Source: an archaeon (GTDB lineage: Archaea > Iainarchaeota > Iainarchaeia > Iainarchaeales > CSSED10-239). Taken from it: a stretch of 32,000 bases of DNA. The translations under genes and the position numbers were made by a program. The DNA lies in the NCBI GenBank assembly GCA_035390665.1, contig DAOOUC010000001.1, positions 60,001-92,000 on the forward strand, written 5' to 3'. Positions 1 to 32,000 of the stretch are shown here, one piece after another. Below the pieces are notes generated by a model, which ran no database searches, was not told the DNA's origin, and worked only from the letters and a program-made list of their open reading frames with translations. Numbering within the stretch: position 1 is the stretch's first letter; every line of letters starts with the position of its first letter.

Positions 1-1014
1 CTCGGAATTTTCTAAAAAAGAGGAAATTGTGGTTGTGCTTTTTAACTCTGGAATTTCTTGATTTGAAAAAATTTTATTTAATTCTTCTTTTAATTGACTA
101 ATGAAAACAAATTCGTTTTGAATTCTTATTGTTCTTTTTTTCGGGTGCACATTAATATCTAACGATTTAGAATCCAAATCAAAGAAAAGAACAAAAAATG
201 GTTTTTGCTGAATCATCAAATAATCTTTATATGCCTCGGCGATTTGCTTGTTTATTTGTGGACTAAAAACAGGTCTTTTATTTATATATAAAAAATTATT
301 TGGAAAATAAAAATAATTAGTTGGTTTACATAGAATACCTGATAATTTAAATATTTTATTTTCTATATTTAGTGTGATTGTTTTAGAGACTATGTCTTTA
401 CCAAAAACTTGAATATACCTGCCAACGCTTGTTGTTCTTGGAAAAATTTCATTTTTCTTTTCAGAAATAAATTGAAATTTAATGTCTGGATTTAATAATA
501 CAAATTCCAAAAAAGTATTGTAGATTTTTGAAAATTCAGTAAAAAGAGATCTTAAGAATTTCTTTCTTACCGGGATATTATAAAATAAATCTTTAACTAT
601 TATTGTTGTGCCTCTAGAAAAAGGTATTTCTTTTATTGAATTATTTTCTAAAATATACCCTATTCCATCTTCATTATCAGAACTTTGTATTTTTAATTTA
701 CTTACTGTGTTAATACTTGATAATGCTTCTCCTCTAAATCCAAAAGTTTCTATTGAATAAAGATCATCTATTTTTTCTAATTTGCTTGTCGCATGTCTTT
801 CTATTGTTAATGGTAAATCTTCTTTAGATATGCCTGTTCCATCATCCTTTATTTCAATTAAATCTATTCCTGAATTCTTTATTGATAAAGTTATTGATTT
901 TGCTTTTGCATCAATTGCATTTTCAATTAATTCTTTGATTATGTCTGCAGGACACTCTATTACTTCTCCTGCACTAATTAAATTAATTGTTTCTTTTTCT
1001 AGTTTTTTTATCAT
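1..1014 (-). CDS. mutL: DNA mismatch repair protein MutL, N-terminal ATPase part (gene runs off the window start)
   Basis: Absent from the ORF track because it has no stop inside the window. Hand translation of the minus strand from the ATG (complement of 1012..1014) gives MIKKLEKETINLISAGEVIECPADIIKELIENAIDAKA. Further on it gives ETFGFRGEALSSI. Both are classic MutL GHKL-ATPase motifs. Codons checked at both ends (961..1014 and 1..24) agree with a single frame (1014 nt = 338 codons); the middle was read only quickly. The start lies 6 nt after the mutS stop. Confidence 0.88.
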   Translation of the reverse strand, partial: MIKKLEKETINLISAGEVIECPADIIKELIENAIDAKAKSITLSIKNSGIDLIEIKDDGTGISKEDLPLTIERHATSKLEKIDDLYSIETFGFRGEALSSINTVSKLKIQSSDNEDGIGYILENNSIKEIPFSRGTTIIVKDLFYNIPVRKKFLRSLFTEFSKIYNTFLEFVLLNPDIKFQFISEKKNEIFPRTTSVGRYIQVFGKDIVSKTITLNIENKIFKLSGILCKPTNYFYFPNNFLYINKRPVFSPQINKQIAEAYKDYLMIQQKPFFVLFFDLDSKSLDINVHPKKRTIRIQNEFVFISQLKEELNKIFSNQEIPELKSTTTISSFLENSE

Positions 1015-1020
1015 AATTTA

Positions 1021-3471
1021 TCAATCATCTTTTTGATTCAAGCTAGATTTTATTATTTTACCAGGGGTTTTAAGAAAAGAGTCATTTTCTAAATCCCTTT
1101 GAATTACCTGTGCTTTTTCTATTATTTCTTTGTTGATCCCTGCAAGCCTTGCAACCTGTAAACCGTAACTTTTGTTTATTCCGCCCTTTTGAAGCTTATG
1201 ATAGAAATGAAGAGAATCTCCTTCTTCTTTTGCAGTTACATGGAAATTATTTATTCCTGCATATATCTCTTCCATTTTGTTTAATATGTGATAGTGTGTT
1301 GCAACAAGAGATTTACATTGTGTTTTGTTATTTAGATAATCTACTATTGACCAGGCTATACTTATACCATCAAAAGTACTTGTTCCTCTTCCAACTTCAT
1401 CTAAAATTACAAGGCTGTTTTTTGTTGCATTATTAATAATATAAGCAACTTCTGACATCTCTACTAAAAACGTACTTTGCCCTCTTGAAATATCGTCTGA
1501 TGCTCCGATTCGTGTAAATATGCCGTCTATTTTTCCGATTTTGGCAAAAGACGCCGGTATAAAAGAACCAGTGTGTCCAAGAATTAGTGCAATACACACA
1601 CTTCGCATATAACTACTTTTGCCAGCCATATTTGGACCAGTAATAATCATTGTTCTATTATTAGAATCTAATACACAATCATTTGGTATAAATGAAGTTT
1701 GTTGCTCAATTAAAGGGTGCCTTAAATCTTTTAAGATTAATTCGTCAGTATGTGTGTGTTCTGGAGAGATATAATCGTATTGATTACCAATAAATGCAAA
1801 AGAAAAATATTCGTCTAAAGAGCCAAGTAATGTTGCTGTCTTTTTAATCTCTTCTTGATGAATTATTATTTGCTTACAAACGTCTGTAAAAATATTAAAT
1901 TCTAATTCTTCTCTTCTTTCTTTTGCGTGTAACACCATAGATTCTTTTTCACTTAATTCTTTGGTGGTGTATCTTTCACAATTAACTAAAGTTTGCTTTC
2001 TGTCAAGATAGTCAGGAATATTTGTTGTTTGAGCTTTTGGTATTTCTATGTAATATCCAAAAATTTTATTAAATTTTAACTTTATAGATTTAATATTTGT
2101 CTTTTGTTTTAATTCTGCTTCATATTCTAATAGCCAGGAATTTGTTGTTTTATTAATATTAACTAAATCAAAAAGCTCTTTAGAAAAACTTGGTTCAATA
2201 AAGCCCCCTTCTCTTACACTTATTGGCGGCTCATTAATAATTGCAGAATCAATTAATTCTACAACTGCATTTAAATTAGATAGGTTGTTTCTTATTTCTT
2301 GTAATTTAATTGATTCGGTTTCTTTTAATATTACTCTTAGGTTTGGAAGAACTTCCAGACTTTGTTTTAAAGCAATTAAATCTCTTGGATTTGCATTTCC
2401 AAATCCTATTTTACTTATGATCTTGTCTAAATCACCAATATAAGATAATTGCTGCTTTAATTCCTCAATAATAAACACATTTTCTTTAATTGCTTTTACT
2501 GCTTCATTAATTTTTATTATTTCTTCTTTGTTTGTTAATGGGTGCAATAAATCAAAATACAATTTTCTATAGCCCATTGCCGTTCTTGTTTCGTTAATTA
2601 AATCAAATAAACTATTTTTTTGTTGTTTATCTCTTATATTAGAAACAAGTTCTAAATTATTTACGGTCTTATTATCTAATCTTATAAATTTGTTAAGATT
2701 GTATTGTTTTATTTCAGAAATATATTTAAGATCAGAAAATTGCGTATCTTTAAGATATTTTAATGCATTATAAGAAGAAAGAATTATTTCATTTTTGTCT
2801 ACTAATCCAAAAGCAGCTAAAGATTTAGTATTGAAATGCTCTAATAATTTATTTGCGGATTGTGCAACATCTTGATTATCGGTGTAATTTATAATTACGT
2901 TTGGAATTGTTCTTTTAATATTTTCAATTATACTAAAATCATTTAAAATATTTTTAGATAAAATAATTTCTTTTGGTTTTATTAAAAGAAGCTCATTTAA
3001 TATTTCGTTAAAATTATCAAAAGAATTAATTTTGAATTCTCCTGTTGTTATATCTACTAGAGAAAAACCAAATAATTCTTTTAATTTAACAATAGAACAA
3101 AGATAATTATTTTCATAACTGTCTGTAAATAGTGTGCTTGGTGTGATTATTCTTGTTACTGCTCTTTTTACTAATCCTTTTGCAAGCTTTGGATCTTCTA
3201 TTTGTTCGCAGATAATTACTTTCTTCCCGTATTTTATTAATTTTGTAATATATGGATCAATAGAATGATATGGAATTCCTGCAAGCGGTGCTTCTGTTTC
3301 TCCTTTGCCTCTTTTTGTTAAAGTAATGTTTAATAATTGAGAAGCAATTTTAGCATCATCGTAGAACATCTCATAGAAATCCCCTGCTCTAAATAATAAT
3401 ATTCCATCTGGGTATTCTTTTTTAGTTTCCAGATATTGTTTCATCATTGGGGTTAGATTTTGTTTTTCCAT
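1021..3471 (-). CDS. mutS: DNA mismatch repair protein MutS (bacterial MutS1 type)
   Basis: Tracked ORF 1021..3525. It contains GDFYEMF (the Phe-X-Glu mismatch-recognition motif), Walker A GPNMAGKS and Walker B LVILDEVGRGTS. The start is placed at Met19 (MEKQNLTPMMKQY, ATG complement of 3469..3471) because the first 18 codons of the ORF overlap tRNA-Phe. Confidence 0.92.
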   Translation of the reverse strand: MEKQNLTPMMKQYLETKKEYPDGILLFRAGDFYEMFYDDAKIASQLLNITLTKRGKGETEAPLAGIPYHSIDPYITKLIKYGKKVIICEQIEDPKLAKGLVKRAVTRIITPSTLFTDSYENNYLCSIVKLKELFGFSLVDITTGEFKINSFDNFNEILNELLLIKPKEIILSKNILNDFSIIENIKRTIPNVIINYTDNQDVAQSANKLLEHFNTKSLAAFGLVDKNEIILSSYNALKYLKDTQFSDLKYISEIKQYNLNKFIRLDNKTVNNLELVSNIRDKQQKNSLFDLINETRTAMGYRKLYFDLLHPLTNKEEIIKINEAVKAIKENVFIIEELKQQLSYIGDLDKIISKIGFGNANPRDLIALKQSLEVLPNLRVILKETESIKLQEIRNNLSNLNAVVELIDSAIINEPPISVREGGFIEPSFSKELFDLVNINKTTNSWLLEYEAELKQKTNIKSIKLKFNKIFGYYIEIPKAQTTNIPDYLDRKQTLVNCERYTTKELSEKESMVLHAKERREELEFNIFTDVCKQIIIHQEEIKKTATLLGSLDEYFSFAFIGNQYDYISPEHTHTDELILKDLRHPLIEQQTSFIPNDCVLDSNNRTMIITGPNMAGKSSYMRSVCIALILGHTGSFIPASFAKIGKIDGIFTRIGASDDISRGQSTFLVEMSEVAYIINNATKNSLVILDEVGRGTSTFDGISIAWSIVDYLNNKTQCKSLVATHYHILNKMEEIYAGINNFHVTAKEEGDSLHFYHKLQKGGINKSYGLQVARLAGINKEIIEKAQVIQRDLENDSFLKTPGKIIKSSLNQKDD

Positions 3472-3500
3472 CTGCTTTTCTCTTTGTTTAAAAAAAGTTA

Positions 3501-3574
3501 TGAGATCGGTGGGATTTGGACCCACGACACATAGGTCTTCAGCCTATTGCTCTCCCAGGCTGAGCTACGATCTC
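3501..3574 (-). tRNA. tRNA-Phe (anticodon GAA)
   Basis: The reverse complement folds as a cloverleaf. Acceptor stem GAGAUCG/CGAUCUC, D-arm AGCUCAGCCUGGGAGAGC, anticodon stem AUAGG/CCUAU with loop CUGAAGA, T-arm GUGGGUCCAAAUCCCAC. No CCA is encoded. Confidence 0.9.
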
Positions 3575-3586
3575 ATTAGAGAAATT

Positions 3587-3660
3587 TGAGCCCGATGGGA
3601 TTTGAACCCACGACACCAAGATTAAGAGTCTTGTGCTCTACCAAGCTGAGCTACGAGCCC
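3587..3660 (-). tRNA. tRNA-Lys (anticodon CUU)
   Basis: Reverse complement begins GGGCUCGUAGCUCAGCUUGGUAGAGCA. Anticodon stem CAAGA/UCUUG with loop CUCUUAA, T-loop GGGUUCAAAUCCC. The acceptor stem has two G-U pairs. Confidence 0.88.
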
Positions 3661-3674
3661 AAACTACATTATTC

Positions 3675-3748
3675 TGAACCTGGAGGGATTTGAACCCTCG
3701 ACACCGGGATTAAAAGTCCCGTGCTCTACCAAGCTGAGCTACAGATCC
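3675..3748 (-). tRNA. tRNA-Lys (anticodon UUU)
   Basis: Reverse complement begins GGAUCUGUAGCUCAGCUUGGUAGAGCA. Anticodon stem CGGGA/UCCCG with loop CUUUUAA, T-arm GAGGGUUCAAAUCCCUC. Confidence 0.88.
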
Positions 3749-3810
3749 ATAATATTTTCTTTGGTCGAATAACAATAGCTTATTTAATTAAATAGGATAA
3801 TATAATATTT

Positions 3811-4353
3811 ATGACTCAAAATGTTTATAAACTTACTATCTTAAGATTAGATCACCGTCCTTTTAGAGATAAACGAATAACCACACATTGTGCTTTAGTT
3901 TCTAGGGCTTTTGGGGCTAAAAAATTTTATTTTTCTGGGGTTGAAGATAATACTATATTAGAAGTTTTAGAAAAAATTAAAGCAAAATGGGGCGGGGATT
4001 TTGAAATGGAATTTATTGAAGAACCTTTAGAATTTGTTAAAAGTTTTAAAGAAAACAACGGAGTTGTTATACATTTGACAATGTATGGTAAAAATATTGT
4101 TGATGAAATAGAATCTATTAAAAAAATCACAAATAAAGAAATATTATTAATTGTCGGTGGTTCTAAGGTTCCAAAAGAATACTATGAACTTGCAGATTAT
4201 AATGTGGCTATTGGAAATCAACCACACAGTGAAGTTTCTGCTCTTGGTATAATCTTATATATGCTTGATAATAATTGTCTTATAAAAGAATTCAAAGATA
4301 CTAAGATTAAAATAATTCCAAGTAACACTTATAAAAAAGTAATTAATTTATAA
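3811..4353 (+). CDS. tRNA (cytidine56-2'-O)-methyltransferase aTrm56 (SPOUT family)
   Basis: The 180-aa ORF carries LRLDHRPFRDKRITTHCALVSRAFGA, VIHLTMYG and ELADYNVAIGNQPHSEVSAL. As I recall the archaeal aTrm56 family, these match almost motif for motif. Confidence 0.8.
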   Translation: MTQNVYKLTILRLDHRPFRDKRITTHCALVSRAFGAKKFYFSGVEDNTILEVLEKIKAKWGGDFEMEFIEEPLEFVKSFKENNGVVIHLTMYGKNIVDEIESIKKITNKEILLIVGGSKVPKEYYELADYNVAIGNQPHSEVSALGIILYMLDNNCLIKEFKDTKIKIIPSNTYKKVINL

Positions 4354-4408
4354 GTAGTTTGGTACTTAATTATATTATAATTCTAATTTCTGAAAAGAGG
4401 GGTAAACT

Positions 4409-4987
4409 GTGAGTCTTAATAAATTAAAAAAAGAAATACTACTTGATAAAACAACAAAACAGCATTTAGAACAAATCGCTGGTCCTTTGGCTCCAGAAAT
4501 TATTAAAATATATGATGCTGAAAAAACATTTTCCCCAGAAGAAATTGCTGCTAAATTAAAAAAAAAAATTACAAATATTAGATCTACATTAAATAGCCTA
4601 CATTACAGAGGAATTGCTTGTTATAAGAAAGTTAGAAATCAAAATAATATGTTTGAGTTTTATTGGGAAATAAAGTTCAAAAAAATCATAGAAATTATTA
4701 TTGAAAGTGAATTAGAAACCTTAAAACAATTAGATGAACAAATAAATCAACAACAAGGAAGAGATTATTTCTTTTGCCCTAAAAAATGCATAGAAGCTCC
4801 TTTTGAAGTAGCTGCTGCTTATAATTTTAGGTGCCCTAATTGTGATAAACCGCTTGAGATGCAAGATTCTAAAAAATCAAATGAACAACTTAAGAAAAAG
4901 AAGACGCAAATTACTAAAACCGTAAAAAGATTACAAGAAATACTTGGTAAAATTGAAGACAAAACCACAGGATATATCTGCGATTAA
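4409..4987 (+). CDS. tfe: Transcription factor E (TFE-alpha, TFIIE-alpha homologue)
   Basis: The 192-aa ORF has an N-terminal winged-helix region (EEIAAKLKKKITNIRSTLNSLHYRGIACYKK) and a zinc ribbon (CPKKC...CPNC). It has a GTG start preceded by a GAGGGG Shine-Dalgarno-like motif. Confidence 0.78.
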   Translation: MSLNKLKKEILLDKTTKQHLEQIAGPLAPEIIKIYDAEKTFSPEEIAAKLKKKITNIRSTLNSLHYRGIACYKKVRNQNNMFEFYWEIKFKKIIEIIIESELETLKQLDEQINQQQGRDYFFCPKKCIEAPFEVAAAYNFRCPNCDKPLEMQDSKKSNEQLKKKKTQITKTVKRLQEILGKIEDKTTGYICD

Positions 4988-5115
4988 AATTTTCTTTTTT
5001 TATTTTAATGAATACATTTTATTTATATAAGTTTTGTATTATATATATATTATAACCTTCAAGAATTTCTTTATTTAAAATTACATAATTAATTTATTTT
5101 ATATAAAAAAATAAT

Positions 5116-5190
5116 AGCGGGGTGGGGCAGTCTGGAGTGCCCGTCGGGCTCATAACCCGAAGGTCGATGGTTCAAATCCATCCTCCGCTA
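5116..5190 (+). tRNA. tRNA-Met (anticodon CAU), initiator type
   Basis: AGCGGGGUGGGGCAGUCUGGAGUGCCCG, then anticodon stem UCGGG/CCCGA with loop CUCAUAA, then T-arm GAUGGUUCAAAUCCAUC. It has the A1:U72 pair and three consecutive G:C pairs closing the anticodon stem, the archaeal initiator signature. Confidence 0.88.
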
Positions 5191-5427
5191 TTTTCTAATT
5201 TCTTAAAATTATTATTCTATAAATTGATTATTTCTATTAAAAAATATTTGATGAAAAACACTAAATCTTGGACAAATTTAGATAATAATTCGAGGACTTA
5301 AATTTTAGTTAATATCCCTTAAAATTACTTTATTTTATAAATTAAGACATTTAATCTAATTAAAAACACAAATGGGGTTTTTTTACCTATTAAATTAAAA
5401 TTAAACAGATTTAATTGCTTTTTTATC

Positions 5428-5626
5428 TGGTAATTACTAAAAATTAATGGTAATTACTACTAATTTTTTACGTAATTACTTATATAAAAATTTAGTTTAT
5501 ACATAATAATAATTATAATATGTCTTATAAAAATAATCTCTACATAGTAATTACTGTAATGACCAAAACAAGGCAATTATAATTACTGTAATTACCAATC
5601 TATTTATAATAATTACGGTAATTACT
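5428..5626. repeat. Array of the 8-bp palindrome GTAATTAC: 6 perfect copies and 3 one-mismatch copies, ending 11 nt before the ATG of ORF 5637
   Basis: Perfect copies at 5430, 5450, 5472, 5547, 5588 and 5618. The 12-mer TGGTAATTACTA occurs exactly twice (5428 and 5448). Three composite 17-bp sites have the form [G/A]TAATTAC-N-GTAAT[T/G]AC, at 5547..5563, 5579..5595 and 5609..5625. Confidence 0.85.
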
Positions 5627-5636
5627 ATATTATAGT

Positions 5637-6182
5637 ATGAGCAATCTATTTACCAAATTATTATCTAAATTAGGAATAATTAAAGACAAAAAAAAAGATA
5701 ATAATTATACAAAAACTTATGAAGAAACTATTAAACAAAATGATAATCATACAAATAATTTAACCAATCTAAAATACAATTACGAAAACAATCAAACACA
5801 GTCTAATCAGAAAATAATAGAACAACAACCCACATTAAATTATAATCAAAATATAAATTCTAAAATTGAAATTAAAGAAACAACAAAGATTTATGACATA
5901 ACGAGAATTGATAAAACAAAAATAAATACTATTTGGGATATAATAAAAGCAAAAGAAAATACACAAGCAGAACACATATTAAATTGTCTCCCTGAAGATC
6001 AATGGATTGATATGGAAGAATTAAAACAAAGAATTAAACTTCAATATAATATAGAATACCAAAATGAGAAAAGTTTATATCCTTACATAAAAACATTAAC
6101 TGATATTAATCTTATAAAACTAAATAATGCAGGAAAGAAAAGAACTTGGAAGAAAAATATTATTTTGATTGAAAAAGAATAA
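5637..6182 (+). CDS. Hypothetical protein: Asn/Gln-rich N-terminal half and a possible C-terminal winged helix
   Basis: The 181-aa ORF sits directly behind the palindrome array. The C-terminal roughly 90 aa (INTIWDIIKAKE..WIDMEELKQRI..SLYPYIKTLTDINLIKLNNAGKKRTWKK) has a helix-helix-helix-wing pattern. No family was recognised. Confidence 0.45.
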   Translation: MSNLFTKLLSKLGIIKDKKKDNNYTKTYEETIKQNDNHTNNLTNLKYNYENNQTQSNQKIIEQQPTLNYNQNINSKIEIKETTKIYDITRIDKTKINTIWDIIKAKENTQAEHILNCLPEDQWIDMEELKQRIKLQYNIEYQNEKSLYPYIKTLTDINLIKLNNAGKKRTWKKNIILIEKE

Positions 6183-6198
6183 TTTATTAATTAAAAAA

Positions 6199-6900
6199 TT
6201 AGATGATATTTTCTTTTTCATCTTGTTTGATTTCTTCTTGTTCTTTTATACTGTTATTAACTATAATTGTATTAACATTATTTGGATTCTTAATATTATT
6301 AAATTTATCCTTAATAATATTTATTTTATTTATAAAATCTAAAATTAATTCAGATTTATTTTTGCATTTAACAAACCAATCACTTGAAATAATATTATTT
6401 AATTTATTTATTAAATTATCTTTATTTGCTTTTTTGTATTTAGATAAATATTCTACATCATTAATAATTAAATCTAATTCATTAATTAATTTATTATTAT
6501 TACCATCTATAGAAATAATATAATAATTATTAATAAAATCTTCAATACATTTAATTATTTCAATATCATTTATTTCAACTTTATCTATTGTATACTCTAT
6601 AGAATAATCTCCTTTTTCTCTAAAATTATGAGTTGTACTTTTACCTGTATTAAAAAAATTAATTAATTTGTGCTCTGTATTAATTGGAAGAATTAAACAA
6701 TTCTTACCTGGTCTTAAATAAGGTAAATCTTCTATTACCCCTTTTCTATGATATTGATATACTTGCTTATTCTTTTTTGTAACATTTTGAGTGTACCCAT
6801 AAATAGATCTAAAGACTTTTTGATAAAGATAAGAACTATGTTTTATATTATTATTAAATATAAACTTATATTTTATATAATTAGATATAATTTTATCCAT
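6199..6900 (-). CDS. Hypothetical protein (ORFan, Asn/Ile/Lys-rich)
   Basis: The 233-aa ORF is convergent with ORF 5637, with 16 nt between the stops. No recognisable motifs. It is a long open frame in a stop-rich AT context. Confidence 0.45.
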   Translation of the reverse strand: MDKIISNYIKYKFIFNNNIKHSSYLYQKVFRSIYGYTQNVTKKNKQVYQYHRKGVIEDLPYLRPGKNCLILPINTEHKLINFFNTGKSTTHNFREKGDYSIEYTIDKVEINDIEIIKCIEDFINNYYIISIDGNNNKLINELDLIINDVEYLSKYKKANKDNLINKLNNIISSDWFVKCKNKSELILDFINKINIIKDKFNNIKNPNNVNTIIVNNSIKEQEEIKQDEKENII

Positions 6901-7135
6901 ATAGACACCCCATACTTCTTGTATTGATTATTATAATAATAATAAATAATAGTTATGTATAATATATAATATAATATATATATTAATTATTATATTATTA
7001 TTTAAATTTTACTTTAATTATAATTATGTATAATCTTTATTTAAAGCTTTCTATAAAAAAAGTTATAAACTATTACAAGAACTAAAGGGTATGTGTATTT
7101 AATTTAAATAAAAAAATAGAAAAAGAAAAATTTAT

Positions 7136-7501
7136 TTATCTTCTTCCTGCTGTTGAATATTTACTTTTATATCCAATATATTTCTTTCTAATCTTTGAAT
7201 CGTAGCTGTTGTCTGGTTCATCTGAAACAGGTTCTCTAACTACTTCCCTTTCAGCTACTGGAACATTACCTGAGTTAATTAAGATAATATCATCAACTGA
7301 TATAACCTTCTTATAAGGTATACTATGTTCTGTCATTATTTTTTTAGCTTCTTTCTTTGAACTTACTTTTAATGGTTGAGTTGTAATAGTTTCAATTATA
7401 CCTGATTCTAAGTTAACAACTAAATCATAAACCTTGCCTCTATAAGTTGCATTTGTTTCGTATAAGTCCATACCGAAAAGTTTTGATATTCTCATTGTCA
7501 T
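7136..7501 (-). CDS. PRC-barrel domain protein
   Basis: The 121-aa ORF begins ISKLFGMDLYETNATYRGKVYDLVVNLESGIIETI, typical of archaeal PRC-barrel proteins. A strong GGAGG Shine-Dalgarno motif (complement of CCTCC at 7513..7517) precedes the ATG. Confidence 0.72.
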   Translation of the reverse strand: MTMRISKLFGMDLYETNATYRGKVYDLVVNLESGIIETITTQPLKVSSKKEAKKIMTEHSIPYKKVISVDDIILINSGNVPVAEREVVREPVSDEPDNSYDSKIRKKYIGYKSKYSTAGRR

Positions 7502-7666
7502 GTTTAATCTTTCCTCCGAATATTAAATATTATTTTAAGTATACTAAAAGGTTATACAAAGGGTTTATATATGTTACTATTTAAATAAGTAAATTTTAAG
7601 TTATTTTAAGTTGTTTTTTCAAACCACAGAAATATGTGAATACAGGAAGTGTAGGGGTATAAATCT

Positions 7667-8521
7667 CTATTTATTAATATTATCTAAAGGATTTACAATT
7701 TCTTTAAGTTTGTTGGTATTAACCTTTGTATATATTTGAGTAGTATTAAGATTTGCGTGTCCCAAAAGTTGTTGAATATATCTAATATTAACGTCATTTT
7801 CTAAAAGACTTGTTGCAAATGAATGCCTAAGCTTATGTGGGCTAATCTTTTTTGTAATTCCTGCTTTACTTGCAGAAATTTTTAAAAATTTTTGAATAGT
7901 ATCAACTGATAATGCTTTACCACTATCAGAGCAAAATAAATATTCTGATTTAATTTTTTTTCCTCTTTCTTCTAAATATTTTTTATAATCTTCTACCCAT
8001 TTTTTAGATAATATAATTATTCTATCTTTATTTCCTTTTCCACCAATAACATTTCCTGTGTGTTCTTCAAAATTAAGATCAGTAATCTTCATATTTACAC
8101 ATTCCGATACTCTAACACCAGTAGAGAACATGAATTCTATTATTAGTTTATTTCTATAATTAGCAGTATTTTCAATTAAATCAACAATTTCTTTAGGTGT
8201 TAAAACAATAGGAATTTTCTTAGCTTTCTTTGGTAATTTAATATCTATAATTAAATTTAATTTTAAAAATTCTTTATAAAAATGTTTAATAGCAGAAAGT
8301 ACAAGATTCATTGTAGCGGAACCTGATTTTTTCTCTTGCTTTAAATAAGATAGAAATGAAACAACATCATCAGAATTAACTTCTTTTAAATCTTTTTTAA
8401 CATGTTCTGAAAATATATTTAAATAAATTAAGTAAGTTTCAATTGTTTTTTGACTATAACCTACAATATTTAGTTCATTTTCGAATTTTTTAAGAAGTTC
8501 TTTGTTTTTTTCTTCTATCAT
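7667..8521 (-). CDS. xerA: Tyrosine recombinase, XerA/XerC/XerD family
   Basis: The 284-aa ORF has an N-terminal SAM-like core-binding domain (GYSQKTIETYLIYLNIF). The catalytic domain carries TGVRVSE (Arg I) and HKLRHSFATSLLENDVNIRYIQQLLGHANLNTTQIYTKV (His-x-x-Arg, His, Tyr nucleophile). Confidence 0.85.
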   Translation of the reverse strand: MIEEKNKELLKKFENELNIVGYSQKTIETYLIYLNIFSEHVKKDLKEVNSDDVVSFLSYLKQEKKSGSATMNLVLSAIKHFYKEFLKLNLIIDIKLPKKAKKIPIVLTPKEIVDLIENTANYRNKLIIEFMFSTGVRVSECVNMKITDLNFEEHTGNVIGGKGNKDRIIILSKKWVEDYKKYLEERGKKIKSEYLFCSDSGKALSVDTIQKFLKISASKAGITKKISPHKLRHSFATSLLENDVNIRYIQQLLGHANLNTTQIYTKVNTNKLKEIVNPLDNINK

Positions 8522-8765
8522 ACTAATAAAAATTATAAGAAATTATTAAAAAAGGAGCACATTATGCCGAATTCAAATTTATGTATAAATTTACAATGTA
8601 AAATATATCTGATGATTTGTTTCACAATCTAAACTAATAGTTAAAAAAATATCCTTTAGATTCAGATTTTATCTAACTTTAGAGACAAAACCGATTGCCT
8701 TTATAAACATAATGACCTTTAGTAGTATTACTTTTTTTAAAATAAAATTATCAAAGGTTTTATCA

Positions 8766-11765
8766 ATGGCAACAAAACAAATTATTAACAGAAAAGAAGA
8801 AAAAATTGATTATAATATTTACAAAATAAAACTTGCAATACTTAAAGCCCTTGATGCAATTGATAATCCAGATATTGATTTAGCAGATTATCTTACAAAA
8901 AAAATAGATATTAATTTAACAGAAAATTATTTTGATAAAAATAGATGTCCAACAATTGATGAAATTCAAGACACTGTAGAAGATATATTAATTAAAGAAG
9001 GATTGACTAAATTAGTAAAAGCATATGTAATTTATAGAAAACAACACGATGATTTTAGAAACATTTCAAAACTCATAGACAGTACAAATGCAGTTGAGAG
9101 TTACATAAATATTTCAGATTGGCAAGTTAAGGAAAACAGTAATATGGATTATTCATTACAAGGATTAAATAATTATTTATCAACAAAAGTAATATCTGAT
9201 TATTGGATAAAAAAAATATATCCTTCAGAAATTAGAGAAGCACACGAGAAAAGGCAACTTCATTTACACGATCTAAATACATTAGGTTCATATTGTGTTG
9301 GTTGGGATCTTCAATCTGTTCTACAAACTGGTTTTAGAGGATCTCCAGGTAAAGTTGTGGCATCTCCACCAAAACATTTAGATACAGCATTAGGACAAAT
9401 AGTTAATTTTATTTTTACACTTCAAGGAGAATCAGCAGGTGCTCAAGCCTTTAGTAATTTTGATACCCTTCTTGCCCCATTTATAAGATACGATAATCTT
9501 GATTACAAGCAGGTAAGAGCATCCTTAGAGAAATTTATTTATAATATGAATGTGCCTACAAGAGTTGGTTTTCAATGTATGTCCCAAGATACAGAAATTC
9601 TTACAGAAAATGGGTGGCTTACATATAATGATTTAAAAGTAGGAGATATAATAAAAACATTTAACACTAATACAGGTAAAATAGAAGATCTTCCTATAAA
9701 AAAATTATTTGCAAGGGAGTACTCTGGCAAAATGTACAATTTAAAAAACAGAATACAAGATCAGTTAATTTCTCCTAAACACAGAGTTGTAAGAAAAATA
9801 TTCAATACTAAAAATAAATTTATATTAGAAGAAATTGAAGTTGTTAAAAAATATAAATCAGATATTGTTATTCCAATTGCGGGAGATACAAACTACAGAG
9901 GAATAAATTGGAGTGATGAAAAAATTAAAATGGTTGCGTGGATTATTGCAGAAGGAAGTTCCGAGCAGCCTTATCATAAAAATAAAAACTCAAGAAACAT
10001 AAAAATTTATCAATCTGAAATAAAAAACAATAAAGAATATAAAGAAATAAAGTCTTTATTAGAATATTTTAAATTTAAATATTCTGAAACCAAACACACA
10101 GGACTTGGCGCACCAGTTAATGCAATCAAATTAAATGCTGAATCTTCAAGAACCATACACTCTTGGTTTGATGATGAAAGCAATATCAAATTTATTCCCA
10201 TAGATTTATTTAAAGCCAATAAAAAACAAGCAAGATTATTTTTAGAAACCTATAACAAAGGAGATGGAACAGAGGAATTTAAAATTTCTACAACTTCTGT
10301 TGATATACTTTATGGTTTGCAACACATGTGTGTGTTAGCAGGTTATGGTTTTACTACGCTTTTTAGAAAACCAACCATTGGTACAAAGCCAATTTTTGTT
10401 TTAAGAATTATACAACACACAGACACAACAATAACTCAAATTAAAGAAATTGATTATAAGGGAATTATATGGTGTCCGAACACAGATAATGAAACTGTTA
10501 TTGCAAAAAGAAATGGCAAGGTTTTTATTACAGGTAACACCCCATTTTCAAATATCACTCTTGATTTAACTGTACCATCTACATTTAAAGATACACCAGT
10601 TATAATAGCAGGGAAACCACAAGATAAAACATATGGCGAATTCCAAAAAGAGATGGATATTTTTAATATGGCTTTATTAGATATAATGTACGATGGAGAT
10701 GCATCTGGAAATATGTTCTCTTTTCCGATACCTACAATTAATGTAACAAAAGAATTTGATTGGTCAACGCCACTAGCTGATAAATTAATTGATTTAACAA
10801 TAAAATACGGCACTCCATATTTTGCAAACTTTGTAAATTCTGATATGAAACCAGAAGATGCAAGAAGTATGTGTTGTAGATTAAGATTAGATAATAGAGA
10901 ACTACAAAAAAGAGGAGGAGGATTATTTGGTTCTAATCCTTTAACTGGTTCTATTGGAGTTGTAACAATAAATCTTGCTCAATTAGGCTATCTATCAAAA
11001 TCAGAAGAAGAATATTTTGAAAATTTAGGTCATCTAATGGATCTTGCTAAAAAATCTTTAGATATAAAAAGAAAAATTGTAGAAAAATATACTGATGATG
11101 GGTTATATCCTTATTCTAAATTTAATTTAAAAAGTATAAAAGACAGATTTGGTACTTATTGGAAGAATCATTTCTCAACTATAGGTTTACTTGGTTTAAA
11201 TGAATCCGCAATAAATTTTATGGGAGAAGGAATATATACAGAAAAAGGGCTAGCTTTTGCAAATAAAGTTATGGACTTTATGAGAGAGAAAATACAAAAG
11301 TATCAAGAAGAGACTGGAGCCTTATATAATCTTGAAGCAACACCAGGAGAAGGAACAACCTATAGATTTGCAAGTTATGATAAAAAGAAATATCCTTCTA
11401 TAGTTGTTGCAAATGAAGAAAATTACAAGAATAATGGAGCACAACCATATTATACAAATTCATCTATGCTTCCAGTAACTTATACAAATGATATATTTGA
11501 AGTTTTAGAATTACAAGACGAATTGCAATGTAAATATACAGGTGGAACAGTAATACACATATTTATTGGAGAAAAAAAACCATCAAGAGAAGCAATTAAA
11601 TCATTAATACAAAAAATAACAACCAATTATAAATTACCTTACTTTACATTTACGCCTACATTTTCGGTGTGTCCAAAACACGGGTATATTTTTGGAGAAC
11701 ATGAATATTGTCCATTATGTGATGAAGAAATAGGTTATAAGGAAAATAAAAATACGGGGGAATAA
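8766..11765 (+). CDS. nrdD: Anaerobic (class III) ribonucleoside-triphosphate reductase NrdD, intein-containing and lacking the glycyl-radical C-terminus
   Basis: ATP-cone at the N-terminus (IINRKEEKIDYNIYKI), the thiyl-Cys loop ARSMCCRLRLD, GGGLFGSNPLTGSIGVVTINL, and a C-terminal Zn ribbon CPKHG..CPLC. The start is placed at ATG 8766 (MATKQ). The tracked ORF begins at 8712, but that extension is hydrophobic and unlike NrdD. The ORF stops at TAA 11763..11765, before the RVxGY glycyl-radical motif. Confidence 0.9.
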   Translation: MATKQIINRKEEKIDYNIYKIKLAILKALDAIDNPDIDLADYLTKKIDINLTENYFDKNRCPTIDEIQDTVEDILIKEGLTKLVKAYVIYRKQHDDFRNISKLIDSTNAVESYINISDWQVKENSNMDYSLQGLNNYLSTKVISDYWIKKIYPSEIREAHEKRQLHLHDLNTLGSYCVGWDLQSVLQTGFRGSPGKVVASPPKHLDTALGQIVNFIFTLQGESAGAQAFSNFDTLLAPFIRYDNLDYKQVRASLEKFIYNMNVPTRVGFQCMSQDTEILTENGWLTYNDLKVGDIIKTFNTNTGKIEDLPIKKLFAREYSGKMYNLKNRIQDQLISPKHRVVRKIFNTKNKFILEEIEVVKKYKSDIVIPIAGDTNYRGINWSDEKIKMVAWIIAEGSSEQPYHKNKNSRNIKIYQSEIKNNKEYKEIKSLLEYFKFKYSETKHTGLGAPVNAIKLNAESSRTIHSWFDDESNIKFIPIDLFKANKKQARLFLETYNKGDGTEEFKISTTSVDILYGLQHMCVLAGYGFTTLFRKPTIGTKPIFVLRIIQHTDTTITQIKEIDYKGIIWCPNTDNETVIAKRNGKVFITGNTPFSNITLDLTVPSTFKDTPVIIAGKPQDKTYGEFQKEMDIFNMALLDIMYDGDASGNMFSFPIPTINVTKEFDWSTPLADKLIDLTIKYGTPYFANFVNSDMKPEDARSMCCRLRLDNRELQKRGGGLFGSNPLTGSIGVVTINLAQLGYLSKSEEEYFENLGHLMDLAKKSLDIKRKIVEKYTDDGLYPYSKFNLKSIKDRFGTYWKNHFSTIGLLGLNESAINFMGEGIYTEKGLAFANKVMDFMREKIQKYQEETGALYNLEATPGEGTTYRFASYDKKKYPSIVVANEENYKNNGAQPYYTNSSMLPVTYTNDIFEVLELQDELQCKYTGGTVIHIFIGEKKPSREAIKSLIQKITTNYKLPYFTFTPTFSVCPKHGYIFGEHEYCPLCDEEIGYKENKNTGE
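9576..10538 (+). mobile_element. Intein (321 aa) with a LAGLIDADG homing-endonuclease domain, inserted in nrdD
   Basis: The extein sequence ...PTRVGFQ is interrupted by CMSQDTEILTENGWLTY (block A, Cys1). It resumes after ...NGKVFITGN with TPFSNITLD (+1 Thr). Two LAGLIDADG-like motifs lie inside (KMVAWIIAEGSS and RLFLETYNKGDGT). Both boundary codons are in frame with nrdD. Confidence 0.85.
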
Positions 11766-11768
11766 AAG

Positions 11769-11915
11769 ATGAATAATGAAATAGAAGCAAAAAGACAGAA
11801 ATGTGAAATTTATTCTAGAGTTGTAGGATATGTTAGAAGAATAGATGCCTGGAATTATGGTAAACAAGCAGAATTTCACGATAGAAAATTATTTTCTGTT
11901 CCAGAAAACAAATAA
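11769..11915 (+). CDS. 48-aa ORF encoding the NrdD glycyl-radical C-terminal domain, detached from nrdD by an in-frame TAA
   Basis: Not in the ORF track (too short). Hand translation: MNNEIEAKRQKCEIYSRVVGYVRRIDAWNYGKQAEFHDRKLFSVPENK. RVVGY followed by WNxGKxxEFxDR is the class III RNR glycyl-radical signature. It is in the same frame as nrdD, two codons after its stop. A G-run (11756..11760) lies 8 nt upstream of the ATG. Confidence 0.75.
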   Translation: MNNEIEAKRQKCEIYSRVVGYVRRIDAWNYGKQAEFHDRKLFSVPENK

Positions 11916-11928
11916 TGGTAATTAAAAT

Positions 11929-12594
11929 ATGCCTTTAAGAATAGGAGCAATTGAAAAGTTTAGTACAATAGATTATCCAAATAAAATTGCTTGTGTTATT
12001 TTTTTAAAGGGGTGTAATTTCAATTGTGGTTTTTGTTATAATAAGCAATTGGTATTACCTGAGCTTTTCGATTCCAAACCAGACGTTCTTGAAAGTGAAA
12101 TACACTATTTCTTGGACAAACGAAAAGGTCTTCTCGATGCTGTTGTTATTACAGGCGGAGAACCCACAATTTTTGGAAAAGATTTAATTGATTTTATAAA
12201 AAAAATTAAAGAAAAAAGTTACCTTGTAAAACTAGATACAAATGGGTCTAATCCCGAAATATTAAAAGAAATATTAGACAATAATCTTGTAGATTATGTT
12301 GCTATGGATTTAAAAGATATTTTTGAAAATTATAATAACTATACAAAAGTTCCAAATAAAAATATCAAGACTTCATTTGAGCTATTAAAAAATTCAAAAA
12401 TTCCCCACGAATTTAGAATTACTACGCACCCCGAGCTGACGTTGAATAATTTTAATAAAATAATAGAAACAGCAAAAGGAGAAAAAATATTTGTCCAAGA
12501 TTTCGTAAACACTAATACTATAAAAGAATATAAAGAAAATAAAACTATATATTCAAAACTTTCAAAAGCAAGTAAAGATTATATTTTAAGATAA
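11929..12594 (+). CDS. nrdG: Anaerobic ribonucleotide reductase activating protein (radical SAM)
   Basis: The 221-aa ORF has FSTIDYPNKIACVIFLKGCNFNCGFCYN (CxxxCxxC radical-SAM cluster) and the GGEPT motif. It sits immediately downstream of nrdD. Confidence 0.85.
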   Translation: MPLRIGAIEKFSTIDYPNKIACVIFLKGCNFNCGFCYNKQLVLPELFDSKPDVLESEIHYFLDKRKGLLDAVVITGGEPTIFGKDLIDFIKKIKEKSYLVKLDTNGSNPEILKEILDNNLVDYVAMDLKDIFENYNNYTKVPNKNIKTSFELLKNSKIPHEFRITTHPELTLNNFNKIIETAKGEKIFVQDFVNTNTIKEYKENKTIYSKLSKASKDYILR

Positions 12595-12608
12595 ATAAGT
12601 GATTAAAA

Positions 12609-14657
12609 ATGGTTTTTGTAAATACAATTAAAAATAAAAATGGAGAAACAGAAGAGTTTTCAAAAGAAAGACTAGCAATAATGTTGTTTGAAAACATGTG
12701 TAATCTTGGAGAACCTAATCTTAATCTAGCAGAAAAGTTAGCATTTTTAATCTATGATAAAGTAAATGCCAAATTTTCAAAGGAAATTTTACAAGAAAAA
12801 TTAGACGAGATAATTAAAGAAACCCTTCATCAAGAAAATCAAGGAGAGCTCCTACAAGCATATATTTTTAAAAAAAACAAACCAGAAGCCGCTCAAGCAG
12901 ATAGTGAATTAAAAGAAATTATTCTAAAACAAATAATAAATATTGACGAATCCGATAATTTATCAACTAAATTAGTAAATATTCATTCTCAAATAAATAA
13001 ATTACAAAATAATCAACACGAAAAGATAAATAAAAAGATTTTTGAATATATCAGAGATGGAGTATTTTATCCTAGTTCAACTTTTTTAAGAGAAATAAGT
13101 TTGAATCAACAATTGTCTTCAAGTTATTCATTTAAAATCCAAGATTCAATTGAAAGCATTTTTGATACATTATCTCAATCAAGTATTGTTCAAAAATATG
13201 GTTCTTCAATTTCAATAGATTTATCAAGAATTAGATCAGAAAAAGAAAAAGTAAAATCTATAAACAGAAATGCCTGTGGACCAATAAGAGTAATTGATCT
13301 TTTTGTTTCTGCAAAATCAATGATTGGTTATAATACAAACAGTTCAAATAATCTTTATTATATTTCTATAGAACACCCGGATATTGTCTCTTTCTTAAAT
13401 CACTCAGCTACGACTAAAGAAAATTATGCAGTGTTAATTCCAGATAGATTCATGAAATCCTTAACAGAAAATTCAGATTATTTTATTGAGATCAATTCTG
13501 AAAATAAAATAAAAATTTCTCCTTTAGCATTAATTGATTTAATTTCTTCTAAAATAATTACTGGAGAAAATATAAATTTAATATTCATAGATTCAATAAA
13601 TAAAAAGAATCCATTTTTAGATAACTATAAACCATTTACAATATCTTCTATAGGATTACAACCTGTTTTTGAAGATAATTCTTTTGCTAGTGGCGTAATC
13701 GATGTTTCTAAGTTTGTAAATATTCTAGGAAATACTAAAACCTTTGATTGGGCAAAATTAAAAGTAGTTATTTGGGACACTTTAGAGTTTCTAGATAATT
13801 CAATTGATTTAACTAAAACAATAAATGAGAAATACACACAAGAACTAAAAGAAACAAGACAAGTCTATATTTCAATTACAGGTTTTTATTCTTTATTATC
13901 TAAACTAGGCATTGCTTACGAAAGTGATGATGCAATTTATTTTGCTGATGCATTGTCTGATTATATTAATTATTATTCAAAACTTAAATCAACAGAACTT
14001 GCAAAAGAAAGAGGGCCATTTTTTAAATTTATAAAAAGTAAATACGAATTGCCTAATTTTTCTTTTGATAAGGCCCCAATTCAAAAAACATTATTTTCTA
14101 ATGATTTAAATCAAACAAAAAAACTACTTAAAAACATGCCCACAATTGATTGGACAGAACTAAGAAACAACATTAAGAAATATGGTTTAAGAAATTCAAC
14201 AACATTTTCAATAATATTTTCTGATTTTTATTCTGTTGCTAATGAATGTAGTAATGGAATAGATGCAATTATAAGTTATAAATCTACAATTTGGGTAAAT
14301 GGCCACAAGTTTGAAAAAATAAATAAAGAACTTAATACACAAGTTTCTGATTTAAAATCTAATTGGACACAAAATGAGATTGAATCGTCAGTTCCAGACA
14401 TCATAAAATCTAAGTTACCACTTGCAAGATCAATATCCCCGCAATTCTTTATAAGATTACAATCTGTTTTTGAAAAAAACACAGATGGTTGTACTAACCT
14501 AAAGGTTTATTTTACAGATTGCACAAGTATTCAAGACATTAAAAATATTATTCTAGAGACACACAGAATAGGAAACACTATTTTTTGTGCAGAAAAAATA
14601 AATGGTCATCAAAAAGACTTTAACACAGAAAATAAAAAAGGATTAATGAGTTTATAA
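12609..14657 (+). CDS. ATP-cone protein homologous to class II (NrdJ-type) ribonucleotide reductase, with degenerate catalytic motifs
   Basis: The N-terminal ATP-cone begins VNTIKNKNGETEEFSKERL. The core, FYPSSTFLREISLNQQLSSSYSFKIQDSIESIFDTL..KYGSSISIDLSRIRS..ACGPIRVIDLF..ISIEHPDIVSFLNH, aligns by eye to the RNR alpha signature xPxSPTLxNAG..QLSxCF..DSIExI..GGGxGxxxSxLRP..SGPxxFM..HPDIxxF. Key residues are changed (see findings). Confidence 0.6.
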   Translation: MVFVNTIKNKNGETEEFSKERLAIMLFENMCNLGEPNLNLAEKLAFLIYDKVNAKFSKEILQEKLDEIIKETLHQENQGELLQAYIFKKNKPEAAQADSELKEIILKQIINIDESDNLSTKLVNIHSQINKLQNNQHEKINKKIFEYIRDGVFYPSSTFLREISLNQQLSSSYSFKIQDSIESIFDTLSQSSIVQKYGSSISIDLSRIRSEKEKVKSINRNACGPIRVIDLFVSAKSMIGYNTNSSNNLYYISIEHPDIVSFLNHSATTKENYAVLIPDRFMKSLTENSDYFIEINSENKIKISPLALIDLISSKIITGENINLIFIDSINKKNPFLDNYKPFTISSIGLQPVFEDNSFASGVIDVSKFVNILGNTKTFDWAKLKVVIWDTLEFLDNSIDLTKTINEKYTQELKETRQVYISITGFYSLLSKLGIAYESDDAIYFADALSDYINYYSKLKSTELAKERGPFFKFIKSKYELPNFSFDKAPIQKTLFSNDLNQTKKLLKNMPTIDWTELRNNIKKYGLRNSTTFSIIFSDFYSVANECSNGIDAIISYKSTIWVNGHKFEKINKELNTQVSDLKSNWTQNEIESSVPDIIKSKLPLARSISPQFFIRLQSVFEKNTDGCTNLKVYFTDCTSIQDIKNIILETHRIGNTIFCAEKINGHQKDFNTENKKGLMSL

Positions 14658-14676
14658 AAAGGAGATGAAAAACTAA

Positions 14677-14952
14677 ATGGTAAAAACACAAGAAGAGATA
14701 GAAAATAATATTAGAAAAATAAAACCTTTCTTTGAACAATTGACTTTGTTTTTCTTATTGCTAATTGGCTTTATAATTGTCGACGTTTTAAACGGAACAC
14801 CACCAATTATAAAATACACAATAACAGTATTATTTACTGGTTGGTCAATAAGTTTAATTATTCAAGAATTATATCTTTACAATATTTTCAAACCAGTGAT
14901 ACTAGGTAAAACCTGGGAAAAAATAGCAAGAAAAAGTTTTAAGAAAAGGTAA
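14677..14952 (+). CDS. Small membrane protein (2 predicted TM helices), hypothetical
   Basis: The 91-aa ORF has a GGAG Shine-Dalgarno motif upstream and two hydrophobic stretches (LTLFFLLLIGFIIVDVL and YTITVLFTGWSISLII). It is the last gene of the nrd-strand block. Confidence 0.4.
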   Translation: MVKTQEEIENNIRKIKPFFEQLTLFFLLLIGFIIVDVLNGTPPIIKYTITVLFTGWSISLIIQELYLYNIFKPVILGKTWEKIARKSFKKR

Positions 14953-14960
14953 TTAGATTT

Positions 14961-17159
14961 TTATCTAATTGCATAATCTTTTTCTTTTTCTTCTTTTGTT
15001 TCTTTTTTTGATTTGAATTTCTCTATTGCTTTAAGAAATGCATCTTTTGTTACAGTTGGCTTTTTATTATCAAGTTTGTTGTCTTTTTCTATGTCTTCTA
15101 TGATTAATCTGATTTTTGTTAAGCCCGCTTCTCTACAAACTGCTTCAATTTCTGCTCCTGAAAACCCTTCAGTTAATTTTGCAAGTTCTTTAGCGTTTGT
15201 CTTCTTATCAATTGTCATTTTTGAAAGATAAACTTCAAATATCTTTTCTCTTGTAAGTTCATCAGGCAAAGGAACAAGTAAAAGTTTTTCAAATCTTCCA
15301 GGTCGCAAGAATGCAGGATCTATCAAGTCTGGGCGGTTAGTTGCTCCAACTATAACAATATCTTTAAGATTAGAAACTCCGTCAATCTCAGTTAGAAGTT
15401 GAGCAACAACATTATTCTTTGCATCATTTGTTTCAAGTCCACTTCTTCCTGAAGTAATCGAATCAATTTCATCAATAAAAACAATACTTGGCGCAAGCTG
15501 TCTTGCTTTCTTAAAAATATCTCTTATCTTTTTTTCGGATTCTCCAACCCATTTGTTAAAAACTTCTGGTCCTTTTATAGATATAAAGTTTGCATTTGTT
15601 TCTGTTGCAATTGCTTTAGCAAGCAAGGTCTTTCCAGTTCCTGGAGGCCCATATAATAAAACACCACGAGGAGCAGTTATTCCTACCTTTTCAAACAAAT
15701 CCTTGTGTTTCATTGGCCACTCAATCATTTCTTTTAATTCTTGTTTTATATCTTCAAGGCCTCCGACAGCGCTCCATTTGGTGTTGGGAACACTAACCAT
15801 TATTTCTCTAATAGCAGAAGGTTCAACAATATTAAGTGCGTCCAAAAAATCTTGTCTTTTTATTACAAGTTCATCCATTATTTCTTTTGATAATTCATTT
15901 CCATATTCTTTGTTAATTTTTGGCATTAATCTTTTAAGTGCTTTAAGAGCCGCTTCTTTACAAAGTGCAGAAATATCTGCCCCTGAAAAACCATTAGTCA
16001 TTTCTAGTATTTCATTAATATCAACATCTTCAGTTAATGGCATTCCTCTTGTATGTACCATAAATATTTCTTTTCTTGCTTCTTTACTTGGAATTCCAAT
16101 TTCAAATTCCCTATCAAATCTTCCAGGTCTTCTAAGTGCAGGATCCACAGCATCTGGAATATTTGTTGCACCAATAACAATAACATCCCCTCTTGATTTT
16201 AGTCCATCCATTAATGTTAAAAGTTGAGCAACAATTCTTTTTTCTGTTTCTCCATGAATATTTTCTCTTTTTGGAGCAATAGAATCAATTTCATCAATAA
16301 AGATAATTGCTGGCGCGTTCTTTTCCGCTTCAGCAAATATATTTCTTAAATTTTCTTCTGATTTTCCATAGGTTCCAGCAACAATTTCTGGCCCATTAAC
16401 AATTGTAAAATTAGAATCAGTTTCAGAAGCAACAGCTTTAGCAAGTAAAGTTTTACCTGTTCCTGGTGGACCATAAAGTAGTATTCCTTTAGGTGCAGTT
16501 ATTCCTAATTTTTTAAAAACCTCTGGTCTTTTGATTGGTAACTCGACCATTTCTCTAATACTTTCTATTTCTTTTTTAAGACCACCAATATCATCATATG
16601 TTATTCCAAAATTATTTGTTTGCAAAGGTTTTTCTGAAATTATAATCTTTGTAGTGTCAGTAATTTTTACTGCACCTTTAGGAAAGGATTTAGTAACCGT
16701 TAATTGAAGATCTCTAGATTCTTCATTAAGCATAATTTTTATTCCTCTAATAACAACAATATTATTTTCTAAAATATTTTTATTTATTATTTTATCATGA
16801 ACATAACTAACAACATCATTTCTTTTTAGATCAGGAATTTCAACTGGTGGGGCAAGAGTTACACTTTGTGCAATCTGACAAGCAATCTTTTCAATAAAAA
16901 CCTCATCATCAATCTTACAACCAGAATTAAATCTTATTGTTGCATCCATTTTGATTGTATTAAGCCCGGTGTCTCCAACTTTTCCTTTAAGGGCATAAGC
17001 GATTGTGGCTTTATCTGTTTTAATTCCTTGTATCTTAATTGTGTCTCCAACACTTAACCCCATTTTATCAAAAACAACAGGGTCAATTTTAACAATATCT
17101 TTTCCAACATCAGAAATCTCTGTTTCTCTAACAATTAGTTTAGCTTTTTGTTCAACCAT
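14961..17159 (-). CDS. cdc48: AAA+ ATPase Cdc48/VCP/p97 homologue (two AAA domains)
   Basis: The 732-aa ORF has an N-terminal double-psi-barrel-like region ([12 protein letters not shown]). Both the D1 and D2 Walker A motifs read [13 protein letters not shown]. Walker B motifs are IIFIDEIDS and IVFIDEIDS, and both domains carry RPGRFD/RPGRFE. Confidence 0.93.
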
Positions 17160-17269
17160 AATTTCTCACAAATCATTTACAATAAATATTATACTTGAAA
17201 TAATTTATAAACAACAACTAAATAGAATTAGGAACTGAAATTATTAAAAGTTTTGTGTAAAAAGTATTA

Positions 17270-19480
17270 TTAATTTTTTGTTTTTTTAATAACTTTTGAT
17301 TTTTTTTCTTCTTTGCCTTTTGTTTTTGTTGCTGTTGTCTTTTTTGTTTTTGTAACTTTCTTTTCTGCTTTTAATTTTTCTTTTTCTGCGTCTTTCTCTG
17401 CCTTTGCTTTTGCCTTCTCAACTTTTGCATCTTGTTTTTCTTTCAACCTTGCTTCGTATTCTTTTTGCTGTTCAATTCTTTTAGAGCATTTGTGATTTAA
17501 GCAAACTTCAATTCCACCGCGTCTTGTAAGTATCTTAATAATTGGATTACTGCATTCTTCACAAATTTTTCCAGTTCCTTCAACTTTATATTTTTGAGGA
17601 AGAGGGAAAGTATTTCTACATGCTGGAAATCCAGAGCACGCTGCAAATTGTTTATTGTTCTTACTAATTCTAACAATTAGTTCTTTTCCACATATAGTAC
17701 ATTTTCCAAGAACAGAATCATTTCTGGTTGCAATTCTTAGTTCTGTTGAGATGTCATTTTTTTCTTTAACAAGTATTTTTATAATATCTTTAAGTATAAC
17801 TCTTGTTTCATCTACAACCTCTGGTTTCTTTTTCTTTCCAGCAGCAACTTGTTCCATTTCTTCTTCAATGTTAGCAGTTAGTTTTGGTTGAGTAATAAGT
17901 TCACAATGCTTATTAAGAACAGAACAGACGGCAATTGCAATATTTGTTGCAGATATACTTTTTGTTCCTTGGATGTAACCTCTGTCTCTTAATTTTTTAA
18001 TAATCACTGGCCGGGTTGATTTAGTTCCAAGGTTTTGTTCTTCCATTAACTTGATTAGTCCTGCTTCTGTATAGTGGCTTGGTGGTGTTGTTTCTTTATC
18101 TTCTTTAACAATATCTAAAACATCAACAACTTCTCCAATAATTAAGTCAGGCAAAATTGTTTCGTTTAGTTTAGAAAAATGATAAATTTTTTTCCAACCA
18201 GGTTCAATAATGGTTTGTCCAGTAACAATAAATGGTTCTTTTTTAATATCAATTATTGCTGAAACATTTTCTGTTCTTGCATCAATATAAAGTGTTGCAA
18301 GAAATCTTCTAACAATCAAATCGTAAATCTTTTTTTCTCCACCAGCAAGTTTATTTGAATATCCAACAGGATATATTGGCGGATGATCTGTTGTTTCTTT
18401 TGCTCCGCGTGTGGGGTGTATTGGTTTAGATAAGATTTCTTTAGCTATTCCAAAATATTCTTTATCAATAGAGACAATTTCAACAATTTCTTTTAGATTA
18501 ACTGTTGCAGGATAAACGGTGTTATCAGTTCTTGGGTAACTAATAAGTCCTTGTTGATATAAGCTTTCAGCAATATTCATAGCTTGATTTGTGCTTATTC
18601 CAAATACTGAAGAAGCAGCTCTAAGAAAACTAGTTGTATTAAATGGTTCAGGTCTATTAAGTGTTTTTTCTTTTTTTGAAATTGTTCTAACAATTCCACT
18701 TTTTTCTTTTTTAATATCTTCAAATATTTTTTTAGCTTTTTCAATATCAAAGAATTTTCCATCTTTGTGATTACCTAAGAATTTAATTTTGGATTTTTCA
18801 AAAGTTGCAATAATTTCAGAGTATTTCTCTGGAACAAATTTTTGTCTTTCAAGTTCTCTTTCAACAATAAAATTTAAAAGAGGGGTCTGAACACGCCCAG
18901 CAGAAATAAAATTTTTACCTTTTCTGTTAGCAACAACAGACAAGTATCTTGTTAATATTGCACCCCACAATAAATCAACCTCTTGACGTGCAAAAACAGA
19001 ATCAGCATAATTAAAATCAACTTTTCTTAAATGAGTAAAAGAATCAAATATTTCTTTTTCAGTTAAGGCACTAAAGTAAGCTCTATGTAATTTAGTTCCT
19101 TTGTTGTTTTCTACAACATAGTTATAAGCCTCAACACCTATTGCCTCTCCTTCTCTATCAGCATCTGTTGCAACAATAATGTTTTCAAGATTAGCTCTTT
19201 TCTTTTTAAGACTTGTTATTATTGCTTTTTCAACAGCAAGGTAAGTTAATTGCTTGTCTGCCAAAATATCTAATGCATAGATATTCCAATAATTATTATC
19301 TCCAACAAAATCAACAGTGTTTATGTGTCCTCTAAGTGGTATTACCATTGTTTCTTTTCCTTCCCAATCAAAAGAGAAACAGTTAACCCCATTTTCAACA
19401 ACAGTATTAAATTTATTTTTAGAGAGAATGCTTGCAATTCTTTTTCCTGCAATCGCCTTCTCTGAAATTATTAAATCCAT
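17270..19480 (-). CDS. topA: DNA topoisomerase, type IA
   Basis: The 736-aa ORF has a Toprim domain (IISEKAIAGKRIA, TDADREGEAIG), the active-site motif ISYPRTDN, C-terminal Cys4 zinc ribbons (CTICGK..CSGFPAC and CEEC..C) and a Lys/Glu-rich tail. Confidence 0.9.
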   Translation of the reverse strand: MDLIISEKAIAGKRIASILSKNKFNTVVENGVNCFSFDWEGKETMVIPLRGHINTVDFVGDNNYWNIYALDILADKQLTYLAVEKAIITSLKKKRANLENIIVATDADREGEAIGVEAYNYVVENNKGTKLHRAYFSALTEKEIFDSFTHLRKVDFNYADSVFARQEVDLLWGAILTRYLSVVANRKGKNFISAGRVQTPLLNFIVERELERQKFVPEKYSEIIATFEKSKIKFLGNHKDGKFFDIEKAKKIFEDIKKEKSGIVRTISKKEKTLNRPEPFNTTSFLRAASSVFGISTNQAMNIAESLYQQGLISYPRTDNTVYPATVNLKEIVEIVSIDKEYFGIAKEILSKPIHPTRGAKETTDHPPIYPVGYSNKLAGGEKKIYDLIVRRFLATLYIDARTENVSAIIDIKKEPFIVTGQTIIEPGWKKIYHFSKLNETILPDLIIGEVVDVLDIVKEDKETTPPSHYTEAGLIKLMEEQNLGTKSTRPVIIKKLRDRGYIQGTKSISATNIAIAVCSVLNKHCELITQPKLTANIEEEMEQVAAGKKKKPEVVDETRVILKDIIKILVKEKNDISTELRIATRNDSVLGKCTICGKELIVRISKNNKQFAACSGFPACRNTFPLPQKYKVEGTGKICEECSNPIIKILTRRGGIEVCLNHKCSKRIEQQKEYEARLKEKQDAKVEKAKAKAEKDAEKEKLKAEKKVTKTKKTTATKTKGKEEKKSKVIKKTKN

Positions 19481-19491
19481 TTTATTTCAAA

Positions 19492-19962
19492 TTAAAAAGT
19501 AGTTTGTAAGATTTTACGTGGAAGATTTTTACTATTTTTGTGTTCTTTTAATAGTGTAAGAATACTTGCTTTAGTTATTCCATCAATCTTAAAGATGTTA
19601 TCTAATAGTTGTTTTAAGTCTGATTTATCAAGGGCCATAACTCTTACTAATACATTATATTCCCCTGTAACTTCAACAACTTCTTTAATATCTTCCATTT
19701 CTTTTAGTTTCTTTAGTATCTCGTTTTGCTTAGATGGGTCTATTGTAATTAAGATCTCAATCTTTTCATTAAATCCTAAAATTTCGTAATCAATTTCAGC
19801 AGTGATTGATTTTATTATGCCTCTTTGCATTAATCTATCTAATCTTTTCTTAATTGCAACATCTGTCAAATTTATGTCTTTAGCAATATTTGCAAATGAC
19901 ACTCTTCCATTTATTGCAAGTTGTTCTATAATATACTTATCTATTTTATCTATTATCTGCAT
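19492..19962 (-). CDS. Lrp/AsnC-family transcriptional regulator
   Basis: The 156-aa ORF has the HTH DKIDKYIIEQLAINGRVSFANIAKDINLTDVAIKKRLDRLMQRGIIK followed by a RAM/AsnC_trans_reg-like C-terminal domain. It lies 11 nt upstream of topA on the same strand. Confidence 0.85.
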   Translation of the reverse strand: MQIIDKIDKYIIEQLAINGRVSFANIAKDINLTDVAIKKRLDRLMQRGIIKSITAEIDYEILGFNEKIEILITIDPSKQNEILKKLKEMEDIKEVVEVTGEYNVLVRVMALDKSDLKQLLDNIFKIDGITKASILTLLKEHKNSKNLPRKILQTTF

Positions 19963-19974
19963 GTATAATCAATC

Positions 19975-20688
19975 CTACTTAATTGGTTTTAATAAATTGT
20001 ATTTATCTAAATAAACCTCTGTTTTTAAAATTTCAATAAAAGGTATAACAAAAACCACAAAGAAAACTGTTGCGATAATTGGTCCTGCAAAGACACCAAA
20101 CATAACATCTATGATGTATGTTAAAAGTGTTAAAATAAAAACAGTAACAAATAGATAAACAAAAGATATCCAATTCTTTTTAATATAATTTAGATTAAGA
20201 ACCAAAGCATATTCTGCACTTTGTTTTTCCATAACTATTATTTGAGGTATAAACCAGAAAAGTGCAGTAATTACTAGTAAACCTAGATTAATAAAAATAT
20301 TATTTAATAGTCCAAAATCAAATAAGAAACAAAGAGAAATATAAAGTAATAAGAAAAAGGAAACATTAAATTTTAATAATTCTAAAAATGGCCTCTTTAT
20401 CTCAAGTGAGTTCTTTTTATCAAATCCATACTCTCTTTGTACTTTATAAACAACTAGTGCTTGCAAAAGAGAATATGCAAATACAATTGCAATAAATGCA
20501 ACAACGGTTAATAATATGATTATAGGGTCTTGATTTAACAAATCATAAGTAACATTTAGACTGCCCCCAGCAAGACTAAATAAAGGATTAACTAAAAACA
20601 AAGTAAATATTAATAATAAACTTGTAGCAAAAACAAGCTTAATATTACTTAAATATTTTTTAAATGCCACAGGAATGTCCATACTCAT
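19975..20688 (-). CDS. Polytopic membrane protein (about 6 TM), hypothetical
   Basis: The 237-aa ORF is dominated by hydrophobic segments and matches no recognised family. It lies 12 nt upstream of the lrp-like gene. Confidence 0.5.
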   Translation of the reverse strand: MSMDIPVAFKKYLSNIKLVFATSLLLIFTLFLVNPLFSLAGGSLNVTYDLLNQDPIIILLTVVAFIAIVFAYSLLQALVVYKVQREYGFDKKNSLEIKRPFLELLKFNVSFFLLLYISLCFLFDFGLLNNIFINLGLLVITALFWFIPQIIVMEKQSAEYALVLNLNYIKKNWISFVYLFVTVFILTLLTYIIDVMFGVFAGPIIATVFFVVFVIPFIEILKTEVYLDKYNLLKPIK

Positions 20689-20764
20689 ATCTTTTCACTT
20701 TTCTTATTTTTAAATATATAATTATTAGATAATATAATATATAAATAGAATTCTTTTTAAATAA

Positions 20765-21997
20765 TTAACTTTTCAGTTCAGAAGCAAAAAGATAACCCGA
20801 TCTCGCTTCCTTAATTTTGATTTTTAATTTTTTTCCAATTTCTAATTTTTTAGGAACAACAACTTGTTTATACTCTATAGTTCTTCCAATACTTGTGTTA
20901 TTTTTCCCAATTTCTGTGATTAATATTTCTCTAGTTTTTCCAATTAATTTTTTATTGTTTAAAAGAGCAATTGTTGAACATAAAATTGTACAGCTTCTAG
21001 ATCTTTCTTTTTTAATAGTTCCAGGAAGTTCTTTGTATTTGTTAGCTTCAATATTTTTTCTTTGCCCGAATCTTGAAATATTTACGATGTCAAATTTACA
21101 TGCTTTTATCAATTCTAATGTTTCTTTAAAATCTTTTTCTGTTTCTGTTGGAAAGCCAACAATGATGTCTGTTGCTAATGTTAAATTTTTAATATTTTTT
21201 TTAAAATATTTAATTAGCTCAAGATATTCTTCCTTCGTGTAATACCTATTCATTTTTTTAAGAACTGAATTGCTTCCGCTCTGAATAGGCACATGTAAGA
21301 ATTTATAGATTTTTTCAGATTTAAAAATTTCAGATATTTCTTTTTTATATTTCTTTAAATGTTGAGGATTTCCCATTCCAAGTCTAATTTTGTAGTCTCC
21401 CTCTATTTTGATTATTTCTTTTAATAATTCCGCAATATTGGTATTAATTTCTAATCCATAACAAGCGGTATCTTGAGCAGTAAGAAGAATTTCTTTAGTT
21501 CCAGATTCAACAGCGGTTTTCACTTCTTCTATAATTTTTGCAATAGATTTACTTTCAAGTTTTCCTCTTGCGAATTTAACTGCACAATATGCACAGTTTC
21601 CAAGACAACCGTTGGCAATAATTACTGCTTTAGTAATTTGTGTTTTCTCAGACGATTTGCCTTTAGGTTTTATTTTGTATTTCTCAAGATAAGAGATTAA
21701 TTTTGTTTTATCTCTAATTCCAAAAAATTTGGCTTTTGGTAAAAGTGTTTTAAGTTTCTCTGAATTAATATCAACTAAACACCCGCAAACAATAATTTCT
21801 TTATTTTTAAGTGGCAAAATAGAATCAGTAATATATTTGTAAATTTTGTTTTCTGTTTGTTCTTTTACTCCGCAGGTATTTATCACAATAATGCTTGCGT
21901 CCTTTTCTTCTTTAGCCACAGTAAGGCCAAACACCAAGTCTTCTCCGTCCCTTTGGTTTAATGTACAACCAAAGGTTTTAATAAAAATAGATTTCAT
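20765..21997 (-). CDS. MiaB-family radical-SAM tRNA methylthiotransferase (archaeal/eukaryotic MtaB/CDKAL1-like)
   Basis: The 410-aa ORF has an N-terminal UPF0004 domain with Cys (FIKTFGCTLNQ..NTCGV), the radical-SAM motif CLGNCAYCAV, and a C-terminal TRAM-like domain. Confidence 0.85.
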   Translation of the reverse strand: MKSIFIKTFGCTLNQRDGEDLVFGLTVAKEEKDASIIVINTCGVKEQTENKIYKYITDSILPLKNKEIIVCGCLVDINSEKLKTLLPKAKFFGIRDKTKLISYLEKYKIKPKGKSSEKTQITKAVIIANGCLGNCAYCAVKFARGKLESKSIAKIIEEVKTAVESGTKEILLTAQDTACYGLEINTNIAELLKEIIKIEGDYKIRLGMGNPQHLKKYKKEISEIFKSEKIYKFLHVPIQSGSNSVLKKMNRYYTKEEYLELIKYFKKNIKNLTLATDIIVGFPTETEKDFKETLELIKACKFDIVNISRFGQRKNIEANKYKELPGTIKKERSRSCTILCSTIALLNNKKLIGKTREILITEIGKNNTSIGRTIEYKQVVVPKKLEIGKKLKIKIKEARSGYLFASELKS

Positions 21998-22389
21998 ATT
22001 ATTTTTTTCTTTGAAGCAAACATTCCAATCACTGAACTAATTATAAATGGAAAGAATGCAGATTCTAAAAGTTGTTTAAATATTCCAAGGTCTTTTGGTA
22101 TTGCCATTTTGTTTAATACAACATATATCTGATATGCATAAATATACAAAATTAAATATTGTACAAGTATACAAATAATCAAAAAAAGAACTAATATAAC
22201 ATAAAAATTCCAATTTGTATATTTTTCAATAACTGGTGTTAAAAAATAAAATGCAAAAAATCCAACAATTGGTAAAAGTATATACATTGGGCTTTTAAAA
22301 AAATTATCTTTTGATAAAAAATAAATTGCCAATTGACTTAAAAAATATCCTAAAATAAAAAATAAACTTACCTTTAATGCTTTGTTCAT
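21994..22389 (-). CDS. Small membrane protein (about 4 TM), hypothetical
   Basis: The 131-aa hydrophobic ORF overlaps the start of the methylthiotransferase gene by 4 nt, which suggests translational coupling. Confidence 0.45.
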   Translation of the reverse strand: MNKALKVSLFFILGYFLSQLAIYFLSKDNFFKSPMYILLPIVGFFAFYFLTPVIEKYTNWNFYVILVLFLIICILVQYLILYIYAYQIYVVLNKMAIPKDLGIFKQLLESAFFPFIISSVIGMFASKKKII

Positions 22390-22523
22390 ATTAACTTCTC
22401 CAAATATTAAATAATTAATAACCCATTAAGATTTTAAATAGTTTAGAAATCTAAAAGAATATATTTAAAAACAAGTTGATAGACAAATAAGATAGAATAT
22501 ATATTTTAGAGAAAGAGATATTT

Positions 22524-23486
22524 ATGATTACAACTAGCGCACCTTGGACAGAGAAATATAGGCCGTTTAGATTAGATGAGATATCAGGCCAACAACACGT
22601 AGTTTCTAAACTAAAAAAATATGTAGAACACAAATCAATTCCAAATATGCTTTTTGCAGGACCGCCAGGAGTTGGTAAAACCTGTTGTGCAATAGCTTTA
22701 GCTAAAGAGATGTTTGGTGACGGATATTCGCAAGATTTTTTAGAATTAAATGCAAGTGACGAAAGAGGAATTGGTGTTGTTAGAGGCGCAATAAAAGATT
22801 TTGCAAGAACCATAGCATTAACTTCAAGTTTTAAAATCATATTTTTAGATGAAGCAGATGCTTTAACTGCAGAGGCGCAACAAGCACTGAGAAGAACTAT
22901 GGAGAAATACACAAATACAGTTAGATTTATTCTAAATGCAAATTATTCTTCAAAATTAATTCCACCAATACAAAGCAGGTGTGCTTTATTTAAATTTAAA
23001 CCATTAACAAAAGAAGATGTACAATCTAGAATAGAATATATTGTTTCTCAAGAAAAAATAAAAATAGACAAAGAAGCAATAATAGCAATTAACGAAGTTT
23101 GTGAAGGAGATTTAAGAACAGCGGTAAATCTTTTACAAACCGCAGCATCAACAACAGAACACATCAAAGAGTCAGACATTTATGTTGTCTCTAATTCAGC
23201 ACAGCCACAAGATATTATTGGATTGATAGATGCTTGCTTAGAAAAAGATTTTTTGAAAGCAAGATCAAAATTAGAGGTTTTGTTATTTGATCACGGACTT
23301 TCAGGAGAGGATATAATCAGTCACATCTATAAAAAAATAGTTAATTATCCTGAAGAAAAAATATCAATTGATAAAAAGTTAAAGATTATTGATAAGATTG
23401 CGGAATTTAATTACAGATTAGTGCAAGGTGCAAATGACAGAATACAATTAGAGGCATTAATTGCACAAATAATAATTATAGAATAA
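22524..23486 (+). CDS. rfcS: Replication factor C small subunit
   Basis: The 320-aa ORF has PWTEKYRP (RFC box II), Walker A GPPGVGKT, FLDEADALT and the SRC motif (QSRCALFKF). No intein. Confidence 0.92.
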   Translation: MITTSAPWTEKYRPFRLDEISGQQHVVSKLKKYVEHKSIPNMLFAGPPGVGKTCCAIALAKEMFGDGYSQDFLELNASDERGIGVVRGAIKDFARTIALTSSFKIIFLDEADALTAEAQQALRRTMEKYTNTVRFILNANYSSKLIPPIQSRCALFKFKPLTKEDVQSRIEYIVSQEKIKIDKEAIIAINEVCEGDLRTAVNLLQTAASTTEHIKESDIYVVSNSAQPQDIIGLIDACLEKDFLKARSKLEVLLFDHGLSGEDIISHIYKKIVNYPEEKISIDKKLKIIDKIAEFNYRLVQGANDRIQLEALIAQIIIIE

Positions 23487-23498
23487 TTTGGTGAAAAA

Positions 23499-25217
23499 AT
23501 GGGGTCATATTTAGATGAATTAAAAGTTCAGATGGGTGAAAAGAAACCAGAAAATATAACTGTGCCAACGACAGAAGCTAAGCCAGAAACAAAAACAATT
23601 GATTTGAATGAATTAAGAAAATCTAAAGAAGATAAGCAAGAATCAAAAGTAGATAGTCTTAAAGATTTGTTTCATTCTACTGCGCCTTTACCAGAAATGG
23701 AAACAAAACCAATCGCTCAAATGCTTGGTAAAAAGGAAGAAATTAAAGAAATTGATTCATTATTGGCTAGTTGGGAAACATCAGGGAAATTAGTAACAAA
23801 GTATGATGACATAGAAATTTATAGATTAGAAAACGACCCGTTATTATACTACAAAGCAAACATTCCAAAATCATCACCAAGTCAAAAAATGATAATTAAT
23901 ACACTTAAAGAAGCAACAACAAGATTAATCACAACTGATCCTTACAAAATAAGAGATCCAATACAAAGACAAAATATTTATTATCAAAAAATTTTAGAAA
24001 TTCTAGAAAATGCTCCAGAAATTAACGTCCCTAAACATTTGTTTTCATTCTATGCTAAAGCAGTAGTAACAGAGATGGTTGGTTTTGGAATAATTGAACC
24101 ATTAATTCATGACACAAAACTTGAAGAAATAATGGTCATAGGACCTAATAGGCCAACGTATGTGTACCACAGAGATTATGGAATGATGTATTCAAATGTT
24201 GTTTTTTATTCTGATGGAGAAATACAAGATCTAATTGATAAAATTGCAAGAATTCTTGGAAGAAGAGTAGATATTTCAAGTCCATTACTTGATGCACGTT
24301 TACCTGATGGTTCTCGTGTTAATGCAACAATACCTCCTGCTTCTATTGACGGCTCTACAGTAACTATTAGAAAATTTAGAGAGGACCCTTACACAATTGT
24401 TGATTTAATTAATTTTAAAACAATAAATTTAGAAGTTGCTGCATTTTTATGGAGTGCAGTAAATGGATTTGGGGCAAAACCTGCAAACATAATTATTGCT
24501 GGTGGAACCGGATCTGGTAAAACATCTTTACTAAATGTTTTAGCTAGTTTTATTCCTGATGATTCTAGAGTTATAACCATTGAAGACACAGCAGAATTAA
24601 AATTGCCAATAAAACACACCATTCGTTTTGAAGGTAAACCACCAGGAATGGAAGGCACAGGTGAATTAACACTTGAGGTGCTTGTAAAAAATACACTTAG
24701 AATGAGACCAGACAGAGTAATTGTAGGTGAAATTAGAAGTACGGAAGCAAGTGTTTTATTTACTGCAATGAACACAGGACATGATGGATGTATGGGTACA
24801 ATCCACGCAAATTCTGCAAGAGAAACACTTGTAAGAATAACATCTCCGCCAATGGATGTCCCGATGTTAATGCTTGCAGGCCTTGATTTAATTATTGTTC
24901 AGAAAATATTAAATACTGCTCAAGGAAAGGTCAGAAGAATTACAGAGATTGCAGAAGTCGAAGGAGTTTATGAAAACGATCCAAAGGTTAACATAATCTT
25001 TAGATGGAATCCACAGACAGACAACCTAGAAAGAACAGAAAATCCAATTAAGTACTTTGAAATTATAAAAACACACACAAAAAATACAGACAAAGATATA
25101 GCAGATATTTTAACCAAAAAGATAAAACTTTTAAATGAGTTAGTTAGTAAGAATATAAGAGACATAAACGATGTTTCTAAGAAAATACAAGAAATGTATG
25201 TTAAAGATAAAAATTGA
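23499..25217 (+). CDS. Archaeal type IV pilus assembly ATPase (FlaI/EpdL/TadA-type secretion ATPase)
   Basis: The 572-aa ORF has Walker A GGTGSGKTS, the Asp/Glu boxes TIEDTAEL and RPDRVIVGEIR, and the His box NTGHDGCMGTIHANSA. It also has ARLPDGSRVNATIPP. The N-terminal roughly 100 aa are Lys/Glu-rich. Confidence 0.9.
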   Translation: MGSYLDELKVQMGEKKPENITVPTTEAKPETKTIDLNELRKSKEDKQESKVDSLKDLFHSTAPLPEMETKPIAQMLGKKEEIKEIDSLLASWETSGKLVTKYDDIEIYRLENDPLLYYKANIPKSSPSQKMIINTLKEATTRLITTDPYKIRDPIQRQNIYYQKILEILENAPEINVPKHLFSFYAKAVVTEMVGFGIIEPLIHDTKLEEIMVIGPNRPTYVYHRDYGMMYSNVVFYSDGEIQDLIDKIARILGRRVDISSPLLDARLPDGSRVNATIPPASIDGSTVTIRKFREDPYTIVDLINFKTINLEVAAFLWSAVNGFGAKPANIIIAGGTGSGKTSLLNVLASFIPDDSRVITIEDTAELKLPIKHTIRFEGKPPGMEGTGELTLEVLVKNTLRMRPDRVIVGEIRSTEASVLFTAMNTGHDGCMGTIHANSARETLVRITSPPMDVPMLMLAGLDLIIVQKILNTAQGKVRRITEIAEVEGVYENDPKVNIIFRWNPQTDNLERTENPIKYFEIIKTHTKNTDKDIADILTKKIKLLNELVSKNIRDINDVSKKIQEMYVKDKN

Positions 25218-25223
25218 TGAATA

Positions 25224-26363
25224 ATGTCTGACGATAATAGCAATTTAAAAAATCTAAAAAAAGATTTTAATAAAGAAAAATCTACTGTTGATTTTGATGC
25301 TGTTCAAAACATTGTTAAAAAATTAAAAGATAAAGACAAGGCAAAAGGAGTTACTGGGCCAGTAACCGAAGGTCATTTGAAAGAATTAAGAGACATTATT
25401 GCTGAAGGTAAGCTAGCCAAATTAAATATAGACACAGAAGCAAAGCTCTTATCTAATTCTAATTCATCATTAGATAAAAGTGCAGTAAAGATTTATTCTA
25501 AAACGCACGGATTTATTAACGAAATTGTAAAAAATTTAGTAAGAAACAACATAGGTAAAAAGATTGCATTTTATCTGTATTCGGCAAATAGTAAAAAATC
25601 TTTAATACAACATCTTGTTTTGTCTACAATCTATTCTTTATTAGTTACTGCATTTATTACAGTATTAGTTGGGGTTATCTTATTTTTTGTTAATCCTTTA
25701 TTTTTAGTTTTGATACCAATAATTCTTGGTTTTGTTTTTATAATTGCATTATTAAGTTTTTCATATCTTGTGCCTATGTCGCAAGCAAAACAAAGAGGAA
25801 TATTAATAGATACCGAGCTACCTTATGCTTTAAGGCATATATCTACAGAATTACAAGCAGGAATTGGATTATATAAAACACTTCAGTCAGTTGCAAAGAA
25901 TGATTACGGTGTACTTTCAGAAGAGATGTCGCGGACCATCATAGAAATAGAAAATGGAACTGACACAAAGACCGCATTAAGGCACATGGCATTAAGAAGT
26001 CAATCTAAAAATCTAAACACCGCAATATTTCATATCGTAAGAACACTTAATACTGGGGGTAATCTTTCTCAAAGTATAGATAGTGTTGCAGACACTGTTT
26101 CATTTGATTTAATGGAATCTGCAAAACAGTTTGGAGAAAAGATGAACTTCTTTGGAATTATTTTTATTTTTGTTGCAATTGTCCTACCTGTATTTTTAGC
26201 AATACTAAGTGCTATAGCAAATGCGCCAATAGGGCAAGGCGGAGATTTATTTATGCCAGGCATTTTAACACCAACGTTATTGACTGTTGTTTATTTATTG
26301 GTAATGCCAGCAATATTTATTTTTATAGCATATTACATAAAATTAATAGAGCCAAAAATATAA
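25224..26363 (+). CDS. Pilus platform membrane protein with a single T2SSF domain (EpdJ/TadB-like)
   Basis: The 379-aa ORF has the T2SSF-like segment LPYALRHISTELQAGIGLYKTLQSVA..LSEEMSRTIIEIENGTDTKTAL flanked by TM helices. Confidence 0.8.
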   Translation: MSDDNSNLKNLKKDFNKEKSTVDFDAVQNIVKKLKDKDKAKGVTGPVTEGHLKELRDIIAEGKLAKLNIDTEAKLLSNSNSSLDKSAVKIYSKTHGFINEIVKNLVRNNIGKKIAFYLYSANSKKSLIQHLVLSTIYSLLVTAFITVLVGVILFFVNPLFLVLIPIILGFVFIIALLSFSYLVPMSQAKQRGILIDTELPYALRHISTELQAGIGLYKTLQSVAKNDYGVLSEEMSRTIIEIENGTDTKTALRHMALRSQSKNLNTAIFHIVRTLNTGGNLSQSIDSVADTVSFDLMESAKQFGEKMNFFGIIFIFVAIVLPVFLAILSAIANAPIGQGGDLFMPGILTPTLLTVVYLLVMPAIFIFIAYYIKLIEPKI

Positions 26364-26377
26364 ATGTGTGAATTAAA

Positions 26378-27274
26378 TTGGGAAAATTAATAGAAAGATA
26401 TCAAATATATTTGAGTTCAATGAAGATAAAAGCACCAGCTCTTTCTTGGATATTAGTGGTTTCTATAATTTCTATAGTTGTTGGTGCTTTGTTTTTTTTA
26501 ATTGATCAAAAATTAGGACTTTTGGCTTTTGCAATAATTTTAGATTTAGGGCTTGGTATCCCATTTTATAATTATAATAAGCACATTGATGAAATTGAAA
26601 GATATTGGCCAGATTCTTTAAGATTAATTGCAGATACAATGAAGTCTGGATCTTCTTTTGAATACTCTTTAAGAGAAGCAAGTGCTGCAGATTTTGGTCC
26701 GCTTTCATATGAATACAATGAAGTAATAAGAAGATTAGAGATGGGAGACAATATGTCTACTGCTTTATCTTATATGTCTAATAGAATTGATTCTAAAATA
26801 GTAAGAAGAACAATTACTTTAATTCAAGAGTGTTTAAGAACAGGTGCGCAATTATCAGATATTTTAGATGATATTGCAAATGATACAAAAAACATGTATA
26901 GAATAAAAAAAGAAAGAATAACTAAAACCTTACTTCAAACAATTTTTATTTTTGCAGCAGGTGCAATTATTGCTCCATTTATTTTTGGTTTAACAAACGT
27001 TATTACAACATTTTTAACAGATGTTGCAAAAAATTCAGGAATTGCGAGTGCAGAAGCACTAGACGTTTCTGTTGCAACACAACAATCTATTAGATTTTTA
27101 TTAGATGCTTATGTTCTATTAGAAGTTGCAGCAGCAGCAGTAATTGTTAGTTTAATGAGAGAAGGAAAATTTTCTAATGCAATAGTTATCTTTCCAGTAA
27201 TGGTTGTTGTTGCATTTATTGTGTATTCTCTAGCGCAGTTTTTAATTTCAACTATGTTGTCAGGTGTTATATAA
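26378..27274 (+). CDS. Second single-T2SSF-domain platform protein (EpdK/TadC-like)
   Basis: The 298-aa ORF has WPDSLRLIADTMKSGSSFEYSLREA..EYNEVIRRLEMGDNMSTAL plus TM helices. The start is uncertain: TTG at 26378 or ATG at 26420. Confidence 0.78.
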   Translation: MGKLIERYQIYLSSMKIKAPALSWILVVSIISIVVGALFFLIDQKLGLLAFAIILDLGLGIPFYNYNKHIDEIERYWPDSLRLIADTMKSGSSFEYSLREASAADFGPLSYEYNEVIRRLEMGDNMSTALSYMSNRIDSKIVRRTITLIQECLRTGAQLSDILDDIANDTKNMYRIKKERITKTLLQTIFIFAAGAIIAPFIFGLTNVITTFLTDVAKNSGIASAEALDVSVATQQSIRFLLDAYVLLEVAAAAVIVSLMREGKFSNAIVIFPVMVVVAFIVYSLAQFLISTMLSGVI

Positions 27275-27447
27275 TGAAAAGATTAATAAAAGACAAAAAA
27301 GGACAAGTATCCTTAGAAGTTTTACTAATTGTTAGTGTTATTGTTTTAGCTGCAATACTTACTGGTTATTATCTAAAGCAAACAGCTCAAAAGAACAGTT
27401 CCAAAATACAAGAATATAACAACGCTAGTACAAAAGGAACACAATAA
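27274..27447 (+). CDS. Mini prepilin-like protein (57 aa) with a class III signal peptide
   Basis: Not in the ORF track. Hand translation: MKRLIKDKKGQVSLEVLLIVSVIVLAAILTGYYLKQTAQKNSSKIQEYNNASTKGTQ. KKG/Q followed by a hydrophobic helix is a prepilin processing site. Its ATG overlaps the stop of the preceding gene (TAATG). Confidence 0.6.
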   Translation: MKRLIKDKKGQVSLEVLLIVSVIVLAAILTGYYLKQTAQKNSSKIQEYNNASTKGTQ

Positions 27448-27578
27448 AATAGCCATCTAAAAGTTAAAAAAACAGAATAGATAGGTTTATAAACTATATT
27501 GTAGACTATATAATATAATTTATTTTTAATAAAAAGAAAATTAAAACCAAATAAAAATAAAAGTGTGGAGGAATTAAA

Positions 27579-28013
27579 ATGAAATTTAATAAGAAAGGAC
27601 AAGGTGCACTTGAATACCTATTATTAATCGGTGGTGCAGTATTAATTGCAGTAATTGTAATTGCATTACTTGTTGGTATGGGGTCTCAGAATTCTGAAAA
27701 TTCAAAGACAAGAAACGAAGAAGCAATAAATGCAACAAACGTGCCAACACCATCAGTAGTTAATTCTGTTGTTTGTACCGGCGGAGTTCACGCAGTAAAT
27801 TGGACGGCAGTACACAAAGCAGGAAATGCATACACATTAGTTGTAAATAATGCAGACATGAATGCAACCGTTGGAGGTGTTGTAACTGCAATAAATTCAG
27901 CAACAAATCCAATAATATCACAAGGACCATGTGTTGCAGGAGATCAAGTTGCAATAAAAACAACAAATAACGGAATAAGTGTACTTTCCGCGACAGTAAT
28001 TACAGATAATTAA
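27579..28013 (+). CDS. Archaeal type IV pilin (candidate major pilin, paralogue 1)
   Basis: The 144-aa ORF begins MKFNKKG/QGALEYLLLIGGAVLIAVIVIALLVG, a class III signal peptide with Gln+1 and Glu+5. A GGAGG Shine-Dalgarno motif lies at 27567..27571. The globular part has two Cys residues and N-x-S/T sequons. Confidence 0.85.
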   Translation: MKFNKKGQGALEYLLLIGGAVLIAVIVIALLVGMGSQNSENSKTRNEEAINATNVPTPSVVNSVVCTGGVHAVNWTAVHKAGNAYTLVVNNADMNATVGGVVTAINSATNPIISQGPCVAGDQVAIKTTNNGISVLSATVITDN

Positions 28014-28051
28014 ATGAATAATTAATTAAAAATTAAAATGAGGGATAAAAA

Positions 28052-28486
28052 ATGAAATTTAATAAGAAAGGTCAAGGTGCACTTGAGTACCTTTTATTAA
28101 TCGGCGGAGCCGTATTAATTGCGGTAATTGTAATTGCATTACTTGTTGGTATGGGTTCTCAGAATTCTGAAAATTCAAAAACAAGAAACGAAGAAGCAAT
28201 GGCAGCAACTAATATTCCAATTCCATCCGTAATCAATTCAGTAAATTGTGACGATACTAATCACTTTATTGTTAATTGGACGGCAGTAAACAAAGCAGGA
28301 AATGAATATGATCTGATAATAAACTACACAACGACAGACACAGTATCAATTTCAGCAACAACAAATCCAATTGTTTCAGTAGATACAACCTGTAGCATAA
28401 ACGATGTAGTTGCAATTAAGACAACAAATCAAAATAATGCAGGAGCAGATGTAAGTGTACTTTCTGCAACAGCAACAGTGAAGTAG
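28052..28486 (+). CDS. Archaeal type IV pilin (candidate major pilin, paralogue 2)
   Basis: The first 49 aa of this 144-aa ORF are identical to the pilin at 27579; the globular domain is divergent. It shares the motifs VNWTAV.KAGN.Y, VAIKTTN and SVLSAT. Confidence 0.85.
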   Translation: MKFNKKGQGALEYLLLIGGAVLIAVIVIALLVGMGSQNSENSKTRNEEAMAATNIPIPSVINSVNCDDTNHFIVNWTAVNKAGNEYDLIINYTTTDTVSISATTNPIVSVDTTCSINDVVAIKTTNQNNAGADVSVLSATATVK

Positions 28487-28497
28487 ATGTAAATTTT

Positions 28498-28536
28498 AGA
28501 GAAATATTAAAATATTTCTCTTTTAATATTTTTTAA
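28498..28536 (+). terminator. Hairpin plus T-tract downstream of the second pilin gene
   Basis: Perfect 10-bp inverted repeat AGAGAAATAT / ATATTTCTCT (28498..28507 and 28512..28521) with a 4-nt loop, followed by TTTTAATATTTTTT. Archaeal termination mainly needs oligo-T, so the role of the hairpin is uncertain. Confidence 0.35.
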
Positions 28537-28560
28537 AAATAATAAATAAAAAGGGTAATT

Positions 28561-29439
28561 ATGATAAAAAAACTAAATTCTAAAGGTCAAGGAGCACTTG
28601 AGTATTTATTAATAATTGGAGGTGTTGTTTTAGTTGCTGTTGTTGTAGTTGCCCTTCTAATTGGAATGAGCTCAGAAAACACAGAAAATTCAAAGCAACA
28701 AAGTAAAGAATTTATTGCTTCAACTGATTTAGCATTACCTTCTACATTATTATCTGTAATTTGTAAGGAAAAAGCGGGAAATGACGAATATGTTGTGAAA
28801 TGGAATCCAACGCATAAAGAAGGATACGAATACACTGTTCTTTTTGATGATAAACCAATAATATTTATTAATACAAATCCAAATTTTGATTTAACACCAG
28901 CAGATAATCCAATTGTTTTTACTTTTGCAGATCACAACACTACTGCAAATCCAAGTAATCCAATAGTAGCAGAATGTGCAAATCTTGGTTCTGAAGCAAT
29001 ATCAATAAAAACAACAAATACAGAAAACGATACAACGGCGGTATCAAATAGAGTATTCATTAAACCACAAGCAGCAGGAACACCAGGTGGCGGTAGCACA
29101 GTAGAAGATAGTTTAAGTTTTAATAAAGAAAGTAAAATATTAACTTTAACATTAAGTACCGATTTAATTTTACCTCTCGAACCTCCCATATATTTTAGAT
29201 TTTATGATGATGGCGAAGCCACTTTAATAGAATCTGATGCAGATCAAACTAGGGACAAAATAAATGAAGATGGATCAAGTCCATATTTTATAAATGTAGA
29301 GGATATTGGTTTGAATCCCGATGAGATCTGTAGTTTATTTAATTCTTCAAAGATATATATTTTTAGAATAGTACGTCAAGATGGAGATATTACTTTAAAA
29401 ACAATATCGTTTTCAAATATGACTTTTACCGGATGTTAG
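28561..29439 (+). CDS. Large two-domain type IV pilin-like protein (candidate adhesin or minor pilin)
   Basis: The 292-aa ORF begins MIKKLNSKG/QGALEYLLIIGGVVLVAVVVVALLIG. A pilin globular domain follows (VVKWNPTHKEGYEYTVLF, AISIKTTN), then a Gly/Pro linker (AAGTPGGGS), then an extra C-terminal domain of about 120 aa. Confidence 0.8.
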   Translation: MIKKLNSKGQGALEYLLIIGGVVLVAVVVVALLIGMSSENTENSKQQSKEFIASTDLALPSTLLSVICKEKAGNDEYVVKWNPTHKEGYEYTVLFDDKPIIFINTNPNFDLTPADNPIVFTFADHNTTANPSNPIVAECANLGSEAISIKTTNTENDTTAVSNRVFIKPQAAGTPGGGSTVEDSLSFNKESKILTLTLSTDLILPLEPPIYFRFYDDGEATLIESDADQTRDKINEDGSSPYFINVEDIGLNPDEICSLFNSSKIYIFRIVRQDGDITLKTISFSNMTFTGC

Positions 29440-29446
29440 TTAATTT

Positions 29447-29890
29447 ATGAACTCAAAAGGACAAGGTGCATTGGAATATCTCCTAATAATAGGCGGGGCA
29501 ATTGTAGTTGCAGTTATTGCTGTAAGTATAATTGTTTCTCTTAGCCAAAGAAATTCTCAAAATGCAACTGAAAAGAATCAAGAGTTTGAAACTTTTATAG
29601 ATAATACAATTATACCACCAGTTGTTTTAACAGTAGATTGTAATAAAGCGGCGTCTCAAGTTGTGGTATCTATTAATAAATCTCCAACACCAGGGGTGAC
29701 AAGGTATTGTTTAGTTTATAATAATGGAACACCAACAGGTTGTAGAGCATTAGCCGCTGGCAATATATTAACCTACACTCAAACAATTGCAGATTATAAT
29801 AAGCAATCAATATCTATATCGGCAGATAAGAACGGAATTGCATATTCTCAACCATCTATGCCATCAATTGATTGTATACCTCATAATTAA
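29447..29890 (+). CDS. Archaeal type IV pilin-like protein
   Basis: The 147-aa ORF begins MNSKG/QGALEYLLIIGGAIVVAVIAVSIIV. The globular part has four Cys residues. Confidence 0.8.
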   Translation: MNSKGQGALEYLLIIGGAIVVAVIAVSIIVSLSQRNSQNATEKNQEFETFIDNTIIPPVVLTVDCNKAASQVVVSINKSPTPGVTRYCLVYNNGTPTGCRALAAGNILTYTQTIADYNKQSISISADKNGIAYSQPSMPSIDCIPHN

Positions 29891-29907
29891 AATAAAATTT
29901 GAAAACA

Positions 29908-30090
29908 ATGTATAAAAGATTAATAAATGATAAAAAAGCACAAATCTCTGTTGAGTATCTAATCATGATTGTTTTTGGAACAATGCTTGTTATTATCACA
30001 GGAATAATTATTGTTAATCTAAGTACATTAATCACAATTGCAAAAACTAAGATTCTAAATTATAGGGATAATATACTTGCAACATTATAA
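29908..30090 (+). CDS. Mini prepilin-like protein (60 aa) with a class III signal peptide
   Basis: MYKRLINDKKA/QISVEYLIMIVFGTMLVIITGIIIV... The tracked ORF starts at TTG 29899; ATG 29908 is preferred. After the signal peptide it is essentially a hydrophobic helix plus a short tail. Confidence 0.6.
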   Translation: MYKRLINDKKAQISVEYLIMIVFGTMLVIITGIIIVNLSTLITIAKTKILNYRDNILATL

Positions 30091-30101
30091 TTAGTATTAT
30101 T

Positions 30102-31169
30102 ATGTTTTATTTATCTTTAATCTTGTTTACTTTAATTTTTCTTATAATTGCTTGTATCTCTGATTTAAAATCAAGAGAGATTTCAAATAAATTAATCTTA
30201 TTTTTTTTAATATTTGGTATAATTCTAAAATTAGGATATAGTATTATTACTAGGAATTATTCCATAGTGTTTGGTGCATTATTGTCTTTAGTTTTAACTT
30301 TTGTTGTCTTTTATATATTATGGGAATTAGGAGTTATTGCTGGAGGAGATTTTAAGCTTTTCTTAGTGCTTTCTATTCTAATCCCAAATATTAATTTGCC
30401 ATTTAATCTCTCAAGTATTTGGTTTCCAGCCTTTGTTTTCGTAATAAGCTTATTTATGTTACTGCCATGGATAATAATATATTCTATTTATTTTATTGTA
30501 GTAAAAAAATATTATTTAGATCTATTTAAACTGTGGATATCAAAATCAAATTTAATATCAATGGGTGATTCAATAGCAGTAATCTTTTTGATATCACTAC
30601 TGTATTCTTTATTTAGTAAGGTAACAGTTCTAATTCTTTTATTTGCATCATTTGTATTTACTATATTAATTTACAAAATAAAAAACAAGAAAATCTTTTA
30701 TTCTGTTTTATTAGGATTTTATAGTTTTACAATTGTTGCTTTAGTTTTAGAAAATCAGATTAGAGCAATATCTTTAACTAATCTTTTAATAACCATTTTG
30801 TTTGTAATTGGATTCTCTATACTTGGAACACTATATAAAATAATAAAAGAAAAAGTACTAATTGAAGTTAAAGCACTCTCTAAACTAAAAGAAGGAGATT
30901 TGCCACTCTACAATTACTATTATAAAAATAAAAAATTAAAGTTAATTAAACCCACAGTTCTAACTAAAATAAAGATGTTATTGAATAATACCTATTATTT
31001 AAATTTAAAGATAGATTCTTCTAAAGCTTGCGGAATAACCAAAGAAGACATTCTATTTTTAAAAGGTATGTATAAAAATAATTTAATAAGCTCTAAAATA
31101 TATTTAAAAAAGACTCTGGCATTTGTTCCAGCAGTTTTATTAGCATATATTTTAGTAATAATAATTTAG
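30102..31169 (+). CDS. Archaeal prepilin/preflagellin peptidase (A24 aspartic protease, EppA/PibD/FlaK family)
   Basis: The 355-aa polytopic membrane protein has two catalytic-type Asp residues at the expected spacing: D21 (CISDLKSREI) and D83 (VIAGGDFKLF). Confidence 0.8.
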   Translation: MFYLSLILFTLIFLIIACISDLKSREISNKLILFFLIFGIILKLGYSIITRNYSIVFGALLSLVLTFVVFYILWELGVIAGGDFKLFLVLSILIPNINLPFNLSSIWFPAFVFVISLFMLLPWIIIYSIYFIVVKKYYLDLFKLWISKSNLISMGDSIAVIFLISLLYSLFSKVTVLILLFASFVFTILIYKIKNKKIFYSVLLGFYSFTIVALVLENQIRAISLTNLLITILFVIGFSILGTLYKIIKEKVLIEVKALSKLKEGDLPLYNYYYKNKKLKLIKPTVLTKIKMLLNNTYYLNLKIDSSKACGITKEDILFLKGMYKNNLISSKIYLKKTLAFVPAVLLAYILVIII

Positions 31170-31180
31170 GTGAATAATAC

Positions 31181-31639
31181 ATGAAAAAAGGACAACTTTC
31201 AATTGAAGTTATAATATTATTAGCAATATTTTTACTTTTTTTTCAAGCAATGATTCTACCGTCAATTGAATTTGCAGAAAATACAATAAAAGATACTCAC
31301 GCTATTGTTCAAACAAAGAAAGGCATAGATGGTTTAGCAGACAATATAGAACAATTTTCAAATAGTGCAGGATACGGTAAAAGACATATGTTTTTCTATA
31401 TTCCAAATAACACAATAATTACAGATTGTAATAATACAAATAAAACTATAAATTATGAAATAAGAATATCAACACAAAAGCCAACCCCAATTGGCTGTGA
31501 TGTTAACGGACTATGTAAGTTTTCTAAACAATTGTATATAACTAACGATTTTTCATGTACAAAGATCGGGCCAGGATATAATAGCAATATCTTTATAGAA
31601 AAAACAGATGAAGGCGAAATAGATATATCTTCTGAATAA
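31181..31639 (+). CDS. Prepilin-like protein (class III signal peptide)
   Basis: The 152-aa ORF begins MKKG/QLSIEVIILLAIFLLFF and has a Cys-containing globular domain. A GGTGA Shine-Dalgarno-like motif lies upstream. Confidence 0.7.
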   Translation: MKKGQLSIEVIILLAIFLLFFQAMILPSIEFAENTIKDTHAIVQTKKGIDGLADNIEQFSNSAGYGKRHMFFYIPNNTIITDCNNTNKTINYEIRISTQKPTPIGCDVNGLCKFSKQLYITNDFSCTKIGPGYNSNIFIEKTDEGEIDISSE

Positions 31640-31654
31640 GAAAGTGAATAGCAA

Positions 31655-31993
31655 ATGAAAAAAGGACAAGTAAGTATAGAATATGTGATTGTTATTGCAG
31701 TTATCTTAATCTTAACTGTATTTTTTGCTAATCTTACATTTGATACAACAGACACAACAAAATCCATAGCTAAAATAAAATTAAGAACGCTTGATCTAAT
31801 TACATTAAATGATTCTAATGCAACTCTTTTAAATGTGGAGAACACGATTGTAGATTCTAATCTGAATTTAAAACTATACATTAAAGATGGATTACAGTTA
31901 AATCTAACAGATCAAAACTACACAGAAGTAATAAATAATATAAAAGAAACAACTTATTATGAAAATATTAATTTAAGTTTTGAATATAACTGA
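31655..31993 (+). CDS. Prepilin-like protein (class III signal peptide)
   Basis: The 112-aa ORF begins MKKG/QVSIEYVIVIAVILILTVFF. Confidence 0.7.
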   Translation: MKKGQVSIEYVIVIAVILILTVFFANLTFDTTDTTKSIAKIKLRTLDLITLNDSNATLLNVENTIVDSNLNLKLYIKDGLQLNLTDQNYTEVINNIKETTYYENINLSFEYN

Positions 31994-32000
31994 GGTAATA

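Follow-up and report, generated by a model that had tools for sequence, protein, structure and literature searches.

To our knowledge, textbooks and structural studies without exception place the glycyl-radical domain of class III ribonucleotide reductases (RNRs) at the covalent C-terminus of NrdD. In the archaeal locus described here, an in-frame TAA lies between the Zn ribbon of NrdD and the hairpin bearing the radical glycine. The question is whether the two resulting ORFs form a working enzyme in two pieces, are joined by read-through of the stop, or are the product of an error or a damaged gene. The window (the whole stretch of DNA that was analysed, 32,000 nucleotides) contains the following features around the break.

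8712..11765, + strand: nrdD body, consisting of ATP-cone, NrdD barrel, and Zn ribbon, without the glycyl-radical domain (Pfam, NCBIfam)
9576..10538, + strand: intein inside the body, amino acids 289-609, from CMSQDTEIL... to ...VFITGN, followed by T610 (alignment with P0235)
11670..11720, + strand: motif resembling a Zn ribbon, C-P-K-H ... C-P-L-C, after which the body has no further conserved structural element (sequence, 4COI alignment)
11721..11738, + strand: D-E-E-I-G-Y, which immediately follows the last Zn Cys and is peculiar to bodies of the split type (homologue comparison)
11756..11760, + strand: SD-like G-run GGGGG, 8 nt 5' of the ATG of the small ORF, within the end of the body ORF (sequence)
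11763..11765, + strand: TAA stop of the body (read from the sequence; the same in 7 independent contigs)
11769..11915, + strand: candidate mini-subunit gene, 48 aa, with the glycyl-radical loop S-R-V-V-G-Y (ORF call, Pfam, alignments)
11929..12594, + strand: nrdG activase, radical SAM, cluster motif CNFNCGFC (Radical_SAM and Fer4_12 domains)
12609..14657, + strand: class II-like RNR with ATP-cone and Ribonuc_red_lgC, directly downstream (context; domain search)

Position of the break in the NrdD chain

The nrdD ORF encodes 1017 amino acids and ends with ...CPKHGYIFGEHEYCPLCDEEIGYKENKNTGE just past the Zn ribbon. The stop is followed by AAG (11766-11768) and then, in frame with the body, by the ATG at 11769, which opens a 48-codon ORF (hereafter the mini), MNNEIEAKRQKCEIYSRVVGYVRRIDAWNYGKQAEFHDRKLFSVPENK, closed by TAA at 11913-11915. 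The earlier note had placed both the stop and the restart at these coordinates, and they are confirmed. It had also assigned the radical signature to the small ORF. Retranslation and the Pfam match agree with this assignment, since the motif RVxG[YF] + WNxGK..E..R is present and is sited on the 48-aa ORF rather than on the body. The codon of the glycine, Gly20, is at 11826-11828. The true start of NrdD is probably ATG 8766 (M19), judging from the homologue P0235 (88-90% identical), which begins at M19.

The Pfam NRDD profile (562 positions) is cut cleanly at the break. The large ORF covers positions 156-529 (E = 2.8e-168) and the small ORF covers positions 530-562 (E = 5e-9). The same cut is found with NCBIfam, where the body scores 954 bits against NF006126 (cutoff, 548) and the mini matches NrdD models only. 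In the comparison with Thermotoga maritima NrdD (4COI), the alignment of the body runs to residue 610 (CPVCGK), and residues 610-645, including the RIVGY loop, are matched by the mini. The CPKH...CPLC segment of the body aligns with the C..GH...CPVC Zn-site segment of 4COI. The putative Zn ligands C648, H651, C661, and C664, as well as the finger-loop cysteines (SMCCRLRL), are invariant in alignment A2.

The tail of the body should be noted. In the body, only 14 residues come after the Zn ribbon, and the mini begins 11 residues before its conserved core. In the 101 radical-less bodies compared, counting from the last Zn Cys, position +1 is D in 99, position +3 is E in 97, and positions +5/+6 are GY in 82. 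The D-x-E-[IM]-G-Y tail is missing from the 18 fused homologues.

The body also contains an intein. P0235, an intein-free protein of 677 aa, aligns to amino acids 19-288 and 610-1013 with nothing between, and the match of Hint_2 to the intein region is weak (E = 0.011). This close relative lacks the intein and is still split. A split intein with trans-splicing was considered for the break and rejected, because neither intein halves nor Hint matches occur there; the sole intein is the contiguous one at amino acids 289-609.

Conservation of the two ORFs

The junction gggggaaTAAaagATG is the same in 7 contigs from separate samples and assemblers (97.3-100% nucleotide identity), although these contigs vary by 8-34 SNPs near the junction. 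For the earlier note, a sense codon at the position of the TAA in reads or sister genomes would have meant an error or a strain-specific mutation; all 7 contigs keep the junction and none has a sense codon. The two-ORF arrangement is thus fixed in the population. Purifying selection on the mini-ORF is strong, with dN/dS values of 0.03-0.10 for its core against L001, L008, and L009 (dS from 0.6 to saturation). Seven residues of the mini, S16, R17, V19, G20, K32, E35, and R39, are invariant among 88 minis.

The arrangement is widespread. The radical domain is absent from 102 of the best 120 body homologues, and split nrdD was found in 32 of the 80 GTDB species-level genomes matched, including DPANN archaea, Patescibacteria, Thermotogae, Bipolaricaulota, and a cultured Halanaerobium. 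In the cultured Halanaerobium saccharolyticum the gene order is body-nrdG-mini. Among cluster representatives that match the mini profile, the best 150 all have lengths of 48-149 aa. In the reverse test, the mini was found in the operon of each of the three radical-less bodies checked. Split and fused forms are interleaved in a neighbour-joining tree of the bodies, which carries no support values and was used for this interleaving alone, not for counting split or fusion events.

Three further kinds of occurrence were observed. One Falkowbacteria genome has an unlinked mini with no body nearby. Larger standalone Zn-ribbon+GRD proteins are found in Desulfobacterota. Orphan NrdD-type radical mini-proteins are encoded on 72 of 80 viral contigs, with neither body nor activase nearby.

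Probable separate translation and alternative readings

The earlier note took the G-run 8 nt 5' of the ATG as favouring independent initiation. This view is strengthened by the recurrence of the SD-like site in relatives: GGGGG or GGTG is located 8-10 nt before the mini ATG in the window as well as in L001, L008, and L009, and many genes of the window are preceded by similar G-rich motifs. In Thermotogae, Bipolaricaulota, and Thermoplasmatales, a canonical AAGGAGG accompanies a TTG, GTG, or ATG start of the mini. The proposed check on whether stop and restart are conserved gave a consistent picture, in which relatives hold two ORFs with varied spacers, overlaps, and frames and with SD-like sites of their own. 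Within the clade of the window alone, the two ORFs are variously separated by 3, 44, or 51 nt or overlap by 8 nt.

These data bear on the two readings of the note in which the small ORF is not a gene. An error in sequencing or assembly, or a nonsense mutation that arose recently in one strain and made nrdD a pseudogene, could be suspected from a lone in-frame stop in sequence of metagenome type that is rich in AT (27.5% GC). The shared junction of the 7 independent contigs, the low dN/dS of the downstream ORF, and the retention of the split across archaeal and bacterial phyla, a cultured isolate included, leave this reading a negligible probability. The other reading, in which read-through or recoding of the TAA yields a fused NrdD of the usual kind without separate translation of the small ORF, draws on the window itself, where the ORFs are in frame with only TAA and AAG between them, and on L056, where TGA is followed immediately by an in-frame ATG. 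However, TAA is the standard stop of the window, closing 20 of its 28 ORFs, on which ground recoding was rejected. The closest relatives have extra stops within their 44-51-nt spacers or an overlap in another frame, and body and mini are out of frame at 23 of 30 junctions. In Halanaerobiales nrdG separates the two genes, and in the Falkowbacteria genome they are not linked at all. The SD-like site before the ATG is also conserved. We therefore consider read-through very improbable as the explanation of the locus, though not quite as remote as an error; a small amount of read-through fusion may occur, since the ORFs of the window are in frame and one codon apart.

A further alternative accepts the mini as a real protein and makes it a true spare part or regulator for a fused NrdD encoded elsewhere, with the body at this locus inactive or in another role. 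The orphan minis of phages and Falkowbacteria would suit such a function, as would the larger proteins of Desulfobacterota. On the other hand, the body is highly conserved with every catalytic and Zn residue kept, most of its nearest homologues are of the radical-less form, and body, mini, and nrdG travel together. A dead gene of 2 kb is also unlikely to persist in such small genomes. This alternative is unlikely, though less so than read-through.

The remaining reading of the note, a split class III RNR with an independently translated small peptide, agrees with the fixation of the junction, the selection on the mini, the conservation across phyla, and the SD-like site. Judged on these sequence data, the locus very probably encodes a functional class III RNR made of three genes, body, mini, and activase, in which the reductase itself consists of two polypeptides.

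Proposed two-polypeptide reductase and related systems

In the proposed enzyme, the spliced body of about 680 residues would contribute the ATP-cone, a ten-stranded barrel that carries the finger-loop cysteines, and the Zn ribbon. The beta-hairpin with the radical-bearing Gly20 at its tip would come from the 48-residue mini. The mini would be translated separately from ATG 11769 by means of the SD-like G-run, its start probably being coupled to termination at the TAA three bases upstream. NrdG would then take the glycine hydrogen from the mini (about 5.7 kDa), which would be seated in the barrel beside the finger-loop Cys like the attached C-terminal domain of fused NrdD. The location of the radical on the peptide and its docking in trans are inferred. 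Cys12 of the mini and the D/E of the body tail may take part in the interface, as a Zn bridge or a charge zipper. Two advantages may follow: when O2 cleaves the radical glycine, the 5.7-kDa peptide alone would need replacing, and the activase could reach a free peptide more easily.

An artificial fusion of the spliced body and the mini was modelled as a single chain with AlphaFold2, using alignment A2 (44 rows). The body part is well modelled, with a mean pLDDT of 80.5. The mini part forms, as expected, a helix, a hairpin with the Gly at its tip, and a helix, at a pLDDT of just 35-51, and because of these values the model gives no support to docking of the mini in the barrel.

The domains and their order are the same as in canonical class III RNRs (T. 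maritima NrdD, 4COI/4U3E; phage T4 NrdD, 1H79): ATP-cone, barrel with finger-loop Cys, Zn ribbon, and the hairpin RVxGY...WNxGK..E..R. The adjacent radical-SAM activase with a CxxxCxxC cluster is likewise shared. In contrast to the single-chain enzyme, the chain is broken after the Zn ribbon and before the radical hairpin, which makes the radical site a separate 48-aa product, and split bodies bear the extra conserved tail. Benzylsuccinate synthase, with its beta and gamma subunits, and 4-hydroxyphenylacetate decarboxylase, with its small subunit, are also glycyl-radical enzymes (GREs) that need small extra polypeptides; the glycine remains on the large subunit in both, and the small subunits are accessory.

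The earlier note compared the peptide with GrcA/YfiD. The analogy holds for the mode of working. Like Escherichia coli GrcA/YfiD and the Y06I protein of phage T4, the mini is a small free protein that is essentially a glycyl-radical domain, and it is presumably charged, like GrcA, by the activase of the parent enzyme to complete a radical-less barrel in trans. The analogy does not extend to family membership: GrcA is of the PFL type (Pfam Gly_radical, IPR011140), whereas PF13597 NRDD is the sole Pfam match of the mini. GrcA is also larger: it has about 127 aa, and its N-terminal half is disordered (PMC8683613), against 48 aa for the mini. In addition, GrcA rescues an enzyme whose own domain has been cleaved by O2, whereas the adjacent body here never has a radical domain, which suggests that the peptide is an obligate subunit and not a spare. 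The class II RNR NrdJa/NrdJb of Pseudomonas aeruginosa is similarly encoded by a pair of neighbouring genes, the second of which holds the C-terminal accessory part (PMC9669993). However, NrdJb holds an IscU-like and Zn-finger reductant-delivery module and not the radical site, and the enzyme belongs to another RNR class whose radical comes from adenosylcobalamin.

No description of a split or truncated NrdD was found in the literature searched, which comprised freely accessible papers and not RNRdb; the only split RNR mentioned in the RNR reviews and phylogenies consulted is class II NrdJa/b. According to a review of June 2026, spare-part radical proteins are known for formate-lyases only (PMC13450708), and the PFL literature speculates that they exist for other GREs (PMC8683613). 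A natural split class III RNR would answer this speculation.

Since orphan minis without a nearby body exist, the peptide may serve in trans a partner whose gene lies elsewhere. A broader proposal is that class III RNR can have its glycyl radical on a cofactor peptide that diffuses and is exchanged, and that phage orphans may re-arm or commandeer the host reductase with it. We put this forward tentatively, at slightly less than even chances. If it is true, NrdG charges a mini of 5-6 kDa that loads onto a radical-less barrel in a large share of DPANN and Patescibacteria and in some Firmicutes and Thermotogae, and repair after oxygen damage is built in. If the phage orphans act during infection, they would be the NrdD counterpart of T4 Y06I. 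The phage orphans hint at a kind of auxiliary nucleotide-supply gene that has gone unrecognised.

How the radical domain leaves the barrel for the activase and then returns is a mechanistic question common to all GREs. A natural two-piece enzyme would permit a direct test, as one could activate, label, titrate, and exchange the peptide. For annotation, mini genes of 45-60 aa get overlooked or labelled as fragments, and radical-less bodies could pass for truncated pseudogenes when RNRs are scored in CPR/DPANN genomes.

No terminator was found between nrdD, the mini, nrdG, and the class II RNR, promoter-like sites are no commoner than expected by chance, and the Rfam search of the window returned four tRNAs only, with no match at the junction. 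nrdG is next to the mini in every operon examined, and the synteny with the class II-like RNR is kept in L001-L003.

Structure of the split nrdD locus

The nrdD ORF of the window (the body) lacks the glycyl-radical domain, which is encoded by a separate small ORF downstream (the mini). The features of the locus are as follows.

8712..11765, forward strand: body ORF, 1017 aa, C-terminal end ...SVCPKHGYIFGEHEYCPLCDEEIGYKENKNTGE
9576..10538, forward strand: intein in the body, 321 aa (residues 289–609), from C289 to N609, followed by T610
11763..11765, forward strand: TAA stop of the body, followed by the single codon AAG
11769 (ATG) to 11913..11915 (TAA), forward strand: mini ORF, 48 codons, protein MNNEIEAKRQKCEIYSRVVGYVRRIDAWNYGKQAEFHDRKLFSVPENK
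11929..12594, forward strand: nrdG (Radical_SAM, CNFNCGFC), downstream of the mini
12609..14657, forward strand: class II-like RNR, 682 aa (ATP-cone and Ribonuc_red_lgC), 14 nt past nrdG
7667..8521, opposite strand, upstream: XerC/D-like integrase
7136..7501, opposite strand, upstream: gene whose counterpart in the related loci L001–L003 has a PRC domain

The earlier note had proposed that the body ends after its Zn ribbon and that the 48-codon ORF carries the glycyl-radical signature, and both points are confirmed by the sequence and by profile and structure-based alignments. The Pfam NRDD profile is cut exactly at the stop, the body matching positions 156–529 and the mini positions 530–562 of 562 (E 5e-9). 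The NCBIfam NrdD equivalogs are divided in the same way, and no NCBIfam model specific to the mini protein was found. On the solved Thermotoga maritima NrdD (4COI), the alignment of the body extends as far as residue 610, where the Zn site ends (CPVCGK), and the mini profile covers 610–645, including the RIVGY radical loop.

The true start of NrdD is probably M19 (ATG at 8766, MATKQIINRK), since homologues begin at a Met matching this codon; the listed ORF would be 18 codons too long (8712–8765). The intein matches Hint_2 only weakly and ends in G-N, the usual intein ending being H-N. It was gained or lost recently, because it is absent from the body of a relative (P0235) that is 88–90% identical. 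The two RNR classes (nrdD/nrdG and the class II-like enzyme) share one apparent operon, and synteny with the class II-like RNR is kept in L001–L003 and in loci L173–L179.

Distribution of split and fused forms

In a set of 5.8 billion proteins, 87 homologues of the mini were found, all 37–84 aa long and with identity down to 60%, from sources named, among others, 'archaeon', Ca. Ainarchaeum and Ca. Falkowbacteria. Aligned, they give the consensus M-x(5-8)-R-x-K-C-E-I-Y-S-R-V-V-G-Y-x-R-P-V-x-x-W-N-x-G-K-Q-A-E-F-x-D-R-K, and S16, R17, V19, G20, K32, E35, and R39 of the mini are invariant. The mini profile gave 5124 matches among 1.84 billion cluster representatives, the best 150 of which are all 48–149 aa long. 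Of the best 120 homologues of the body C-terminal extein, 102 end past the Zn ribbon without a radical motif and 18 are fused, carrying the radical domain on the NrdD chain itself.

Arrangements in the 80 GTDB species representatives matched
Fused: 37/80
Body, then mini: 26/80
Body-nrdG-mini: 6/80
Flank without body: 8/80
Ambiguous: 3/80

Split forms occur in DPANN (Micrarchaeota, Woesearchaeota, Nanobdellota, and unclassified archaeon MAGs near the window) and Thermoplasmatales, and, among bacteria, in many Patescibacteria (Dojkabacteria, Saccharibacteria, Falkowbacteria), Bipolaricaulota, Thermotogae, and Halanaerobiales. In the reverse direction, three radical-less bodies picked irrespective of genomic context (P0306, P0281, and P0353) all have a 47–51-aa NRDD-matching gene in the operon. 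Split and fused forms are interleaved in a neighbor-joining tree of bodies without support values, which also contains one large, uniformly split CPR clade, suggesting that splitting or fusion happened more than once.

Short ORFs (112–208 aa) in L047 (Syntrophomonas palmitatica JCM 14374), L071, and L075 comprise the barrel end and the radical loop and share their frame with NrdD sequence upstream. Such ORFs could reflect frameshifts, pseudogenes, or errors of draft quality and were left out of the split count. In one mini homologue (P0084, 67 aa, 838-nt contig), a Zn-ribbon-like segment (C..C...CDEC) precedes KCEIYSRVVGY, a hint that the chain may also be split ahead of the Zn ribbon.

Probable independent translation and a proposed radical domain in trans

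Three readings had been offered for the locus: a genuinely split class III RNR, stop-codon read-through giving an ordinary fused NrdD, and a sequencing error or pseudogenising mutation. The 3-nt gap of the window is in frame, as read-through needs, and so are 7 of 30 adjacent body/mini junctions; the other 23 are out of frame, approximately as by chance. Comparison with related loci shows that the two-ORF state is conserved while its geometry varies, with a 44-nt spacer and another frame in L001–L003, a 51-nt spacer with two stops in L008, and an 8-nt overlap in L009. In Halanaerobiales, nrdG separates the two genes, as in the cultured Halanaerobium saccharolyticum MA284_T2 (L051, NZ_SNWX01000002.1, 1102–4132: body, 686 aa, 1102..3162; nrdG, 3163..3861; mini, 52 aa, 3974..4132). 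In Ca. Falkowbacteria RIFOXYC2_FULL_36_12 (L025), the mini (4001–4147) has no body within 4 kb. Since frame, geometry, order, and linkage vary whereas both ORFs are kept, read-through cannot be the conserved mechanism. The G-run before the mini ATG had been taken as a Shine-Dalgarno-like signal, and this view holds: GGGGG or GGTG lies 8–10 nt before the ATG in all four closest-clade junction types, and many window genes have G-rich motifs at the same distance. In lineages with canonical signals (Thermotogae L065 and L048, Bipolaricaulota L027, Thermoplasmatales L017), the mini has AAGGAGG and a TTG, GTG, or ATG start inside the end of the body ORF.

Error or decay is also rejected. The exact 48-aa mini is encoded by nine contigs in the public collection; four of these and three with a 96%-identical variant, which differ in sample and assembler (Logan, JGI, ENA, NCBI), were inspected. 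The junction gggggaaTAAaagATG, including the TAA, is identical in all seven, which differ from the window by 0–34 substitutions across 1.2–3.1 kb. TAA is an ordinary stop here (20/28 window ORFs), and dN/dS of the mini-ORF core is 0.03–0.10 within the window's own clade, with synonymous sites from 0.6 to saturation.

The order body-nrdG-mini is also found in L045, L050, L062, L064, L080, and L170, and H. saccharolyticum, being a cultured anaerobe, is the most convenient organism for experiments. The Falkowbacteria mini lies in a cell-division cluster, between mraZ-rsmH and an ftsL-like gene.

The split enzyme is thus left as the reading borne out by the gene arrangement, the constraint on the mini, and its own initiation signals. 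Body, mini, and nrdG are co-conserved; the finger-loop cysteines and Zn ligands of the body are invariant, and the mini retains all hallmark residues of the NrdD radical loop. In NrdD and other glycyl radical enzymes (GREs), a radical-SAM activase generates the radical on the RVxGY hairpin, which lies in the barrel beside the finger-loop Cys. By analogy, NrdG would activate Gly20 on the free or loosely bound mini, which would then complete the barrel in trans. Oxygen cuts the backbone at the radical glycine; a plausible advantage is that damage would cost a 48-aa peptide rather than the ~680-aa enzyme, and the activase would be spared extraction of a tethered domain. AlphaFold2 modeled the mini in an artificial body–mini fusion as a helix, a hairpin with a V-G tip, and a helix, with a mini pLDDT of only 35–51.

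The scheme would be that of canonical NrdD/NrdG, except that the glycine on the barrel's own chain, an implicit defining feature, is moved to a separate protein. The likeness to GrcA/YfiD, which supplies a radical domain to oxygen-cleaved PFL, stands for the mode of supply but not for family or role: the mini has no homology to the PFL-type Gly_radical family, and it would act as an obligate partner, not as a spare. The analogy with split class II NrdJa/b concerns gene structure only, and class II is the sole split form mentioned in the RNR phylogenies and reviews consulted. According to a June 2026 review (PMC13450708), formate-lyases are alone among GRE classes in having small spare-part proteins. 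Andorfer et al. (2021) speculated that other GREs might have them (PMC8683613). No description of a split or truncated NrdD was found in the literature, subscription-only work and RNRdb being outside the scope; database labels for minis are automatic ('anaerobic ribonucleoside-triphosphate reductase').

The tail of the body should be noted. Directly after the last Zn cysteine, split bodies have D-x-E-[IM]-G-Y (11721–11738 in the window) and then a variable tail; among 101 radical-less bodies, D is found in 99, E in 97, and GY in 82. The motif is confined to split-type bodies among the homologues compared, whereas in fused ones CxxC runs straight into (x)3-9-E-V-Y-S-R-V-V-G-Y. Minis have a conserved basic R-x-K and a Cys (>90% conserved) just ahead of E-I-Y-S-R-V-V-G-Y. 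These sequence patterns may reflect a trans interface, formed either by acidic-basic pairing or by the Cys joining the C-x2-H...C-x2-C site of the body as an additional ligand. Alternatively, the tail motif may be a relic of a former radical loop.

Radical-loop proteins without a body

Of the best 80 IMG/VR loci (viral loci L088–L167 and L180–L256), 72 encode a 43–190-aa protein with the NrdD radical motif (e.g., L103, ~3495–3650; L113, 3429–3713; L090, ~3447–3668), and neither an NrdD body nor NrdG was found in these 72 within up to 10 kb on either side (on average 13.3 kb of sequence read per locus). Terminase, portal, and RusA genes adjoin the orphans in three unrelated contigs. They are possible NrdD equivalents of Y06I from phage T4. 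The 144-aa 'nrdD' of the archaeal virus ANMV-1 (L168, 2686–3120; KP703175, AJP62049.1), labeled but not discussed further in the ANMV-1 paper, consists of a Zn ribbon and the radical loop. Similar proteins without a body (130–206 aa) occur in Desulfobacterota. Standalone proteins of ~110–200 aa, with a Zn-ribbon-like CxxC...CxxC of their own ahead of the NrdD radical loop, are found in L030 (3650–4132, Desulfobacterales), L020, L031, L079, L087, and L168, with no NrdD body found nearby; PHROG phrog_4132 (unknown function) matches their region. If the genomes also have a fused NrdD, these proteins would be candidates for genuine spare parts. The viral and Desulfobacterota orphans look like true trans-acting radical donors, which adds weight to the idea that the NrdD radical loop can work as a separate molecule.

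In a 2.9-kb contig of a Xanthomonadales bin (L006, GCA_017998895.1), where no NrdD body was found, a 60-aa mini (2452–2634) directly follows a DUF2786/DUF7168 gene; the contig is probably a piece of a phage or prophage. An N-terminal extension, ED..GNL(I/V)LEDG.VIP, is common to Thermotogae and Bipolaricaulota minis (L065, 3935–4132; L048, 3896–4132; L027, 3938–4144) and many viral ones (L089–L091, L109–L111, L127) and is absent from window-type minis, suggesting a subfamily that has passed between cells and phages.
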